Part shown: one piece after another, positions 1 to 64,000 of the stretch
How the letters are laid out: each line of letters starts with the position of its first letter
Numbering within the stretch: the first letter of the stretch is position 1
NCBI GenBank assembly: GCA_965116475.1
Contig: OZ220691.1
Location: 256,001-320,000, forward strand
Direction: 5' to 3'
DNA: 64,000 bases
From: Gemmatimonadota bacterium
GTDB taxonomy: Bacteria; Gemmatimonadota; Gemmatimonadetes; Palauibacterales; Palauibacteraceae
Translations under genes and position numbers: made by a program
Notes under the pieces: model-generated
Database searches by the model: none
What the model saw: the letters and a program-made list of their open reading frames with translations, nothing else
What the model was told of the DNA's origin: nothing

Positions 1-46
1 ACATCGCCAGCGCCAGCGCGCACCGGGCGACAGAGATTCGTTCCAA
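1..46 (-). CDS. Possible 5' end of a secreted protein running off the window edge
   Basis: Minus strand GGAGAG RBS, then TTG start reading MERISVARCALALAM, which looks like a signal peptide; only 15 codons visible. Confidence 0.3.
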   Translation of the reverse strand, partial: MERISVARCALALAM

Positions 47-165
47 AAGTGCTCTCCAGTTCAGTGCCGACCTGGCGGCGTCGAGGCGGGGGGCTCTCGG
101 AGCCGCTACGTGTATGTTTGGGTAGACGTTTCAACCTTCGCCCGCGTCACCGGGGAGGAAAGCGC

Positions 166-825
166 GTGGGTCTGTACTCCGAGCACATCTTTCCGCGACT
201 CATGGAGAGCGGTCTCAAGGGCGAGGTGCATCGCCGGTATCGGCGCCGGGTGCTCTCCCGTGCACAGGGAGAGGTGCTCGAGGTGGGCTTCGGCACGGGC
301 CTCAATCTCGAATGTTACCCGACGTCGGTTCGCCGCGTCACGGGGATCGACCCCGCGGCCGTGCTCGAACGCCGCGTACACGCCCGCATCGCCCGAGCCC
401 CCTTCCCCGTCGAGCGCGTGATCCACGACGCCGCCGACCGGCTCCCTTTTCCCGACGAACACTTCGACACGGTGACGAGCACCTGGACGCTGTGTTCGAT
501 CGATCGGCTCCGCGATGCCCTCCTTGAACTGAGGCGTGCGCTGAAGCCCTCCGGGGAGCTGCTCTTCCTCGAGCACGGCCGGAACGAGAGCGGCTGGGTT
601 TCGCGCCTGCAGGACACCCTCAACCCCGTCCAGAACGTCGTCGCCTGCGGCTGCAACATAAACCGGAGGATCGACGCCGAGATCGAGCGCGGGGGATTCC
701 GTATCGTGGACCTCGATCGCTTCACCATGCCCGGGGTGCCCCGGGCGCTGGGTTCCGTCTACCTTGGCGTGGCGAGATCGCGGCGCGGCGGAGGCCTCGC
801 AGAGCCGCGGCGGGCACGGTCGTGA
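166..825 (+). CDS. Class I SAM-dependent methyltransferase
   Basis: VLEVGFGTGLN motif I, LPFPDEHFDTV, LKPSGELLFLEHG; GTG start after GGAGG. Confidence 0.88.
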   Translation: MGLYSEHIFPRLMESGLKGEVHRRYRRRVLSRAQGEVLEVGFGTGLNLECYPTSVRRVTGIDPAAVLERRVHARIARAPFPVERVIHDAADRLPFPDEHFDTVTSTWTLCSIDRLRDALLELRRALKPSGELLFLEHGRNESGWVSRLQDTLNPVQNVVACGCNINRRIDAEIERGGFRIVDLDRFTMPGVPRALGSVYLGVARSRRGGGLAEPRRARS

Positions 826-831
826 CGCGGC

Positions 832-1191
832 TCAGCCCTTCAGCGTCTTCGTGGCGAGGGCGGCGCCCGCCGAGCCCGCGACGGCCGGGCCGAGCAGGAA
901 GAGAAGCGCCAGGCCCCAGTGGCCGGACGGAGGATCCGTCACCGTCACCCAGATGCCGATCGCGCCCAGCAGGGCGAGGCCCCAGCCCGGCGCCAGCCCC
1001 CAGAGGAGGGGCCGCGCGCCGCGGTGCCACCGCGTGAGGCCGAAACCCGCGGAAAAGTACAGGAGACCCCCGAGCGCGATGAGCCCGGGACCGGGTCCGA
1101 CGGGGAGATCCCTGAATACGAGCGCCAGCCCCGCGAGGCCGGCGAGGAGACAGACGATGACCGAGGCGAGGACTTTCAGGGCGGCTCTCAT
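832..1191 (-). CDS. Small hypothetical membrane protein (about 4 TM)
   Basis: 119 aa with four hydrophobic segments. Confidence 0.6.
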   Translation of the reverse strand: MRAALKVLASVIVCLLAGLAGLALVFRDLPVGPGPGLIALGGLLYFSAGFGLTRWHRGARPLLWGLAPGWGLALLGAIGIWVTVTDPPSGHWGLALLFLLGPAVAGSAGAALATKTLKG

Positions 1192-1783
1192 GGCGTGCGA
1201 AGATGCGGCGCGATCCGCGGTTTCTCAAACGTCCCCGGCGCCGGCCCTTCGCCGTCGGGCGCTCGCGGTCGCCGTCGCGTTCGCGGCCGTCGTCCACCTC
1301 GTGGGCGCCGCGGGAGCGATGGGCCAGGATGCGGATCCCGAGGGCCGCGGACCGCCGGCCATCGATCTCGAGGCGCTGGCGTGGATCGCGGGCCACTGGG
1401 GCGGGGACGCCTTCGGGGGACAGATCGATGAGGCATGGTTCAGCCCCGCTGGCCGCTCCATGTCCGGCTCCTTCCGCCTCGTCCGCGACGGTCTCGCGGT
1501 CATGTACGAACTCCTGCTGCTGGAACAGGATGACGATGGCGAGATTTACTATCGGTTCAAGCACGTCGGGCGGGGCTGGGAGCCGTGGGAGGAGACGCGG
1601 CTCGAATACCGTCTCACGGCCCTCGAAGGCCGAAAGGCCACCTTCCGGAGCACGGCCGAGGCGCCGCCGCCGAACGCTCCCTGGTGGTTCACGTACGAGA
1701 GCCCGGCAAATGCCGAATTGCTCGTCACCATTCATGGCAGCGCAGGCGGAGATCCGATCGTCCTGTCGATGACAAGGCGATGA
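1190..1783 (+). CDS. Secreted DUF6265-like protein (start uncertain)
   Basis: Signal-like segment then LAWIAGHWGG...EAWFSPAGRSMSG...YELLLLEQ...FKH pattern. Confidence 0.65.
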   Translation: MACEDAARSAVSQTSPAPALRRRALAVAVAFAAVVHLVGAAGAMGQDADPEGRGPPAIDLEALAWIAGHWGGDAFGGQIDEAWFSPAGRSMSGSFRLVRDGLAVMYELLLLEQDDDGEIYYRFKHVGRGWEPWEETRLEYRLTALEGRKATFRSTAEAPPPNAPWWFTYESPANAELLVTIHGSAGGDPIVLSMTRR

Positions 1784-1850
1784 GGCCGTATCTTTCGGGA
1801 GACGGAAAGCGTTCATCTGGCAGAGAGCCGGGCCCGACCGGGGGAGTCGT

Positions 1851-2675
1851 ATGAGAGTATTGGAGTCGAGCAACAGAGGTGCCCGTTTGGCGGCGCTGAC
1901 CCTCGTCGCGGGAGGCATGCTGGCGGGCGCGCCGGATCCGGTCGCGGCTCAGGAGGAGACGGAGAGGGAGACGGCGGAGCTGCTCGGCCAGGTGGTCAGC
2001 GCCTCGACGGGACTCCCGATCGAAGGGGCCCGCGTGATCCTCCTGGGTTCCGGGTACGGGGCGATCACCGATGCCGAAGGCAACTTCCGCGTCCCCCGGA
2101 CCTGGGCCGGCCGAGACTCGGTCGAGGTGCGGTACATCGGATATGAGGCCGGCTATACGATCATCGACCTCGAGCCGGACCAGACCACGCGCGTCACGCT
2201 GACCCTTTCGAGCACCGTCATTCGCGTCGCGGATCTCACGGTGGAGGTGCGGCAGACCCGCCGCGCGCGGCACGTGGAGGGCTTCCTGGAACGCATGGAC
2301 AAGGGATTCGGGACCTTCTTCACGCCGCGGGACATCATCAATCGTAACCCGCGCCTGCCCAGCGATCTCCTGCGCGGGCTTCCGAACGTCTCGGTGGGCC
2401 GGATCGAATACGGGAGAGCGGAGATTTTCCTTGGAGAAGGCGCCCGGCTCGGATGTCCGCCGGCGCTTTATCTGGACGGGATGTACCAGGCGGGGATGCA
2501 ATTCGACGATCTCGAGAAGGAGGTGCTCGGCGCCGTCGAGGTCTACAGGCGGGACGTCGAGACGCCGATGGAATTCATGCGTACGGGTTCGACCTGCGGC
2601 GCGATCGTGGTCTGGACGCCGGACGGCGCGGGCTTCCTGGATTGGGCCTCGGAACTTCCCGGTCCCTTCGAATAG
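1851..2675 (+). CDS. Carboxypeptidase-regulatory-like domain plus TonB plug-like domain protein, no beta-barrel
   Basis: Signal peptide; GQVVSASTGLPIEGARV...TDAEGNF...IGY; plug-like SDLLRGLPNV...LYLDG...AVEVYR...CGAIVVWT. Confidence 0.75.
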   Translation: MRVLESSNRGARLAALTLVAGGMLAGAPDPVAAQEETERETAELLGQVVSASTGLPIEGARVILLGSGYGAITDAEGNFRVPRTWAGRDSVEVRYIGYEAGYTIIDLEPDQTTRVTLTLSSTVIRVADLTVEVRQTRRARHVEGFLERMDKGFGTFFTPRDIINRNPRLPSDLLRGLPNVSVGRIEYGRAEIFLGEGARLGCPPALYLDGMYQAGMQFDDLEKEVLGAVEVYRRDVETPMEFMRTGSTCGAIVVWTPDGAGFLDWASELPGPFE

Positions 2676-2697
2676 CAGCGCCGGGCAAGACCCCGCG

Positions 2698-3120
2698 TCA
2701 GTCCCGCCCGCCGGCGGGCTCGCCGTTGAGGGTCAGCGTCCATTCGAGTTCCATGTCCTTCCGGAGCGAATGGTAGACCGAGCAGTAGCGTTCGAACGAG
2801 AGCATGACGGCGCGCCGAGCCTTGGCTTCGTCCACTTCCCCGGAGACGTGGAAGTCGAACTGGAGGCCCTTCACGTAGCGCGGCGCCGTATCCGCTCTGC
2901 GCGCCCGCGCCCGGACCGAGAGTCCGGTGAGTTCCTGGCGCCCCTTCTCGAGGATGACGACCACGTCGATTGCGGCGCAGGCGGCGACGGATTCCACCAG
3001 CAGGGCGACCGGGCTGGGGGCGATGCCCTCGTCCCCGTCGATTCGCGTCTCGTGGCCGGCCCGGTCGGCGCTGAACTTGAGCCCGCCGTCCCACCGGATC
3101 TGGATTCCGTCCCTGTTCAT
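2698..3120 (-). CDS. OsmC/Ohr (YhfA-like) family protein
   Basis: PSPVALLVESVAACAAIDVV and SFERYCSVYHSL two-Cys motifs. Confidence 0.88.
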   Translation of the reverse strand: MNRDGIQIRWDGGLKFSADRAGHETRIDGDEGIAPSPVALLVESVAACAAIDVVVILEKGRQELTGLSVRARARRADTAPRYVKGLQFDFHVSGEVDEAKARRAVMLSFERYCSVYHSLRKDMELEWTLTLNGEPAGGRD

Positions 3121-3226
3121 CTCGATCTCCGTGGCTGGTGTTCAGACCTCGGGCAACATAGTACAACACGGTTGGCGGCCCGTGGCAAAACCCTGCGTCC
3201 GGGCCGGGAGCGGGCTGCCGAACCGC

Positions 3227-3253
3227 TGAAACCGTCCCGGGATGGAGGGCGTA
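3227..3253 (+). promoter_or_regulatory. Putative ECF sigma promoter (TGAAAC-N17-CGTA)
   Basis: Resembles the SigW-type consensus; ends 22 nt upstream of the ATG at 3276. Confidence 0.35.
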
Positions 3254-3275
3254 CGGGCTTTTCGGGAGGTGCGAC

Positions 3276-3560
3276 ATGCTCGAGTTCATCGGGAATTTTC
3301 TCTGGCTCGCCATCGCCGGCGCCGCTTCGGTCGGCGGTTATGTGACGATGAAGAGGTTCGTGCGCGGACGGCTGCGCTTCGTCGACGGCGTTCACCGGCG
3401 CGGCGTTCCGCTCGTGGCCGGGGTCGCGGGCTGGGGCGTCGGACTGCTGGCCGCGGTGCTGCCGTTGGTCACTCCCCTCACGGCCGTCCTGTTCGGGATC
3501 GGAGTCGGTACCGGCGTGGCGGCGGGCCGCAGGGAGATCAAGCGCCTCCCGAGCCCTTGA
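3276..3560 (+). CDS. Small hypothetical membrane protein
   Basis: GGAGG RBS, 94 aa, about 3 hydrophobic segments; stop overlaps the next start (TTGA). Confidence 0.7.
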   Translation: MLEFIGNFLWLAIAGAASVGGYVTMKRFVRGRLRFVDGVHRRGVPLVAGVAGWGVGLLAAVLPLVTPLTAVLFGIGVGTGVAAGRREIKRLPSP

Positions 3561-4729
3561 CCTTCTCCGCGGACCCGCTGCGCCTCACAACCGTCCTCAC
3601 GGACCTCGTCTCCACCAACTCGGTGAACCCGTCCCTCGTGGAGGGGGCCCCCGGCGAGGCGGAGATCGCGACACTCACGATGCGGCACCTGCTCGAGGCG
3701 AGCCTCGAAGTGACCCGGTACGAGCCGGAGGCGGGCCGGCCGAGCATCGTCGGGCGCCTCGAGGGCGCGGGGGAAGGGCCGGCGCTGATGCTGAACGCCC
3801 ACTACGACACGGTCGGCGTGGAGGGCATGGACGCGCCGTTCTCGCCGAGCATACGGGACGGTCGGCTCTACGGACGCGGCGCCTACGACATGAAAGGGGC
3901 GCTGGCCGCCTGTATCGAGGCCGCCCGCCTCCTCCGCGAATCCGAAACGCGCCTTGCCGGCGATGTCCTCGTGGCCGCGGTGGCCGACGAGGAGTACGCG
4001 AGCCTGGGCACCGCGGACCTGCTCGAACGGCGCGCGCGGGGGGAACTCGCCTTCGACGCCGCGATCGTCACCGAGCCCACATCGCTGGAGTTGTGCGTGG
4101 CCCACCGCGGATTCACGTGGGTCGAGATCGTGACGCGCGGACGCGCCGCCCACGGAAGCCGCTACGGGGACGGCATCGATGCGAACCTGCGCATGGGACG
4201 CGTCCTGCACCGGCTGGAGGCGTTCATTGAGGAGCTCCAGTCCCGGCCGGGGCACCCCCTCCTCGGCCCGCCGTCGATGCACGCGGCGCTGGTGGAGGGC
4301 GGGAGCGGGATCAGCACCTACTCCCCGCGCTGCACGCTCAAGGTCGAGCGGCGGACCGTGCCGCCCGAGACGCGGGAGTCCGTGGAGGGCGAGATCGCGG
4401 CCCTGATCGAGGATCTGCGCGCGGAGGACCCATCCCTCGAGGTCGACTGGTCGACCTTCTTCCACCGCGAGCCCTTCGAGACGACGCCGGAGGCGCCGGT
4501 CGCGGCCTGCGTATCGCGCGCCGTCCGCACCGTGTTCGGCCGGATGCCGGATGTCATCGGCGATTCCCCCTGGATGGACTCCGCCCTGACGCAGGCCGCG
4601 GGCGTCGACAGCGTCGTGATCGGCCCGCACGGCGCGGGCGCGCATGCCGACGAGGAATGGGTGGACCTCGAATCGTGTGCGCGGCTGGCCGAAATCCTCG
4701 CCGGGGCGGCCGCCGACTACTGCGCCTGA
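3557..4729 (+). CDS. M20 family ArgE/DapE-like deacylase
   Basis: LMLNAHYDTV, LYGRGAYDMKG, VADEE, IVTEPT, GRAAHGS, GAHADEEWV. Confidence 0.92.
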   Translation: MTFSADPLRLTTVLTDLVSTNSVNPSLVEGAPGEAEIATLTMRHLLEASLEVTRYEPEAGRPSIVGRLEGAGEGPALMLNAHYDTVGVEGMDAPFSPSIRDGRLYGRGAYDMKGALAACIEAARLLRESETRLAGDVLVAAVADEEYASLGTADLLERRARGELAFDAAIVTEPTSLELCVAHRGFTWVEIVTRGRAAHGSRYGDGIDANLRMGRVLHRLEAFIEELQSRPGHPLLGPPSMHAALVEGGSGISTYSPRCTLKVERRTVPPETRESVEGEIAALIEDLRAEDPSLEVDWSTFFHREPFETTPEAPVAACVSRAVRTVFGRMPDVIGDSPWMDSALTQAAGVDSVVIGPHGAGAHADEEWVDLESCARLAEILAGAAADYCA

Positions 4730-4730
4730 T

Positions 4731-6905
4731 TCAGCGGGCGAACAGGTCCTCGACGGACAGCCCCATCCGCAGCTTCCGTTCTATCGCCCCCTGCCAACCC
4801 GCGGGACGGGCATCGAACAGGTTGTCGACGCCGGCGACCAGCCTGAGGCCTCGCCCGAGATCGACGGAGGTCTGCAGGTCGATGGCCACGAACCGCTCCT
4901 GCGTGCCGATCGTCGCGTCGCTCCCATCGGGACCCGTCCCAATGATCGGCGCGGCGCCCGTGAGATGCGCCGTGGCATCCAGGCTCAATCCGGAGTGCGC
5001 CTCGGCGGTCCACGCCGCCCGGACGCGCGCGGAGTGTGCGGCGCGCCGGTCCAGCGGGAGTCCCGAGTCGACCGCGTATGCGTCGAGGTACGCGTAGCCT
5101 GCGGCGAACTCCGCCCCACCCAGGACGGCGCGGAGGCTGAACTCGAACCCGCGCGTGACCGCTTCCGCGACGTTCCGGGGGGAGAGGATGAGGAGACCGC
5201 TCTCGGCATTCCCGACGAACCCCGGCTCGATGAGGTTCCGAATCCGGTTGGAAAAGCCCTCGACCCCGACCCGAACCGTCGCTGCCGGCTGCCAGTCCAC
5301 CCCGCCGGAGATGTTCCACGAGCGCTCCGGATCCAGTTCCGGGAACCCCTGGAGGACATAACCGCCCCCCACGTTGACGAAGTTCCATGCCAGCTCCTTG
5401 AAGGACGGCGCCCGGAAACCGCGGGCCACCGCGGCCCGCAGATGCACGTGCGCTCCGGCGCGCCGGGTCACGCCCACGGTCGGCGAGAGGTTCGAGCCCC
5501 AGCGGTCGTTCCAGGTGAGGCGGGCGCCGCCGCTCAACACGGTGCCTCCGAGACGCCAGGCGTCCTGCGCGAAGAGCGCGAGTTGCCGGTCGGCCGCACG
5601 CTCCTCGACGAGCTTGTCGGGCGACCGAATCGCGCGGCTCGCGACCTCGAGACCGACGTCGACCGAATGCCCGCCCAGGGCGGCCGAATACCCCGCGGCG
5701 CCCTTCGCGAGACGCTCCCACTGCGTGGCTTCGCCGTCATCGGCGATGGGAGCATCTCCACGGGCGCTTCGGTACAGGTGCTCGTATTCCTGAAGAAAGA
5801 GACTTCCGCTCCACGTCCCGGGACCCAGCGGCCGTCGCGCCTCGACCCACCCGGAGAATCCCGCGTTGTCGTTGAACCCCGAGAACGCGCCGCCCACCGG
5901 CCAGCGCTGCCGCTCGCGAAGGTAGGTGGCGGTGGCGCGAAGGTCCCACGCGTCCGACGCCTTGAACTGAAGGCGGGACCGGAAGTCCCAGACGCGGGCG
6001 AAGGCGCTCGGCCCCCGGTCGGCGAGCCCCGGGATCCGGTCTTCCTGGCGCCAGCCGCCCGTGATTCGATATCGGAGGCGGCCCCCGCCGCTTGCCGTCG
6101 CCTCTGCCTCGCGGCGTCCGGCACCGCCCGACAAGGCGCGCGCCCCGACCCGAAACCCCGCAGCCGGAAGCTGCGTGATGACGTTCACGACGCCGCCGAG
6201 CGCATCGGAGCCGTACAGGGACGAGAGGGGGCCCTTCACGATCTCCACCCGCTCCACGCCCGCCAGCGACATGCGGCTCAGGTCGCGGTTCTCCAGCAGC
6301 GCACCCGCGGTCGGTTGACCGTCGAGGAGGACGAGGACGCGGGCGCCGCCGACGCCCCGGATCATGAGGTTCGAGCCGACCGGAGCAGCGGCCGTCACCT
6401 GGACGCCGGGAAGCTCCGCCAGCAGCCGGTCCGCGGCCGCGACGCCGGCCGCGTCGATCTCCTCGGCTTCCACCGTCGCCATCGGCACCGCGATCTGCGA
6501 GCGGAGCCGCGGGAGCGGGCTTGCCGTGACGACGATTTCGTCGAGCGCCAGCGGGTCGCGCTCGAGCCCGATTCGCCATCCCGCCTCGATCGCATCCCGT
6601 CCGGCGAGGGTGCGGGAACGGTACCCAAGCGCCGAGACGATGACGGCGCCTCCGGAGTCCCAGCTCGCGTCGGGAACGAAGGAACCGCCAGCGTCCGTGC
6701 GCACCGCGGCTCCACGGGCGACCGAATCCGGCGAGACGCCGGCGAGGGGGTCCGGCATCCACGCCACCTCGGCGTCGGAGATCGCCGCCCCCGATTCGAG
6801 ATCGTAGACGCGCCCCTCCGACTGAGCCCAGGCCGCGTGCGGCCGGAGGATGCCGACGGCGCCGATGGCGACGCAAAGCGCCAGCCGGGCGACGCGCACC
6901 CTCAT
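4731..6905 (-). CDS. TonB-dependent receptor (probable haem receptor, HmuR-like)
   Basis: LDEIVVTA, plug RVEIVKGPLSSLYGSDALGGVVNVIT, GFRAPSF, PELDPERS, GVDNLFD; ATGA overlap with the HmuY gene. Confidence 0.9.
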   Translation of the reverse strand: MRVRVARLALCVAIGAVGILRPHAAWAQSEGRVYDLESGAAISDAEVAWMPDPLAGVSPDSVARGAAVRTDAGGSFVPDASWDSGGAVIVSALGYRSRTLAGRDAIEAGWRIGLERDPLALDEIVVTASPLPRLRSQIAVPMATVEAEEIDAAGVAAADRLLAELPGVQVTAAAPVGSNLMIRGVGGARVLVLLDGQPTAGALLENRDLSRMSLAGVERVEIVKGPLSSLYGSDALGGVVNVITQLPAAGFRVGARALSGGAGRREAEATASGGGRLRYRITGGWRQEDRIPGLADRGPSAFARVWDFRSRLQFKASDAWDLRATATYLRERQRWPVGGAFSGFNDNAGFSGWVEARRPLGPGTWSGSLFLQEYEHLYRSARGDAPIADDGEATQWERLAKGAAGYSAALGGHSVDVGLEVASRAIRSPDKLVEERAADRQLALFAQDAWRLGGTVLSGGARLTWNDRWGSNLSPTVGVTRRAGAHVHLRAAVARGFRAPSFKELAWNFVNVGGGYVLQGFPELDPERSWNISGGVDWQPAATVRVGVEGFSNRIRNLIEPGFVGNAESGLLILSPRNVAEAVTRGFEFSLRAVLGGAEFAAGYAYLDAYAVDSGLPLDRRAAHSARVRAAWTAEAHSGLSLDATAHLTGAAPIIGTGPDGSDATIGTQERFVAIDLQTSVDLGRGLRLVAGVDNLFDARPAGWQGAIERKLRMGLSVEDLFAR

Positions 6906-7981
6906 CGGAGCCGCTGGAACCTCAAGGAGGGGAAGCCCGAATCCCCGGTCGCATTGTAGTAGTCGAAGAGCTGCACCTTGTAGACCTCCTCGGCCACCCG
7001 GACGAGGAAGACATTGTACGTCGGCCACATTCGATTGCTCTGCCGGATGCTGTACCAGAACGTGCCCTGCGCATCGGATGTCGTGGCCGGAAACGCGCCG
7101 GCGATCGTCGAGAGGAAGCCGGCATAATCCGGCGCGTCGTCGGCCCGGGCCAGCGCGGTGAAGTCGTCCGTCGCGTCGAGCGGGAAGGTTCCCGCCCCGC
7201 AGGCTTCGTTCACCAGTATCGTGAACTCGGGCGACGTCGCGACGTCCCAGTCGCAACCGGCGGGGTCGCGCACGATCCCGTTCGACAGGCCCACGTACAC
7301 GGGACCGCGAGTGAGATCGAGCGCGAGAGTCTCCGGCGCGCCGAGGCTGCCGCCCGGATCGTGGCGGCGGAACTGGATGGTCGCCCCCACCGGCCTCTCT
7401 CCCTGCATCGCGATGTCCACCATGCGAATCACGCCGTACCCGCGTCCCGAACCCTCGCGCAACTTCCAGGCCGCGGCGGGATTCGCGACGATCGAGCCCC
7501 GTTGGGGATCGAAGCGGAACCACGACGGGCCCGTCTCGGGCGACAGGACATCTTCGACGAATCCCGCCGCCGGGATGTCAGCGGCCGTGACCGCCTCGAA
7601 CGCCGCTTCCCCATCCTGCGGGGTCAGCGCCGCGACCTGATCGGCCGTCAGGCCCGCGTTGTTCCCCAGGCTGACCGCCGACACGGAGCCGGGGCCCGCA
7701 ACGCCCCCGTTCAACCGGACGGAAAACCTGCGGAACGCCATGTCCCACGACGTGGAACCACCGGGGTCCGCGGGGCTCTGGACCGCCCCGCCACCGGTCA
7801 GGCTCACATAGGCGAAGGAGACGGGCGAGGAAGCGTCGATCGAGATCACGCCTTCTTCGAACGTTTCCTCCTCGGGGGGCGCGGCGACTTCCGACTCGCA
7901 TCCCGCAGCGGCCGCGAGCATGAAAGGAATCGTCAGCGCGCGGAGCGGAATCCGCGGCGCGACGGGCAGGCATCGATACAT
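6902..7981 (-). CDS. hmuY: HmuY-family haem-binding lipoprotein
   Basis: Lipobox AAAGC; WDMAFRRFSVRLNGG and YKVQLFDYY..GDSGFPSLRF typical of HmuY; GGAGA RBS. Confidence 0.8.
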   Translation of the reverse strand: MYRCLPVAPRIPLRALTIPFMLAAAAGCESEVAAPPEEETFEEGVISIDASSPVSFAYVSLTGGGAVQSPADPGGSTSWDMAFRRFSVRLNGGVAGPGSVSAVSLGNNAGLTADQVAALTPQDGEAAFEAVTAADIPAAGFVEDVLSPETGPSWFRFDPQRGSIVANPAAAWKLREGSGRGYGVIRMVDIAMQGERPVGATIQFRRHDPGGSLGAPETLALDLTRGPVYVGLSNGIVRDPAGCDWDVATSPEFTILVNEACGAGTFPLDATDDFTALARADDAPDYAGFLSTIAGAFPATTSDAQGTFWYSIRQSNRMWPTYNVFLVRVAEEVYKVQLFDYYNATGDSGFPSLRFQRLR

Positions 7982-8021
7982 GTAAACATCTCCGTGTCGA
8001 GATCCAGCGCCGTTCGGGGGT

Positions 8022-9026
8022 TCATGGCCGCTCGCGGACGGGTGACGGCGCGCGCCTTCCCGCGGCAGTCGTACAGGGTCCGAGCGGTGAGACGAAACCG
8101 TTGGCGCAGAAGCGCGCCCTGGCCTTCGCCGCAATCCAGTCGGTGATGAGGGGATGGGGCAGGAAGCCTTCGGTGGCGGTGTATTCGAGACCCTCCAGCA
8201 CGTCGGCGTAGGGCCCGAAGCCTGACACGCGGTACGGGATCACGAGGACGTGCCGGTGACGCTCACCCATTCCGACCACCAGCGTCCTGATCCGCGCCTC
8301 TGCCTCCTCCCTCTCGCTGGCCCAGTCTTCTCTCAGCGTGCCGACGTGGACCTCCGCGTAGCCGTCGTCCCGCAGCGCACCGGCTGCGTCCTCCATGGAG
8401 CGGAGCACCCGCCGGTCCTCTCCTTCATCTCCCATGCCATGGGCGAGCAGCAGTACGCCGCTCTCGGCGGCAGTTACACCGGCGGTCGCGGCCCGGTCGG
8501 CCAGAATACGAGCGGCCTGGCCGGATCCTCCCAGTCCCTCGGTCTCCAGCAGGATCCGGCTGCCGTTCGCGAGCGGCTCGAGTTCCGTCCCGCTCACCAT
8601 TCGGTGTCCCACCATCGCGCGCTTGGGCGGGTCCGGACGGAGCCCGAGCAGGAACTCCGTCGGGTGCAGGAACGACGCCCCGGACACGAACAGCCTCACG
8701 ACGGCCACCGTGTTCACATCCTCGTCCGCCAGGGCGTCGAGGGCGGTCTGCATCGTCTCCGGGTTGGCCATGCCCAGCGCCAGGGACACGGGGATCTTCT
8801 CGCGGAGCGGCCGCACGGCGTCCTCGACCCGTCCGTTCCACTCCTCCCCACCCCCGTGCGCCATGACGAGCATCCCGGGCCGCGGCTCCGGGGCAGGCGC
8901 AACTCCCGCGCGTTCCGGACCGGAACCCCGTTCGACGTCCGGCTGCGGTCCCCCTGCGGACGCGCAGCCGCTCAGCACCCAGAACAATCCAAGGGCGGCG
9001 ACAGGCGCCCCCGACCCATTCGACAT
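8022..9026 (-). CDS. CbiX/SirB-like class II chelatase with a lipoprotein signal
   Basis: Two chelatase-type half domains (LVMAHGG...VVRLFVSG and LLLAHGMGD...LVIPY); N-terminal LGLFWVLSGC lipobox. Confidence 0.75.
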   Translation of the reverse strand: MSNGSGAPVAALGLFWVLSGCASAGGPQPDVERGSGPERAGVAPAPEPRPGMLVMAHGGGEEWNGRVEDAVRPLREKIPVSLALGMANPETMQTALDALADEDVNTVAVVRLFVSGASFLHPTEFLLGLRPDPPKRAMVGHRMVSGTELEPLANGSRILLETEGLGGSGQAARILADRAATAGVTAAESGVLLLAHGMGDEGEDRRVLRSMEDAAGALRDDGYAEVHVGTLREDWASEREEAEARIRTLVVGMGERHRHVLVIPYRVSGFGPYADVLEGLEYTATEGFLPHPLITDWIAAKARARFCANGFVSPLGPCTTAAGRRAPSPVRERP

Positions 9027-9048
9027 CGACTCGACCCCGGCATGAAGT

Positions 9049-9067
9049 GATAATGAGAATCATTCTC
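9049..9067. promoter_or_regulatory. Fur box
   Basis: GATAATGAGAATCATTCTC matches the GATAATGATAATCATTATC consensus at 17/19, 22 nt upstream of the chelatase start. Confidence 0.88.
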
Positions 9068-9071
9068 AACT

Positions 9072-9099
9072 ATAATAGTCAGATGAAGATGCGCGTCAC
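9072..9099 (-). promoter_or_regulatory. Putative sigma70 promoter of the chelatase-hmuY-receptor operon
   Basis: Minus strand GTGACG-N16-TATTAT immediately upstream of the Fur box. Confidence 0.5.
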
Positions 9100-9115
9100 T
9101 TGAGGGGAGTGCAAG

Positions 9116-10048
9116 CTATGATGCCGGGCGCTGGCCGGGGCCGCCCGTCCGGGCCGCGCCGGTCCATTCGAGGCTCCGGTCCCAGAGTTCGCGGGCGAGA
9201 TCCTCGTCGTAGGCCTGGGCCGTCGCGGCGACCTCGGAGTCCACTTTGAAATACCGCCCGGTGACCTCGTCGCGGGCGGGGTCCCCCACGAGCCGCATCA
9301 CGGCCCGGCCGCCGACTTCGGGCTTCGCCATCAGGCCCTTGGCCGCGTTCAGAAGCAGGCCCAGCGCGCTCCGGTTCTTCCGCCAGATCTGTGTACGGAG
9401 GACGCCGGGGTGGACGGCGTTCGCGGTGATCCCGCGGGCGCTCCAGCGGCGCACCGATTCGAAGGTGAAGAGGGCGTTGGCCAGCTTCGTATCGCCGTAG
9501 GCCTGGAAGCCGCCCTTCCAGGCGTCGCCGCGGACGATGGCCTCGAGGGGAGCGCGGCGCAGGTCCCCGTTTCGGTGTGCTTCGGAGCTCACGTTGACGA
9601 TCCGGCCGCGCCCGGCCGCGAGCGGCGCGAGGAGCCGATGGGTGAGGAGGAAATGGCCGAGGTGGTTCGTCGCGAACGTGATCTCGAAGCCATCGGACGT
9701 GATCTCGCGCCGATGGAGCCAGACGCCGGCGTTGTTCACGAGGATGTCGATCGCGGGAGCGTGGGCGGCAAGGCGGTCGGCCAGAGCACGAACATCGTCC
9801 TGCAACGAGAGGTCGGCGAGTTCGAGGCGGACATCCGTGTCCGCCGCCGCGTCCGCCGCGGCCCGCGCTTGCCGCACGTCGGCAAGCGCCGACTCCCCCC
9901 GCTCGCGGCTGCGGCACACCAGGGTCACGTCAGCGCCGGCCCGGGCGAGGAGTTCGGCGGCGGACTTCCCGACGCCCGAGTTCGCGCCGGTGACGACGGC
10001 GATCTGCCCTTTCAGGCCGAGGTCCGTTCCATCCGGGGTCTCCGTCAT
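9116..10048 (-). CDS. SDR family oxidoreductase (retinol dehydrogenase-like)
   Basis: VTGANSGVG, LVNNAG, ATNHLGHFLLT, YGDTK catalytic YxxxK, VHPG. Confidence 0.93.
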   Translation of the reverse strand: MTETPDGTDLGLKGQIAVVTGANSGVGKSAAELLARAGADVTLVCRSRERGESALADVRQARAAADAAADTDVRLELADLSLQDDVRALADRLAAHAPAIDILVNNAGVWLHRREITSDGFEITFATNHLGHFLLTHRLLAPLAAGRGRIVNVSSEAHRNGDLRRAPLEAIVRGDAWKGGFQAYGDTKLANALFTFESVRRWSARGITANAVHPGVLRTQIWRKNRSALGLLLNAAKGLMAKPEVGGRAVMRLVGDPARDEVTGRYFKVDSEVAATAQAYDEDLARELWDRSLEWTGAARTGGPGQRPAS

Positions 10049-12069
10049 CGGGCCGGGAGGGCGAACGCCTGCAGCTTCGAATCGACCTGTCCGTTGGCGG
10101 AGGTGGCGACGACGACGAACTGGCGCCCGGACCGGGTGCGGTACGTCATCGGGTTGCCGCGCCCCAGCCCTTCACCCAGGTCCCCTCGCCACAGCGTGCT
10201 TCCATCGCGGACGTCCATGGCCTCGATCCACGGCGTGCCACCCGCCAGGAAGACGATCCCGCCCGCCGTCGCCAGCGGCCCCGACGTCGTGCCGTGGCTC
10301 TGCGGCGTGCCTCCCATGGGCGGGAGGTCCAGGCCCGCAAGCGCCGGGTGCTCGCGGATCGCGGAGTCGTCCCCGAACGGCCGCTGCCACAGGTGGTCCC
10401 CCGTATTCAGGTCGATCGCCGTGATCGTGCCGTAGGGCGGCTTGAGGATCGGAAGCCCGCCGGCCACCGAGAGGGTGCTCGCGAAGTTCGGGAGGTAATC
10501 CGCGTCCCCCGCCCCCGGCTCCGCCTCGGCGACGCGCGCGAGGAAGGGGTCGTCATACGCCTTCACGAACATGTGGCCGCTCTCGGGGTCGATGGCCGCG
10601 CCGCCCCACCCCGCCCCGCCGATGAGGCCCGGCATCATGATCGTCCCCTCGACGGAGGGCGGCGTGAAGATCGGACCGGTCCGGTGGCGGCGGAACACTT
10701 CCAGCGCCTCCGCGCGCAGCGCCGGCGTGAAATCGATGAGGTCGTCCTCGGTGATCCCCTGGCGGGAGAACGGCGCGGGCCGCGTCGGGAACGGCTGGGT
10801 CGGCCACGGCACCTCTCCCGGAACCGTGCTCTCCGGCACCGGCCGTTCCTCGACCGGCCATACCGGCTCGCCGGTTTCGCGGTCCAGCACGTACGTGAAC
10901 GCCGTCTTCCCCACCGCCACGACCGCGTCGATCTCGCGCCCTCCGACCTCGATCGTCACGAGGCCGGGCGGCGCCGGCAGGTCGTAGTCCCACAGGCCGT
11001 GGTGAACGGTCTGGAAGTGCCACACGCGCTCGCCCGTCCGCGCGTCCAGGCACACGAGCGACTCCGCGAACAGGTTCTGCCCCCGCCGGTGTCCGCCGTA
11101 GAAGTCGTTGTTCGGGGTGGAGACGGGCAGGTAGAGGAGCCCCCGCTCCGGGTCCAGCGAGAAGGGAGCCCACACGTTCGCCGACCCCGTGTAGGACCAG
11201 GACTCGTCCTCCCACGTCTCGACCCCGTACTCCCCCTCCTTCGGGATGGTGTGGAAGGTCCAGCGCAGTGCGCCGGTGCGCGCATCGAAGGCCTGGACAT
11301 CGCCGGGCGGGTTGTGGCGGTAGATCCGGTTGTCCGGGACGCCGCTGCCCACGATGACGATGTCCTCGTAGACGACAGCGGGAGAGGTGTTGGAGATGTG
11401 AAGCCGGTTCGCGTCCCAGGCGAGGCCCTCCGTCAGGTCGACCTCGCCTCCGTCCCCGAAACCGGGGATCGGCTCGCCGGTGGCGGCGTCGAGCGCGATC
11501 AGCCGCCAGCGGGAATTGAGGAAGATCCGGCGCTCGCTTCCGTCGCTCCACTCCGCGATCCCGCGGTGGCAGAAGCGGCAGCCGCGGTGGAGGTTCCCCC
11601 ACTCCCACGCTTTGGGGTCGTAGCTCCAGAACTCCTCTCCCGTCTCCGCGTCCAGCGCGACGACCCGGCTGTAGGGGGTCGAGAGCCACATCGTGTCGTT
11701 GATGACGATCGGCGTCGCCTCGAAGGCGCCCGGCGCCACGCGTTCGCCCTGGATGGGGCTCGCCGCGTCGGGAATCGGCTCTTCCCCCGTCTCCCAGACC
11801 CACGCCACGTCGAGCTGGGCGACGTTCGAGCGGTCGATGTCCGTGAGGGAGGAATACTTGCGGCCGCCCGGGTCGCCGCCGTACACCGGCCAGTCGTCGC
11901 CCGCATACGCCGTCGGCGGCCGCGAGCTTTCGCCGGCATCCCCATCGGCTCCGTCGCCGCCGCAACCCGCGAGCGCCACGCCGAATCCAAGCACAAGCCA
12001 CCCAAGGGCCAGCTTCGCGGGGCCAGGTGCAGGGGCGACGTGGGGCATCACGAACCGTCGTCGGGGCAT
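10045..12069 (-). CDS. PQQ-dependent dehydrogenase (glucose/quinate family), lipoprotein
   Basis: DWPVYGGDPGGRKYS, FEATPI, WHFQTVHHGLWDYD, KPPYGTITAIDLNTG, NPMTY; lipobox ALAGC. Confidence 0.92.
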   Translation of the reverse strand: MPRRRFVMPHVAPAPGPAKLALGWLVLGFGVALAGCGGDGADGDAGESSRPPTAYAGDDWPVYGGDPGGRKYSSLTDIDRSNVAQLDVAWVWETGEEPIPDAASPIQGERVAPGAFEATPIVINDTMWLSTPYSRVVALDAETGEEFWSYDPKAWEWGNLHRGCRFCHRGIAEWSDGSERRIFLNSRWRLIALDAATGEPIPGFGDGGEVDLTEGLAWDANRLHISNTSPAVVYEDIVIVGSGVPDNRIYRHNPPGDVQAFDARTGALRWTFHTIPKEGEYGVETWEDESWSYTGSANVWAPFSLDPERGLLYLPVSTPNNDFYGGHRRGQNLFAESLVCLDARTGERVWHFQTVHHGLWDYDLPAPPGLVTIEVGGREIDAVVAVGKTAFTYVLDRETGEPVWPVEERPVPESTVPGEVPWPTQPFPTRPAPFSRQGITEDDLIDFTPALRAEALEVFRRHRTGPIFTPPSVEGTIMMPGLIGGAGWGGAAIDPESGHMFVKAYDDPFLARVAEAEPGAGDADYLPNFASTLSVAGGLPILKPPYGTITAIDLNTGDHLWQRPFGDDSAIREHPALAGLDLPPMGGTPQSHGTTSGPLATAGGIVFLAGGTPWIEAMDVRDGSTLWRGDLGEGLGRGNPMTYRTRSGRQFVVVATSANGQVDSKLQAFALPAR

Positions 12070-12185
12070 GCGTCCTCCGGAATGTCGTCGGCAAACGAAT
12101 CTCAGGGGACGGGAATCTGGGGGGCGCGCTCGGATGCGGCGAGTCCGCGGCCGGTCCGCGGCCTTCGGTCAGTCCCGGGGTGAGG

Positions 12186-13019
12186 TCAGTCGCCGGCGAC
12201 GTGTCCCGGGTTGTGCCGGCGGGCGTATTCCACGCAGGCCTCCCAGTCCGCTTCGAAGAAGGCGCGGGCGCGCGCGAGCTGCTCTGCGGTGAGAAGCGGG
12301 TCGGAACTCAGGATCCGCTCCGGCGCGACTCGTCCGAGCGCCACGCCCGCGTGCCAGGCGAGACGGCGAGACCTCACGTGGAGCCACCGGAGGGCGGCGG
12401 GCGCGGGTTCTTCGCGCCGCTTCGCGGGCCAGCGCCGGCCCACCTCCCGCAGGAACCGGTACTGCCGGTCGCGATAGGAACGGTTCGACGGGCGGAACGA
12501 GATCCGGGCCTCGTCATACGACGCGCCCACGTAGTCGGCGATGGCGCGAACGAACCGCCGGGGATCTGCGACGAGCCGGTCGAAGAAGAGGACGAGGGGC
12601 CGATGCTCGAAGTGATCCTCGAGCACCCGGATGCGCTCGCGGAAGAGCGCCGAGGATTGCGGCCGGACGCCGTCGTCGCGCTCGAGATCGATGAAGGCCT
12701 CGAACGGGACGTAGCGCAGTTCCTTGATCTCCCGGAGATACACCGACCGGAGCCACTCATCGTGGCGGCGCAGGACCAGGATCGGGCGGGCCGCCGGCGC
12801 CGCGCGCGCGAACCACTCCACGGCGGGCACGAACTCGCGGTATCCGAGCTGCCGGGATACGAGGACGGGAAGATCCCCGCCCCGCCGCACCCCCTTCGCG
12901 CTCTGCCGAAACCGCGTGCGCGGCACGTAGCGCACGCCTCGAAAATGCGGAAACACCCGTTCCTGCAGCCACCTGGACGCCGCCCGGCCCGCTCCGGCGT
13001 GGAAAAAGACCTCCGGCAT
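12186..13019 (-). CDS. Sulfotransferase-like P-loop protein
   Basis: N-terminal FFHAGAGRAASRWLQ resembles HxGxxKxxSxxLQ; ILVLRRHDEWLRSVY resembles the 3'-phosphate-binding motif. Confidence 0.55.
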   Translation of the reverse strand: MPEVFFHAGAGRAASRWLQERVFPHFRGVRYVPRTRFRQSAKGVRRGGDLPVLVSRQLGYREFVPAVEWFARAAPAARPILVLRRHDEWLRSVYLREIKELRYVPFEAFIDLERDDGVRPQSSALFRERIRVLEDHFEHRPLVLFFDRLVADPRRFVRAIADYVGASYDEARISFRPSNRSYRDRQYRFLREVGRRWPAKRREEPAPAALRWLHVRSRRLAWHAGVALGRVAPERILSSDPLLTAEQLARARAFFEADWEACVEYARRHNPGHVAGD

Positions 13020-13027
13020 CGGCTGCG

Positions 13028-13582
13028 CTATCCGGAGTGGGGGGATTGCGAATCCCGCCGCGCCCGCGGGATCCAGCGGGGGACGTCACGACAGTAGTCG
13101 TCGAATGCCTCGCCGAACGTCCGACGGAGATCCGGCTCTTCCCTCCTGACGACGAAGAGCGTCAGCCACAGCCAGTAAGCCAGCGCGTAGACGAGCAACG
13201 CCACGGACGAGAAGAACACGGCCTCGGACAGGAGGATGAGGACCACGCCCAGGAGAAGCGGGTGACGGGTGCGCCCATACCAGCCGTCCGTCACCAGGAC
13301 GCTGGGTGCGATTCCGGGGATGGCGGATGTCTGCCTCCGCAGGAGCCGGCCGACGGCCCACAGGTAGAGGTAGAAGCCGAATCCCGCCACAGGAACGCCC
13401 AGCCAGCGAAGAAAACCGATGTCCACCGACGGCAGCGGGATCGCTCCGGTGCGCTGGAGAATGAGTGCCGGGAGCCCCACGATGAAGACGCCGTACAGCA
13501 CGACCGCGGTGAGCACCGTCTTCAACGCTGCGGAATGTGAGCGCTTCACAATTCGAGCCTCGGCGTCGGGCATTGGAGCCAT
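13028..13582 (-). CDS. Isoprenylcysteine carboxyl / phospholipid methyltransferase family membrane protein
   Basis: LVTDGWYGRTRHP...REEPDLRRTFGEAFDDYCRDVPRWIP. Confidence 0.85.
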   Translation of the reverse strand: MAPMPDAEARIVKRSHSAALKTVLTAVVLYGVFIVGLPALILQRTGAIPLPSVDIGFLRWLGVPVAGFGFYLYLWAVGRLLRRQTSAIPGIAPSVLVTDGWYGRTRHPLLLGVVLILLSEAVFFSSVALLVYALAYWLWLTLFVVRREEPDLRRTFGEAFDDYCRDVPRWIPRARRDSQSPHSG

Positions 13583-13685
13583 GTGACGCCGCAAGTGTTT
13601 CCGGCGTCTTCCGGACAGCATCCGGAAACCTACGTGCGCCACGCCGCCATTGGGAGCGGCGATGGACCTCGCGGGAGCAACGGGC

Positions 13686-14774
13686 ATGTATCACGGAAGA
13701 ACGCTGGCGCTGGCCGTTCTGGCTGCACTGCAACCGGTTGTCGTTCCGGTCGGTGCGGAAGGCCAGTCGATCGACGACTGCGACGGCCGGGCCTCCCTCC
13801 GGATCTCGGTGGTGGACGAGTCCGGCTTCATTGCGATCCCCGAAGCCACCGTCGTGTTGCGGTGGACGGACGCGGTTCGAAGACCCCTGCGGGAAGCCGC
13901 CGGTCCTGACGGCCGACTGCTCCTCTGCGCTCCCCGAGACGCCGGCCAGGCCACGCTCTGGGCCGAGTTCGGAGACGCATCGAGCGAGGAATCCGTCGTG
14001 GCCCTCCAAGCGGGGATGCCGCACGACGTGGAGCTTCGGCTCTTGCTCTCGGAGACGGGTTCCGGACGGCTCGTGGGGACTGTCCGCGACGCCGGTACGG
14101 ATGAGCCCGTGGCCGCGGCGGCCGTGTCGATCCTCGGCGAGTTCGGCGAGACGTCGAGCAACCGGCGGGGCCGCTTCGTCCTCAGCGGCGTCCCCGTCGG
14201 CCGCCGCGAGATCGCCGTGCGCCACCTCGGCTATGCGCCTTTCCGCCATTCGGTCGCGGTGGCCCGAGGCCGCACGACGGAAATCGAGATCGGTCTCGTC
14301 CCGGAACCGGTGGAGCTGGAGCCGCTGGTGGCGACCGTCGTTCGGTCCCGCCGGCTGGAGACCCGGGGCTTCTACGAGCGAAAATACTGGGGCGAACTGG
14401 TCGCAGGCGGCACGTTCTTCACGGCCGAGGACATCGAACGCCGCAATCCCCTGCGGATCACGCAGATGGTCGCCGATATCCCGGGGATCCGGCTCGCGAA
14501 CTGCGGCCCGCGGCAGAACAGCTGCAAGCTGTACAACTCCCGGATATCGGACATCTCCTCGAACGATGGCTGCCTGATGAACATCTACCTGGACGGCAGC
14601 CTCATCGTTCGCCGGGGCCGGATCCAACGCGGTGCCGTAGAGAACATCAACGATTTCGTCCTTCCGATCGAGATCGCGGGCGTCGAAATCTATCTCGGCC
14701 CCTCCGAGTTGCCAGCGGAGTTCGCCGGGATGGAATCCCGCTGCGGCGTCGTCGTGATCTGGACGAAATCGTGA
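13686..14774 (+). CDS. Carboxypeptidase-regulatory-like domains plus TonB plug-like domain protein, no barrel
   Basis: Signal peptide; GTVRDAGTDEPV...GRFVL...HLGY; plug-like IYLDG...IAGVEIYLGPSELPAEF...CGVVVIWT; paralog of 1851..2675. Confidence 0.75.
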   Translation: MYHGRTLALAVLAALQPVVVPVGAEGQSIDDCDGRASLRISVVDESGFIAIPEATVVLRWTDAVRRPLREAAGPDGRLLLCAPRDAGQATLWAEFGDASSEESVVALQAGMPHDVELRLLLSETGSGRLVGTVRDAGTDEPVAAAAVSILGEFGETSSNRRGRFVLSGVPVGRREIAVRHLGYAPFRHSVAVARGRTTEIEIGLVPEPVELEPLVATVVRSRRLETRGFYERKYWGELVAGGTFFTAEDIERRNPLRITQMVADIPGIRLANCGPRQNSCKLYNSRISDISSNDGCLMNIYLDGSLIVRRGRIQRGAVENINDFVLPIEIAGVEIYLGPSELPAEFAGMESRCGVVVIWTKS

Positions 14775-14776
14775 GC

Positions 14777-16354
14777 TCAGCCCTCGCGCAGCGCGTCGAG
14801 GAATACGTCGCCGTACTGCTCGAGCTTGGCGGGTCCGATGCCGGGAACGCGCAGCATCTCCTCGGGCGAGCCCGGCCGCAGATCGATCAGGTCCCACAGC
14901 ACCTGATCGCTGAACACGATGTAGGCGGGGACGCCGCGCGCGTCCGCCAGTTCCTTCCGCAGGGTGCGGAGCCGCTGAAAGGTGGGGTCCGACGGCGAGC
15001 GGTCGACGTCGGCGGCCGCGGGGCGCCGCCGGGAGGCCGTGGCGCGCGCCTTCCGCTTGAGGACGGGAAGCACGTCCACGAGATCCGTCACGCCGAGCCC
15101 CGTGCACACGTCGCAGGATTCGCCGCACGCCTCGAAGTCCTCCCCGAAGTAGGCGAGCAGCCCGCGGTGGCGGCACGCGTCGCGGTCCGCGAGCCGGAAG
15201 AGGTCGACGGCCGCCCGGCGCTTCGCCTCGCGCACCGCCGGAGCGTCGATCTCGGCGAGGAACCGTTCGCGCACCTTCACGTCCGCCCACGAGTAGAAGA
15301 GCACGCAGTCGCTCGGCAGCCCGTCCCGCCCGGCGCGTCCGATCTCCTGGTACCACGACTCGATGTCCGACGGCATGTCCCGGTGGATGACGAAGCGCAC
15401 GTTGGATTTGTCGATCCCCATCCCGAAGGCGATCGTCGCCACCACCACCTCGACCTCGTCGCGCGCGAACGCGTCCTGGTGTTCGGCCCGCGCGCCGTCG
15501 TCGAGTCCCGCGTGGTACGGGACGGCGTCGACGCCCTCGCGCCGCAGGAACTCCGTCATCTGTTCCACGGATTTTCGCGACAGACAGTAGACGATCCCGC
15601 TCTCTCCCCGGTGCCGGCGGATGAGACCCAGAATCTCGGCCCGTGTATTTCCCTCCCCCTTCTTCCTGCACACGACGCGGAGGTTCGAGCGAAAGAAGGA
15701 GCCTTTGTACCCCTCGGGTTTCGTCATCCCCAACTGTCGAATGATGTCGGCGGCGACCCGGCGGGTGGCGGTCGCCGTGAGCGCGAGAATGGGCAGCCCG
15801 TTCCGTCCCGCGCCTTCGTCCCCTGCCGCGCCTCCGTCGCGAATCTCATCCCGCAGTCCGTGGAGCGCCCGGTAGGACGGACGAAAGTCGTGTCCCCATT
15901 GCGAGATACAGTGCGCCTCATCGACGACGATCAGGGAGAGCGGCGCGTAGCGCAGGCGCTGCCGCATGTGCGGCCCCAGCGCCTCCGGCGCCAGGTAGAC
16001 GAGTTCATAATCTCCCTGCTCGAACCCCCGCAGCCGGCGCCGGCGCTCGTCCGCCGCCAGCGAGGAGTTGATCGCGGTGGCCCGGAACCCGAGGTCGCGC
16101 AGGGCGTCGACCTGGTCCTTCATCAGGCTGATGAGCGGCGAGAGGACGAGCACCGTGCCCGGCATGAGGCGCGCCGGAATCTGGAAGGTGAGCGACTTCC
16201 CCGCCCCGGTGGGCATGACGCCGATGCAGTCCCGTCCCGCAAGGACCGCGTCGATGATATGCGCCTGTCCCGGCCGGAACTCGTCGTAGCCGAACACGTC
16301 GCGGAGGACGGATTCCGGGTGGGGGGCGCGCGGCTCGATCATCGTTCGCAACAT
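14777..16354 (-). CDS. recQ: RecQ-family ATP-dependent DNA helicase with HRDC domain
   Basis: MPTGAGKS, VDEAHCISQWGHDFRP, LTATA, ATIAFGMGIDK, QEIGRAGRDG, four-Cys Zn site, HRDC VPAYIVFSD. Confidence 0.95.
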   Translation of the reverse strand: MLRTMIEPRAPHPESVLRDVFGYDEFRPGQAHIIDAVLAGRDCIGVMPTGAGKSLTFQIPARLMPGTVLVLSPLISLMKDQVDALRDLGFRATAINSSLAADERRRRLRGFEQGDYELVYLAPEALGPHMRQRLRYAPLSLIVVDEAHCISQWGHDFRPSYRALHGLRDEIRDGGAAGDEGAGRNGLPILALTATATRRVAADIIRQLGMTKPEGYKGSFFRSNLRVVCRKKGEGNTRAEILGLIRRHRGESGIVYCLSRKSVEQMTEFLRREGVDAVPYHAGLDDGARAEHQDAFARDEVEVVVATIAFGMGIDKSNVRFVIHRDMPSDIESWYQEIGRAGRDGLPSDCVLFYSWADVKVRERFLAEIDAPAVREAKRRAAVDLFRLADRDACRHRGLLAYFGEDFEACGESCDVCTGLGVTDLVDVLPVLKRKARATASRRRPAAADVDRSPSDPTFQRLRTLRKELADARGVPAYIVFSDQVLWDLIDLRPGSPEEMLRVPGIGPAKLEQYGDVFLDALREG

Positions 16355-16396
16355 ACCACCGATGTCCGCCCCCGGCTCAACGGGCTCTCAACGGCG

Positions 16397-16424
16397 GAAA
16401 ACCCTTTTCGTGATGTCAGCGTCT
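16397..16424 (+). promoter_or_regulatory. Putative ECF sigma promoter (GAAAAC-N17-CGTCT)
   Basis: Same AAC-N17-CGT geometry as 3227..3253; lies upstream of the TPR-redoxin pair. Confidence 0.3.
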
Positions 16425-16484
16425 GTACAGGTTGAGTGGTCAGGCCTGGCGAAGCCCAGGCTGTCCCTGCCCCGGAGGTGTGCG

Positions 16485-18731
16485 ATGTCGACGCGTTCCC
16501 GCCGATCCGGCCTGAGGGCCGGACTTTTTCTTCCGCTCGTCGTGTTTGCGGGCGCGCTGCTCGGAGCGTGTGGGGACGGTGCCGCTCCCCCCGACTACAC
16601 GGTCGACGAACTCGAGGCGGCGAAGCAGCAGCTTCGGGACCATGCGCGGCTGCGCACCTTCGAGGCCGGCAAGCTGTTCGGCGAAGCGTGGGTCGCCCGC
16701 GCTCCGAACGACGCGGAACTCCGAGGCCTCTACGCCTACCAGCTCGTGGGCTGGGGACTGTCGAAGGAGACCCACGAGCAAGCCGACGCGATTCTGGCGG
16801 ATGACCCCCAGAATCCGTGGGGTCTCTATACGCGGGCCTACGCCCACCTCGTTGACAATGAGGCCGGACCGGCGCACGAGCTGGCCCTGCAGGCGTGGGA
16901 GGCGTCACCGCAACCTGAATTCGCCTTCCTCCACCTGAACGCGTTGCGGAGGGACGACTTCGAGGCGGCGCGTGAGTTCCTTGAAGGGCTCGACGATGAG
17001 ACCCGCGGTTGGCCGGAGGTGCTCCGCATGCAGGCCGAACTGGAGTCCCAGGCCCGCTATGAACTGGACGACCCCACGTGGGCGGATTCCAGCCGGGCGA
17101 CGTGGGCCCTGTTCAGGGAGAAGTTCCCGGACCGTGTGCTCGGGTACACGAGGCTGGCCAACGAGGCGTATCAGGCCCGGAACATGGACGAGTGGACGCC
17201 GCTCATGGAGGCCGCGCTCGAGCTCGCGCCGGGGTCGGGGGAGGTGCGGAGCCAGCACTGGCGAGGTCTGTGGATGTCCGAACTCCTTCCCGCAGAGGAA
17301 CGGCGGGCGGCGGTGGAGGCGAGCATGGCGGCCTATCGGGAGGCGAGCCCCGAGACCGCGGAGGGCCTGCAGACCATGGCCACGATGTACCGGCAGATGG
17401 ATGACGAAGAGCGCGCGGCCGAACTGGACGCCCGGATCGTGGAGAGCGATCCGGCGAGCTATCACGCGATGCTCGCCTACCTCGCGGAGACGCGGAGGGC
17501 GAGTAGGCAGCTACAGGAGATGTGGCAGGCGCACGGCGAAGATTCGCCGGAATACCGCGCCGAACTCCCCGCCGTTCGCGATGCGGCCTACCGCTACCTG
17601 GAACGCCCGCTATACAGCGACCGCTTCACCGGCGGCGTGTACCTCGACCTCTACCAGGCTCTCGAGGGGATGGACCCCGTTCCCGCGGAGGAGTTGGCCG
17701 AGGCGATTCGTGGAACCGTGAAATACGAACGCCTCAATCCCCACATCACATTCGGCGAAGCTCCGCTCGCGATGATCGATCACACGCCCTACGCGCTCGA
17801 AGCGGCGGAGATCGTCCGCGAGGGCATGCCCGTCATGATGGAGCGCGTGATGGAGTCACGCGACTTCTACGACACGGAAGGCGAGTTCGACCAGGCGCTC
17901 CGCTTCTATCTGAGTGGCGTCTACGACGTGATCGGCTGGGCCTACTTCAAGGCGGGTCGCACCGACGACGGGCGCCACACGCTGGAGCGCGCGCTGGCAA
18001 TCAATGATCGCAGCCGGGATGCCAGGTATCACGCGGGTCAGGTGTACGAGCAGTTGGCCGCCGAGGCGAAAGTGGCCGGAGAAGCCGAGTCCGCAACCGA
18101 GTGGCTGGACAAGGCCGAGGATTCCTACATCGCCGGCTTCGGCGCCTCCCGGGGCGAGAACCCGAACGAGGCGGCGCTCGAAGCGCTCTATGAGAGCCGC
18201 AACGGGAGCCGCGAGGGGATCGAGGAGTATCTCGCGACGCTCGACGAGCGCGACCGGATCCGGCGGCGCGAGCGTATCCTCGAATCACGGGTAGAGGCGG
18301 CGGGGACGTACGAACCGTTCACGCTCGCGCGGTTGGATGGCGAGATGGTCGATTCCGCCGACCTCGAGGGGAAGATCGCCGTGCTGCACTTCTGGGGGAC
18401 GTGGTGCGGCCCGTGCATCGTCGAGATGCCGGAATACCAGAAGTTCGACGAACGCTACCGCGACGACGCCGAGGTCGCCGTGCTCTCGATCAGCAACGAC
18501 CGCACGAACGACGTGATCGAGGACTACCTCGCGAAGAACAACTTCGACTTCACCGTGCTCGTGGACGACGACTACGTGACGCGCGCCGGCGTGAACGCCT
18601 GGCCCACCACCTGGTTCGTCGACCGTGAGGGCTACATCCAGTTCGTGAAGATCGGCACCGCCCTGAAGCTCGACGAAGAGTTCTCCTGGCGCGTCGAGGC
18701 GCTCCGCGAAGAGACGACCAGCAGCCCTTGA
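16485..18731 (+). CDS. TPR-repeat lipoprotein with C-terminal TlpA/redoxin domain
   Basis: Lipobox LLGAC; TPR-like helices (DVIGWAYFKAG); FWGTWCGPC...EMP...AWPTTWFVDREG. Confidence 0.88.
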   Translation: MSTRSRRSGLRAGLFLPLVVFAGALLGACGDGAAPPDYTVDELEAAKQQLRDHARLRTFEAGKLFGEAWVARAPNDAELRGLYAYQLVGWGLSKETHEQADAILADDPQNPWGLYTRAYAHLVDNEAGPAHELALQAWEASPQPEFAFLHLNALRRDDFEAAREFLEGLDDETRGWPEVLRMQAELESQARYELDDPTWADSSRATWALFREKFPDRVLGYTRLANEAYQARNMDEWTPLMEAALELAPGSGEVRSQHWRGLWMSELLPAEERRAAVEASMAAYREASPETAEGLQTMATMYRQMDDEERAAELDARIVESDPASYHAMLAYLAETRRASRQLQEMWQAHGEDSPEYRAELPAVRDAAYRYLERPLYSDRFTGGVYLDLYQALEGMDPVPAEELAEAIRGTVKYERLNPHITFGEAPLAMIDHTPYALEAAEIVREGMPVMMERVMESRDFYDTEGEFDQALRFYLSGVYDVIGWAYFKAGRTDDGRHTLERALAINDRSRDARYHAGQVYEQLAAEAKVAGEAESATEWLDKAEDSYIAGFGASRGENPNEAALEALYESRNGSREGIEEYLATLDERDRIRRRERILESRVEAAGTYEPFTLARLDGEMVDSADLEGKIAVLHFWGTWCGPCIVEMPEYQKFDERYRDDAEVAVLSISNDRTNDVIEDYLAKNNFDFTVLVDDDYVTRAGVNAWPTTWFVDREGYIQFVKIGTALKLDEEFSWRVEALREETTSSP

Positions 18732-18778
18732 CCGGGACGCTCCGAACCGCGATTGCATGCGGATCCTGGAGGTACAGC

Positions 18779-21019
18779 ATGTCGCTCCGCTCCCTTCGGC
18801 CCGGCCTCCGGGTCGGACTTTTCCTCGTCTGCGCTGCCCTCGCGAGCTGCGGCACGCCACCCGAATACACACCCGACCACACGCCTGAGGAACTCGAAGC
18901 GGCGAAGGCCGAGCTTCGGGATCACATACGCCTGCGCACCTTCGAGGCGGGCCTTCCCTTCGGCGAGGAATGGGTCGCGCGAGCCCCCCGGGACGCCGAA
19001 CTCCGGGCCCTCTACGCGGAACAACTCGGGGGTTGGCGGCTGTTCAAGGAGATTCGGGAGCAGGCCGACGCGATCCTGAACGATGACCCGGAGAACCCCT
19101 GGGGCCGGTATACGCGAGCCCTGGAGTTCTTCGCCCAAGGCGACTGGGAGCTTGCGGCCGAGCCGAGTCTCCAGGCCTGGGAGGCGCTGCCGCGCCCGGA
19201 GTTCGCTGCCGCGTACCTGCAGGCGACGATGGGCCGCGGCGTTGAAGAAGTTCGTGCGTTCCTGGTTTCACTCGACTCCGCCACGCGCGTGGCACCGGAA
19301 GTCCTGCGCAGACAGGCGGAGCTGGAGTCGTGGGCCCAATACGAACTCGACGACCCCGCGTGGGCGGACTCGAGTCTCGCGACCTACGCAGAGCTGCGCG
19401 AACGCTGGCCGGACCACGTGGACGGCTATCTGGGCGCTGCGGAAGACCTGTTCCGCGCCAATCGGGCAGAGGAGGCGCTGCCGCTGATCGAACGGGCCGT
19501 CGCGCTCGCCCCCGGCTCATTGGACGTCCGGCAGTGGCATTGGTGGATCCTGTTCGAGTCGGGTGTGCTGCCGGCCGAAGGGCGGCGCCCGGCCGTCGAG
19601 GCCAGCATCGCGGCGTTCCAGGACGCGGGGCCCGAATCCATCCGCGGGCTCTCGGCGACCGCGAGCATGTACCGGGACATGGAAGACATGGAGCGTGCGG
19701 AAAAACTCGAAGCTCTGGTCGTCGAGCGCGCTCCCCTCAGCCGCCACGCATCGCTGATATACGCGCGCGAGTACAACGCCGCGCGTAGCGAGCTGAACCG
19801 GCTCTTCCAGGCTGAAGGCCGCGATTCCCCGGAATACATGGCGCAGCTCGAAGTGGTGCGCGCCGCCGTAAACCGCTTTCTCGAGCGACCGCTGTACTCG
19901 GACCGACCCAAGGCAAGCGCCTACATGAGCCTCTACTTCGCGCTCCGGGACATGGATCCGGTGCCGCCGGAAGAACTGGCCGAAGCCGTACGGGGACTCG
20001 TCGCGTACAACGACCTGAACCCACACATCACATTTGGATCCGCGCTCATCGACATGGTGGAATCCACCCCGTATGCGCTGGAGGCGGCCGAGATCGCACG
20101 GAATCACGGGCTCAAAAACGCCGTCGACCGCGCCCGAGAGTCGCGCAACTCCTTCGATACCGAGGGAGAGTGGGAACAGTTCCTTCGCTACTACCTGAGC
20201 ATCGTCCACGATGCGATGGGCTGGGCCTATTTCAAGGCAGGACGGGTGGAAGACGGGCTGCACGCGCTGGAGCGCTCTCTCGTGCTGACGGAGTCGAATC
20301 GGGAGACCCGATATCACCTCGGACAAGTGTACGAACACTTCGCCGACCGGGCGGACGGGAATGGAGACGCCGAAGCGGCCATCGAGTGGCTGGACCGGGC
20401 GGAGGACTCCTACATCGCCGGCCTCGGAAGCACTCGGGTGGGCGAGAACCCCAGTCAGTCCGCGATCGAAGCGCTGTACGAGCGTCGCAACGGCAGCCGC
20501 GAAGGGATCGACGAATACCTCGCCACCCTCACTGAGCGCGACCAGATCCGCCGCCGCGAGCGGATCCTTGAGTCGCGGGTGGAGGCGGCGGGGACGTACG
20601 AGCCGTTCCGGTTGGCGCGGCTCGACGGGTCCATGGTCGACTCCGCCGACCTCGATGGGAAGGTCGCCGTGGTGCACTTCTGGGGCACGTGGTGCGGCCC
20701 GTGCATCGTCGAGATGCCCGAGTACCAGAAGTTCGACCTCCGGTACCGGAACGACCCCGATGTCCGCGTGGTCTCGATCAGCAACGACACGTCACGTGAC
20801 CTCGTCGAAGAATACCTCCAGCGAAACGACTTCGACTTCCAGGTGCTGATGGATGACGGCTACGTTCAGCGGGCCGGGATCGGGGCCTGGCCGACAACGT
20901 GGTTCGTGGACCGAGATGGATACATCCAGTTCGTGAAAATCGGCAACACCTCGAAGCTGGACGAGGAATTCTCCTGGCGCGTCGAGGCGCTCCGCGGCGC
21001 TCGCCTCGACCTCCCCTGA
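18779..21019 (+). CDS. TPR-repeat lipoprotein with C-terminal TlpA/redoxin domain (tandem paralog)
   Basis: Lipobox ALASC; colinear with 16485..18731; FWGTWCGPC. Confidence 0.88.
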   Translation: MSLRSLRPGLRVGLFLVCAALASCGTPPEYTPDHTPEELEAAKAELRDHIRLRTFEAGLPFGEEWVARAPRDAELRALYAEQLGGWRLFKEIREQADAILNDDPENPWGRYTRALEFFAQGDWELAAEPSLQAWEALPRPEFAAAYLQATMGRGVEEVRAFLVSLDSATRVAPEVLRRQAELESWAQYELDDPAWADSSLATYAELRERWPDHVDGYLGAAEDLFRANRAEEALPLIERAVALAPGSLDVRQWHWWILFESGVLPAEGRRPAVEASIAAFQDAGPESIRGLSATASMYRDMEDMERAEKLEALVVERAPLSRHASLIYAREYNAARSELNRLFQAEGRDSPEYMAQLEVVRAAVNRFLERPLYSDRPKASAYMSLYFALRDMDPVPPEELAEAVRGLVAYNDLNPHITFGSALIDMVESTPYALEAAEIARNHGLKNAVDRARESRNSFDTEGEWEQFLRYYLSIVHDAMGWAYFKAGRVEDGLHALERSLVLTESNRETRYHLGQVYEHFADRADGNGDAEAAIEWLDRAEDSYIAGLGSTRVGENPSQSAIEALYERRNGSREGIDEYLATLTERDQIRRRERILESRVEAAGTYEPFRLARLDGSMVDSADLDGKVAVVHFWGTWCGPCIVEMPEYQKFDLRYRNDPDVRVVSISNDTSRDLVEEYLQRNDFDFQVLMDDGYVQRAGIGAWPTTWFVDRDGYIQFVKIGNTSKLDEEFSWRVEALRGARLDLP

Positions 21020-21076
21020 CACACCGCGCTACCAAGTCACCCGGCGGTGTGACCCGGGGTCGCGGGCATTGTGCTG

Positions 21077-22717
21077 CTACCAGCGGAAGGCGGTTCGGGC
21101 GGCCTCCGCGGCGAGTAGCGTTCGCAGTTGTCGGGCCGTGTCGACGGGCAGGTAGGGGATGTCCACCTTGTGGGCGGCGGCCCCCGCGCCGGCCGTATCC
21201 ACCCGGAGGCTCGCCATCCCGCGCCAGCGGTCGAGCGGTGACGCGCGCAACGCCACGACCTGGACGCGGGTGTAGCGGGCGATCGTCGTGCGGCGCCACA
21301 GCCAGCCGCTGCGGAACCAGACCATGTCGTCCTTGAGCGCCCACCCGAGGCAGGCGACGTAGCGCCGCGCGTAGAACACGGCCCAGGCCAGAAAGGCGGC
21401 GTGGAAGGCCACGCCCCAGGCTCCGAGGGTGAAGTAGAGCGGCACCGATGCCAGCGTGGCGACGAAGCACGTCCCCCTCGCCACGCGCCGGAAGGCGAGC
21501 GGAGAGACGGGCTCCCAGCCGACCTCGGGGGCGTCCAGTTCGGGGATCACCTCCCGGAGGAACTCGCGCAGGCGTTCCCGCCGGAGGATGGGCGCGAGCC
21601 GGTGCCGGTGCGGATCCGCGTTCCCCGGTTGTCCGGCCTGGCCGCCTCCGGCGGTCTGGACCCCGACCGCAACGCGGCCCGCCCAGCGCTGCAGCGGCCC
21701 CTCGTGGATGGTCACGGTCTGAACGCGGCGCAGCGGGATGGTGGCGGCGACCTGCGTCAGCATGCCGAACGTGGCGCGCAGCCCCTCCTCGGACCGCACG
21801 ACGCGGTAGTCGTGCAGGCGCACGAGCGTCCAGGCGACGGAGAGCAGCCGGGCGAAGATGACGAAGGCGACGACCAGCGCCGCAATGGCGGCCACGGTCG
21901 CCGCGATGCCGGCCGCCACCACGTCCGCGGCCGCGCCCTCGACCGCGGGGCCGAGCCACGACTGCTCCCCGGCGACCCAGTCGGAGGCCCGCTCGAAGAG
22001 GCCCGTCTCCCACGCGAGGCCGAGGGCGGCCGCGATCAGCACCATGCCGCGGTTCTGGAGCAGGCCGTGGATCAGGAGTTCGCGCGCGGGGAGGTGCAGC
22101 AGCGTGCGCCCCTCCACCGCTGCAGCCGACGCGCGATCCACCGGCGCCACCGTCGGGGTCGCGACCCTCCCCTCCTCGACGACCGACCCGTCCTCGGCGA
22201 ACGCCCCCTCCGCCGCGGCCGCCCCCTCCGCTGCGGCCCCCTCCCCGGCCGCATCGCGCTTTCCCTCGCGGACCCGCTCCCGCAGCGCTTCGAGCGCCGG
22301 CAGCGGGAGAACGGTCAGCGTCGCCTCGGGTTCCTGCCCCCCGCCCGTCTGGAGCTTGACCTCCACGACGCCCAGCACGCGGTGGAAGACGCCCTGCACG
22401 GCGTCGAGGTTCTGGACCCGCGCGTAGGGGACGTGCCGCTCGCGGCGGAACAGGAGTCCGCTCCGGATCACGAGTTCCGCCTCCTCGTACCGGTACCGGA
22501 ACGTCAGATAGTGGACGACGGACGCCGCCACGAACGGGATGAGGCCGATGAGGAGGACGGAACGCATCTCCACGACGCCCAGGAAGTTGGCCGACGCGCC
22601 TCCGATGATCAGGGGGAGGATCGCGCGGCGGATCTGGCCGGCGAGCGAGAAGCCGATGGAGAGCGGGTGGAGTCGGTGCTCGACGGCCCGGGAGGGCGCC
22701 GCTGCCTCAGACGGCAT
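21077..22717 (-). CDS. Bacterial PH-domain membrane protein (YdbT-like)
   Basis: RLHPLS start and three bPH_2-like repeats (IRSGLLFRRERHVPYARVQ; IPLRRVQTVTI; FRSGWLWRRTTI). Confidence 0.85.
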   Translation of the reverse strand: MPSEAAAPSRAVEHRLHPLSIGFSLAGQIRRAILPLIIGGASANFLGVVEMRSVLLIGLIPFVAASVVHYLTFRYRYEEAELVIRSGLLFRRERHVPYARVQNLDAVQGVFHRVLGVVEVKLQTGGGQEPEATLTVLPLPALEALRERVREGKRDAAGEGAAAEGAAAAEGAFAEDGSVVEEGRVATPTVAPVDRASAAAVEGRTLLHLPARELLIHGLLQNRGMVLIAAALGLAWETGLFERASDWVAGEQSWLGPAVEGAAADVVAAGIAATVAAIAALVVAFVIFARLLSVAWTLVRLHDYRVVRSEEGLRATFGMLTQVAATIPLRRVQTVTIHEGPLQRWAGRVAVGVQTAGGGQAGQPGNADPHRHRLAPILRRERLREFLREVIPELDAPEVGWEPVSPLAFRRVARGTCFVATLASVPLYFTLGAWGVAFHAAFLAWAVFYARRYVACLGWALKDDMVWFRSGWLWRRTTIARYTRVQVVALRASPLDRWRGMASLRVDTAGAGAAAHKVDIPYLPVDTARQLRTLLAAEAARTAFRW

Positions 22718-23288
22718 CGTCCCCCGCGGGCGGCAGGAGGTGATCGCGGATGCGGAGCGCGGTTTCGTGCTCGAGTCCGTCGAGGGAGACCTTGGCGTAG
22801 TCGGTGCCCGCGGTGTAGATGCCCAGCGTGCCGAGGCCGTAGCGGCGCTCGAGCGGCCCCTGCGACACGTCGGTGTGCTGCACGCGGGAACGCGCCACGC
22901 TGATCGCCTGCCGCCAGATGACGCCCTTGCGGATCTCGATCCCGTCCGGGTGCACGGCGTAGGACGCGTAGCGGTGGTGAAGGGCGGGCCACCGGTACAG
23001 CCACCAGCCCAGCCCGCCCGTGATGGCGGCCCAGACGCCGGCGATCGCCGCCACGACGCCCGGCGGCGGCCCGGCTGCGGCCCACGCCACCGCGACCCCC
23101 ACCGCGAGCGGGAGCGAGACGCAACCGGTGACGATGCCGCCGATCGTGCGCTGCAGCGGGATCACCTTCGGGTCGAGAGAACGGCGCACCCCGTCCGCGA
23201 TGCCGTCGGCTGCCGGGGCTGCCGGGCCCGCCGCCTCTGCCGCCTCTGCCGTCTCTGCCGTCTCGATGTTGTGCGTCGACTCGTTCAT
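22707..23288 (-). CDS. Bacterial PH-domain membrane protein (YdbS-like)
   Basis: Two TM segments then IRKGVIWR...[28 protein letters not shown]. Confidence 0.88.
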
Positions 23289-23373
23289 GTGGACAAGTTA
23301 CGCTGATCGAAGGGTCTTCGTGTCGCAGACCCGGGCCGGCGGGGACCGGCCGGCGATCCGATGGGAGGAAGCC

Positions 23374-23724
23374 GTGAGCGCCGCGGAGTCACGCAGCGAC
23401 GAAGAACTGCTCGCCGAGTGTACGGTCGAAACGTTCCGGGCCGGCGGTCCGGGCGGCCAGCACCAGAACAAGACGGAGTCGGCCGTGCGGCTCACGCACC
23501 GTCCCACCGGCATCGTCGTGACCGCGCGCGAGTCCCGCAGCCAGCACCGCAACCGCGCCCGCGCCCTGGAACGGCTCCGCGCCGCCCTCCGCGAGCGGGA
23601 GCACACGCCGCGGCCCCGCCGCCCGACGAAGCCCACCCGCGCCTCCCGCGAGGAGCGGCTGCAACAGAAACGGCGCCGCTCCCTCACGAAGAGGCAGCGG
23701 CGCCGTCCCGGACCCGACGAGTAG
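23374..23724 (+). CDS. arfB: ArfB/YaeJ-like ribosome-rescue peptidyl-tRNA hydrolase (release factor GGQ domain)
   Basis: [29 protein letters not shown], basic tail [23 protein letters not shown]. Confidence 0.75.
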
Positions 23725-23762
23725 CCGGCGCGAGCCGAACGCCCGAGACCCGACTCCGCGCG

Positions 23763-25127
23763 TCAGGTCGTCGTCGTGGTGACCCGCCGCGCCGGGCGAT
23801 TGTTGTACTTCTCCCACAGGCTGCGGTGCTTGTTGTCCAGGTCGGACGGCACGCCCTTGATGAACACCCACTCGATCCGGGTCGTGATCTCGAGCGGGTC
23901 TCCGTCGGTCACGATCAGGTTCCCCACCTTCCCGACCTCCAGCGACCCCAGCCGGTCGTCCACGCCCAGCACGCGCGCCGGGCCCAGCGTCACGGCTTCC
24001 AGCGCGGCCTCCTTCGAGAGCCCCCACGACACGGAGTTCGCCGCCTCGTAGGGGAGCGTCCGCGCGTCGGACGAGTTGAAGGTCGCGAACGCGATCTCGA
24101 CCCCCGCGTCTCGCAGCACGCCGGGCAGCGTGTTCGGATCGTCGTACGCGGTGTCCTCGCCCTGCGGCAGCCGCTGCACCGGCCCCAGGATCACGGGGAT
24201 GTTCTTCTCGGCCAGCGTGCCCGCGATCTCTCGCGCGCCGTTTCCGCCCGCGATGACGAGGTCCAGGTTCCACTTCTCCGCGAACTCGATCGCCGACTCG
24301 ATCTCGCGCCACCCGTTCGCCCGCACGATGACCTTCATCCCGCGGTCGAGGACGCGCGACAGGTGCTCGAGCTGGATGTTGCGGGGCACGCGGCTCGACC
24401 CGGACGCCACCGCCTGCCGGTAGTGCTCCGCGGCGACGAACCACGAGTCCATCTCCGCCACGTCCTCGTCGAAGCGCTCCTGCGCCCGCCGGAAGGAACG
24501 GCCGCCCGCCGGGGGCCCGAAGCCGGCGAAGGCCCGGAAACCCGTCGACAGCGTGGGCCAGCCGAGGACCATGGCCGCGGTCTTCTCGATCTCCATCTCC
24601 TCCACCGTCCAGCCGTCGAGATGGATGAGCGTGGCCTGGCCCTGGATGCCGGAGCCTCCGCCGCCGAAGCCGCGGCCCCGGCCGCCGGGGGCGACCATCG
24701 AGTGCGTGATCCCGTTCGCTCGCGCGACGGGAATGTGCTCGCTGGCGGGGTGGATCGCCGTGTGTGCGTTGAGGTGCGGATTCCAGCGCCCCAGTTCGCC
24801 CGCGTCGTTCGTCACCGCAACGGCCCCGATCTCCGTGAGCCCGAGCGAGCTGAACGAATCGATCATGCCGGGAAAGACATGCTTCCCTTCCCCGTCGATG
24901 ATCTCGGCGTCCGCCGGGATGTCGACGTCGGATCCGACCGCGATGATGCGGCCGTCCCGGATGACGATCGTCCCGCCCTCGATCACGCCGTCGGCCACCG
25001 TGTGAATCGTGGCCCCCTGCACCGCGAACGTGCCGCCCTCCTGCGCCGCGGCCTGAGCCGGCAGGGCGAATCCGACCGTCCCGAGGACCGCCGCCGCCGC
25101 GAATATCGACTTCACCGTGCGTGTCAT
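23763..25127 (-). CDS. Secreted amidohydrolase-family protein lacking the HxH metal motif
   Basis: Signal peptide; FPGMIDSFSSLG; ALEAVTLGPARVLGVDDRLGSLEVGKVGNL. Confidence 0.85.
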   Translation of the reverse strand: MTRTVKSIFAAAAVLGTVGFALPAQAAAQEGGTFAVQGATIHTVADGVIEGGTIVIRDGRIIAVGSDVDIPADAEIIDGEGKHVFPGMIDSFSSLGLTEIGAVAVTNDAGELGRWNPHLNAHTAIHPASEHIPVARANGITHSMVAPGGRGRGFGGGGSGIQGQATLIHLDGWTVEEMEIEKTAAMVLGWPTLSTGFRAFAGFGPPAGGRSFRRAQERFDEDVAEMDSWFVAAEHYRQAVASGSSRVPRNIQLEHLSRVLDRGMKVIVRANGWREIESAIEFAEKWNLDLVIAGGNGAREIAGTLAEKNIPVILGPVQRLPQGEDTAYDDPNTLPGVLRDAGVEIAFATFNSSDARTLPYEAANSVSWGLSKEAALEAVTLGPARVLGVDDRLGSLEVGKVGNLIVTDGDPLEITTRIEWVFIKGVPSDLDNKHRSLWEKYNNRPARRVTTTTT

Positions 25128-26536
25128 CGTCCACCTCCTGACCGGTTGCCGGGATCCCGCTCGTCGCCGGAGTCGTCTTCGTCGTCGGCCTCGCCGAGCA
25201 TCTCTCTCAGCTCCGCCTTCTCGGCCGCGATCTCGGCCCGCAGCGCCATGTCCGCGTCGATATCGAACACCACGTCGCCGTCGATATACGTCGTCCGGAC
25301 CCTCGCGTAGGAGGAGAGCGGATAGTTCTCCCACAGGACGATGTCCGCGTCCTTCCCCGCCGCCAGGGACCCCACGCGGTCGTCGATCATGAGCTGGATC
25401 GCCGGGTTGATGGTGACGGTGGCGAGGGCCTCGGCCTCGCTCAGGCCACCCCACTTCATCGTCTTGGCGGCTTCCTGGTTGAGGTGCCGTCCCTCTTCTC
25501 CGCTGTCGGAGTTGATGGAGACGTTGACGCCGCGCTGCGTCATGATCGCCGCGTTGTGCGGAATCGCCTCGTAGGCCTCCATCTTGTACGCCCACCAGTC
25601 CGAGAACGTGGAGGCGTGGGCCCCGTGCTCCGCCATCTCGTCGGCCACGCGATAGCCTTCGAGGACGTGCTGGAACACGTGGATGCGGAAGCCGAATTCC
25701 TCGGCCACCCGCATGAGCTGCAGGATCTCGTCGGCGCGGTAGCTGTGCGCGTGTACGTAGCGCGTGCCTTCGAGGACCTCGACGAGCGGATCCATGGTCA
25801 GGTTGCGGCGCGGCGGGATCGCGTCGCGGTCGCCGTCGGCCACGCGCGCCCGGTAGGCGTCCCACTCGGCCTTGTACTCGGTGGCCTCGATGAAGGCCTG
25901 CCGGACCACGTCCATCACGCCCATGCGGGAGGCGGGATAGCGCGCCTCCTGTCCGGGAAGCGTGGGGCTGCCGGCCCGCTTCGGGTTCTCGCCGAGGGCG
26001 AACTTGATGGTGGGCGGCGCGCCCTGGAAGAGCAGACCCTGCGCGTCCGCGCCCCAGCGGTGCTTGATGACGGCGTTGTTCCCGCCGATCGGATTCGCGC
26101 TCCCGTGCATGACGTGCGATGTCGTCGTGCCGCCCGCCGCCTCGCGGTAGATCGCGATGTCGGTCGGGTCGATCACGTCGTGGATCGACACCATGGAGGA
26201 GACGGAGACCGCCCCCTCGTTGATCGCGTCGGCCGCGATGTGGGAGTGGGCGTCGACGATGCCGGGTGTGATGAACTTGCCCGTCGCGTCGATGACCGTC
26301 GCGCCGGAGGGCGCCTCCACCTCGGAGGCCGGACCGACGGCGACGATGCGCCCGCCCTCGAACAGGATGGCGCCGTCCTCGATCCGCCCGGCTTCCGCCG
26401 CGGTGAGAATCGTGGCGCCCGTGATGAGGATCGGCTGCTCCTGCGCGGCCGCCCCGACCGGAACCGCGAAGGCGAGGCCGAGCGCCAGGCACCCGGCTGC
26501 GACCCGTCCGGCAGCCCGTATCGTCGCATATCTCAT
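25124..26536 (-). CDS. Secreted metal-dependent amidohydrolase
   Basis: PGIVDAHSH, KFALGENPKR, HAHSY, FQHVLEG, INSDS, GSLAAGKDAD. Confidence 0.9.
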   Translation of the reverse strand: MRYATIRAAGRVAAGCLALGLAFAVPVGAAAQEQPILITGATILTAAEAGRIEDGAILFEGGRIVAVGPASEVEAPSGATVIDATGKFITPGIVDAHSHIAADAINEGAVSVSSMVSIHDVIDPTDIAIYREAAGGTTTSHVMHGSANPIGGNNAVIKHRWGADAQGLLFQGAPPTIKFALGENPKRAGSPTLPGQEARYPASRMGVMDVVRQAFIEATEYKAEWDAYRARVADGDRDAIPPRRNLTMDPLVEVLEGTRYVHAHSYRADEILQLMRVAEEFGFRIHVFQHVLEGYRVADEMAEHGAHASTFSDWWAYKMEAYEAIPHNAAIMTQRGVNVSINSDSGEEGRHLNQEAAKTMKWGGLSEAEALATVTINPAIQLMIDDRVGSLAAGKDADIVLWENYPLSSYARVRTTYIDGDVVFDIDADMALRAEIAAEKAELREMLGEADDEDDSGDERDPGNRSGGGR

Positions 26537-28244
26537 CGGACACCTCCTCCGGGCCTCGTGCCCGTGAAGTCCATGTTGCGCGCACCTCCGAAGGAAGCGT
26601 TCCCCTCGATCGCATCGCCTTCGACCGTGCCGGTGTAGACGATCTCCACTTCCATGCCCGGTCCCATCGTGGCCGAAGCCGTGATGCTGAACTCGTTGCC
26701 GCTCACCCAGCCGTCGGTGATCCGCTGCTCGCCGCGCTCGCCCTGGATCGTGCCGGAGATCGTGCCGTCCTCCGATACCTCGAGTTCGGCCGTCGCTTCC
26801 TGCGAGTCGTTGTTCAGGGAGAGGAGCCAGGTCCCGTTCATGTCGACCGCCGGGGGCTCCGTGGGACGCGGCTCGGGCGCTTCCTCCTCGAACCGGTGGC
26901 CGTCGACGAACACCATCCGAATGTCGGTGTCCTCGTCGAACAGCGGGCCGTCCGTGACGACGAGGTTCGCGATCTTGCCCGCCTCGACCGAGCCGAGCAT
27001 CGCGTCCACGCCGTAGATGCGGGCGGGCGCGGCGGTGAGCGCCTCCAGCGCCGCCTCCTCGGAGAGCCCGTTCTCGATCGCGGTCCGCACCTTGTCCATC
27101 ATGGCGCGGGGGCTCCCGGCCGAGCCGCTGTAGAAGGCCCATTCGACGCCCGCCTGCTCGAGCCGGGCCGGCGTCGTCGGCGCGTAGGCGCGGCGCTTCA
27201 GCGACGAGAGCGACTCGTCGGCTTCCGGATCCGCGTCGCGGTTCCGCTCCGGCCAGTCCACGTTCACGAGCACCTGGGCGCCCGCGGCGGCGATCTCGTC
27301 GGCGAGCCCGTACGCCTCGTGCGCGCCCTGAAGGACCGGCCGCGTGCCCGTGTCGCGCCCGAGCTTGATCGCGCGCCGGATCTGCCGCACCTCGTTCGCC
27401 GGCATGACCGTGGGCCACCCGCCGGCGATCGCATCCTGGATCGGGCCGAGCGCCCGGTCGTAGGTGGGCCTCGGCTGGCCGCTCGGGTTGGCCGTGTAGC
27501 GCGCCTCGTACTGCCGGCTGTGATCGGCGTCGAGGTAGAGTTGCCGGATGTAGGCGATGACGCCCATGAGCGAACCCGGGAAGCTCCGGAATCCGCCGGC
27601 TCCGCTCATCGTCACGCGGAGCGCCGCGGGCGCCTTCACGACCATCTCCTGCTCGTCGCCCGCGAGGTTCACGACGACGCCCTGCCCCGTCACGATCCCG
27701 TCGTCCGGGGCCACCAGAGCGTTCGTGAACCCGCCGCTGCGCCACGTCTCGATCGCGTCGGCGTCCGGGTCCAGCATGTCGGCCGCGTTGATCCAGGAGT
27801 TCGTCGCCGGACGGTCCTCGGGTCCCACGGTGCGGGGCTGGTTCGCCTGCTCGGCAAACACGGCAAAGGGGTTGCCTCCGCCGCCGCCTCCGGGGTGCCC
27901 GCCTGCGAGGCCATCCCGACCTGGGACAACCCGTCGAACAGGCCGGGATAGACGGTCAGGCCCGAGACGTCGATCGCCCAGGCGTCGCCGGGGACCTCGA
28001 CATCGGCTCCCACGGCTTCGATGAGGCCGTTGGCGATGACGACGGTGCCGTTCTCGATCACGGCGCCCGTGCCGGTCACGATGCGCGCGTTCTGGAGGGC
28101 GAAGAACGGGGGAGGCACCGGGGCCTGGCTCGGCATGTACTGCGCGTCGGCGGGCGCCGGGGCCGCGAGGCCCGACAGCGACGCGAGGAGCAGTCCCGGG
28201 ACCACCCCGCCCGCCAGCCGGCGCGCGAGTGCGGTTCGGTTCAT
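26533..28244 (-). pseudogene. Secreted amidohydrolase-family protein split by a one-base frameshift near 27890-27912 (or a sequencing indel)
   Basis: N-terminal ORF 27690..28244 (signal, [14 protein letters not shown]) continues in ORF 26533..27861 ([13 protein letters not shown]...GSVEAGKIANL). Confidence 0.75.
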
Positions 28245-28266
28245 GAGAAGTACATCCTTCCGAATG

Positions 28267-28320
28267 GGTCCATCACGGGGTCCATCACGGGTCCATCACG
28301 GGTCCATCACGGTCCATCGC
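28267..28320. repeat. Tandem repeat, five copies of GGTCCATC(A/G)C with variable G padding
   Basis: Cores start at 28267, 28279, 28290, 28301 and 28311. Confidence 0.92.
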
Positions 28321-28416
28321 GCGGAAACATGCCTCCGCGCATCCCTTCACAACACGCCAGGGCAAATCTCCGTTCAGTCCCGCGCGCGGTCAACGCCGCC
28401 GCGGCGCCGACGAAGG

Positions 28417-28815
28417 CTATCCGACGGTTCGGACCAGTCCGGACTCGATGATGCGGCGGTCCCGGGTCAGAAGCGTGGCGCCCAGGGCCCTGGCCGTCGC
28501 GACGATCGTCCTGTCCGCGGGATCGCGGTGGAACGAATCCGGCAGGGCCGCGATCTCCGAAGCGATGGCCGGCGATATCCCCTGCCGCCGAACCAGCGGA
28601 GGCGCCACGGCCTTCTCCAGCCAGTCGCGCAGCGGGATCGACAGCCGGATCCGGCCGAGACCGCACAGCGTCGCCACCTCCAGGAGAGAAATATCCGAAA
28701 CGATCAGGGGCGTCCGGCCGTCGGCCGCTTCGATGATCTCCCGTTGGGCCGCGGAGAGGCGACCCGAATCCTCGAACCACCAGATCAGGATGTGCGTGTC
28801 CAGCAGCGGCGTCAC
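28417..28815 (-). CDS. vapC: PIN-domain (VapC) toxin
   Basis: LLDTHILIWW, SDISLLEV, FHRDPADRTIVATA, LLTRD. Confidence 0.93.
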   Translation of the reverse strand: MTPLLDTHILIWWFEDSGRLSAAQREIIEAADGRTPLIVSDISLLEVATLCGLGRIRLSIPLRDWLEKAVAPPLVRRQGISPAIASEIAALPDSFHRDPADRTIVATARALGATLLTRDRRIIESGLVRTVG

Positions 28816-29051
28816 TTCCCCAGCATCTCCCAGTGTTCCTCGGGAATCGCCGGCCCGACGATATCGCCGTGCACGGTAACGGTCCCGATCAACTCCTCCT
28901 GCGGGTACTCGGAGGCGGAATGGCTTGGCGGGACAAGTTCGGCGACCGGCCGACCCCGTTTCAGGATGACGATCCGTTCACCGGTATCGCGCACCCTGTC
29001 GAGGATCGCCAGGCACCTGGCTTTGAAGTCGGAAGCGTTGATCGTTTCCAT
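28812..29051 (-). CDS. Phd/YefM-family antitoxin
   Basis: INASDFKARCLAILDRV...IVILKRGRPVAELVP; GTGA overlap with the toxin. Confidence 0.92.
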   Translation of the reverse strand: METINASDFKARCLAILDRVRDTGERIVILKRGRPVAELVPPSHSASEYPQEELIGTVTVHGDIVGPAIPEEHWEMLGK

Positions 29052-29087
29052 ATGACCAGACTTGACGACCAGTCATCCGATTGTCAA
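29052..29087 (-). promoter_or_regulatory. Toxin-antitoxin promoter/operator, probably leaderless
   Basis: Perfect TTGACA begins 36 nt upstream of the ATG; no SD; GACCAG direct repeats and a TGAC-N5-GTCA inverted repeat in between. Confidence 0.55.
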
Positions 29088-29152
29088 CCCTCGGCTCCTC
29101 CGAGTCCTGGTATTGGTTTGGCGGAGGAGGACGCGCGCGTTACGGTGGGGGC

Positions 29153-30604
29153 ATGGAACACGCTCAGCTTCCATCGGACGGTCTCGTGGTCGTCGTCAAG
29201 CGGGACTGCCCTACCTGCCAACTCGTCGAACCCGCGCTTGAGCGGCTCGCGGCCGACCCCGGCGGCCTGGCCGTCTTCAGCCAGGACGACCCGGGCTTCC
29301 CCGCCGCCGTCCCGGGTGTCATCGACGACACGGCACTCGAACACTCGTTCCGGCTCGACGTAGAGACGGTTCCCACGCTCGTGCGCTTCGAGGGCGGGCA
29401 AGAGGTGGGCCGCGCGGTGGGGTGGAACCGGGCGGAGTGGCGCGACCTGACGTCGACGCCGGACCTGGGCGCGGAACTGCCCGAGTTCCAGCCGGGCTGC
29501 GGTTCCCGGTCCGTGGAACCCGGCGCGGCGGAGCGGCTGCGGGCGCGCTTCGGCGAGACCGGCATCGAAGCGCGACAGGTGGCGCTGGACCCGCATGCGG
29601 ACGCCGTGGAGGCCTGCTTCGAGCGCGGGTGGACGGACGGACTGCCCGTCGTCCCGCCGACTCCGGAGCGGATCCTGCGCATGCTCGCGGGCACGCCCCG
29701 GGCTCCGGACGAGGTCGTGGGCGCGGTGCCGCCGGACTACGCGGAGTGCACGGTCGAGAAGGTGGCGATCAACGCCGTGCTCGCGGGCTGCAAACCGGAG
29801 TACATGCCCGTCCTGCTCGCCGCGCTCGAGGCCGCGCTCGACCCGGGCTTCACGCTGCACGGCATTCTGTGCAGCACGTGCTTCACGTCGCCTCTCATCA
29901 TCGTCAACGGCCCCATCGCCCGCCGCATCGGGATGAACGCGGGACTCAACGTCCTCGGGCAGGGGAACCGAGCCAACGCCACCATCGGCCGGGCGCTCAA
30001 CCTCATCGTGCGCAACGTCGGCGGCGGCCGGCCCGGCGAGATCGACCGATCCACCTTCGGGGCGCCGAGCAAGTACACGTTCTGCTTCGCGGAGGACGAG
30101 TCGGACGACGAATGGGAGCCGCTCTCGGTGGCGCGCGGCCTCCCGCGCGGGGCCAGCGCCGTCACGCTCTTCCAGGGCGAGGGCGTGCAGGGGGTCATGG
30201 ACCAGCGCTCCCGCACGCCCGAGGAGTTGACCGCGTCGCTGGCGGCGTGCCTGCTGGCCGTCTGCCACCCGAAGATCTGCGAGTGGGCGCACGCGGTGCT
30301 GCTCCTTTCGCCGGAGCATTACGGTATCTACCGGGCGGCGGGCTGGGACCGGGCGCGGATCACCAAGGCGCTGCTCGAGGCGACGACGCGGCCGCTGAGC
30401 GAGGTGGCGCGCGGCGCGGGAGGCCTCGCCGAGGGCGTGCCGGATTCGGAGACGCGCCGCCACGTGCCCAAGTTCCTGCCCGGTGGACTGCTCCTCGCCC
30501 GGGCCGGCGGCGCGGCCGGACTGTACTCCGCCATCCTGGCCGGCTGGCCCGGCGGCCGCGCCTGGCAGCACTCATACCCCATCACGAGAGAGATCGACAC
30601 ATGA
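29153..30604 (+). CDS. Thioredoxin-like (CPTC) domain fused to a UGSC-partner domain
   Basis: VVKRDCPTC...VPTLV Trx-like fold; PGCGS; GWTDGLPVVPPT, EKVAINAVLAGCKPEY, LCSTC, ANATIGRAL; ATGA overlap with the selenoprotein. Confidence 0.8.
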   Translation: MEHAQLPSDGLVVVVKRDCPTCQLVEPALERLAADPGGLAVFSQDDPGFPAAVPGVIDDTALEHSFRLDVETVPTLVRFEGGQEVGRAVGWNRAEWRDLTSTPDLGAELPEFQPGCGSRSVEPGAAERLRARFGETGIEARQVALDPHADAVEACFERGWTDGLPVVPPTPERILRMLAGTPRAPDEVVGAVPPDYAECTVEKVAINAVLAGCKPEYMPVLLAALEAALDPGFTLHGILCSTCFTSPLIIVNGPIARRIGMNAGLNVLGQGNRANATIGRALNLIVRNVGGGRPGEIDRSTFGAPSKYTFCFAEDESDDEWEPLSVARGLPRGASAVTLFQGEGVQGVMDQRSRTPEELTASLAACLLAVCHPKICEWAHAVLLLSPEHYGIYRAAGWDRARITKALLEATTRPLSEVARGAGGLAEGVPDSETRRHVPKFLPGGLLLARAGGAAGLYSAILAGWPGGRAWQHSYPITREIDT

Positions 30605-31164
30605 CCGCTCCGACCGCGGGCAGCCCTCCGACACCGGCGACGCCGGCGACTGTCCTCCACGACCCCACCTCCGAACTCGCCCCCGAGATGCGCCCGCGGC
30701 GCGCGCCTCCTCCGTCGCTCGAAGGACGGGTGGTGGCGCTCCAGGGGATCGGAAAGCTCCGCAGCGACGAGTTCCTCGACCACGTGAAGGCGCGGCTCGA
30801 AGCGCGCGGCATCGCGACGATCCGCACCGACAAGCCGACCAACGCCCGGCGGGCATCGACCGAACTCCTGCAGAGGATCGCCACCGAGGCCGATGTCGTG
30901 GTGCAGGCGCTGGCCGATTGAGGGTCCTGCACGTCGTGCGGTCTGCACGACCTCAGAGACCTCGATGAACGCGGGATCCCCGGCTGCTTCGTCGTCACGA
31001 CCGAGTTCGAGGAAGCCGCGCGCAGCCAGTCCCGCTCGCTCGGCTTCGAGCCCGGCATCGTCTGGGTCCCGCACCCGATCCAGAACCGCACCGCGGCGGA
31101 ACTCGAGGCGCTGGCCGAGGAGGCGATCGACCCGATTCTGGCCATGATCACCACCACGGACTGA
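30601..31164 (+). CDS. UGSC-family selenoprotein (187 aa, Sec107 encoded by TGA 30919-30921)
   Basis: Reading through the TGA gives ...VVVQALAD-U-GSCTSCGLHDLRDLDERGIPGCFVVTTEF...PHPIQNRT...TTTD*; SECIS-like hairpin follows. Confidence 0.9.
30933..30951 (+). other. Bacterial SECIS element
   Basis: GTCGTGC-GGTCT-GCACGAC, a perfect 7-bp stem starting 11 nt after the UGA; GGUCU loop as in the E. coli fdhF SECIS. Confidence 0.85.
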
Positions 31165-31309
31165 CCCCGACTGATCCCCCGGCGGTCCGACCGGCCGGGC
31201 CGGACCGTCTCTCGCGGGCGCGTGCCCGGAACCCTCGGACTTGCTCACGGCGTCGAAAGCCGTCTATTTGGCAGCAGCAGGATCGAGACTGAAACAGCCA
31301 GGAGGCCGC

Positions 31310-32617
31310 ATGCCGACCCGCCGACGATTCCTCGCCCGCCTCGGGGGCTCCGCCGCAGCCGCCGGAGCCATGACCATGGTTCCCACGAAGTGGAGCACCG
31401 CAGTCGCGGCGGCCCGCGACCTGTCCCGCACGCCCGGCTCCGCCGAGGAGATCGCGCGCGACGAGGAGTTCTGGCTCGAGATCCAGAAGGCGTTCACCAC
31501 CGACCGTTCCCTCGTCAACCTCAATAACGGGGGCGTGAGCCCGACGCCCGCCCACGTGCTCGAGGCGATGAAGCGGGACCTCGACTTCGCGAACCAGATC
31601 CCGGTCTACAACGGGTGGCAGATCCTCGAGCCGCAGCGGGAGGGCGTCCGCGCCCGGCTCGCCCGGCAGTGGGACGTGGACCCGGAGGAAGTCGCGATCA
31701 CGCGCAACGCCTCGGAGGGCCTCCAGATCCTCCAGAACGGGTACGACCTCGAGCGCGGCGACGAAGTCGTGACGACGACCCAGGACTACGGGCGCATGAT
31801 CACGACGTTCCAGCAGCGCGAGCGCCGCGAGGGGATCGTCATGAAGCAGTTCAAGATCCCGGTCCCGGCCGAGGATCCGGCCGAGATCGTGCGGCTGTTC
31901 GAGGAGCAGATCACCGACCGCACGCGGCTCATCCTCATGTGCCACATGATCAACATCACCGGGCAGATCCTCCCCGTGCGCGAGGTCGTGGAGATGGCGC
32001 GCGGCTACGGCGTGCCCGTCCTCGTTGACGGCGCGCACTCGCTCGCGCACCACGACTTCACCCTCTCCGAACTGAACTGCGACAACTACGCCGTGAGCCT
32101 GCACAAGTGGCTCCACGCCCCGGTCGGGACCGGCCTCCTCTACGTGAGGCGGGAGAAGATCCCCGAGATCTGGCCGCTGCAGGCCGCGCCCGAGAGCAGC
32201 AATGACGACATCCGCAAGTTCGAGGCGATCGGCACGCACCCCGAGGCCAACTTCCTCGCCATCGGCGAAGCGCTCACCTTCCACCAGCTCGTCGGCGGCG
32301 AGCGCAAGGAGGCGCGCCTCGTCCACCTGCGGAACTACTGGGCCGAGCAGCTCCTCGAGCACGACCGCTTGCGGCTCAACACGAGCCTCAAACCGGGCCT
32401 CGCGTGCGGGATCGCCAACGTCCAGGTCGAGGGCATCGACACGAGCGCGCTCCGCAACTGGCTGTGGAACCGGCACCGCATCTTCACGGTCGGCATCAAC
32501 CACGCCGAGTTCACGGGCCTGCGCATCTCGCCGTCCACCTACACGACGATCGAGGAACTCGACCGCTTCGTGGACGCGATGACCCGCGCGGTGAAGCACG
32601 GCATCCCCGCCTCATGA
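31310..32617 (+). CDS. Tat-exported class V PLP-dependent enzyme (isopenicillin N epimerase-like)
   Basis: TRRRFL Tat motif; NLNNGGVSPTP, TRNASEG, VDGAHS, SLHKW PLP lysine, LRISP. Confidence 0.88.
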   Translation: MPTRRRFLARLGGSAAAAGAMTMVPTKWSTAVAAARDLSRTPGSAEEIARDEEFWLEIQKAFTTDRSLVNLNNGGVSPTPAHVLEAMKRDLDFANQIPVYNGWQILEPQREGVRARLARQWDVDPEEVAITRNASEGLQILQNGYDLERGDEVVTTTQDYGRMITTFQQRERREGIVMKQFKIPVPAEDPAEIVRLFEEQITDRTRLILMCHMINITGQILPVREVVEMARGYGVPVLVDGAHSLAHHDFTLSELNCDNYAVSLHKWLHAPVGTGLLYVRREKIPEIWPLQAAPESSNDDIRKFEAIGTHPEANFLAIGEALTFHQLVGGERKEARLVHLRNYWAEQLLEHDRLRLNTSLKPGLACGIANVQVEGIDTSALRNWLWNRHRIFTVGINHAEFTGLRISPSTYTTIEELDRFVDAMTRAVKHGIPAS

Positions 32618-33780
32618 CCGAGACCTTTGACATGGCCTTGATTCAGCGTGGGGCGCGGCTCCGCCGTTCGCCGTACTTCGAGGCCACGCTCCGGGACGGG
32701 TGCCGGAGCTATACGGTCTACAATCACATGTTTCTCCCGACGCGCTACGACGACCTCCACGCGGAGTACGAGAAGCTCCTGAACGGGGTCACGGTGTGGG
32801 ACGTGAGCGTCGAGCGGCAGGTGGAGATCACCGGGCCGGACGCCTTCGAGTTCACGAACCTGCTCACGCCCCGGGACCTCTCGAAGTGCGCCGTCGGGCA
32901 GGGCAAGTACGTCCTCATCGGGGCCGACGACGGGGGCATCGTGAACGACCCGGTGCTGCTGCGCCTGGGCGAGAACCACTTCTGGCTCGCGCTGGCGGAC
33001 AGCGACGTGCTGCTGTACGCGAAGGGGATCGCGCTCAACGCCGGCCTCGATGTCGAGATCCGCGAGCCGGACGTCTCTCCCATGCAGGTGCAGGGCCCGA
33101 AGTCGAAGGAAGTCGTGCGCCGGCTGTTCGGGGACGACGTCGTCGAGCTGCGCTACTACTGGTTTCTGGAGACGGACCTGGATGGCATCCCCGTGGTCGT
33201 GACCCGCACGGGGTGGAGCGGCGAGGTCGGCTACGAGATCTACCTGCGGGACGGAAGCCGGGGCGTCGAACTCTGGGACCGCGTGATGGAGGCGGGCCGC
33301 GACCTGGGCATCTCTCCCACCGGCCCGTCCGACATCCGCCGCATCGAAGCCGGTATCCTCAACTACGGCATCGACATGACGCTGGACACGAACCCGTACG
33401 AGGTCGGGCTCGGCTGGCAGGTCGACTTCGACCAGGAGGGCGACTTCATCGGCCGCGAGGCACTGGCCCGGATCGCCGAGGCGGGGCCCCGCCGGCTCCT
33501 CGCCGGCGTTGAAATCTCGGGCGCGCCGCTCGACCTGAACATGGACCGCTGGCCCGTACACGGCGGCGGCGGCGCGAACGGGGACACCGGCGTGATCGGA
33601 TTCGTCACGTCCGCCGTGTATTCGCCGCGTCTCGGGAAGAACATCGGCTACACCCTCGTCCCGGCCGCGGCCGGGGAGCTTGGCACGCGCCTGGCCGTGA
33701 CGACGCCGCACGGGGAGCGGGACGCCGTCGTGGTGCCCCGGCCCTTCGTGGATCCCCGCAAGGAGATCCCGAAGTCCTAG
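32614..33780 (+). CDS. GcvT-family THF-dependent aminomethyltransferase/demethylase, DmdA-like
   Basis: RLRRSPY...YTVYNHMFLP...WDVSVERQVEITGPDA...TPRDL, LADSD, EPDVSPMQVQGPK, RIEAG. Confidence 0.85.
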   Translation: MTETFDMALIQRGARLRRSPYFEATLRDGCRSYTVYNHMFLPTRYDDLHAEYEKLLNGVTVWDVSVERQVEITGPDAFEFTNLLTPRDLSKCAVGQGKYVLIGADDGGIVNDPVLLRLGENHFWLALADSDVLLYAKGIALNAGLDVEIREPDVSPMQVQGPKSKEVVRRLFGDDVVELRYYWFLETDLDGIPVVVTRTGWSGEVGYEIYLRDGSRGVELWDRVMEAGRDLGISPTGPSDIRRIEAGILNYGIDMTLDTNPYEVGLGWQVDFDQEGDFIGREALARIAEAGPRRLLAGVEISGAPLDLNMDRWPVHGGGGANGDTGVIGFVTSAVYSPRLGKNIGYTLVPAAAGELGTRLAVTTPHGERDAVVVPRPFVDPRKEIPKS

Positions 33781-33824
33781 TGTAGCGACACGACGTTAGC
33801 GCGCGCCGCGACCCACCGGGGCCG

Positions 33825-34391
33825 TCAGTGCCGCAGGCCCAGGAAGGACGGTATCGCGCGCCCGAACCAGCGTCCGATCGCGCTCACCGGTACCGAAACG
33901 CCTACTGCCCTGGAGTTCTGCGGCGGGTCCGTGCTCGGCGCGTCGCCGGCGTCGCCGCCCCCAACCCCTGCCGCGGCGGCAGCGAGCGCCACAGTTCCCG
34001 CGAGGATCCCGGCACCGAGCAGCACGCTCTTCGTCGTCGAGAATTCGCGCACTTCGATGCTTGCGACGCCATCCCGGGCCACGCGCAGGGTGTCGTACTG
34101 CACGACGTCCTGGAACAGGCCGAGAGTATGCCGCGTGCTCGCTTCGAACTCGATCGTATCTCCCACGCTGATGACCTTCCCCTCGACGGCGACCGTCCCG
34201 GATGGCGAGCTGGGATTGACGATCGCGGACTGGACCGGCACGCGCAGTCTGGCCACGGAGCCCACGGGCGCGTCGTCGACGATCCGGTAGGAGTAGCAAC
34301 CCGACACCGTGAGCCCGACCGCCAGGAAGGCGAGGGTCCGGTGTCCCCATCGCCGCGCTCCGCCGCGCGGCGGAGAGTCAGAACTCAACAT
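33825..34391 (-). CDS. Hypothetical lipoprotein with a C-terminal hydrophobic segment
   Basis: Lipobox LTVSGC; last gene of the susC/susD-like operon. Confidence 0.65.
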   Translation of the reverse strand: MLSSDSPPRGGARRWGHRTLAFLAVGLTVSGCYSYRIVDDAPVGSVARLRVPVQSAIVNPSSPSGTVAVEGKVISVGDTIEFEASTRHTLGLFQDVVQYDTLRVARDGVASIEVREFSTTKSVLLGAGILAGTVALAAAAAGVGGGDAGDAPSTDPPQNSRAVGVSVPVSAIGRWFGRAIPSFLGLRH

Positions 34392-34854
34392 CGAGGTCTC
34401 GCGTCAGGAGTTGGTTGAACGAATAGACGAAGTGCCAGGGATCGTCCGGGAATATCCCGCCGGTTTCGTTGAGAAGACCGCGGTCGTCCACGTTCACGAT
34501 GACCTGGACCGCAAGCGTATCCCCTTCCAGGGACTCCGCCTGGACGAACCACCGTCGGTCGATGGAGATATCCATCGCTCTCTGGAAGGGGATCTCGTGA
34601 ATGACCGTGTCCGACCGGACGACCTGCACCCGCGTCACGCCGAACTCGTTGAGGCCGGCCACGAACTGGGTGGAGTAGATGGCCCTGACGCGGTCGCCCG
34701 CCTCGCCCCGCATCTCGAAATAGATGTTCTCGGGCGTCGGGTCATCGAAAACCTCCGAGCACCCGCCGAGGGCGATCGCGGCCAGCAGGAGCGGCAGTCC
34801 CACAAAGGGGGTGGCAGAGGCGGCGGGTGCGGCCCGCCGCCTCCCCCCTGACAT
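34378..34854 (-). CDS. Hypothetical lipoprotein
   Basis: Lipobox IALGGC; TGATG coupling to the susD-like gene. Confidence 0.7.
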   Translation of the reverse strand: MSGGRRRAAPAASATPFVGLPLLLAAIALGGCSEVFDDPTPENIYFEMRGEAGDRVRAIYSTQFVAGLNEFGVTRVQVVRSDTVIHEIPFQRAMDISIDRRWFVQAESLEGDTLAVQVIVNVDDRGLLNETGGIFPDDPWHFVYSFNQLLTRDLDVEF

Positions 34855-36185
34855 CAACCTCCGCAACCCAGTCCGTTCAGATGGCAGTTCGCCCGCAGTT
34901 CGATGATCGAAATCGGGAGCATCGTGCCCGGCGCGGCGGACGCGGCGGCGGCGCCCTGCCACTTGGGATCCGTGAGGCCCCACCTGTACATGTCCGCCAG
35001 GCGCAGACCCTGCAGCATCACGTTCACCCGGCGCGTGTGCTGGAGCATCTCCATCTCGGAGATCTGGCCGGAGTACGGCGTCAGGCCGTCCAGCGCGCGG
35101 ATGTGATTGATGTGCATGGCGAAGCCGTTGGAATCCCCGCCTGCCAACGCGTTCTCGGCCAGAATCAGGTGCATCATCCGGGCGGAGGCCAGCGTCAAGG
35201 GCGGATAGATCCCGCCCTTGTCGAGATAGTTGCCGCCCTTCCACTGATTCAGCCACTTGATGACGGCCGGATCGTCGACGTTATCGATGGGATCCTGGAG
35301 TGCGATACCGTTGATGTCGTTCTGGTCGTCGACCGTGGCGATCGAGAGGTCGATCTGGTTCTCCTTGCGGTCGTTGACCCAGGACGCCATCGAGTTGGAC
35401 CTGCTGGCACTCGAGAAAGTCAGGTTGGACGTCCAGTCCGGCTGGACGCTCGCCAGAACCGCACTGGCGTCCATTCCGGCCTCGGCCGAGGCCGCCAGCC
35501 CGTTCCCGGATGGCGACGGGTTGATCGCGTCCCATATCGCGCGGGACTGTCGGGCGCGGGCGCGGAGCGCCCTGGCCTGCGTCGCCATGTCCGTGGCCCC
35601 CACCTCGTTGAAGCCGGCGATGGCCGAGGAGAACTTGTCGATCGCGCCGTCCAGGACCTGGTACATGTTGGCCGGTCCGATCGGAGGTCCGCTCTCCGTC
35701 TTGTCGGAGAACGCGAAGTCCTCCTGGATCTCCCCGATCACCATGTAGATGATGCCGGAGTACAGGTAGGCGCGCGCCAGATCGGTCTTGATCTGGGTGG
35801 ATGGGTTGTTGCCGTGGTGCTCCTGGACGATTTCGATGGCTTCGTCGCTCATCCACCGAGCCTGTCCCATGGCCGGGAATGGGCCATCGATGAACTCGTT
35901 CAGCGGATCATCCACGAATCCGAGATCGAGCGAGAGCCAGGCATCCCTGGAGCCGATCCAGCGCATCTCGTCGGACGCCACCAGGTACGGCTGCCAGGAC
36001 TGGGACACGGAAGAGGCCACGAGCGTGAGCGTTCCGTTCACGACGGCGGCGGCCGCCGCCTCCTGGCGGATGTCCTCCTCGACCAGGTCGTTGGGATTGT
36101 TGACGTCCAGCAGGTCGCCGCACCCAAGCGTGAAAGCGGCCAGAAGAGGCGCGGCCAACCAGGCCCTGATATTTCGATTCCTCAT
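34854..36185 (-). CDS. SusD/RagB-like nutrient-binding lipoprotein
   Basis: FTLGCGDLLDVNNPN, MHLILAENAL...INHIRA...RRVNVMLQGLRLADMYRW. Confidence 0.85.
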   Translation of the reverse strand: MRNRNIRAWLAAPLLAAFTLGCGDLLDVNNPNDLVEEDIRQEAAAAAVVNGTLTLVASSVSQSWQPYLVASDEMRWIGSRDAWLSLDLGFVDDPLNEFIDGPFPAMGQARWMSDEAIEIVQEHHGNNPSTQIKTDLARAYLYSGIIYMVIGEIQEDFAFSDKTESGPPIGPANMYQVLDGAIDKFSSAIAGFNEVGATDMATQARALRARARQSRAIWDAINPSPSGNGLAASAEAGMDASAVLASVQPDWTSNLTFSSASRSNSMASWVNDRKENQIDLSIATVDDQNDINGIALQDPIDNVDDPAVIKWLNQWKGGNYLDKGGIYPPLTLASARMMHLILAENALAGGDSNGFAMHINHIRALDGLTPYSGQISEMEMLQHTRRVNVMLQGLRLADMYRWGLTDPKWQGAAAASAAPGTMLPISIIELRANCHLNGLGCGG

Positions 36186-36207
36186 GGTATGGTTCCCCCG
36201 CTTGGAT

Positions 36208-39200
36208 CTAGAAAGTGACGCGCACGGACATCGTGAAGCGCCGCGGCACCGGAATGCCCCAGCCTTCCGTCGAATTCAGGAAGTTGCAGCTGAGGCCTCC
36301 GTTGCAGCGCCCGAGGACGTTGCCCTCCGGGTCCATGCCGGGGTAGTCGCCCAGCATGAAGAGCAGCAGGTTGCGCACGCCCATGTTCACCGTAGCGGCC
36401 GAGAAGCCCCAGCGCTGGACGAACGTGGCCGGCACCCGGTAGCTGAGCGACAGCTCGCGCCACTGAATCCAGTCGGCGTCGTAGATCCCGTTCATGCCGC
36501 TCATCGGGGAGAGCCCCTCGACTTCGTGGGCCCAGGCGACCGCCGCATCGAGCCGCTCCTCGGCCGACGAGCCGGGGTTCAGCATCGTGGCGTACAGCTC
36601 GGCCGAGCGCGGCGTGTTGCGCCCGATGAAGTTGTTGGCGCGCCGGAACATGCCCGACAGATCCTGCACCTGGTGACCGAACTTGTACTCCATGAGCGTC
36701 GTCAACTGGAAGTTGCCCAGGAACGCGAGGTCGAAGCCGAAGGAGCCCGCGTAGTCCGGGGTCGGGTTGCCGAGGTGCGTATCGAGCAATCCGGCCCCGC
36801 AGTTGTGCGACGCCAGCCCGCCGTTGGGCACTCCGAAGTCCTCGTTGCCGATCGCAAGCGGCTTGAAGCTGTTGGGATTGCGCGGCTGACTGAAGTACGC
36901 GAGCGCCTGATCGCGCGTCGGCACCACGCACTGGCCGTCGACCGGGTCGAGGATGTTCAGCGGGATCGCCACATCGGCGACCCTTGCGCCGAAGAAGGCG
37001 CCCGGCGTGAAGCCCTCGACCAGGTAGTTGCGGTAGCGCGGGTAGCTGCCACCGGTCTTCAGAGGCGGCGCGCCGCCCATGTCGGTGATCTGCTCCGACA
37101 GGAAGGCCGTGTTCGCGAAGACGTTGAGCGAGATGTCCCGCGCCTGGATCAGGTTGCCGCGGATGCCGAGCTCGACGCCGTGGGCCGTGACTTCGCCGAT
37201 GTTGTCGAGCTGGGTCTGCGTGAACCCGCCCGTGACCGGGAACTGGCGCGCGACCATGGCATCGGTGACGACCCGGTCCCAATAGGTCGCCTCGATGGAC
37301 CACCGGTCGTTGAAGAGTCCGAGGTCGATCCCGAACTCCAACTCCGTGGACACCTCGGGCTTCAACTGCTCGTTGCCGAGATTCGACGGCTGGACGCCGG
37401 GACCCACCTCGGTGCCCAGCGACGAGAACGTCGTGAACTTGTCGAAGGCGCCCGGCTGCAATCCGGACGTGCCGTAGGCTCCCTTGATCCGCATCGACGA
37501 GAAGAGCTCGCTGTCCCAGCGTTCGCTCGGGACGATGGCGAAGTTGGCCTTGGGATAGAGGGCGGTGTTGAACGCCTCGCCGAACGCCGAGTTGGCATCC
37601 AGGCGCGCGCCCACGGTGAGGAAGAGCCAGTTGTCCCACCCGACCTGGTCCTGCACGTATCCGCCGATCTGCGTCACCCGGAGCCAGTTCTCGAACGAGG
37701 ACTCGGAGCCAAGCGCCGACAGGGTCTCCAGCCCGGGACCGGGGAAGTCGCGTCCGCTGCCGCCCGCCGACTGCGACTGGCGCAGGAAGCCCTGGCCGCC
37801 GAACAGCAGCGTGTTCTCGAGGCGGCTGGTGCTGAAGACGTACGATCCCTTGATGTCGGCCGTAAGCTCGCGGCTGCGGTTCTCCTGGACGTTCCGGCTC
37901 CCGTCCGGGGTCGAGCCCGAGAAGCCGTCCACGTTCCACCGGTAGGGGCGGAAGCTGACCGCGTCGTCGGACGTGAAGTCGATCCCGAAGGTTCCGTTGA
38001 TGTTGAACGCTTCCGAGGGCGAGAAGTCGATGTTCGTGGATCCCGCGAAGTGCTGCGAGTTCACGAAGTTCAGCTGATATGCGTTCTCGCGCAGAGTGGC
38101 GAACGCCGGCTGGCCGTAGAAGTTGATCTGCCCGAGTTCCGGGTTGTCGTTGGCGAGCCGCAGCTGGGACATGAGCGCCGACGAGAACACGCCGTAAATG
38201 TTGTTCGAGTTGTCGGGCGTGTGGTGCTCCATGTCCGAATAGAGCGTCGTGACGCCGATGCGCAGATCACTGCTCGGGATCAGCGTGAAGTTGGTGTGGA
38301 TCGACGCGCGGCGGTTGGTGTCGTTCTCGGGGTCCAGCCCCTCCACCGCTTCGAAGTTCCTCGACGCGTCGTACGGCCCGTCCTCGCTGGCGAGGCGCGC
38401 GGAGGCGAAGTACTGGAACACGCTCGATCCACCCTGCAGGGATCCGGAGTAGGTCTGGCCGAACCCGGTGGTAAGCAGATCGGGAATCAGATCGCGCTCG
38501 ATCGGCTCCCAGGGCGACACGGGCTGTCCCCAGCGCGACGACATAAGGTTCACGGCGTCCGACAGCCGTTCGGCGTCGCCGTCTCCCGTGCATCCGGGAC
38601 TGGAGCAGACCCGGCCGGCGAAGTCGGCGACCGGCAGGATGCGGTTGGTCGGCACGGAGATCCCGGTCAGGTCGCCCCGGAACGTGAAGCGCGGGGTTCC
38701 GATGGTGCCGCGCTTCGTGAAGATCTGGATCACGCCGTTCGAGGCTTCCGTCCCGTACAGCGTCGCGGCCGCTGCGCCCTTCAGAATCTCGACACGCTCG
38801 ATGGACTCGGGCGGAATGTCGTCGAGACGGGAGGGGTTCCCCTGCCCGTTGAAGTTCTGCACGGCGGAGCGGTCCACGCGGATGCCGTCAACGTAGACGA
38901 TGGGCTCGTTCAACTGCGACAGCGACGCGGATCCGCGGATGCGGATGCGGGCGCCTTCGCCCGTGTAGCCCGACGACGGCAGCGCCACCACTCCGGGCTC
39001 GCGGCCCGCGATGAGCTGGCTGAAGTCGGAGATGGGCGCGTTCTCGAGCTCCGCAGCGTCGAGGGTCGCGATCGTGTGGCCGAGCCTGCGCTTCTCGGTC
39101 GCGACGCCGGTGCCCGTCACGACGATCTCGTCCATCTGGACCGCGGTGACGTTCAGAGCGAAGTCGAGCGTCGCGGTCGAGCCGGCGGTGACGGTCACGG

Positions 39201-39480
39201 CCTCGGAGGCCTCGCGGTAGCCGACCAGGCGGACGGTCACCGTCTGCTCGCCGGCGGGTACGTTGAGTAACACGAAGTCTCCGCTGGCGTTGGAAAAGGT
39301 CCCGATGCCGGTGCCCTCGATGAACACCTGCGCGGAGGATAAGGGTCGGAGGGAGCCCTCTTCGGTCACTCGGCCCGCGATGCTGCCCGCATCCTGGCCA
39401 CTCAAGCCCGGTGCGAGGCAGGCGAGGGCAACCAGGGCCACTCCCCATGCACCTATGGTGCGACAGGTGAATCGTTTCAT
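36208..39480 (-). CDS. SusC/RagA-family TonB-dependent transporter
   Basis: [58 protein letters not shown], C-terminal VRVTF. Confidence 0.93.
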   Translation of the reverse strand: [1090 protein letters not shown]

Positions 39481-39558
39481 TCGGCGCTCCTTGCGCTGGA
39501 GGGGACGGAAACGGCCGAACGACCCGCTCCCGATTTCCGCCAACTCGTTCCACAATCC

Positions 39559-39577
39559 GTTATTGATAATGAGATTC
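39559..39577. promoter_or_regulatory. Possible weak Fur box upstream of the susC-like gene
   Basis: GTTATT-GATAAT-GAGATT-C, 13/19 to consensus; AT-rich patch overlapping the nudC stop. Confidence 0.35.
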
Positions 39578-40558
39578 CGGCGCTCCCGCCAGCCAGTCCT
39601 CGATGAGGCGGCGGGAGATCGAGACGCGGCCCGGGAGCCGGAGACCGATCTCGCGGCGGCGCGCGAAGTCGGCGCGCTCGAACCAGCGGGCATCGACGAG
39701 TTCCTGCCCTGCGACGGTCAGTTCGCCGCCCACGCGTTCGGCGCGAAAACCGAGCATCAGGGACGCCGGGAAGGGCCAGGGCTGGGACGAGCGGTAGCGG
39801 ACCGAACCCACCTCGATTCCCGACTCCTCGCGAACCTCGCGGACGACCGCCTCCGACAGGCTCTCGCCCGGCTCCACGAAACCGGCCAGGGTGGAGTAGA
39901 CGCCCTCCGGCCAGATGTCCTTCCGCCCGAGGAGGCAGCGGTCTCCGTCGGTCACGAGGACGATGATGGCCGGGTCCGTGCGCGGGAAATGGTCGACGCC
40001 GCACGTCCTGTCGCCGCAGCGCCGGACGTGTCCGCCCTGCTTCGGCCGGGTGGGAGCGCCGCACGTTCCGCAGAAGCGGTGCCGGCGACTCCAGGTGACG
40101 ATCGCGCGGGCGTAGGCCAGCAGCGAGCCGTCGCCCTGCCCCAGCATCGCCCCGACGCCGCGGAGATCGAGGAACTCCCCCGCCCCGTCGAGGGGGCTGT
40201 CGGAGGGCGGCTTTTCTCCGGGCACGTCGGCGGCGAACAGCGCGAGTCCCCCTTCGAGGCCGAGAAAGATCCACTCCTCCGAGGGTCCGGAGACGGAGGC
40301 CGCCGCGTCGGGGGGAAGGAGTACCGGCTCGTAAGCCAGGCCGTCCGCCATCGCCGCGACGTCCCGCGCCGTTTGAGAGACGAGGCTGCGCTCGCGCCAC
40401 ACGGGGACGACGCGCGAGGTGGGATCGGACAACCGCTCGGAGAGCCACCGGGGATCGGCCCGCAGATGGGTGGCGCGATCGAGGCCGCCGCCCGCGAAGG
40501 GGTTCGGTCTCCGGTGGCCCTCCCCCACCACGCCCGATAAGATCTCGCCGGCCGACAT
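39560..40558 (-). CDS. nudC: NAD(+) diphosphatase NudC
   Basis: HRFCGTCG, FPRTDPAIIV, Nudix box GFVEPGESLSEAVVREVREESG, SQPWPFPASLM. Confidence 0.95.
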   Translation of the reverse strand: MSAGEILSGVVGEGHRRPNPFAGGGLDRATHLRADPRWLSERLSDPTSRVVPVWRERSLVSQTARDVAAMADGLAYEPVLLPPDAAASVSGPSEEWIFLGLEGGLALFAADVPGEKPPSDSPLDGAGEFLDLRGVGAMLGQGDGSLLAYARAIVTWSRRHRFCGTCGAPTRPKQGGHVRRCGDRTCGVDHFPRTDPAIIVLVTDGDRCLLGRKDIWPEGVYSTLAGFVEPGESLSEAVVREVREESGIEVGSVRYRSSQPWPFPASLMLGFRAERVGGELTVAGQELVDARWFERADFARRREIGLRLPGRVSISRRLIEDWLAGAPESHYQ

Positions 40559-40588
40559 GGGGGGAACGTAGCGGTTGCGAGGGAGAAC

Positions 40589-41275
40589 ATGCACAGCTTC
40601 GAGGGAACGGCGGGACGGGGCACGCTCCTCACGTTCGATTGCTACGGCACGCTGATCGACTGGGAGGGCGGAATTCTCGCGGCGCTCCGGACCGCGTACC
40701 CGGAGGCGGCCGCGGTGGAGGACGAGCGGCTCCTCGGCGAGTTCCACGCGGCCCAGAACCGGCTCAAGACGAGCGAGTACCGTCCCTACCGGCAGTTGCT
40801 CACCGAGACCTCGGTGGAAGTCGCGCGCGCGAACGGATGGAACACGGCGGACGAGCTGGCGGCCGGCGTCACCGCGAGCATTCCCTCCTGGCAGCCCTTC
40901 CGCGACACGAACCCGGCGCTCTTCCGCCTCGCCGCGGCGGGGGTCACGCTCGGCATCCTCTCGAACATCGATGACGACCTCCTCAGCGGTACGCTGAAGC
41001 GCTTCGAGGTCGAGTTCGGTCTCCTCGGCACGGCCCAGCGGCTGCGCAGCTACAAGCCGGCCGCGCCGCACTTCGAGCGCGGGCGGGAGTGGGCCGCGGG
41101 CTTCGACCGGTGGCTGCACGTGGCGCAGAGCCTCTTCCACGATGTTATACCCGCGACCTCACTCGGGGTCCCTGTGCTGTGGGTCAACCGCAAGAGCGAA
41201 CCCCACCCCGACGACGCCGCCCCCGTCCATGTCGCCTCCGACCTGGCCGACGCCGCAGGATGGCTCCTGCCGTGA
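40589..41275 (+). CDS. HAD-family hydrolase (haloacid dehalogenase type II-like)
   Basis: FDCYGTLIDWE, ILSNID, SYKP, LHVAQSLFHDV. Confidence 0.9.
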   Translation: MHSFEGTAGRGTLLTFDCYGTLIDWEGGILAALRTAYPEAAAVEDERLLGEFHAAQNRLKTSEYRPYRQLLTETSVEVARANGWNTADELAAGVTASIPSWQPFRDTNPALFRLAAAGVTLGILSNIDDDLLSGTLKRFEVEFGLLGTAQRLRSYKPAAPHFERGREWAAGFDRWLHVAQSLFHDVIPATSLGVPVLWVNRKSEPHPDDAAPVHVASDLADAAGWLLP

Positions 41276-41278
41276 GGG

Positions 41279-42141
41279 TCAGGGCGATACGGCGTCGTCG
41301 TTGGATCCGCCCTCCAGGACATCGCGGGTGAAGTGGTGGAGTTCTCGCCATAGCACTTCGTGCGAAAAGATGTCGTTGTGCCCCGCCCCGGGGATCTCGA
41401 GCCAGCGGCGGGGCCCGCGCAGCGCCTCGAAGACCTCCCGGCTCTGGCCGGGCGGGATGACCCGGTCCTCCTCGCCGGCGGCAACAAGCGTCGGCACATC
41501 GATGCGCGGCGCCCGCTCCAGCGTGTCGAAGCGGTTGTGCAGCCAGTCCAGGTACCAGTCCGGGAGCCACGACAGCCGGTGCCGGCCGATCGCCGGGGTA
41601 TCCGTGAACGGCCCGAGGAGGACGACGCCGGCCACCGGGCGGCTCACCGCCAGTTCCGCCGCGACGGAGCTTCCGAGGGAGTTCCCCACCGGAAGGATCC
41701 GCCCGGGGTCGACGCCCCGCTCGTCCACCAGCCAGCGGTAGGCCGCCCGCGCGTCCGCGTAGAGACCCTCCTCCGATGGCTTTCCCTCGCTCGCTCCATA
41801 GCCCCGGTAGTCGGGCAGGAGGACGTCGAGTCCGAGGTTCGAGAGCGCGGCCGCCACCGTCCCTCGGTCTCCCAGGTGCCCGGCGTTGCCATGGAAGTAG
41901 ATGGCGGTCCCGCGCCCGGACGCCGGCGGGTCCGCGGGGAACCACACGCGTGCAGTTCGACGCCATCTTCGGTCCGGATGCGGACTTCGGTGGCCTGCGG
42001 GAACCCCCAGTATCGCGGGTGGGTCTCGTGCGGCTGCAGCGTCTCCGGATAGAAGACGAAGAAGGGGACGATCCGGGGCATGAGGAGACGGACGACGGCC
42101 AACAGGCCGACGAGGGCGACCACGACGATGAGGAGTTCCAC
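41279..42141 (-). pseudogene. Alpha/beta hydrolase (ABHD-like) with a one-base frameshift near 41945 (or a sequencing indel)
   Basis: N-terminal TM segment plus FVFYP...RTEDGVELHA in one frame; WFP..YFHGNA..DYRGYG..GNSLG..GEED..GHND in another; GCG TG TGG lacks one G of AWW. Confidence 0.8.
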
Positions 42142-42173
42142 GAGCGGGAGCCGGCGGCGGGGGGCGGCCGGAG

Positions 42174-43028
42174 TCAGCGGCCGGGCACAGACGACGCCGC
42201 GGCGAGGCGCCCGATCCAGCGCGCGTACACGTCGGGGCGGCGGTCGCGCCAGAACAGGCGGCGGGCGGTGGAGACCGCGCACCGCGACAGGTCCACGTCG
42301 GCGTAGAGGATCGCCTCTTTCCCTGCAGGCGCGCGCGCGAGGACGACGCCCTCGGGATCGACGACGAAGGACTCTCCGGCGAAGGTGAGGCGGGGCTCCT
42401 CGCCGACGCGGTTGGCCAGCGCGGCGAAGTAGCCGTTCTGGAAGGCCGCCACGCGCAACTCGGCCTCGAACAACCCCTCGGGCCACTCGCCGACGGCGCC
42501 CGCCTGCGGGATGACGACGAGTTGCGCCCCGCGTTCTCCGAGGCGCCGCATGTACTCGGGATAGTGGCGGTCGTAGCAGATCGCGACGCCCACGCGTCCC
42601 ACGGCCGTGTCGTAGACGAGCGCGTCTGTGTCGCCCTTGGCGTAGTAGTGCTGTTCGTGGAAGCAGGCGTACTCGGTGATGTGCATCATCCGCGTCACCC
42701 CGAGCAGCGAGCCGTCCGCGTCGAACACGGGCGTGCTGTCGTAGCACCGGCCGTCGGGGCCGAGTTCGTACTGGTTGAACACGGTGACGAGGCCGAGTTC
42801 GGCGGCGCGCGCGGCGATGCGGTCGCAGGTGGGACCGGGGATCGGCTCCGCGATCTCCGCGGCGGCGGCGTCGTCCGGCCGCTGCGGGAAGAAGCGGTCG
42901 ATCGCGAGTTCGGGGAACGCGACGAGATCGGCGCCCTCCGCCGCGGCGCGCCCCATCGCGCCGAGCGCGCGTTCGAGGTTGCGAGTGCGGTCGGGCCCCG
43001 CGGACTGCTGTACAAGTGCGATCTTCAT
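42174..43028 (-). CDS. Carbon-nitrogen hydrolase (nitrilase superfamily, N-carbamoyl amidase-like)
   Basis: MKIALVQ, VAFPEL, GVAICYDRHYPE, ANRVG, FAGESFVVDPEG. Confidence 0.9.
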   Translation of the reverse strand: MKIALVQQSAGPDRTRNLERALGAMGRAAAEGADLVAFPELAIDRFFPQRPDDAAAAEIAEPIPGPTCDRIAARAAELGLVTVFNQYELGPDGRCYDSTPVFDADGSLLGVTRMMHITEYACFHEQHYYAKGDTDALVYDTAVGRVGVAICYDRHYPEYMRRLGERGAQLVVIPQAGAVGEWPEGLFEAELRVAAFQNGYFAALANRVGEEPRLTFAGESFVVDPEGVVLARAPAGKEAILYADVDLSRCAVSTARRLFWRDRRPDVYARWIGRLAAASSVPGR

Positions 43029-43103
43029 CGGAGGATTGTCGGCGCGCGCGCCGGGACCCGCAACGGGGTCCGCGTATGCACCGGTGCTCGTTAGTTTGCT
43101 TTC

Positions 43104-43844
43104 ATGTGCGGACGCTTCAGCCTTCAGACCCCGGTGCCCGATCTGGCCGAACTCTTCGAGGCCGATCCGTCGCGGCTCGAGGCATGGTCCGCCCGCTACA
43201 ACGTGGCGCCCACGGACGAGGTCGTCGCGCTGCGGCGGGGCGGCGGCGGCCGCGAGCTCGTTCCGCTTCGCTGGGGGCTGATCCCGAGCTGGGCGGAGGA
43301 TCGCGCGTCGCTCCCGCCGATGATCAACGCCCGCGCCGAGTCGCTCGAAACCCGGCGCGCGTTCAGGGATCTCGTCATCGACCGGCGCTGCGCCGTCCTC
43401 GCCGACGGCTTCTACGAATGGCGGAAGGAGGGCGGCCTGAAGCAGCCGTACTTCGTGCGGCGCCGGGACCGGCGGCCGATGGCGCTCGCGGGCCTGTGGG
43501 ACGTGTGGCGGGGGCCGGACGGCCGCATCCCCTCCTGCACGATCGTCACGACGGACGCGAACGACCTGCTCGAACCGCTGCACGACCGCATGCCGGTGAT
43601 CCTCGCGGGCGAGGGGGCGCAGATGTGGCTCGACCTCGACATCTCCGAGCGCACCATGGAGCCGCTCCAGCCGTTCGACCCGAGAGCGCTGGAGGTGTTC
43701 GCGGTCAGCCGGCGGGTCAACCGCGTCGCCGACGACGATGCGGCGTGCGCGGAGCCGCGGAGCGCCCCGATCCGCGAACCGTCGGGCTGGCGCGACCGCC
43801 CCCCGGTGGGCGACGCGCCCCCCGACCAGCTCGGGCTCTTCTGA
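43104..43844 (+). CDS. SOS response-associated peptidase (SRAP, YedK/HMCES abasic-site protein)
   Basis: MCGRF N-terminus, RYNVAPT, WGLIP, INARAE, DGFYEW, HDRMPVIL. Confidence 0.95.
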   Translation: MCGRFSLQTPVPDLAELFEADPSRLEAWSARYNVAPTDEVVALRRGGGGRELVPLRWGLIPSWAEDRASLPPMINARAESLETRRAFRDLVIDRRCAVLADGFYEWRKEGGLKQPYFVRRRDRRPMALAGLWDVWRGPDGRIPSCTIVTTDANDLLEPLHDRMPVILAGEGAQMWLDLDISERTMEPLQPFDPRALEVFAVSRRVNRVADDDAACAEPRSAPIREPSGWRDRPPVGDAPPDQLGLF

Positions 43845-43860
43845 CACCGGCTGCGTCGCC

Positions 43861-44784
43861 CTAGAAGTTGGCGACCAGCGCGATCGTCAGCGTGGAGTCC
43901 AGCTTGTGGCGCGGGACGAGGACCGTCTCCCCGGTCGGCGTCCCGGCGGGCTGCTCGAGGGGAGCGCGGGTGAGCGCGGGCGCGTTGTCCCACACGAGCC
44001 GGAGACCCGTCTTCACGGCCAGCGAACTGTTGATGTCGACCGCGAGGGCGTTGGCGAGGTCGGCGCGGAGGTCCGCCGTATCCGAGAGGTTCTCGTCGAG
44101 CGTGAGCGTGCTCTCGAGGTTGGCCGTCTCCGTCAGCTGGCGCCGGAAGTTGGTGGAAACGCGGATGCCTCCGAAGCTCGAACTCCTGCCGGGGTCGTCG
44201 ACGACATCGTCCTGCATCGTGAACGTGACCCCGTAGTCGCTCTTGAGCCGAGTCGTCTCGGTGTCGATCCACATGTTCCCGATGCCGCCCACCAGGGAGA
44301 GCTTGCTGTCGTAGCCGGCGAACGTGTTCCGCTCCCACGCGGCGCCGGTCGCGAGGTGGACGTGATCCGAGAACGAACGCTCGAATTCGCCCCGCGCGAA
44401 GTAGTTCTCGGCCGTCGGCTCGGGATCGGCGTCGCTCGTCACGTCGAAGTGGTCCGGTGTCCCCACGGCGATGCGCCGGGTCGTGCCGGACTCGGTGCGG
44501 AGGCCGCCCGCGCTCAGCGACAGTTCTCCCCCGCCCCATTCGCGCCGGGCGCCCCCGCCGAGACCGAAGGTGCGCACGGTGGAGTTCCCCGACGTGAACA
44601 GCAGGCTCAGTTCCGCATTGTACGACCAGCGGATCTCCGGCTCTTCTTCTCCCTGGGGAGCTTCCTGCAGGGACGCGACCGGAGCGGCGGCCAGTACGGC
44701 GAGCGCCGCGGCCAGCACGGGAATCACCCCGCAGGTGGCGCCGGATCCCACCTCCATCCTTGCGAACGACTTCATCTTCCTCAC
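43861..44784 (-). CDS. DUF481-like outer-membrane beta-barrel protein (start uncertain)
   Basis: LLFTSGNS...AENYF...WERNTFAG...LTIALVANF with terminal Phe. Confidence 0.75.
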   Translation of the reverse strand: MRKMKSFARMEVGSGATCGVIPVLAAALAVLAAAPVASLQEAPQGEEEPEIRWSYNAELSLLFTSGNSTVRTFGLGGGARREWGGGELSLSAGGLRTESGTTRRIAVGTPDHFDVTSDADPEPTAENYFARGEFERSFSDHVHLATGAAWERNTFAGYDSKLSLVGGIGNMWIDTETTRLKSDYGVTFTMQDDVVDDPGRSSSFGGIRVSTNFRRQLTETANLESTLTLDENLSDTADLRADLANALAVDINSSLAVKTGLRLVWDNAPALTRAPLEQPAGTPTGETVLVPRHKLDSTLTIALVANF

Positions 44785-44924
44785 CCCTCGGGTATGTGGG
44801 TCGACACGGGAAACACACTGGAAACTCCGCGCCGGACACGGCGGCGAAGGCTGGCCGGACGCGCTTCGGTGGGCCAGCTTTATTCGACCGTATTATCCGT
44901 TCCCCTTCGAGGAGTTCCAAACGC

Positions 44925-46394
44925 ATGTCCATGTCAGCCAGGTATCGCGCCGCGAACAGGACTCTCCCCGGCCATCTGCTCCTCGCAGCCACCCTCATCG
45001 CCGTATCCCCGCCCCCGGCAGTCGCGGCTCAGGACGCGCAGATCGCGGCGATCGAGGCGCGGCGCAACCACTACGGGAGCGTGGCGCGCCAGATCTGGGA
45101 ATGGGCCGAGGTCGGCTACCAGGAGGAGAAGAGTTCCGAGCTGCTCAAGGGCGAGCTCGAGGCTGCGGGGTTCTCGATTGAATCGGGGGTCGCCGACATG
45201 CCCACGGCGTTCGTGGCGAGCTACGGCTCGGGAGGGCCGGTCATCGGGATCCTGGCCGAGTACGACGCGCTGCCGGGCATCTCGCAGGACGCCGTGCCCC
45301 AGCGCTCGCCCATCATCATTGGAGGCGCGGGTCACGCGTGCGGACACCACCTGTTCGGGGCGGGCTCCGTGGCGGCGGCGATCGCGGTGAAGGAATGGCT
45401 GGAGGAGACGGGACACGAGGGGACGATCCGGCTCTACGGCACGCCCGCCGAGGAGGGGGGCGCGGGGAAGGTGTACATGGTGCGCGAGGGGCTGTTCGAC
45501 GACGTGGATGTGGCGCTGCACTGGCATCCCGGCGCGCGGAACAGCGCGAGGGTGGGGCGGTCGCTGGCCAACAAGTCCGCCAAGTTCCGCTTCCGCGGCT
45601 ATTCCGCGCACGCGGCGGGCGCGCCGGAGCGGGGACGGAGCGCGCTCGACGGGGTCGAGGCGATGAACCACATGGTGAACCTCATGCGCGAGCACGTGCC
45701 GCAGGAGACGCGCATCCACTACGTGATCACGCAGGGCGGGTTCGCGCCCAACGTCGTGCCGGATTTTGCGGAGGTCTACTACTACGTGCGGCACCCGGAC
45801 GCCCCCACCGTGCTCAGGCTGTTCGAGCGCGTGGCGCGCGCGGCCGAGGGCGCGGCGATGGGGACCGGGACCGGGATGGAATACGAGGTGATCCACGGGC
45901 TGTACGACCTCGTGCCCAACGTCGCTCTCGGGCGCGTAATGGACGCGAACCTGCGCAAGGTCGGGGGCGTGGAGTACACGGAGGCGGAGCGGGCCTTCGC
46001 CCAGCAGATCCAGGACTCCTTCGTGGGCGGTTCCGGTCGGCCTCTGGGCTCCGAGGCCGAGATCGAGGAGTTCGGAGTCGACCCGGCGGGCGGCGGATCG
46101 ACCGATGTCGGCGACGTCAGTTGGGTCGTGCCGACGACGGGGCTGTCGACGGCCACCTGGGTGCCGGGCACGTCCGCGCACAGCTGGCAGGCCGTGGCGG
46201 CCGGGGGCACCGATATCGGGACGAAGGGGATGATCGTCGCGGCAAAGACGCTCGCCCTGACGACGATCGAACTCTTCCAGAGCCCGGACGTGATCGCCGC
46301 CGCGTGGGAGGAACTGCGGGCGCACCGCGGCGCGGACTTCGAATATTCCGCGCTGCTCGGCGACCGCCCACCGCCGCTGGACTACCGCCGCTAG
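44925..46394 (+). CDS. M20 amidohydrolase, AbgB-like, with signal peptide
   Basis: IWEWAEVGYQE, LAEYDALPG, GHACGHHLFG, GTPAEEGG, WHP, GSTDVGDVSW. Confidence 0.9.
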   Translation: MSMSARYRAANRTLPGHLLLAATLIAVSPPPAVAAQDAQIAAIEARRNHYGSVARQIWEWAEVGYQEEKSSELLKGELEAAGFSIESGVADMPTAFVASYGSGGPVIGILAEYDALPGISQDAVPQRSPIIIGGAGHACGHHLFGAGSVAAAIAVKEWLEETGHEGTIRLYGTPAEEGGAGKVYMVREGLFDDVDVALHWHPGARNSARVGRSLANKSAKFRFRGYSAHAAGAPERGRSALDGVEAMNHMVNLMREHVPQETRIHYVITQGGFAPNVVPDFAEVYYYVRHPDAPTVLRLFERVARAAEGAAMGTGTGMEYEVIHGLYDLVPNVALGRVMDANLRKVGGVEYTEAERAFAQQIQDSFVGGSGRPLGSEAEIEEFGVDPAGGGSTDVGDVSWVVPTTGLSTATWVPGTSAHSWQAVAAGGTDIGTKGMIVAAKTLALTTIELFQSPDVIAAAWEELRAHRGADFEYSALLGDRPPPLDYRR

Positions 46395-46396
46395 AC

Positions 46397-47077
46397 TTAG
46401 TCCTTTCGCGGCGAGAGGCGGTCGATGAGGTCGCTCATCCAGCGGCCCGCCAGGTCCTTGCAGCCGAGCCCGAAGGCGAGGGCCAGCGCGAAGCTGATCG
46501 CCGCGAGGATGATCAGGAAGGCGTCGCCCACGAACTGGACCTGAACCTGCTGCAGGGCCACGACCACGGCGAAGATGATGACCACGACCTGCGCGAACTG
46601 CCCCAGCACCTGGGCCTGCACGATGCCCGCGTTGCTGGCCACGGCGCGGACCGTGGCCCCCAGAAACCCGGCAGCCAGGATCCCCAGAATCAACACGACG
46701 ATGGCCGTCACGATCGTGGGCAGGAAGCCGACGAGCCGCTGGAGCAACTCTGCGGTGGCGGTGAGCTGCAGCGCGTTCAGCGCCGCCACCAGCACGACGA
46801 GCATGACGACCCAGTAGACCAGGGCTGCGACCAACTGGGAGAACGTGCGTTCGATGCCTCCCTTGGCCAACATCTCCGCCAACTGGATCCTCTCCGCCAG
46901 ACGATCCGCCTTCACGGCGCGGAGAAGCCGGGTGAGCGCCGTCTTGACCAGCCTGGCGACGATCCAGCCACCGACCAGAATCGCCACCACGGCCACCAGG
47001 TTGGGCAGAAACCCGACCAGTTGATCGAGGAAGGCGCGGATCGGCTCAAGCAGTATCGCGTCCCAATCCATGTCCAT
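46397..47077 (-). CDS. Conserved TM-helix repeat membrane protein (CmpX/MscS-associated)
   Basis: Repeated FLPNL/FLPTI TM_helix units and ALALAFGLGCKD. Confidence 0.8.
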   Translation of the reverse strand: MDMDWDAILLEPIRAFLDQLVGFLPNLVAVVAILVGGWIVARLVKTALTRLLRAVKADRLAERIQLAEMLAKGGIERTFSQLVAALVYWVVMLVVLVAALNALQLTATAELLQRLVGFLPTIVTAIVVLILGILAAGFLGATVRAVASNAGIVQAQVLGQFAQVVVIIFAVVVALQQVQVQFVGDAFLIILAAISFALALAFGLGCKDLAGRWMSDLIDRLSPRKD

Positions 47078-47233
47078 CGTGGTTCCCTCCAGCGCAAAAA
47101 ACGGTTGCTTGTCGGGGGGCGCCTCCGCCCGGGCCGATAGAGGACTTAGAATGATGAGCGGGAGTCCAGGTCACCAGCCTCACACCGCGTCCGGCAACGG
47201 TCCGGAGCGACGGCAGGCGGCTTCCGGGGGCCG

Positions 47234-47674
47234 TCAGCGGGCCCGCACTGTGCCCGTGGGCCCGACGCTGGCGCGGCGGAGTTGCCGACAGGCGTCGAAG
47301 TCGTCGGGGGTTAGCGCGATGACGGGCGGGGCGCGGTCGTAGAGCTGAGCGGCGACGATGGCGGCGAGCGCGAGGAAGGTGTCGGGGCCGCGGGTCAGGA
47401 AGGCAGCGGGGGCGGTGCCGCGGCGGATGGCCTCGAGGAGGACGGCGGTCGTGGTGCTGGAGCCGCGGGTCGCCGGGATGGCCATGATGCGGCCGGTGCC
47501 GACCTGGCCGGACAGCGGATGGCGCCGGTCGATGATCTCGCCGGTCTCCGCGTCGTAGCCGCCCCAGAAGCTGAGCGGCTCGGAGGAGTAGAGGACGGCG
47601 CCTTCCGCGGCGCCCGCGACGAGCGCTCGACCGGTCAGCGGACCGGAGCCCGACGCGGCCGACCGATCGCTCAC
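47234..47674 (-). CDS. Aconitase X small (swivel) subunit, DUF126
   Basis: PLSFWGGYDAETGEIIDRRHPLSG...RGSST; GTGA overlap with the large subunit. Confidence 0.88.
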   Translation of the reverse strand: MSDRSAASGSGPLTGRALVAGAAEGAVLYSSEPLSFWGGYDAETGEIIDRRHPLSGQVGTGRIMAIPATRGSSTTTAVLLEAIRRGTAPAAFLTRGPDTFLALAAIVAAQLYDRAPPVIALTPDDFDACRQLRRASVGPTGTVRAR

Positions 47675-48951
47675 GGCTCGGCGGCCCACGCGCGGTCGTC
47701 GCGCGTGACGCGACCGGCGACGACGGATTCCACGCAGTCCGCCAGGCTCCCGAAGGCGACGGCGCGTTCGAGCAGGCCGGGCGTGTACCACGCGTACTTG
47801 GCGGAGTTGGTCATGAGTCGCCGGATGCTCTCCGGCAGCATCGGCGTGGTCAGGATGCAGGTGTCGACCGTCAGCTCTCCGCCGAACGATTCGATCGCGT
47901 CGAGGTAGCCGGCCTCCCGCGCCAGCGCGCGCACCGCGCGGCCCGTCGTGATCAGCAGCCGCACCCCGGGGTGGCGCCGCCGGCCATCGACGAGCCGCGC
48001 CAGGGCGGCGAATTCCGACAGCGAGAAGTGGGGACTCCCCAGCACGACGAGGTCGAGCCCGTCCGCGTCCGACAGCCCCGAGCCGAGTTCGTCCCGCGCC
48101 GCCCGCAGTGCGACGGGCCCCGGACGCAGCCGCGCCGCCGGTTCCCTCCCCTGAAACGCCGCATCGAGGTCCGGCGCCTCGGGCGTGAGGCCGACCCAGT
48201 GGTACAGGCCCACGGCGCCCGAGGAGGCCATGGCGGCTCCCAGCGCCTTCAGGTCGTCCTCCCCCGGCCGGGCCGGGAGCCCGTCGAGCACCGGGATCCG
48301 CCCCTCTACGCGCAGACCGATCCAGTGTCCCAGCACCGGATACAGCGCGGACTCCTCGGCGAGCCGCGTCGGGACGCGGGAGAGATCGACGAGCACCTCC
48401 CCGGCCCGATTTCCGGTCAGATGGAGCCCGGCGGCCGGAGCCCGGCCCGTGACCGCACAGCAGATGTCCAGCAGGTCGGGATAGCGCTCGGTGCGCGCCC
48501 CCAGCACCGAGTTCGCGAACACGATCGCGCTCGACTCGCCCCAGGCGACCTGCTCCCCGACACCCGGCCGCGGCTGCGTCTGGTAGGGCGCGCACGTCCA
48601 CGTGGGCTCGCACCCCATCGTCTCGTACGCCTGCATCTGGCGCCGGGCCGGCTCCGCCCAGGATTCGGGCACGTCCCACTCGCGCCAGCCGTGCTGGTCG
48701 ACCCCGGAGACGTTGAGCGTCGTGGGCACCCTCACCCGCGCCCCGCCATCCGCCAGGCGCTCCGCGAACTCGAGCGTCGCGGGGCCCTGATAGAGCGACG
48801 AATCGATATGCGCCGCCGTGATGTCGAGCAGTTCCCGCGCCCCGACCACATCGGCCATGCGCGCCAGGATCGACATCGCGAGCCGCGCGCCCTCCCCCTC
48901 ATCTCCCCGCAGGAGGGCGAGATCTCCGGGATCGAGGCGGACGCCCGTCAT
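47671..48951 (-). CDS. Aconitase X catalytic subunit, DUF521 (alternative in-frame starts up to 48996)
   Basis: AHIDS, VPTTLN, WTCAPY, WGESSAIVFANSVLGART, GLTPEA, LGSPH, DTC, TNSAKYAWY. Confidence 0.9.
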   Translation of the reverse strand: MTGVRLDPGDLALLRGDEGEGARLAMSILARMADVVGARELLDITAAHIDSSLYQGPATLEFAERLADGGARVRVPTTLNVSGVDQHGWREWDVPESWAEPARRQMQAYETMGCEPTWTCAPYQTQPRPGVGEQVAWGESSAIVFANSVLGARTERYPDLLDICCAVTGRAPAAGLHLTGNRAGEVLVDLSRVPTRLAEESALYPVLGHWIGLRVEGRIPVLDGLPARPGEDDLKALGAAMASSGAVGLYHWVGLTPEAPDLDAAFQGREPAARLRPGPVALRAARDELGSGLSDADGLDLVVLGSPHFSLSEFAALARLVDGRRRHPGVRLLITTGRAVRALAREAGYLDAIESFGGELTVDTCILTTPMLPESIRRLMTNSAKYAWYTPGLLERAVAFGSLADCVESVVAGRVTRDDRAWAAEP

Positions 48952-49008
48952 CCGGCCGTGTTGCATCCGGCGTCGTTCCATCCGGCGTTGTTCCATCCGG
49001 CGCTGTTC
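48949..49008. repeat. Tandem repeat, 4 x 15 bp (CATCCGGCxxxGTTC)
   Basis: Units start at 48949, 48964, 48979 and 48994; each holds an in-frame minus-strand ATG. Confidence 0.9.
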
Positions 49009-49061
49009 GGTCCCATGTTCCGTTCAACACACCTGTGAGTCCGAAGCCCACGGATCCGACC

Positions 49062-49799
49062 ATGCGCATCGTCTACTTCCTTCCCGGACCGATGTCCCGC
49101 GGCCCTCTCGGGCCCGAGGAACTCGTCCGGCGCCAGGCTTTCCTCAACGAGCATGCCTTCCACGGGACGGAAGCCGTCGTTCGCGAGACGGAGAACGGTC
49201 CGGCCTCGGTCGAGTCGTCCGCCGAGGAGTACCTCTCGGTGCCCGGCATCCTCGAAGCCGCGCCGCGTCTCGAGGCGGAGGGGTTCGACGCGATGATCAT
49301 CGGGTGTTTCGGCGACCCCGGCCTCGCGCCGGCGCGTGAACTCGTCGACTTCCCGATCATCGGCCCGGGCCAGGCCGGCGCGCTCGCCGCGGCGCAGATG
49401 GGGCAGCGCTTCGCGATCATCACGGTCGTGGACGAAGTCGTGCCCGCGATTCGCCGCCAGATGCGGGGCTACGGCCTCGAAGGGCTGGTGGCGGACATCC
49501 GGGCGGTGGACGTCCCGGTGCTCGAACTGCGGCAGCGCGCGGATCAGGTGCTCGAGACGCTCGAGACGGAAGCTCACGCGGCGCTGCGCGCCGGCGCGGA
49601 CACGCTCGTGCTGGGCTGCATGACGATGGGTTTCCTCGACGTGGCGCGGAAGCTCGGCGAGCGCCTCGGCGTGCCGGTCATCAACCCCGTGCTCGCCGCG
49701 CTCAAGGCGGCGGAATCGTTCGCCGCCACCGGCGTGCGACCGTCCCCGCGCGCCTATCCCCCGCCCCGCAAGGAGATCGCCCCCGTCACGGTCGGATAA
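49062..49799 (+). CDS. Asp/Glu/hydantoin (allantoin-type) racemase
   Basis: GPASVES, IIGCFGDPGL, LVLGCMTM, VPVINPV; two catalytic Cys. Confidence 0.9.
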   Translation: MRIVYFLPGPMSRGPLGPEELVRRQAFLNEHAFHGTEAVVRETENGPASVESSAEEYLSVPGILEAAPRLEAEGFDAMIIGCFGDPGLAPARELVDFPIIGPGQAGALAAAQMGQRFAIITVVDEVVPAIRRQMRGYGLEGLVADIRAVDVPVLELRQRADQVLETLETEAHAALRAGADTLVLGCMTMGFLDVARKLGERLGVPVINPVLAALKAAESFAATGVRPSPRAYPPPRKEIAPVTVG

Positions 49800-51195
49800 T
49801 GCCGACGCCGTCCTCGATCGTCATCGTCGTGCCGAAGTCGGCGGAGAGTCTCGCCAGACCCTCGAGGATCTCCTGTCCGAGCGCGGCGTCCGCCATCATC
49901 GGGCGGCCGCGCACGGGGCGCGGCAACTGCCAGCCCATGGTGATGGGGTGGAGCTGGATCTCCTTCAGCGTCCCGCCCTCGTACTCCACGACGGGGACGA
50001 CGCTCTCCCAGAACCCCTTCCCCGCGGGGAAAGAGGAGGCGCCGGCCCGCTCGATCCGCACGTCCTGGAACCGGCCCGGGAGGTCCTCGTACCCGAGCCC
50101 CTGGGCCTCGTAGTTGTCCTGCGGCTGGAACTCGATCGTCTCGTTCTGCATGGCGAAGTTCGCCAGCGAGTAGAAGATCGGCTTGCCCCGGTACATCTCG
50201 ACCGCGCGCAGGATGTGGGGGCCGTGGCCCACGAACATGTCCGCGCCCGCATCGACGGCCGCGCGGGCGACGTCCACGAGGAAGTCGGCGGGCACCTCGC
50301 GGCGATCCGCGCCTTCGTGCGAGTGGCTGGTGACGATGACCCACTCGGCCTGTCGCTGCGCTTCCTTCACGACTTCGATGATCTCCGCCAGGTCCCCGGC
50401 GTGCGGCACCGTCTTCACGCCCGGCTTGTCGCCCTCCATGAACGTCATCCCGCCGAAGTTCAGCCTCGGGCCGGAGCCGCCTCCCCGCCCCGCCACGGCG
50501 AGGGCGTCGCGGAGCCCGGCCAGCTGCCCGGCGGTCACCGTCACCTGCCGCTCGTAGCGGATCGGGCTCAGCCCCGGCCGCCCCCGTACATCCGGCCGCT
50601 GGTGACCGGCGCGCATCGCGTCGGCGAAGGTCGAGGCGATCGAGATCAGCGCGACCCTTCCGCCGGGCGTGTCGACGTAGGCCGGGGCCCGCGCCCGCGC
50701 GAGGTTCTCGCCAAAGCCCGCGACGGCGAGTCCCGCCGCCTCTGCCGCCGCCACGGTGCGCCGCGCCCCGCCGGCACCGAAGTCCATCGTGTGGTTGTTG
50801 GCCAGGCTCACCATGTCGAAGCCGAACCAGGCGAGTTCGTGTGCGATCTCCGGCTCCGCCCGCATGTAGGTGCCGCCGCTGGCCGCCGCCGGGATCACGT
50901 CATCCTCGTAGTCGTGGAACAGGATCTCGAGGTTCACGAACGCGGTGGTCGCGTTCCGGATGATATCCCGGAGGGCGAGGAATTCGGGCTCCCGGTACGG
51001 AGACATCTTCCGGGAGATGATCGCGTCCCCCGCGAGGGCGATGGACATGTTCCCGCGCGCGTCCTCGAACGCCTGCGCCTCGAGCGTGGTCGGCGCGGCA
51101 AGGGCGGCCCCGGCGGCAAGCGAGAGGCCGACCGCAAACCCGACCGTGATCCCGGCGAACGTGAGAGATGACAGCGGAAGTCGATTCCGGCGCAT
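49786..51195 (-). CDS. CapA-family (PGA synthesis-like) metallophosphoesterase, secreted
   Basis: LAGD, VNLE, SLANNHTMDFG, SHSHE, VGHGPH, IFYSLANF. Confidence 0.9.
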   Translation of the reverse strand: MRRNRLPLSSLTFAGITVGFAVGLSLAAGAALAAPTTLEAQAFEDARGNMSIALAGDAIISRKMSPYREPEFLALRDIIRNATTAFVNLEILFHDYEDDVIPAAASGGTYMRAEPEIAHELAWFGFDMVSLANNHTMDFGAGGARRTVAAAEAAGLAVAGFGENLARARAPAYVDTPGGRVALISIASTFADAMRAGHQRPDVRGRPGLSPIRYERQVTVTAGQLAGLRDALAVAGRGGGSGPRLNFGGMTFMEGDKPGVKTVPHAGDLAEIIEVVKEAQRQAEWVIVTSHSHEGADRREVPADFLVDVARAAVDAGADMFVGHGPHILRAVEMYRGKPIFYSLANFAMQNETIEFQPQDNYEAQGLGYEDLPGRFQDVRIERAGASSFPAGKGFWESVVPVVEYEGGTLKEIQLHPITMGWQLPRPVRGRPMMADAALGQEILEGLARLSADFGTTMTIEDGVGIIRP

Positions 51196-51280
51196 GAGTG
51201 CCTCCGATGAGCTTTCCTGCTGGGCTTTTGCTTGTGCGGTTCGCATCCGGGCCGACAGATTCGACCGTATGAAGTACAAC

Positions 51281-52900
51281 ATGCTTTTTCCGACAGCACC
51301 CCGCCACGGCGGACGGACGCTTTCTACGCTCGTCGCCGCGGCCGGCCTCCTTGCCGGGACGGTTGCCGCCGCCCGGCCCGTCGTGGCGCAGAGCTACGAT
51401 GTGATCATCCGCGGCGGCACGCTTGTCGACGGGTCCGGGGGTCCGGCCCGGGCGGGGGCTGTGGCGATCGACGGCGGGCGGATCGCCGCCGTCGGAGACC
51501 TGGGCGCGGCGACGGCCGACCGGACGATCGACGCGAACGGCCTGCACGTCTTCCCGGGCTTCATCGACACGCATTCGCACGCCATGCCGGCGCTGCTGCG
51601 CGACGAGCTTCGCACCGCGCGGCCGCTCCTCGCGCAGGGGATCACGACGATCTTCGCCAACCCCGATGGCGGCGGCACGGTGGACCTCGCCGACCAGCGG
51701 GCGCGGATCCGGGACCCCGGCGTCGGGGTCAACGTGGGCGCCTTCGTGCCGCACGGAAGCGTGCGGCGCGCCGTGCTGGGGATGCAGGCCCGCGAGGCGA
51801 CGCCGGAGGAACTCGACCGCATGCGGACGATGGTCCGCGAGGGAATGGACGGGGGCGCCTTCGGGCTCTCCTCCGGTCTCTACTATTCGCCGGGTTCGTA
51901 CGCCCCCACCGGCGAGGTCGTCGAACTCGCGAGGATCGCCGCCGGGTACGGAGGCGTGTACCAGAGTCACATCCGCGACGAGTCGGACTATTCGATCGGC
52001 CTCATCGGGGCCGTGGAAGAGGTCATCGAGATCTCGCGGGGCTCCGGCATCACGGGCGTCGTCACGCACATCAAGGCGCTCGGCCCCCGGGTCTGGGGCG
52101 AGTCGGCCGAAGTCGTCCGCCGCATCGAGGCGGCCCGGGCTGAAGGTCTCCGGATTTACGCGGACCAGTATCCCTACGAGGCCTCGGGGACGAGCATCGT
52201 GGGCGCGCTCGTCCCGCGCTGGGCTCTCGCGGGCGAGGGCGGCAACCTGTACGAGCGCATGGAGGATCCCGCCGAGCGGCCCCGGCTCGTGGCGGAGATG
52301 TGGGAGAACCTCGACCGCCGGGGCGGGGCCGACCGGCTCATGCTGCAGGGCGGCCCCCATGGCGGCCGCACCCTGCAGGACGTGGCGGACGATCGCGGGA
52401 TGGACGCGATCGAGACGGCGCTCGCCCTCCTCGTGGAGGCGCTCGACGGAGGCGGCGGGACCGGACTCACGTCGTTCAACATGAACGACGAGGACATCGC
52501 GCGCTTCATGGCGCAGCCCTGGATGATGACCTCCTCCGACGGCTCGCTGTGGGTGCCGGGCGAGGGACATCCCCATCCGCGTGGCTTCGGCGCCTTCCCG
52601 CGCCGGATCCGCAAGTACGTGCTGGAGGAAGGCGTCACCACGCTCGAGCAGGCGATTCACGCCATGACGGCGCTCCCGGCCCGCGTGTACGGGATCGAAG
52701 GCCGCGGCGTGCTCGAACCGGGCGCGGTCGCCGATGTCATCGTCGTGGACCTCGAGCGGTTCCGCGACACCGCCGAGTACGACGATCCGCACGGTCTCGC
52801 CGAGGGGATCGAGTACTCCCTCGTCAATGGTACGCTCGCGATCGACGAGGGCCGCTTTACGGACGCACTCGCCGGCCAGGCGATCGTCAAGACGCGATAA
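51281..52900 (+). CDS. N-acyl-D-amino acid deacylase (D-aminoacylase) family, secreted
   Basis: PGFIDTHSH, QGITT, GLSSGLYYSPG, SHIRDE, THIK, DQYPY, HPRGFGAFPR. Confidence 0.9.
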   Translation: MLFPTAPRHGGRTLSTLVAAAGLLAGTVAAARPVVAQSYDVIIRGGTLVDGSGGPARAGAVAIDGGRIAAVGDLGAATADRTIDANGLHVFPGFIDTHSHAMPALLRDELRTARPLLAQGITTIFANPDGGGTVDLADQRARIRDPGVGVNVGAFVPHGSVRRAVLGMQAREATPEELDRMRTMVREGMDGGAFGLSSGLYYSPGSYAPTGEVVELARIAAGYGGVYQSHIRDESDYSIGLIGAVEEVIEISRGSGITGVVTHIKALGPRVWGESAEVVRRIEAARAEGLRIYADQYPYEASGTSIVGALVPRWALAGEGGNLYERMEDPAERPRLVAEMWENLDRRGGADRLMLQGGPHGGRTLQDVADDRGMDAIETALALLVEALDGGGGTGLTSFNMNDEDIARFMAQPWMMTSSDGSLWVPGEGHPHPRGFGAFPRRIRKYVLEEGVTTLEQAIHAMTALPARVYGIEGRGVLEPGAVADVIVVDLERFRDTAEYDDPHGLAEGIEYSLVNGTLAIDEGRFTDALAGQAIVKTR

Positions 52901-52913
52901 CTCAGGAGCAGAC

Positions 52914-55900
52914 ATGCGATTCCCCGCCCCGATTCCCGAAACGCGAACCTTCCTCGCGCGTCTGGCCACCGCGGCCACCGTGTCCGCCGTGGCCGCCTTC
53001 GCGTGGCCCCTCGCCGCGCAGGACGGCGCGAGCGTCGGCGAACTTCCCGCCGGAGTGCGGAACCCGGCCCCGGCCGCGGAGACCGTCGACCCGAGTCTCT
53101 TCGGCGGCCTCTCCTTCCGCTTCGTCGGCCCCTCGCGCGGCGGCCGCGTCACGGCGGTCGAGGGCCACCGCTCCCACCCCCACACCTTCTACCAGGGGGC
53201 GACCGGCGGCGGCGTGTGGAAGACGACGAACTACGGGATGACGTGGGAGAATATCTCCGATGGATATTTCCGGTCTCCGTCCATCGGCCATATCGAAGTG
53301 GCCGACTCGGATCCGAACGTCATCTATGTGGGCACGGGATCGGACGGGATCCGCTCGAATATCATCATCGGAAAGGGCATCCATAAGTCGACGGACGCCG
53401 GAGAGACGTGGGACCACGTCGGGCTCGAGGACGCGGGCCAGATCCCGTCCGTGAAGGCGCACCCGGACAGTCCCGACCTCGTCTATGCGGCCGCGATGGG
53501 GAACCCGTTCATCAACAACGAGACGCGGGGCGTCTATCGCTCGTCGAACGGAGGTCTCGACTGGGAGCGCATCCTCTTCACCTCGGACTCCGTCGGAGCG
53601 GTCGATCTCGAGTTTCACCCGGTGAATCCCGACGTCATCTACGCCGCGATGTGGCGGGCGCAGCGGTATCCGTGGTCGATCGTCTCCGGGGCGAGCGACG
53701 AGGACGGGATCTGGAAGACGACGGACGGGGGCGACACGTGGCGGCGGATCACGGCCGGGCTTCCGGACGGGCTCATCGGCAAGGTGGACTTCTCCGTTTC
53801 GGCGGACATGCCGGACCGCGTCTACGCGCTCGTCGAGGCGCCGGAACCGATCGAGGGCCTGTACCGCTCGGACGACGCGGGGGAGACGTGGGAGCTGATC
53901 AACGACGACCCGCGCAACCAGCTCATGCACCGGCCCTTCTACTTCACGAACGTGATCGCGGACCCGACGGACGGGGACGTACTCTATGTCCTCAACCTGT
54001 CCACCTGGAAGTCGACGGACGGAGGGGAGACCTTCAGTACGATCCCTAACGTGCACGGGGATGACCACGATCTGTGGATCAATCCGGACGACTCGCGGAT
54101 CATGGTGCACGGGAGCGACGGGGGCGGGGTCGTGACGCTGGACGGCGGGCAGACGTGGTCGCCGGTCAACAACCAGCCCACCGCCGAACTCTACCAGGTC
54201 GATGTGGACGACCGCTTCCCCTACTGGCTCTACGCGGGGCAGCAGGACGATGCGTTCACGGTCGCCGTGCCGAGCCGGCAGCCCTCGGTCTCCGCGCCGG
54301 GCGGTCCGGACGCGTACTGGCGTTCGCCGGGCGGGTGCGAGACGGGCCCCGCCGTGCCGAAGCCGGGCGACCCCGACGTCGTGTACGCGAACTGCAAGGG
54401 GCGCTTCGGAGTCTACAACCAGCGCACCGGGCAGGAGCAGCAGTACTACGTGGGCGCGGTGAACATGTACGGTACGAACCCCGCCAACCTTCCCTACCGC
54501 TTCCAGCGCGTCGTGCCCATCGAGGTCTCGCCGCACGACCCGAACCTCGTCTATCACGGCTCGCAGTACGTGCACCGGACGATGGACGGGGGCCGGACAT
54601 GGGAGCGGATCTCTCCCGACCTCACGGCGTTCCCGCCGGAGCGGCAGATGGTGTCGGGCGGGCCGATCACGCGCGACGCGACCGGGGAGGAGCACTATTC
54701 CACGCTCTATGTGATCGAGGCCTCGCCGCACGACCCGGACGTGATCTGGACGGGGGCGAACGATGGCCCGGTGTACGTGACGCTGGATGGCGCGGAGACG
54801 TGGGAGAACGTGACGCCGGCGGATATGCCGCCCGAGGGCCGCATCAACTCGATCGACATCTCCCGGCACGATCCGGACAAGGTGTACGTGGCCGGATACC
54901 GCTTCCTGCTGGGTGACTTCCGGCCCTACGTCTACCGGACGGAGGACGCGGGGGAGACGTGGACGCTCCTCACCGATGGGACGAGCGGCATCCCGGCGGA
55001 CGTGCCCGTGCGGGTCGTGCGCGAGGATCCGGACCGCGCGGGGCTCCTGTACGCGGGGACGGAGTTCGGGCTCTTCATCTCCTTCGACGACGGGGCGACG
55101 TGGCAGTCGTTCCAGCTCGACCTGCCGCTCACGCCCGTAACGGACATCGAGGTGTACCGGCAGGACCTGGCGCTCTCGACGATGGGCCGCGGGTTCTGGG
55201 TGCTGGACGATGTTACGCCGTTGCACGAGATCGGCGCGGACGGATCGGTCGCGGCGGAGGGCGGGGCGCACCTGTTCGAGGGACGGCCGCAGTACCGCAC
55301 GCGGCCGGGACGTAACTCGGGCTTCGAGTGGGCCTCGAACACGGCGCGGCCGGACTACCGCGGGGCGGGCGCGGACATCAGCTACTGGATCTCGCCGGAG
55401 CTGGGGCCCGACGAGACCGTGCGGATCGACATCGTCGACGCGGGCGGCGAGGTCATCCGCTCTTACGCCAGCGGCGGGGGCGGCGGCGCGGCCCGGGCGG
55501 GGGGACCGGCGATGCAGCGCATGGCGCCGCGCGGCGGCGCCGCGCGGGGGGTCTCGTCGGCGCCGGGCGTACACCGGCTGCGCTGGGACATGCGCTCGCA
55601 GGGCGAGGGCCGCGGCGGGCCGGTCGTGCCACCGGGCGAGTACACGGTGCGCCTCTCGGCGGGCGACGTGACGACCGAGACGGGGCTCGAACTGCGGATC
55701 GACCCGCGGGTGGCGGCGGAGGGGGTGACCGTCGCCGACCTCGAGGAGCAGTACCGGTTCAACCTCGCCATGCGGGAGACGATGGCGGAGGCGCGTGGGG
55801 TCGCGGACGGCATCGACGACCTGCGCGAGCGCGTCGCCGAGGCGCGCGCGGACGCCGGCGGCGGCCGCAACGAGACGCTCGACGAACTGGCCGCGGAGCT

Positions 55901-56114
55901 GGACGAACTCGATGCCCGCGTGAACGACGCGGGGGGCAGCTATCCGCGCCCCATGCTCCTCAGCCAGCTCAACTACCTCGCCGGCATGACCGGGCGGGCC
56001 GACCAGGCGCCGGGCGCCGACGCCTACGAGCGGCACGAGGAACTCAGGGAGCAGGTCCTGGAGGTGAGCGAATGGCTGCAGGCGCTGGTGCGACGACTGA
56101 CCGCCACCGACTGA
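52914..56114 (+). CDS. VPS10/sortilin-like BNR-repeat protein (glycosyl hydrolase-like)
   Basis: FRFVGPSRGGRV, GGVWKTT and many S/T-x-D-x-G-x-T-W Asp-box repeats, TMGRGFWVLDD; AGGAG RBS. Confidence 0.9.
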   Translation: MRFPAPIPETRTFLARLATAATVSAVAAFAWPLAAQDGASVGELPAGVRNPAPAAETVDPSLFGGLSFRFVGPSRGGRVTAVEGHRSHPHTFYQGATGGGVWKTTNYGMTWENISDGYFRSPSIGHIEVADSDPNVIYVGTGSDGIRSNIIIGKGIHKSTDAGETWDHVGLEDAGQIPSVKAHPDSPDLVYAAAMGNPFINNETRGVYRSSNGGLDWERILFTSDSVGAVDLEFHPVNPDVIYAAMWRAQRYPWSIVSGASDEDGIWKTTDGGDTWRRITAGLPDGLIGKVDFSVSADMPDRVYALVEAPEPIEGLYRSDDAGETWELINDDPRNQLMHRPFYFTNVIADPTDGDVLYVLNLSTWKSTDGGETFSTIPNVHGDDHDLWINPDDSRIMVHGSDGGGVVTLDGGQTWSPVNNQPTAELYQVDVDDRFPYWLYAGQQDDAFTVAVPSRQPSVSAPGGPDAYWRSPGGCETGPAVPKPGDPDVVYANCKGRFGVYNQRTGQEQQYYVGAVNMYGTNPANLPYRFQRVVPIEVSPHDPNLVYHGSQYVHRTMDGGRTWERISPDLTAFPPERQMVSGGPITRDATGEEHYSTLYVIEASPHDPDVIWTGANDGPVYVTLDGAETWENVTPADMPPEGRINSIDISRHDPDKVYVAGYRFLLGDFRPYVYRTEDAGETWTLLTDGTSGIPADVPVRVVREDPDRAGLLYAGTEFGLFISFDDGATWQSFQLDLPLTPVTDIEVYRQDLALSTMGRGFWVLDDVTPLHEIGADGSVAAEGGAHLFEGRPQYRTRPGRNSGFEWASNTARPDYRGAGADISYWISPELGPDETVRIDIVDAGGEVIRSYASGGGGGAARAGGPAMQRMAPRGGAARGVSSAPGVHRLRWDMRSQGEGRGGPVVPPGEYTVRLSAGDVTTETGLELRIDPRVAAEGVTVADLEEQYRFNLAMRETMAEARGVADGIDDLRERVAEARADAGGGRNETLDELAAELDELDARVNDAGGSYPRPMLLSQLNYLAGMTGRADQAPGADAYERHEELREQVLEVSEWLQALVRRLTATD

Positions 56115-56152
56115 CCGCCACCGGCTGAGCGCAACCGGCTGAGCGCAACCCG
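56097..56152. repeat. Degenerate tandem repeat, 4 x 14 bp (CTGAxCGCxACCxx)
   Basis: ctgaccgccaccga / ctgaccgccaccgg / ctgagcgcaaccgg / ctgagcgcaacccg, spanning the stop codon and intergenic gap. Confidence 0.8.
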
Positions 56153-56161
56153 AGGTAGCGC

Positions 56162-57022
56162 ATGTTCGACCTCAGTCTCATCGCGCACCCGCTGAGGGGT
56201 ACGCCCTTCGGCGCGGCGCTCGACCTGTGCCTGATCCTCGCCGCCCTGGTCTGGCTCCTGGGCGTCGTCACCCGCGAGTTCTCGTGGATCGACCGCCTGT
56301 GGTCGATATGCCCTGCCGTGTACTGTCTCATCGTGGCCTTCGGGACGGGCTTCGCCTCGCCCCGCGTGAACCTCATGACGGCCCTCGTCGTCCTCTGGGG
56401 AGCGCGCCTGACCTTCAACTTCGCGCGCAAGGGGGGATACGGGCCGGGCGGCGAGGACTACCGCTGGGCCACCGTGCGGGAGAAGATGGGGCCCGTCGGG
56501 ATGCAGGTGCTCAACCTCACCTTCATCAGCTTCGGACAGATGGTGCTCATCTGGTGGTTCACCTCGCCCGTGCACCAGGCCGCGGTGTGGAGCGAGACGC
56601 CGCTCGGCTGGCTGGATTTCCTGACCGCCGCGCTGTTCCTCGCGCTCTTCGCCGGCGAGGCGGTGGCCGACAAGCAGATGTGGCGCTTCCAACAGGACAA
56701 GAAGCGGCGGATCGCGGCGGGGGAAGAGGTGCCGCAACCCTTCATGACAGCGGGCCTGTTCCGCTATTGCCGCCATCCCAACTTCTTCTGCGAGCTGGGG
56801 ATGTGGTGGGTGTTCTACCTGTTCGCCGTCTCCGCATCCGGGGAGTGGCTCCACTGGACGGGCCTCGGCTTCATCCTGCTCACGGCGCTGATCATTCCGT
56901 CCATGCGCCTCACCGAATCAATCTCGGCGTCGAAGTACCCCGCCTACCGCGACTACCAGGCGAGCACCCCGGCGCTCATCCCCGGACTGCGCCTCGGAAG
57001 GACGCACCCCTCTCCCGAGTAG
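56162..57022 (+). CDS. DUF1295 membrane protein (steroid 5-alpha reductase-like)
   Basis: SWIDRLWS, WGARLT..RKGG..EDYRW, EAVADKQ, GLFRYCRHPNFFCE. Confidence 0.9.
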   Translation: MFDLSLIAHPLRGTPFGAALDLCLILAALVWLLGVVTREFSWIDRLWSICPAVYCLIVAFGTGFASPRVNLMTALVVLWGARLTFNFARKGGYGPGGEDYRWATVREKMGPVGMQVLNLTFISFGQMVLIWWFTSPVHQAAVWSETPLGWLDFLTAALFLALFAGEAVADKQMWRFQQDKKRRIAAGEEVPQPFMTAGLFRYCRHPNFFCELGMWWVFYLFAVSASGEWLHWTGLGFILLTALIIPSMRLTESISASKYPAYRDYQASTPALIPGLRLGRTHPSPE

Positions 57023-57130
57023 CGGGCCGCGGACAACGCTCCGGTGGCGTCAACTGTCCCAGTGATGCCCGAGCGGTGAGGGAGATCCTCCCCCCGCGTC
57101 GAGATAGCCTCCGGACAGTGACGTGTCACC

Positions 57131-58420
57131 ATGCCCCGTGCTTGCGGTTCCATCTGCCGCGTGGCCGCCGTCGCACTCTGCCTCGCGGCAGCGGGCCGAG
57201 GCGGCGGGCCCGTCGCTGCTCAGACCGCCGACACTGACATCCCCATCTCTCCCGCTGTTGAAGAAGTCTTCACGGTGGGCGTGGTGGAAGGCGCCGCGTG
57301 GGAGATGTTCGGCTACGTCTCGGACATCGCCTTTGACGCCGACGGCACGCTGTTCATCCTTGACGACCTCGCCGGACACATCGTGGTCATCGATTCGGCG
57401 GGTGATTTCGTCCGAACGATCGCGAACAAGGGCGACGGACCCGGCGAACTCATCCAGCCGATCGCAATTGCCGTCCTGCGCGACGGCCGAATCGCCGTCA
57501 ACGATATCGGAAAACCAGGTGTGCAGCTCTTCCGCCGTGACGGCGAGTTTCTCCATGGCGTTCCGTTCGGCCCCGCCGAGGGCATGCCCGGATCGCCGAT
57601 CTACGCCTTGCCCGACCACAGCCTCCTCTCGCCTGAACTGATCGGCTTTTCGGCCTCCACCATGACTGAAGCGGAGGAGGGTCGGCCGATCACGCGCTTC
57701 CGGCTCGACGGAACCCGTGATGTCTTCTACGCCGCCTGGGACGATCCCGCTCCGCCGGTACTTGAGAGTGGCGAAGAAGCGCAGGGCGCCAGACTCGTGA
57801 CGAGGTCGATCGAGGCCTTCACCTTGCCGTTGAGTCTTGGCGTACTGCACGATGGGCGCATCGCCCTGGTCGATTCGATCGGTTACAGGATCAAGCTCCT
57901 GGATGGGTCGGGTCGCGTGACGGACATCCTCGAGCGGCCTCTGGTTCCGATCACGGTGACCGGCGCGATCCGCGACGCAGAGTCCGAGCGCCGTATCGAG
58001 GCGCTCCGATCCCGCGACGACGGGGCCGTGTCCGTACAGCGAGTCGGCGGACGCCCTGGTGGCGTCAGTCCGGAGGCGAGGCGAAACGCAATGCGGGAGG
58101 CCCTGCGCCGGGCGGAAGACCGCATCCGGGATATGGTCTTTCCCGAAGAGATGCCGGTCATCGCCAACGTTGCCGTGGACTGGAATGATCGCATTTGGAT
58201 CCAGCGATCGGCGCCGCCGGGCGAGACCGGCCCGACAGACGTTCTCGCGGCGGACGGACGGTATCTCGGCACCATCCCTTCCGATGGCCTTCGAATCCCT
58301 ACCGCATTTGGACCGGAGGGACTCCTGGCGTACGTCGAGCGCGACGCCTTTGACATCCAGCGCGTCCGCGTCGTCCGGCTCGTCGGAGATCAGCCGCTGG
58401 AGACTCCTGTCCGGGATTAA
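57131..58420 (+). CDS. Secreted 6-bladed beta-propeller (NHL-like) protein, copy 1
   Basis: Signal peptide; [37 protein letters not shown]. Confidence 0.82.
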   Translation: MPRACGSICRVAAVALCLAAAGRGGGPVAAQTADTDIPISPAVEEVFTVGVVEGAAWEMFGYVSDIAFDADGTLFILDDLAGHIVVIDSAGDFVRTIANKGDGPGELIQPIAIAVLRDGRIAVNDIGKPGVQLFRRDGEFLHGVPFGPAEGMPGSPIYALPDHSLLSPELIGFSASTMTEAEEGRPITRFRLDGTRDVFYAAWDDPAPPVLESGEEAQGARLVTRSIEAFTLPLSLGVLHDGRIALVDSIGYRIKLLDGSGRVTDILERPLVPITVTGAIRDAESERRIEALRSRDDGAVSVQRVGGRPGGVSPEARRNAMREALRRAEDRIRDMVFPEEMPVIANVAVDWNDRIWIQRSAPPGETGPTDVLAADGRYLGTIPSDGLRIPTAFGPEGLLAYVERDAFDIQRVRVVRLVGDQPLETPVRD

Positions 58421-58423
58421 CCG

Positions 58424-58447
58424 GGCACGTTCCCGCGGGAACGTGCC
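58424..58447. repeat. Perfect 24-bp palindrome GGCACGTTCCCGCGGGAACGTGCC
   Basis: Self-reverse-complementary; 3 nt after the stop of propeller copy 1. Confidence 0.9.
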
Positions 58448-58505
58448 TCAACTATCTTCATAGTCGAAACCCGTCGACTCCCCCCTGCGCAAGGAGCAAC
58501 AGCCG

Positions 58506-59816
58506 ATGCGCCGCTCGCACAGCCGTACCGTCCATGCCGCACTCGCTCCGCTCGTCCTGTCGGCCGCGGCCTGCGGCGGAGGCGGCGAATCCACCGCCCG
58601 CGGGCTCGATAGCCCCGACGTCACGCTCTCGCCCGCGACGGACACGCTATACACCGTGGGCGTGCTGGACGGAGCCGAATGGGAGATGTTCGGCCGCGTC
58701 GCGGACGTCGCTTTCGACGCGGACGGCTCGCTCTTCATCCTCGACAGCGATGCCGGGCACGTGGTCGTGGTCGATCCCGCGGGCGCGTTCGTCCGCACCA
58801 TCGCCAGCAAGGGGGAAGGACCCGGCGAGCTCAGCTTCCCGACCAGCCTCATGGTCTTTCGCGACGGGCGGATCGGAGTGCGCGATGTCCGAAACCGGAA
58901 CATCGCGCTCTTCGACCGCACGGGAGAGTTCCTCGAAAACGTCCGGCTCGATCCGGAGGGCGCCACGCCGTCGGGGCGGCTTCGCGCCTTGCCCGATCAC
59001 AGCCTCATTGCGCCGGCCCGCCAGTTCAGCTTCTCGCCGGAGGGAACCATGGAACGCGAAGAGGGCCGCCCGATCACCCGCTTCCGGCTCGACGGAAACA
59101 CGGAGCTGTTCCATGAGGCCTGGGCGCCGCCGCCGCGCGACACGCGCACCGATGAAGCGGAGGCAGGGAACGTCCGTATTCAGATGGAGGCCGGAGGGGC
59201 CTTTCCGCTGCCGCTGGCGCTGGGCGTGCTCGGTGACGGACGCGTCGCGCTCGCGGACTCGGTGGGCTACCGCATCAAGCTGCTCGATGCGGCGGGGGCC
59301 ATCGTGTCGACCCTCGAGCGGCCGGTGCCGCCCGTGGCCGTGACGCCCGCGATCGAGGAGGCCGAGCGCGAGCGCCGTCTCGAGAGCCTGGAATCCGGCG
59401 GAGGCGGTGGAGGCGGCGGCATCATGACCCTGAGCATCACGGCGGCCTCCAGGGCGGGTGGCGGCGGGAACCCCATGGATTCAGAGGCGATGCAGGAGGC
59501 CCTGCGGAGGATGCGCGAGGACCAGATCCGGGACCTGGCGTTCCCGGAGGAGATGCCGGTGATCACGAACCTGGCCGTGGACGGGAGCGACCGCATCTGG
59601 GTGCAACGCTCCGCCCTCCCCGGGGAGACCGGTCCGATCGACATCCTGAGCGCCGACGGGCGGTACTTCGGCTCGCTCCCCACGGACGGCCTGAGGATCC
59701 CCAGAGCCTTCGGGCCGGACGGCCTGCTCGCCTACGTGGAGCGCGACGACCTCGACATCCAGCGCGTCATCGTCGTCCGGCTCATGGCCGACGAACAACT
59801 GGAGGGCGCTCGCTGA
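58506..59816 (+). CDS. 6-bladed beta-propeller lipoprotein, copy 2
   Basis: Lipobox AAAC; same motifs as copy 1. Confidence 0.85.
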
Positions 59817-59914
59817 GCACGGGCGCGAACCCGGACCGTGGGCAACCGTCGTCCCGGTCTCCATTGTCGCACGCGGTGTCCGGCCTGTCGCCCGCTTCAA
59901 CCGGGGGGAACCTC

Positions 59915-61249
59915 ATGCGCAAGATCCCTTGCCGTACGCGCCGCACGCGTCCTCTCGCCCAACTCGCCGTTCCGCCTGCGGTCGCCGCCTGCGGAGGGGA
60001 CGCAGGACCGGCCGCAGGACTGCCCCCCTCCGGACTCGACAGCCCGGACGTCCCCCTCGCGCCCAGCGTGGAGGAGGTGTACACCGTCGGCGTGATCGAC
60101 GGGGCCGCGTGGGAGATGTTCGGCAGCGTGACGGGCGTCGCCTTCGACCGGGACGGCTCGCTCTTCATCCTCGACAATGACGCCGGTCACGTCGTCGTCG
60201 TCGGCCCGGGCGGCGAGTTCGTGCGGACGATTTCGAACAAGGGCGAGGGACCCGGGGAACTCAACCAGCCGCGGGGACTCGCGGTGCTCGGCGATGGGCG
60301 GATCGCCGTCAACGACATGGGTCGCGGCATACAGGTCTTCAGCCCCGACGGCGCATCGTTCCAGGAGGCCGGTTTCACCTTCCAGACGGGGGCGCCCGGT
60401 CCTGAAATGCACGCCATGCCGGACCACAGCCTCCTCTCGGCGGGACTCATGAGCGGGTCGCTGGCCGCCCTCCTGGGAGGGGAGGAAGAAGAGGCGCCGG
60501 CGGGTCGGCCGATCGGCCGGTTCCGGCTCGACGGGACGCAGGAGGAGTTCCACCTGGCCTGGGCCGGGCCGCCCCTGGAGGAGACGGAGACGGCGGCCGG
60601 CAATATCCGAATGATCACGTCGCGGATGGAAGCGTTCCCGCTTCCCCTGAGCTTCGGCGTGCTCCGGGATGGCCGCGTCGCCCTGGCCGATTCGGTCGGC
60701 TACCGGATCAAGATCCTCGATGCATCGGGGCAGGTGACGGGCACGCTCGAGCGGCTGATCCCCCCCGTCGCGGTCACCGATGAGATCCGGGACGCGGAGC
60801 GCGAGCGCCGGCTCGCCGCCCTGGCGGAAGGCGGGAGTGGAGGCGGCGGGCGCATGGTTTTCATGAGTCCGATTTCGATCAGCGGCACCGCCGGCTCCGG
60901 CGCGCCGAGAGGTCCCGATCCGGAGGCGATGCGCCGCATGATGGAAGGCCGGATCGAGGACATGGTGTTTCCGGAGGAGGTGCCGGTGATCTCGAGACTG
61001 GCCGTGGACCGGAGCGACCGCATCTGGGTCGAACGCTCCGCCCTGCGGGGAGAGCCCGGTCCCACGGACATTCTCACGGCGGAGGGTCAGTACTTCGGCA
61101 CCATCGCCCCGGACGGGGTTCGCATCCCGGCCGCGTTCGGGCCGGACGGCCTGCTCGCCTACATCGACCGCGACGAACTCGACATCCAGCGCGTACGCGT
61201 CGTCCGTCTCGTCGGCGATCGATTGCTGGAAAGCGCGGACGGCGGCTGA
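59915..61249 (+). CDS. 6-bladed beta-propeller lipoprotein, copy 3
   Basis: Lipobox VAAC; same motifs as copies 1 and 2. Confidence 0.85.
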
Positions 61250-61255
61250 CCAACC

Positions 61256-61275
61256 GACGTTCCCGCGGGAACGTC
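61256..61275. repeat. Perfect 20-bp palindrome GACGTTCCCGCGGGAACGTC
   Basis: Same 18-bp core as 58424..58447; 6 nt after the stop of propeller copy 3. Confidence 0.9.
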
Positions 61276-61306
61276 CACGCCGACCCCGAGCGGGCCGTCG
61301 GCCGGC

Positions 61307-61648
61307 TTAGCGCGACTTCTTCGCCACGAAGAGCGCGAGCAGCAGCGCCACCGCAGGAATCGCGGCCTGCGGCGCCGTCCCCGCCCGCACGAGCGTGTAG
61401 ATCGCGCCGGCCATGATCGGAATGACGATGACGGCGGCCAGGAACCGCGTCGGGCGCCTCAGGAATCCCACCCCCGCCAGCGCCTCCACGACACCGATCA
61501 GGTACTGGAACCACGCCGGGTAGCCCCAGACGGCAAACTGGTCGACCATCATCCCGGCGATCTTCATCCCGCCGTTCAGAAGGAAGAGCAGCGCGAGCAG
61601 AATCGACGCCACGTTGACGGCCTTGCCTGCATTCCCGTTGTCCGCCAC
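61307..61648 (-). CDS. DoxX-family membrane protein
   Basis: LFLLNGGMK...FAVWGYPAWF..IGVVE...MAGAIYT; GAGGAGG RBS. Confidence 0.85.
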   Translation of the reverse strand: MADNGNAGKAVNVASILLALLFLLNGGMKIAGMMVDQFAVWGYPAWFQYLIGVVEALAGVGFLRRPTRFLAAVIVIPIMAGAIYTLVRAGTAPQAAIPAVALLLALFVAKKSR

Positions 61649-61740
61649 TGAACCCTCCTCGCGTTACGAGTCCCTGGTCCGGTTCCCCGTCGATCCCTGA
61701 ACCTTGGTCCAACCCCGACCCGCGGCCAGAGCCCGGGTCG

Positions 61741-62568
61741 CTAGCTTGCGGGGGGCGGGGTCTGGTCCACCGCGCGGCGCGCGATTCCGACGCCGAAGTT
61801 CTGGGCGCAGCGGGTGGAGCGTTCGCAGCGCAGGAAGCGCACCCCATCGTCCGACTCTTCGTCGCTTCGGTCGTCGGCCGTCCCGCGGACCCGGCCGGAA
61901 CCGAGCGAACCGGTCACCGATTCGGCCGCGGCCAGCCGCAGACCCAGCCACCTGAGGAGCAGGTCCGGGTCCTCCGGGGCTCCCGGCGAGTCGCCGGCCA
62001 ACCATTCGTCCCGGATCGCCTCCCATTCCGTCCACAGGGTCTCTCCCCACCCCTCGTTGCAGGCGGCGATGACCGCGCCGCGCAACGCTCCGTGCTCGTG
62101 TTGCCCCGGCGTTCCATCGCGCTGAAGGAGGCCGGCGAGGAAGCCCGCCATGATCCAGTATCGATGCGCATCGCCCGCTTCCCGGGCTCGCCGCGACTCG
62201 TTCAGGACGGCGAGGAACTGCAGGTAGCCCGCGTCCCAGTCGACCGAACCCTCCTCCGAAGCGCCGGCAGCGGTGTCTTCGCCCGACCGCAACCTGGATT
62301 CGACACCGCTTCGGATCTGACGGATCCCGTCCAGGTCCTCCGCCTCGACAGCATCGGAGATCTCGTCGCAGAGGGCCCCGGAGTCGGTCCCCGCCAGATG
62401 GCTGGAGAACGCGATCCCGCCCGCTTCCCCGAGACGGAACGTCCCCTGCTGTTCCGCACCGACATCTTCGGGTGCATCCGGGGACTCCCGCTCCAGGCAG
62501 AAGATGGCCTCGTCCAGCGCCTTCAGGACCTTGCGGTAGGCGGATCGCCGCCTCTCCACACGGTTCAT
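61741..62568 (-). CDS. Hypothetical protein
   Basis: 275-aa ORF with GGAGAGG RBS, directly downstream of the cyclase gene; no recognised motif. Confidence 0.55.
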   Translation of the reverse strand: MNRVERRRSAYRKVLKALDEAIFCLERESPDAPEDVGAEQQGTFRLGEAGGIAFSSHLAGTDSGALCDEISDAVEAEDLDGIRQIRSGVESRLRSGEDTAAGASEEGSVDWDAGYLQFLAVLNESRRAREAGDAHRYWIMAGFLAGLLQRDGTPGQHEHGALRGAVIAACNEGWGETLWTEWEAIRDEWLAGDSPGAPEDPDLLLRWLGLRLAAAESVTGSLGSGRVRGTADDRSDEESDDGVRFLRCERSTRCAQNFGVGIARRAVDQTPPPAS

Positions 62569-62588
62569 CCCGCGTCGCCTCTCCGTCG

Positions 62589-63368
62589 CTACGCCGGGGC
62601 CAGCGCGATCACGCGCAGCGGGCTCCCGCTCCCGTCCACGATCTTGAGCGGCGCGGCGATTGCCACGGCGCCCGTCGGGGGCAGCCGGTCGAGGTTACAC
62701 AGGCTCGCGAGCCCGAACCTTCCCGCCCCGTGCATGATCCCGTGATTCGGGAACGGCGGATCGAACCCTCCCGCCTGGCCCGCATCGGTGCCGACCGTCT
62801 CCACGCCTACTCCGAGCACCGCGCGGTCATGCGCCAGCAGGGCCGAAGTTTCCTGGTGGAAGCCCGGCGAGTGCGGGCCGTCTTCCAACACGTTGAGAAA
62901 CGCCTCCTTCCCTTCCCTCCGACTCCACCCGGTGCGCAGAAACACCCAGGCGCCCCCGGGCACGCGTCCGTGCTCCGCCTCCCACGCCTCGAGCCCGGCG
63001 GGCGTGAGCAGGAAGTCGGGATCCGCTTCTACCTCGGCCTCCACGTCGATGACGCACGCCGGGCCGACGAACTTCCGCGCCGGGATCGTGTCCGTCGTCC
63101 CGTTCGGCACATCCTTCCCCGTGACCCAGTGGATCGGGGCGTCGAAGTGCGTCCCCGTGTGCTCGCCGAGCGAGAGGTTGTTCCAGTACCAGGCCGGCCC
63201 GTCGTCGTCATATCTCGAGATCCGCTCGACCGTCACTCCCTTCGATGGCGCGAACATCGGAGGAAGATCGATGACGACGGTATCGGGGCCGAGCGGGATC
63301 GTGAGATCCACCACCCGGACCGTACCCGCGTTCAGTTCCTCCACGAGGCGGCTCAGTACATCCGACAT
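62589..63368 (-). CDS. Cyclase-family metallohydrolase (kynurenine formamidase/isatin hydrolase-like)
   Basis: EHTGTHFDAPIHW, RTGWS, GVETVGTD, PLKIVDGSGSPLR. Confidence 0.92.
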   Translation of the reverse strand: MSDVLSRLVEELNAGTVRVVDLTIPLGPDTVVIDLPPMFAPSKGVTVERISRYDDDGPAWYWNNLSLGEHTGTHFDAPIHWVTGKDVPNGTTDTIPARKFVGPACVIDVEAEVEADPDFLLTPAGLEAWEAEHGRVPGGAWVFLRTGWSRREGKEAFLNVLEDGPHSPGFHQETSALLAHDRAVLGVGVETVGTDAGQAGGFDPPFPNHGIMHGAGRFGLASLCNLDRLPPTGAVAIAAPLKIVDGSGSPLRVIALAPA

Positions 63369-63435
63369 TCAAAGTCTCCCTATCGTTGGCGGACCCACGT
63401 GGTTGGCGGATCCGCGGGCGGGTTGCGGTCCACGG

Positions 63436-64000
63436 TCACTTGTCTCCGAAGAACGGCTCGAGCGTCTGGCCGGGGTTCGGTTTCGTCATCAGCGAAACCA
63501 TGATGAAGAGGATGAGGCTCGCGCCGACGCCCAGTTCGACGGAATCGATCCCGTACAGGGGGAAGTAGTGTTCCTGGAACCACAGCGTCCACACAAGACA
63601 GGCGAGGAAGCCTCCGATCATGGAGGCGACCGCGCCCTTCGCCGTCCCCCGCCGCCAGTTGAGGCCGATGACGATGGGGACGAAGAAGAAGGAGGCGATG
63701 AACTTCGCCTGCTCGAGGACGATGCCCTGGACATCCCCCAGCTTCTGGAGCGCGAAAAAGAGGGGGATGATCGCGAGGACGACGATCGCCACCCGGTTCG
63801 CGTTCACGAGGTGCTTCTGGCTTGCGTCGGGCCGGATGAACTTCCCGTACAGGTCGTGGGCGACGCCGGCGCCGGTGACGAGGAGGATCGAGTTTACGGT
63901 CGACATGATCGCCGACAGCATGGCGACCAGCAGCAGCGCGCCGACCACGGGAGGCAGGACGTGCAGCGCCATGGTGGCGGTGGCCTGGTCCTGGGAGGGC
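63436..64000 (-). CDS. Sodium:solute symporter (3' part; 5' end outside the window)
   Basis: LSAIMSTVNS, HDLY, GLNWRRGTAKGAVASMIGG, MVSLMT. Confidence 0.9.
   Translation of the reverse strand, partial: PSQDQATATMALHVLPPVVGALLLVAMLSAIMSTVNSILLVTGAGVAHDLYGKFIRPDASQKHLVNANRVAIVVLAIIPLFFALQKLGDVQGIVLEQAKFIASFFFVPIVIGLNWRRGTAKGAVASMIGGFLACLVWTLWFQEHYFPLYGIDSVELGVGASLILFIMVSLMTKPNPGQTLEPFFGDK

Follow-up and report, generated by a model that had tools for sequence, protein, structure and literature searches.

The closest known system is IhtA/IhtB (FetB) of P. gingivalis, in which, as in the cassette described here, an exported class II chelatase-fold lipoprotein and a TonB-dependent receptor are encoded together and have ties to haem and iron. 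IhtB is presented as a putative reverse ferrochelatase in the available part of PMC12094164. Bacteroidota hmu operons (HmuY-HmuR-HmuS-HmuTUV) likewise pair an HmuY-family lipoprotein with a TonB receptor. HmuS, in the accessible passages of PMC12583661, strips iron from haem via reverse chelatase chemistry, without ring cleavage and with Fe(II) as the product, which is the precedent for the reaction that we propose here. FeoB is named as the iron route in Bacteroides in the excerpted text of PMC6460266. Desulfovibrio vulgaris CbiK(P) (2xvx/2xvz) is a periplasmic class II chelatase able to bind metalloporphyrins, in the part of PMC13065792 at hand.

Our locus, from a sponge-associated Gemmatimonadota bacterium (3.62-Mb genome, single contig, 96.3% complete), differs from each of these. 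We take CbiK(P), a CbiK family member, not to be a lipoprotein, and we know of no HmuY or receptor fusion for it; its haem site and oligomer were reportedly described by Romao et al. in 2011. FetB is also CbiK-like, with 37% identity to Salmonella CbiK in the available text (PMC13065792), whereas the protein here is nearest SirB/CbiX, has an AHG His in both halves and scores below the Pfam cut-off. IhtB is drawn at the cell surface, whereas receptor fusions (below) indicate the periplasm for our protein. The iht operon carries the ABC transporter IhtCDE and no HmuY, whereas here HmuY is encoded and an inner-membrane transporter is not. The iht transcripts are unresponsive to iron or haem starvation in the sections available from PMC12094164, in contrast to the Fur-type operator found here. 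Compared with hmu, the chelatase-like gene comes first, hmuTUV-like genes are absent from the cassette, and the large, membrane-bound, NADH-dependent HmuS of class I type contrasts with a 334-aa protein of ATP-independent class II fold.

Operon anatomy and the Fur-type regulon

The window (the whole 64-kb stretch of DNA analysed, G+C 69.5%) directly reveals a tightly packed cassette on the minus strand, with the chelatase-like lipoprotein gene followed by the HmuY-like and TonB-dependent receptor genes:

9072..9099, minus strand: promoter-like site assigned by consensus match only, with -35 GTGACG (9099-9094), a 16-nt spacer and -10 TATTAT (9077-9072)
9049..9068, no strand assigned: Fur-family operator, with the 19-mer at 9049-9067 and a palindromic 7-1-7 core, TGAGAATcATTCTCA, at 9054-9068
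8022..9026, minus strand: exported class II chelatase-fold lipoprotein (predicted), 334 aa, with the Cys21 codon at 8964-8966
8856-8858 and 8439-8441, minus strand: codons of His57 and His196 of the chelatase-like gene, conserved in homologues
6902..7981, minus strand: HmuY-family lipoprotein, 359 aa, with the lipobox Cys28 codon at 7898-7900
4731..6905, minus strand: TonB-dependent receptor, 724 aa, with signal peptide, N-terminal extension of ~100 aa, plug and barrel

The promoter-like site matches 9 of 12 positions in a consensus scan, and region 4500-9300 holds three such sites against 0.2 expected from shuffles. The operator begins 4 nt past the -10, and ATG 9026 comes 22 nt beyond it. 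A gap of 40 nt separates the chelatase-like and HmuY-like genes, and the receptor start overlaps the hmuY-like stop (ATGA). The first-pass annotation had placed three co-directional genes behind a 17/19 Fur box just downstream of a -10 element, with an 89-bp gap too short for a cobalamin riboswitch, and had favoured iron over B12; the analysis agrees on the layout and on iron over B12. On the plus strand, 9049-9067 reads GATAATGAGAATCATTCTC and matches the E. coli Fur box consensus at 17 of 19 positions (16 of 19 in gene orientation). Base composition predicts 4e-6 matches of at least 17/19 in the 64-kb window and 2e-4 in the 3.62-Mb genome, and the second-best match within the window is 13/19 at 39559. 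The leader between the chelatase-like gene and an SDR gene spans 89 nt (9027-9115); an Rfam scan of the whole window returned no family at gathering score and no riboswitch in this leader.

A 14/14 core is present at a single place in the genome (0.0004 expected), and core sites of at least 12/14 number four (0.70 expected). These lie at the chelatase-like operon, an operon of an HHH-lipoprotein and PepSY_TM, feoA|feoB, and a position without a clear gene. Across 21 genomes (our own and 20 relatives), sites with no more than one mismatch numbered 19 and were spread over 12 genomes. The gene context of 18 was a chelatase-like gene (5), HHH/PepSY_TM (8), feoA (1), unrelated genes (3) and a Peripla_BP_2 and ABC operon, where the remaining site was perfect. 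A core of at least 12/14 precedes the chelatase-like homologue at 25/30 loci with the chelatase-HmuY-receptor triad and at 23/47 others, against 2/1981 background windows of 400 nt. Four Fur-family genes are encoded in the genome. TGAAAAT-type half-sites occur at two loci, and a different metal, sensed by a Fur paralogue, could act through the operator. The operator's presence at feoA|feoB and the PepSY_TM operon supports iron over B12, and two cobalamin riboswitches control a separate locus encoding a receptor, FecCD, an ABC ATPase (BtuCD-like) and CobD.

The chelatase-like lipoprotein, its family and its partners

The first-pass annotation had described an exported protein with a VLSGC lipobox and two AHG motifs. 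Residues 1-21 form a signal and lipobox (V-L-S-G-C21), the AHG motifs lie at H57 and H196, and no start codon precedes ATG 9026 in its open frame. The signal/lipobox region is kept in homologues, with a lipobox or hydrophobic signal ahead of the AHG motif at 72/79 loci, and Met52 and Met55 sit just ahead of the fold start. The AF2 model (pLDDT 86.7) predicts that the protein has a class II chelatase fold, with SirB as the best match (Z 18.4, rmsd 3.1 A, 231 residues), followed by Pp-CbiX (Z 16.8), CbiK(P) 2xvz (Z 16.1) and FetB 9b86 (Z 15.5). Pfam CbiX, with a cut-off of 22 bits, gives the protein only 18.3, so that the earlier label "CbiX-type" applies to the fold and no further; an NCBIfam search gave no match.

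SirB/CbiX share the AHG His that comes after the first strand, and His57 aligns with that of a solved CbiX. However, our protein is an exported one whose gene sits behind a Fur-family operator with no tetrapyrrole biosynthesis gene adjoining, and it has extra conserved Arg and Trp residues as well as an insertion of ~40 residues (127-165), in which His141 is conserved. Among 70 diverse members, His57 (66/66), His196 (68/70), R178, R232, D234 and R239 are near-invariant, and the model places H57, M86, R111, H196, R232, D234 and R266 at the C-terminal ends of beta-strands. Such His pairs are employed in either half by class II chelatases, according to the accessible text of PMC4063343. Several Arg residues located at strand ends are invariant, which suggests a carboxylate-bearing ligand over a bare ion; a carboxylate siderophore would fit too. 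A Cys307/Cys318 pair near the C-terminus is conserved in close relatives, and His291 is replaced by Asp in receptor-fused forms.

By homology, the protein is a member of a large, uncharacterised, exported family, some of whose records are labelled "sirohydrochlorin chelatase" in databases. We surveyed 79 loci with enough flank (at least 3.5 kb downstream). The neighbourhood named by the first-pass annotation, chelatase-hmuY-receptor, was present at 30 of them and missing from 40, though at five of these 40 an HmuY gene lies no more than 6 kb away, in a different order. The flanks of the 30 vary, with 39 of 60 flanking ORFs from 17 loci covered by a domain scan. The chelatase-like gene, then receptor-hmuY, is found at three Rhodothermales loci, and receptor-hmuY-chelatase in Rubrivirga litoralis and a Rhodothermus. 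HmuY and receptor genes near the chelatase-like gene hence appear in three orders and two phyla, and the arrangements are spread over the two halves of the family tree. Three close Palauibacter relatives (L006, L007, L057) have the chelatase-like gene at the same spot with hmuY and receptor missing, so the protein is not strictly dependent on these partners. Some distant members adjoin CusF/ZnuA, a YHS-ABC ATPase or a multicopper oxidase, and at L075 and L048 a multi-pass membrane protein of unassigned family, rather than HmuY, comes after the receptor. Direct fusions were found in Bryobacterales (P0260, P0270 and P0271; 15 contigs), ordered signal, chelatase-like domain, plug and barrel, with a CarboxypepD_reg domain ahead of the plug in P0260 and P0271. 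This order puts the chelatase-like domain at the receptor's periplasmic side, indicating the periplasm rather than the cell surface.

The HmuY-like protein scores 49 bits against Pfam HmuY (cut-off 27) and matches PDB HmuY 3h8t by sequence (E 1e-6). For its low-confidence model (pLDDT 57.9), the best eight Foldseek matches were all HmuY-family structures. Cys28 is invariant in 35/35 sequences and begins an acidic C-E-S-E-V stretch; two or three acidic residues follow it in all 12 rows that include the Cys, and are absent after the chelatase-like Cys in 23/24 rows. An acidic lipoprotein export signal is known in Bacteroidetes from the available portion of PMC5080379. The 35-sequence alignment contained no conserved His.

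In Pfam, the receptor's plug domain scores 79.5 bits and its barrel domain 135 bits, and its nearest solved chains are CirA, BtuB, FepA and PhuR. Its best NCBIfam matches, TonB-B12 (141 bits, cut-off 599.7) and TonB-hemin (123.6 bits, cut-off 316.85), fall far below both cut-offs, so we left it without a subfamily. The slightly higher score on the B12 than on the haemin model was counted against the haem reading. FRAP and PE(L) boxes with an intervening His form a receptor motif, and the translated sequence here has no His between the two boxes. The one feature of the cassette that points to haem is membership of the HmuY family. The operon, export, fold and iron parts of the earlier interpretation stood. 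Haem stays a putative substrate for the receptor and the HmuY-like protein, given the sub-cut-off scores of the former and the lack of a conserved His in the latter, and haem binding or reverse action by the chelatase-like protein is likewise putative.

Competing readings of cargo and chemistry

Searches of the genome for CobN/HmuS, haem oxygenase, HemS, Dyp and ABM/IsdG-type genes found none, in keeping with the earlier view that HmuS is replaced here; other haem-degrading families, ChuW/HutW and HutZ/HugZ, could exist. No inner-membrane haem importer was evident in the genome, whose single FecCD permease belongs to the B12-riboswitch locus. The organism encodes HemH and makes its own haem, so that iron is what it would need from imported haem. 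These results bear on a doubtful alternative with the same operon, regulation and haem cargo, in which the chelatase-like lipoprotein only binds, as acceptor, shuttle or store (iron being freed elsewhere or by another enzyme), or exchanges metals forward, as FetB makes Mn-PPIX. A mere shuttle would have no visible destination given the five missing families and the lack of an evident importer, and both chelatase-type His are retained in nearly all members. However, both exported class II relatives whose structures have been solved bind metalloporphyrins, and FetB inserts Co and Mn in the forward direction, with reverse activity on haemin not seen, in the accessible part of PMC13065792; this also tells against our reverse-chelatase reading. 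The matches of our model to CbiK(P) and FetB agree with binding, and the receptor fusions and gene linkage suit an acceptor as well as an enzyme.

We also consider it unlikely that the cargo is a ferric chelate or metallophore rather than a tetrapyrrole, with the chelatase fold reused as a periplasmic Fe2+ or metallophore binder and iron reductively released by PepSY_TM, captured and handed to FeoAB. The co-regulation of PepSY_TM and FeoAB fits this, as do the loci outside the triad arrangement (at least 40, often still with the operator), the metal-handling neighbours of distant members and the membrane protein at L075 and L048. PDB entry titles indicate direct binding of Co, Ni and Fe at SirB-type sites, and a likeness of the class II chelatase fold to periplasmic binding proteins is noted in the excerpted PMC12583661. 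However, the HmuY-family members described in the available text of PMC12106395 all bind haem or porphyrin, HmuY linkage persists across gene orders and phyla, and the Arg residues suggest a carboxylate-bearing ligand, siderophores included. Cobalamin or corrinoid salvage, through a BtuB-like receptor, an HmuY-like corrinoid binder and a chelatase-like corrinoid binder or cobalt handler, is highly improbable. The TonB-B12 match and BtuB among the nearest chains would suit it, and CbiX, CbiK and SirB relatives function in cobalamin or sirohaem synthesis; yet that match is far under its cut-off, the leader and window lack the riboswitches found at the separate B12 locus, and the operator is common to feoAB. 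An ordinary cytoplasmic sirohydrochlorin chelatase starting at Met52 beside coincidental neighbours is scarcely credible. Database names and the position of Met52 and Met55 agree with it, but the conserved signal, the operator and promoter directly upstream of ATG 9026, the gene linkage and fusions, and the Pfam and NCBIfam results do not.

A proposed route for iron acquisition outside the cytoplasm

We tentatively propose an iron-starvation outer-membrane module that takes iron from haem or a close metallo-tetrapyrrole, with the lipoprotein as a reverse chelatase. With iron plentiful, a Fur-family repressor on the operator just past the -10 would block the promoter; with iron scarce, the three genes would be transcribed together. 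The HmuY-family lipoprotein, which probably faces outward on the cell surface, would catch the ligand and the receptor would bring it in. The chelatase-fold lipoprotein, anchored beside the receptor on the periplasmic side of the outer membrane, could then accept it in its His- and Arg-lined cleft and free Fe(II) for uptake via the co-regulated FeoAB, keeping the porphyrin outside the cytoplasm. The reduction step may be supplied by the co-regulated PepSY_TM membrane protein. We infer from the comparisons above what the ligand is, how it docks, which lipoprotein goes to the surface and which stays in the periplasm, and in which direction the chemistry runs. For this bacterium, the cassette probably serves to obtain haem iron without bringing haem into the cytoplasm, and is most likely an iron-starvation module in which the chelatase-like lipoprotein strips iron or shuttles haem.

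Gene cassette and operator

The source genome is a single contig of 3.62 Mb (69.4% G+C, 96.3% complete), and the nearest protein relatives are labelled Candidatus Palauibacter (Gemmatimonadota), many of them in sponge-associated bins. The first-pass annotation had described a Fur box followed by genes for a CbiX-type lipoprotein, an HmuY protein and a TonB receptor, and had interpreted the first product as a reverse chelatase or haem binder that replaces HmuS. Our analyses confirmed the observation as a whole, including the lipobox (VLSGC21) and the two AHG motifs of the first protein, and supported the interpretation only in part.

Features of the cassette (window positions)
9099-9094 and 9077-9072, minus strand: promoter-like site from a consensus scan, -35 GTGACG and -10 TATTAT with a 16-nt spacer
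9049-9067: Fur-type operator 19-mer, at an AT-rich palindrome that follows four bases past the -10; 17/19 on the plus strand, 16/19 in gene orientation
9026..8022, minus strand: chelatase-like gene, 334 aa; ATG at 9026, 22 bases past the operator
7981..6902, minus strand: HmuY-like gene, 359 aa, after a 40-nt gap
6905..4731, minus strand: TonB-dependent receptor gene, 724 aa; its start overlaps the HmuY-like stop (ATGA)

A gene for an M20 peptidase, in convergent orientation, directly adjoins the far end of the cassette, and an SDR gene stops 89 nt upstream. The Fur box was scored against the E. coli consensus, and 4e-6 matches of the 17/19 type are expected in the window from base composition. 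The sole other Fur-like match in the window (GTTATTGATAATGAGATTC, 39559-39577, 13/19, about 0.34 expected by chance) lies in a 1161-aa ORF, either internally or right where it begins.

We searched the genome with the operator core, TGAGAATnATTCTCA. Four sites match in at least 12/14 positions (0.70 expected); two of them reach at least 13/14 (0.024 expected), and a single site is perfect at 14/14 (0.0004 expected). Besides the cassette, these sites lie in front of an operon for a helix-hairpin-helix (HHH) lipoprotein and a PepSY_TM protein, between feoA and feoB, which diverge, and at a position with no evident gene. When 20 relatives were searched as well, 19 sites with no more than one mismatch were found, spread over 12 genomes. 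Among the 18 that were fetched, 5 lie at a chelatase-like gene, 8 at an HHH/PepSY_TM operon, 1 at feoA and 3 at unrelated genes, and one perfect site lies at a Peripla_BP_2 and ABC operon. Upstream of the chelatase-like gene (chel), a core of at least 12/14 was present in 25/30 loci with the order chel-hmuY-receptor (the triad) and in 23/47 other loci, against a background of 2/1981 windows.

The content of this predicted regulon points to iron. The operator overlaps the promoter and recurs at feoAB, and the genome carries four Fur-family genes, any one of which may bind it; a Fur-type regulon, probably sensing iron, is indicated. Zur or another metal regulator was rejected for the present genome because the other operator sites are at feoAB and PepSY_TM. 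Elsewhere, TGAAAAT-type half-sites occur at two loci (L047 and L049), and a third locus without the operator (L054) adjoins ZnuA and CusF.

Several further regulatory sites were seen. The operator before the HHH lipoprotein (243 aa) and its PepSY_TM membrane protein (G000:C1:1534926-1536921 in the same contig, fetched as L084/L109) matches at 13/14, and this pairing recurs with the operator in 7 relatives. A second palindrome, CGATAATCGTTATCG, directly follows the feoA/feoB operator (G000:C1:2775250-2775270) and might be bound by a further member of the Fur family. In Rhodothermota and Bacteroidota (L010, L013, L014, L017, L033, L034, L067, L072 and L076-L079), the palindrome TTAGAnnnnnTCTAA replaces TGAGAATnATTCTCA upstream of chel and is presumably the operator of those bacteria's own regulator.

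The chelatase-like protein and its two partners

Against Pfam CbiX (PF01903), the chelatase-like protein scored 18.3 bits over residues 61-117 only, below the gathering cut-off of 22; some of its relatives do pass. An NCBIfam search returned no family match. A PDB sequence search with the protein alone found no relative, and a profile of 34 relatives matched only CbiX 3lyh (E 0.28) among solved structures. Because these sequence searches of solved structures gave nothing useful, a fold search was needed. The AlphaFold (AF2) model, built with the 34 relatives as input, had a pLDDT of 86.7, and its top Foldseek match was SirB 5zt9 (E 1e-7, TMt 0.72). VIA-align gave the highest score to SirB (Z 18.4, rmsd 3.1 Å over 231 residues), with the ferrochelatases for coproporphyrin and protoporphyrin at about 16-17 (CpfC about 17) and other class II enzymes at 16.8 (Paracoccus Pp-CbiX), 16.1 (periplasmic CbiK(P)) and 15.5 (P. 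gingivalis FetB). Class II chelatases consist of two Rossmann-like alpha/beta domains with four-stranded parallel sheets around a central cleft. Judged by its modelled fold, the protein is clearly a class II (ATP-independent) chelatase.

Conservation was profiled in 70 diverse members. His57 (66/66 non-gap), His196 (68/70), Trp63, Met86, Arg178, Arg232, Asp234 and Arg239 are near-invariant; His141 (44/49) and His291 (51/70) are less conserved, and candidates for a second histidine are His121/141 and His291. In the model, His57, Met86, Arg111, His196, Arg232, Asp234 and Arg266 lie at the C-terminal ends of beta-strands, which form the cleft, and His57 and His196 each close the first strand of their own half. 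The E 0.28 profile match to CbiX 3lyh pairs His57 with the histidine of that enzyme's AHG motif. The catalytic histidine pair of class II chelatases has been placed in the N-terminal half in SirB and CbiXL and in the C-terminal half in CbiK and Pp-CbiX (PMC4063343). The chelatase-like family is predicted from its alignment to retain the strand-1 histidine in both halves.

An N-terminal signal precedes the fold in 72/79 genomic loci (42 with a strict lipobox, 30 with another hydrophobic segment), and a C-terminal Cys pair is common to close relatives. These features mark the family as extracytoplasmic, and a start downstream of the lipobox is not credible. A first search gave 558 matches among the 8000 candidates scored; an exhaustive search, clustered at 50% identity, gave 1168 clusters at E up to 1e-3, 831 at 1e-10 and 308 at 1e-30. 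Many relatives are tandem duplications of the chelatase-like unit (550-600 aa; for example the proteins P0158, P0172, P0176 and P0183), and a few very long proteins couple the unit to FmdE, NosD or copper amine oxidase N-terminal domains.

The second protein is an HmuY-family lipoprotein. It scores 49 bits against Pfam HmuY (PF14064, cut-off 27) and matches PDB 3h8t by sequence (E 1e-6). The top 8 Foldseek matches of its low-confidence model (pLDDT 57.9, too poor for reading a ligand site) are all HmuY-family structures, and it is about 150 aa longer than solved family members. Its lipobox Cys28 is invariant (35/35 sequences). None of its histidines is conserved, the sole one (His207) being kept in 17/35 sequences; Met192 (29/35), Met318 (28/30) and several Tyr are. 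Haem iron is bound by His/His in P. gingivalis HmuY and by His/Met or Met/Met elsewhere, with ring-only contacts in some members, and the family is described as tolerating either Met as ligand or no ligand (PMC12106395). The genome also has a short second gene of the HmuY family (G000:C1:3557597-3557983; 7559-8203 of the fetched locus L089), which lies beside a ParA/NUBPL-type ATPase gene and unrelated genes, with neither a receptor nor an operator nearby.

The receptor has plug and barrel domains and is not assignable to a subfamily, as its haemin score (NCBIfam TonB-hemin TIGR01785, 123.6 bits, cut-off 316.85) and its B12 scores (TIGR01779, 141.4 bits, cut-off 599.7; PRK10641, 106.2 bits, cut-off 836) are far below the cut-offs. 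In haem receptors, a His is conserved in the stretch from the FRAP to the NPNL box. Here the FRAP box is present (F497-P500 invariant), and no His lies between it and the next PE box. This absence and the low score make it less likely that the receptor is an HmuR, though it may still transport haem.

Two lines of evidence bear on where the proteins reside. Two or three acidic residues directly follow the HmuY-like Cys (CESEV, CEDDV, CDSAD) in 12/12 rows that include it, and none follow the chelatase-like Cys in 23/24 rows; in Bacteroidetes, such an acidic signal directs lipoproteins to the surface (PMC5080379), a rule that may not be that of Gemmatimonadota. The second line comes from proteins in which the chelatase-like domain is fused to a TonB receptor.

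Chelatase-receptor fusions (domain order from the N-terminus)
P0260, 1069 aa: signal peptide, chelatase-like domain, CarboxypepD_reg, plug, barrel
P0270, 1008 aa: signal peptide, chelatase-like domain, plug, barrel
P0271, 1099 aa: signal peptide, chelatase-like domain, CarboxypepD_reg, plug, barrel

One of them, P0271, carries the label Bryobacterales and was seen on 15 contigs. In P0260, the chelatase-like domain stops where the mature N-terminus of the window receptor aligns; the receptor parts are distant from that receptor (30% identity over extension and plug). In TonB receptors, everything N-terminal to the plug is periplasmic, and the fusions, by placing the chelatase-like domain there, put it at the periplasmic mouth of a receptor.

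Linkage of the three genes across genomes

Scanning a single genome for each species turned up 314 stretches encoding a chelatase-like relative, and the best 79 were fetched as loci. The counts include single rows from one locus flagged as unpublished (L051, genome G017), on which none of the claims rests. The gene-neighbourhood survey proposed in the first-pass annotation bore out the arrangement for a portion of these: 30 of the best 79 have chel-hmuY-receptor, 40 others whose downstream flank is 3.5 kb or longer lack it, and 9 are too short to judge. A custom HmuY profile placed hmuY beside a receptor in five more loci with other gene orders, making 35/79 loci with this pair. The order is chel..receptor-hmuY in three sponge Rhodothermales loci, and receptor-hmuY-chel in Rubrivirga litoralis and a Rhodothermus. 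Triad flanking genes (39/60 candidate flanking ORFs, 17 loci) vary between genomes, and no inner-membrane transporter, ABC or other, was found among them or in the cassette. Because the flanks differ between genomes, we conclude that the trio moves as a unit, with no inner-membrane transporter accompanying it in the flanks scanned. The chelatase-like family as a whole reaches Gemmatimonadota, Rhodothermota, Bacteroidota and Acidobacteriota.

A quick maximum-likelihood tree (SH-aLRT) was built from 74/80 rows, six being dropped as partial or interrupted (L013, L029, L059, L040, L047 and L066). One clade (SH-aLRT 99) holds 29/29 triad rows together with three Rhodothermales rows and 7 unlinked rows, and the receptor-hmuY-chel loci fall in the other half. 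The Gemmatimonadota triad clade encloses the sponge Rhodothermales sequences (L010, L014, L017 and L033-L035; SH-aLRT 100), a possible sign of transfer between phyla sharing a host. A locus labelled Gammaproteobacteria (L023) nests among Gemmatimonadota triads, and its label may be a binning error.

The linkage is not strict. Three close Palauibacter genomes (loci L006, L007 and L057) retain chel in its position, flanked by the SDR and M20 genes, and have neither hmuY nor receptor, which counts against its strict dependence on them. A sponge RNA-library contig joins window position 4745 to 8035; 3289 nt are missing from it, 14 other letters stand in their place, and the hmuY-receptor pair looks like a presence/absence polymorphism. 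Contigs from one sponge RNA-library run (X1) cover the chelatase-like gene at roughly 90-96% identity; their presence is not proof of transcription, and their depth gives no ranking of genes.

Other arrangements were also observed. Two Gemmatimonadota loci have a receptor, a multi-pass membrane protein and then chel; the membrane protein is conserved and has no Pfam match (L075:4805-5773, L048:5065-5790). The ORF at L075:5057-5776 was rejected as a gene, being Arg-rich and off-frame over the real membrane-protein gene. At L008:5955-6961, the chelatase-like match is split (best segment residues 91-323 only) and is followed by neither hmuY nor receptor, and a perfect operator is retained; this copy may be decaying.

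Haem routes and the proposed function

Searches of this 96.3% complete genome found no CobN/HmuS (PF02514), haem oxygenase, HemS/ChuS, Dyp or ABM/IsdG protein, nor a second CbiX. The sole FecCD-type permease belongs to a locus at 1.63 Mb (G000:C1:1629762-1631095, L092) with two divergent cobalamin riboswitches. Downstream of one are a TonB receptor extended by a CarboxypepD_reg domain and unannotated genes; downstream of the other are genes for FecCD, an ABC ATPase, CobD and an aminotransferase. B12 uptake is thus accounted for elsewhere, and no FecCD-type importer is left for haem or a siderophore. An Rfam search of the window had no match, and hence no cobalamin riboswitch leads the cassette. 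Together with the operator at feoAB, these results uphold the earlier preference for iron over B12. The ferrochelatase HemH is present, so imported haem would serve for iron and not as a cofactor.

The best-supported reading is an iron-repressed haem-capture module in which the chelatase-fold lipoprotein would receive haem in the periplasm. The HmuY-like protein, probably at the surface, would capture haem, the receptor would bring it in, the chelatase-fold lipoprotein would take it over in the periplasm, and iron would be extracted there. Since the searches above showed no haem route into or within the cytoplasm and FeoAB is under the same operator, periplasmic extraction is the most economical model. 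PepSY_TM might provide the needed reduction.

Reverse chelatase chemistry on haem is real, as demonstrated in 2025 for HmuS, a de-chelatase (PMC12583661). The nearest analogue with published tests is FetB, which inserted both Co and Mn and did not de-metallate haemin under the conditions used (PMC13065792). Given the FetB result, two rivals remain serious. The chelatase-like protein could bind its ligand only and remove no iron, a reading that the FetB result favours. Its cargo could also be no tetrapyrrole at all, giving the protein a metal or metallophore role; many family members occur without HmuY, which speaks for this, and the HmuY-family partner in the cassette speaks for haem. We continue to favour haem capture followed by iron extraction in the periplasm, though at somewhat less than even odds. 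A broader proposal is that of a third, widespread haem-iron route, in which exported small class II chelatases, docked or fused at the periplasmic end of receptors, would run in reverse and pass Fe(II) to FeoAB while porphyrin is kept out of the cytoplasm. The family behind it comprises 831 clusters (50% identity, E ≤ 1e-10), tandem-duplicated forms included; we consider the proposal rather unlikely.

The pairing of a receptor with an exported class II chelatase lipoprotein is already known from the P. gingivalis Iht operon, which comprises a receptor, a CbiK-like lipoprotein and the IhtCDE ABC transporter. The cassette shares the receptor and the chelatase-fold lipoprotein, but its chelatase-like protein is not of the CbiK family, and neither the cassette nor the flanks scanned from 17 triad loci include an ABC transporter. 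Bacteroidota hmu operons combine hmuY-hmuR with hmuS (CobN-like) and hmuTUV, whereas only the hmuY-receptor pair is found here, PF02514 is unmatched in the genome and the sole FecCD permease is at the B12 locus. Unlike BtuB, the receptor stays below the TIGR01779 and PRK10641 cut-offs, and the window has no riboswitch. Our literature search, which was not exhaustive, found in the sources it covered no SirB/CbiX-like exported family linked to HmuY, and the words heme, TonB, chelatase and siderophore do not occur in the Palauibacterales ecogenomics paper. New here are an uncharacterised SirB/CbiX-like family, distinct from the Iht type and predicted to keep a strand-1 His in each half; its linkage to HmuY instead of HmuS and ABC genes; and its Fur-type operator and small regulon, fusion to receptors and four-phylum spread.

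How iron is released from haem in bacteria without haem oxygenase is a question only now being solved, and the role of exported class II chelatases (IhtB/FetB, CbiK(P)) is still disputed. The cassette offers a compact, self-contained test case in which one operator governs three genes and a cytoplasmic partner is absent, and the receptor fusions provide a concrete, testable topology. Its carriers are abundant, uncultured marine and sponge bacteria; Rubrivirga litoralis is cultured, which makes genetics feasible. Databases leave the family unnamed or mislabel it 'sirohydrochlorin chelatase'. If the reverse reaction is confirmed, the family would be a new enzyme class for haem-iron acquisition and many annotations would be corrected; should the protein prove to bind only, or to act as a metal chaperone, it would still be a new periplasmic partner of TonB receptors.

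Follow-up and report, generated by a model that had tools for sequence, protein, structure and literature searches.

Does the TGA triplet at positions 30919-30921 end the gene in which it lies, or is it decoded as selenocysteine (Sec)? The question is raised by a 64,000-nucleotide stretch of a Gemmatimonadota genome (hereafter the window; G+C content 69.5%), in which an earlier note, made from the letters alone, had proposed a hidden selenoprotein. We favor the second answer: with a probability of about 0.93, positions 30601-31164 encode a UGSC-family selenoprotein of 187 residues whose UGA107 is decoded as Sec by means of an fdhF-type hairpin, and which would adopt a flavodoxin-like fold and form a two-gene redox module with its partner.

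A reading frame of the UGSC family continues past an in-frame UGA

The gene lies on the forward strand at 30601-31164 and comprises 187 codons followed by a TGA stop (31162-31164), as delimited by the sequence, the read-through and the profiles NF041046 and PF24696. It begins with an ATG at 30601 and runs to ALAD, where the TGA at 30919-30921 occupies codon 107; beyond it, 80 further codons are open up to the final stop. The earlier note had thus correctly stated that the ORF track ends at ALAD* (30921) while the same frame stays open to 31164. Read-through yields the peptide D-U-G-S-C-T-S-C, and the UxxCxxC redox motif that had been claimed is found as U107-G-S-C110-T-S-C113 (30919-30939, forward strand), i.e. 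U107-x-x-C110-x-x-C113, on the basis of the read-through, the alignment and the secondary structure of the model. No promoter or terminator was found in a scan of positions 28800-31400.

The product was compared with two profiles of the UGSC family. Its match to PF24696 (Pfam) scores 118 bits, compared with a gathering score of 25, and covers the whole domain, with residues 19-184 aligned to positions 2-171 of the 172 in the profile; all 24 sequences of our alignment A1 match this profile as well. NF041046 (NCBIfam), with C scored for U, gives 120 bits in a match that spans the UGA and reaches from position 2 to position 146 of the 147 in the profile, and the halves before and after the UGA match the UGSC profile separately (E = 1.6e-8 and 1.5e-17, respectively). 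This score is 5 bits short of the curated cut-off of 125 bits, which is a naming threshold and not a biological feature; in a six-frame search, the 30 carriers of the genus scored 103-123 bits, none of them above the cut-off. Because the NCBIfam cut-off is missed, we base membership on the score against Pfam, on the motif and on the alignment over the full length. In this alignment, D106, C/U107, G108, S109 and C110 are invariant and C113 is lost in distant homologues. The family motif, U-G-S-C or C-G-S-C at the conserved position, is present here as D-U-G-S-C. The earlier note had suggested looking for Cys at position 107 of homologues, and indeed the UGA (30919-30921, forward strand) stands opposite an invariant Cys in 23/23 full-length homologues aligned, within an invariant D-C-G-S-C. 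Judging from the sequence, codon 107 truly specifies selenocysteine, in a member of the already described UGSC family.

A gene with exactly one in-frame TGA was detected in 30 of the 61 genomes searched, namely in G000 and in 29 of the 35 of the same genus, and in each of these 30 independent assemblies the TGA is located at codon 107. The open frame as such is weak evidence, because 36% of the TGA stops that end open stretches of at least 100 codons in the window precede at least 80 more open codons by chance. This frequency would also be compatible with the TGA being a real stop and the locus being a pseudogene or consisting of two fragments, one of 106 aa and one that is not translated, and gene callers do give proteins of 103-107 aa in close relatives. 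Against such a stop, the 80 codons downstream of it match, by themselves, the second half of the UGSC profile (E = 1.5e-17) and are conserved, with no further stop, in 30/30 genomes; in addition, the TGA is followed by a conserved SECIS element, and the Sec machinery is present (both described below). We therefore regard termination at codon 107 as very improbable.

The hidden selenoprotein of the earlier note accordingly stands as a selenoprotein gene cut short at its UGA, but it is not new, as UGSC is a published and curated family. Like the known UGSC proteins (NF041046, PF24696; PMC2398784), it matches the profile over its full length, carries U-G-S-C, is about 185 aa long and has Cys-form homologues; it differs in belonging to a Gemmatimonadota genus clade of which all database entries are cut at the UGA. 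The expected mis-calling by standard pipelines was borne out, since the nearest database proteins are 'hypothetical proteins' of 103-107 aa that end at the UGA, and the whole genus clade is publicly stored in this form. The clade will keep being missed because it scores just under the NCBIfam naming cut-off. The gene is hence a mis-called member of a known family that has been in print since 2008. Zhang and Gladyshev (2008; PMC2398784) counted UGSC among the selenoprotein families that are most abundant in metagenomes from the ocean, the GOS data containing 255 Sec sequences, and according to a 2026 review (PMC13188914) such selenoprotein families are still largely uncharacterised.

A conserved hairpin follows the UGA

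A perfect 7-bp stem with a GGUCU loop starts 11 nt after the UGA on the forward strand (30933-30951), and conservation, folding and the comparison with fdhF point to it as the apical hairpin of a SECIS element. Its parts are GTCGTGC (30933-30939), GGTCT (30940-30944) and GCACGAC (30945-30951), precisely as described in the earlier note. In the minimum-free-energy structure, it is surrounded by an extended imperfect helix (30917-30966, forward strand) whose lower stem includes the UGA; conservation of the pairs in the lower stem is only partial, and several of them are broken in 10-16 of 27 distinct sequences.

Among the 1174 TGA trinucleotides on both strands of the window, this is the sole one with a perfect 7/5/7 hairpin at +11, and among the 34 perfect 7/5/7 hairpins in the window it is the sole one with a GGTCT loop. 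The energy z-scores of the hairpin are modest (-1.56 to -2.52): the 51 nt from the UGA fold with -21.9 kcal/mol (z = -2.52; 5 of 200 shuffles were equally good), and a cut of 61 nt gave a z of only -1.56. A search of Rfam around the hairpin returned no family, all matches being at chance level (E of at least 2).

The decisive support for the proposed recoding is comparative. Across 27 distinct Sec-form sequences, the stem-loop immediately 3' of the UGA is conserved, with an invariant GGTCT loop and a stem that is kept. At pair 24-36, 23 distinct sequences have G-C and 4 have A-U; this compensatory change is synonymous (TCG to TCA together with CAC to CAT in the 4 distinct sequences; G-U in 2) and may reflect one to three independent events only, among related genomes. 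The stem is fully pairable in 26/27 distinct Sec forms versus 9/79 Cys forms, the GGTCT loop occurs in 27/27 versus 0/79, and the mean fold energy is -20.4 versus -12.3 kcal/mol at similar G+C content.

We also compared the hairpin with the SECIS element of E. coli K-12 fdhF, to which it had been likened in the earlier note. Both have an upper stem-loop that begins after an 11-nt spacer from the UGA, both carry GGTCT at the identical offset, in line with the GGUC(U) apical loop of the fdhF type, and they have the 9-mer GGTCTGCAC in common. The likeness does not extend to the shape of the upper stem, which in E. coli, when folded, contains an unpaired U and is closed by a loop of 4 nt, whereas the window hairpin has seven perfect base pairs and a 5-nt loop and thus lacks the bulged U. 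The bulged U is important for E. coli SelB. The window hairpin would therefore work like the fdhF SECIS without being a copy of it. During translation, UGA107 would be read as selenocysteine, with the mRNA hairpin at 30933-30951 presumably recruiting SelB carrying Sec-tRNA(Sec), as for E. coli fdhF.

The genome encodes the machinery for selenocysteine insertion

As the earlier note had predicted, a selA/selB/selC/selD system is present elsewhere in the genome. selA (491 bits) and selB (372.6 bits) are both intact, and so is the tRNA-Sec (79.7 bits, anticodon TCA). selD is of the Sec type and has a UGA of its own, the SECIS stem of which also begins 11 nt past the UGA; in this assembly it is split by a 1-nt insertion. 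The extra base is missing from 4/4 contigs from public runs that cross the site, a count from which we excluded the X23 contig, which does not extend across it, and the raw Hi-C run X24, in which no reads matched. These contigs may stem from near-identical strains rather than from this one. The selD indel is probably an assembly error.

An assembly with at least one probable indel error might also contain a TGA in place of TGC or TGT at codon 107, which would make the gene an ordinary Cys form; the earlier note had listed TGC or TGT in reads among the grounds for rejecting its claim. However, the codon is TGA in all thirty carriers of the genus, in independent assemblies, and because of this we consider a sequencing error excluded; moreover, the SECIS hairpin is specific to TGA carriers and absent from most Cys forms. 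Taken together, the probability of a misread Cys codon appears negligible. The UGA might also be read as a residue other than Sec, either by near-cognate incorporation of Trp or Cys or under a reassigned code. TGA ends 219 of the 315 long open stretches in the window, more than any other stop, and has therefore not been reassigned. The presence of SelA, SelB and a dedicated tRNA-Sec as well as a hairpin with fdhF-type spacing and loop argue further against this reading, to which we attribute a very low probability.

The UGSC protein is predicted to adopt a flavodoxin-like fold

The AlphaFold2 model of the UGSC protein (pLDDT 93.9) consists of five consecutive beta-alpha units, in which the U107 motif is placed between strand 99-105 and helix 108-123. 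Fold searches with this model listed generic alpha/beta matches of the flavodoxin-like, Rossmann-like, TIR and receiver types, none of them a specific relative, with Foldseek TM values not exceeding 0.48 and VIA Z values not exceeding 12.3; thioredoxin is absent among the matches listed. By sequence, no relative was found in the PDB (best E = 0.23). The predicted fold is probably flavodoxin-like, unlike the 'likely Trx-like fold' suggested for UGSC in PMC2398784. In the model, U107-x-x-C110 would be situated at the helix N-terminus of the five-unit beta-alpha domain and may constitute a selenol/thiol centre with a selenenylsulfide as an intermediate of its redox cycle.

UGSC is linked to an upstream partner gene

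The ATG of the UGSC gene overlaps the stop of the upstream gene by 4 nt (ATGA). This partner gene (29153-30604, forward strand) encodes 483 aa, namely an N-terminal thioredoxin-fold domain with a CPTC motif followed by a Cys-rich domain of about 370 aa that has no family; the ORF list places its start at TTG 29081, and the starts of its homologues favor ATG 29153. At 109/110 loci, UGSC has a homologue of the partner as its neighbor in the same orientation, comprising 30/30 loci of the same genus and 79/80 Cys-form loci of other phyla. A class-V aminotransferase gene downstream was rejected as part of the module, as it is present at 18 of 30 same-genus loci (flank examined) and at 0 of 80 Cys-form loci.

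The partner is named 'thioredoxin family protein' in sources, and structural comparison assigns its N-terminal domain to the thioredoxin fold, with a Z of 9.8 and an rmsd of 1.9 over 87 residues. In the PDB, the only sequence matches were thioredoxins, and these are confined to the N-terminal domain. The large domain is highly conserved in the homologue alignment, with a mean column identity of 72% and several invariant Cys residues; family searches gave no family for it, and an Atlas search returned unannotated clusters. The model of the whole partner has a pLDDT of 68, and long stretches of the large domain are below 50. Because the large domain was modelled poorly, the fold search returned matches for the thioredoxin domain only. 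Most likely, UGSC is one half of a two-gene module with this translationally coupled upstream partner, a proposal that rests on gene neighbourhood, fusions and the predicted model.

UGSC shows a weak local similarity to the Sec-bearing part of protein B from glycine/proline reductases

Weak matches to protein B profiles were obtained among 24 UGSC-family members: 17 matched GrdB (TIGR01917, best E = 5.1e-5), 17 GrdF, 14 GrdH, 9 TIGR01918 and 2 PrdB. All of them are confined to the part containing U-x-x-C, with residues 80-164 on profile positions of about 320-400. With 13-17 bits versus cut-offs of 600-800, the matches do not extend over the full length, and since the scores are so far under the cut-offs, the likeness to protein B is a local similarity. 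UGSC shares with protein B (GrdB, GrdF, GrdH, PrdB) the U-x-x-C and the weak profile similarity around it, seen in 17/24 members, but with about 185 aa it is much shorter than protein B (about 430 aa), of which the N-terminal two thirds have no counterpart in UGSC. No solved structure of GrdB or PrdB turned up, nor did a search of PMC11229817 reveal one.

These matches, together with the U-x-x-C listed for GrdB and PrdB in a review table, could mean that UGSC is not an electron carrier and instead serves, like protein B, as the catalytic subunit that carries Sec in a reductase acting on a substrate, with the conserved, Cys-rich large domain of the partner binding the substrate. The similarity is local, though, no match to GRDB was seen in Pfam, and the partner gave no match to GrdE or PrdA, the families of the pyruvoyl partner. 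We consider this assignment unlikely.

The putative module may be connected to thioredoxin reductase

Returning to the two-gene redox module, its electrons would ultimately be delivered by a flavoprotein of the thioredoxin-reductase type. The module resembles thioredoxin/thioredoxin reductase systems in the U/C-x-x-C that the model places at a helix N-terminus of UGSC, in the thioredoxin-fold CxxC domain of the partner and in fusions of UGSC to a thioredoxin-reductase-like flavoprotein. It differs in that, from the model and the matches listed, no thioredoxin fold is predicted for UGSC and the partner carries the additional 370-aa domain. As a tentative possibility, UGSC and its partner may form a widespread two-component selenol/thiol reductase of aerobic marine and soil bacteria, fed by a flavoprotein of the thioredoxin-reductase type, with UGSC as a stand-alone relative of the Sec domain of protein B.

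The knowledge of Sec decoding itself is unchanged by these results. The coupled partner gene, the fusions, the predicted flavodoxin-like fold and the weak similarity to protein B go beyond the earlier note, and the near-universal partner, the fusions, the model and the weak GrdB-like similarity provide handles for experiments in culturable hosts of Cys forms, which include isolates of Bradyrhizobium, Methylobacterium, Xanthobacter, Rhodoplanes and Elioraea. The fusions to the thioredoxin-reductase-like flavoprotein occur in three Cys-form proteins, and a UGSC/'Unknown_1' fusion is given in Figure S1 of PMC2398784. On a Variovorax plasmid, trxB is located two genes upstream of the UGSC/partner pair.

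An in-frame UGA interrupts a gene of the UGSC family

The UGSC gene (30601-31164, + strand, 187 codons) opens with an ATG at 30601 and runs through ...ALAD up to a TGA at 30919-30921, which represents codon 107. Past this UGA, 80 further codons are open up to the stop TGA at 31162-31164, and the peptide across the UGA, when read through, is D-U-G-S-C-T-S-C. The sequence thus confirms the frame of the earlier note, which halted at ALAD* (30921) and continued to 31164. On its own, the open frame means little as evidence of recoding, because 36% of the TGA stops in the window (69.5% G+C) that end an open stretch of at least 100 codons are also followed by at least 80 open codons.

With U scored as C, the read-through protein matched NCBIfam NF041046 ('UGSC family (seleno)protein') with 120 bits at a cut-off of 125 bits (profile positions 2-146 of 147), and it matched Pfam PF24696 (UGSC) with 118 bits at a gathering score of 25; both matches span the UGA. 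The part before the UGA alone matches the family at E 1.6e-8, the part after it at E 1.5e-17. A protein search retrieved 56 relatives. Close relatives (81-97% identity) measure 103-121 aa and stop at the UGA, which bears out the expectation that pipelines miscall the gene; where named by the source, they are a 'hypothetical protein' of Gemmatimonadota metagenome-assembled genomes. The earlier note had proposed to look for Cys at position 107 of homologues, and in an alignment of 23 full-length homologues (169-198 aa, 27-56% identity) Cys faces U107 in all 23, inside an invariant D-C-G-S-C. In a whole-genome search, UGSC with exactly one in-frame TGA was present in 30 of 61 genomes, namely the source genome and 29 of 35 same-genus genomes, and was not found in 25 genomes of the family and order that belong to other genera. 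All 30 carriers read D-TGA-G-S-C-T-S-C, and a sequencing error in place of TGC or TGT is therefore excluded.

UGSC is a published selenoprotein. The accessible text of a 2008 paper (PMC2398784) describes it as ranking among the major families of selenoproteins in the GOS ocean metagenomes (255 sequences with Sec, 21 homologues with Cys), with a U-x-x-C motif and, in part of its forms, a fusion to an unknown domain. In the accessible parts of two reviews, it appears in 2022 (PMC9312934) and, with NF041046, in 2026 (PMC13188914), the latter stating that the functions of such families are largely uncharacterised. The gene therefore is a member of a known family, and its predicted decoding follows the known bacterial mechanism. 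Hence, of the 'hidden selenoprotein' initially proposed, the recoding is supported, but the family is already in print. Particular to this case is a Gemmatimonadota clade that is uniformly mis-called in databases and lies just below the NCBIfam cut-off. There is little new in the selenoprotein itself; a moderate added value lies in the conserved two-gene module described below.

A conserved SECIS hairpin follows the UGA

Eleven nucleotides after the UGA, an apical hairpin at 30933-30951 (+ strand; GTCGTGC + GGTCT + GCACGAC) forms a perfect 7-bp stem with a 5-nt loop, exactly as had been noticed before; folding places it within a longer imperfect helix at 30917-30966 (+ strand). A perfect 7/5/7 hairpin at +11 follows one of the 1174 TGA trinucleotides in the window, the UGA of UGSC alone, and the GGTCT loop is unique to this hairpin among the 34 7/5/7 hairpins of the window. 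The region reaches modest fold-energy z-scores (-1.56 when cut to 61 nt, -2.52 for the 51 nt from the UGA), and Rfam gave no family matching it.

In E. coli, a minimal upper stem-loop 11 nt from the UGA is enough, and SelB contacts the G and U of the loop and a bulged U. In the actual sequence of E. coli K-12 fdhF, the upper stem-loop likewise comes 11 nt after the TGA; the offset of GGTCT from the UGA is identical, and the 9-mer GGTCTGCAC is common to fdhF and the hairpin in the window. However, folding of fdhF leaves a U of the upper stem unpaired and gives a loop of 4 nt, while the stem in the window is perfect. The proposed fdhF-like SECIS accordingly holds for spacing and GGTCT offset, but without the unpaired U of fdhF.

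The 30 carrier genomes each contributed 72 nt around the UGA to an alignment (27 distinct sequences). The GGTCT loop does not vary, standard pairing is seen in every sequence at six of the seven apical pairs, and the lower-stem pairs are only partly kept. Pair 21-39 is G-C in 24, G-U in two and unpaired in one of the sequences. Pair 24-36 is G-C in 23 and A-U in four, with no unpaired intermediate, the double change being synonymous at both third codon positions (TCG to TCA and CAC to CAT). As the carrier genomes are related, this compensatory change may reflect one to three events only.

Homologues with a Cys codon in place of the UGA (Cys forms) encode nearly the same peptide and provide a control independent of kinship within the genus. 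All seven stem positions can pair in 26/27 distinct Sec forms (UGSC genes with TGA) against 9/79 distinct Cys forms, and the GGTCT loop occurs in 27/27 against 0/79. The mean fold energy is -20.4 kcal/mol for Sec forms and -12.3 kcal/mol for Cys forms, at a G+C of 0.66 and 0.63, respectively. In all Sec forms, the loop codons GGT CTG (30940-30945) stand for Gly-Leu, whereas Cys forms mostly carry Ser-Thr there; it thus seems that the RNA element determines two of the protein's residues.

The genome encodes the selenocysteine machinery

The selenocysteine system predicted by the earlier note is present in the same single-contig genome (3.62 Mb) as the UGSC gene. It comprises selA (491 bits, cut-off 267.9, no stops), selB (372.6 bits, cut-off 242.25), tRNA-Sec (79.7 bits, gathering score 47; anticodon TCA by ARAGORN) and a Sec-type selD with its own in-frame UGA in G-A-G-U-A-C-K, where the SECIS stem likewise starts 11 nt past the UGA. 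In the assembly, selD is split into two frames; alignment with three same-genus genomes revealed an additional base within a G/C run outside the window (contig C1, about 176,970-176,980; 1499-1505 of locus L002). A one-piece Sec-type selD is present in 53 relatives. Contigs from public sequencing runs that cross the site lack one base relative to this assembly in 4/4 cases (two from X22, two from X1, the whole depth there); the X23 contig does not cross the site and X24 gave no coverage, and neither was counted. As all four crossing contigs lack the extra base, the frameshift is most likely an assembly indel, although the contigs could be from near-identical strains.

Five relatives (G004, G009, G018, G024, G030) have a selD match without TGA in very long open frames (749-985 aa), suggesting that a Cys-type SelD is joined to a further domain there, akin to the Ndh-SelD fusions mentioned in the accessible part of PMC2398784. 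G004, G009 and G018 carry Sec-form UGSC despite this.

UGSC and its upstream partner form a conserved module

The partner gene directly upstream (29153-30604, + strand) overlaps UGSC by ATGA. Its mechanical ORF start is TTG 29081; homologues begin 5-30 residues before a CxxC, and these starts indicate ATG 29153 instead. A partner homologue adjoins UGSC on the same strand in 30/30 same-genus loci and in 79/80 Cys-form loci (L113 being the only exception), the latter from Pseudomonadota, Bacteroidota, Actinomycetota and others. In 65 Cys-form loci it lies directly upstream, with 57-66% identity and near full length bar a few shorter matches, which are contig-end cuts or partial matches.

The partner (483 aa) consists of two parts and has at least 8000 relatives; sources name it 'thioredoxin family protein' (e.g. 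Candidatus Palauibacter sp., 90% identity). The N-terminal domain has a thioredoxin fold (Z 9.8, rmsd 1.9 over 87 residues) with the invariant CxxC. The domain of about 370 aa, for which no Pfam or NCBIfam family was found, has invariant Cys 116, 213, 240, 243 and 311 in one alignment of homologues (A3); in a second (A4), C240 falls just short of invariance and C243 counts neither as invariant nor as nearly so. Fourteen distant Cys-form loci (L118-L131; Actinomycetota and others) have this large domain alone, without the thioredoxin domain (35-44% identity), downstream of UGSC in nine and upstream in five.

Fusions and gene neighbourhoods supply three concordant kinds of evidence. In three Cys-form proteins (521-537 aa), from the same distant group that keeps only the large domain, UGSC is fused to a thioredoxin-reductase-like flavoprotein with CGTC. 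A Variovorax plasmid has a partner-domain gene and a Cys-form UGSC gene with trxB two genes upstream of them. Finally, PF24696 occurs in 16% of the members of an Atlas cluster that resembles the partner domain, suggesting fused forms; these may correspond to the 'UGSC/Unknown_1' fusion described in 2008 (PMC2398784, accessible text).

UGSC may act as a redox centre together with its partner

An AlphaFold2 model of UGSC (pLDDT 93.9) has five beta-alpha units, with U107 between strand 99-105 and helix 108-123. The structures that resemble it are generic ones: flavodoxin-like, Rossmann-like, TIR and receiver domains, with a Foldseek TM of no more than 0.48 and a VIA Z of up to 12.3 (rmsd 3.1 over 132 residues), and no thioredoxin is among the matches listed by either tool; the accessible text of PMC2398784 terms the fold 'likely Trx-like'. 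We propose that UGSC provides a selenol/thiol redox centre that would work jointly with the partner and would be fed by a TrxR-type reductase.

Alternatively, UGSC could have a catalytic role, as a subunit comparable to protein B of glycine/proline-type reductases. Among 24 family members, weak matches to GrdB (17, best E 5.1e-5), GrdF (17), GrdH (14), TIGR01918 (9) and PrdB (2) all lie around the U-x-x-C region, but every one is far under its cut-off, and a Pfam search of the family members matched nothing but UGSC; we consider this role possible but less likely and favour the redox centre.

Downstream of the module, a class-V aminotransferase gene (PvdN/SufS-like) is followed by one for a GcvT-type aminomethyltransferase (31310-33780, + strand), whose ATG at 32614 overlaps the preceding stop (ATGA). 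The pair is kept in 18/30 same-genus loci and 0/80 Cys-form loci, and the N-terminal RRRFLARLG of the aminotransferase looks like a putative twin-arginine signal. Just upstream of the module, the opposite strand (28417-29051) carries a PIN-domain (VapC-like) gene that shares 4 nt with a Phd/YefM antitoxin gene; the two represent a type II toxin-antitoxin pair.
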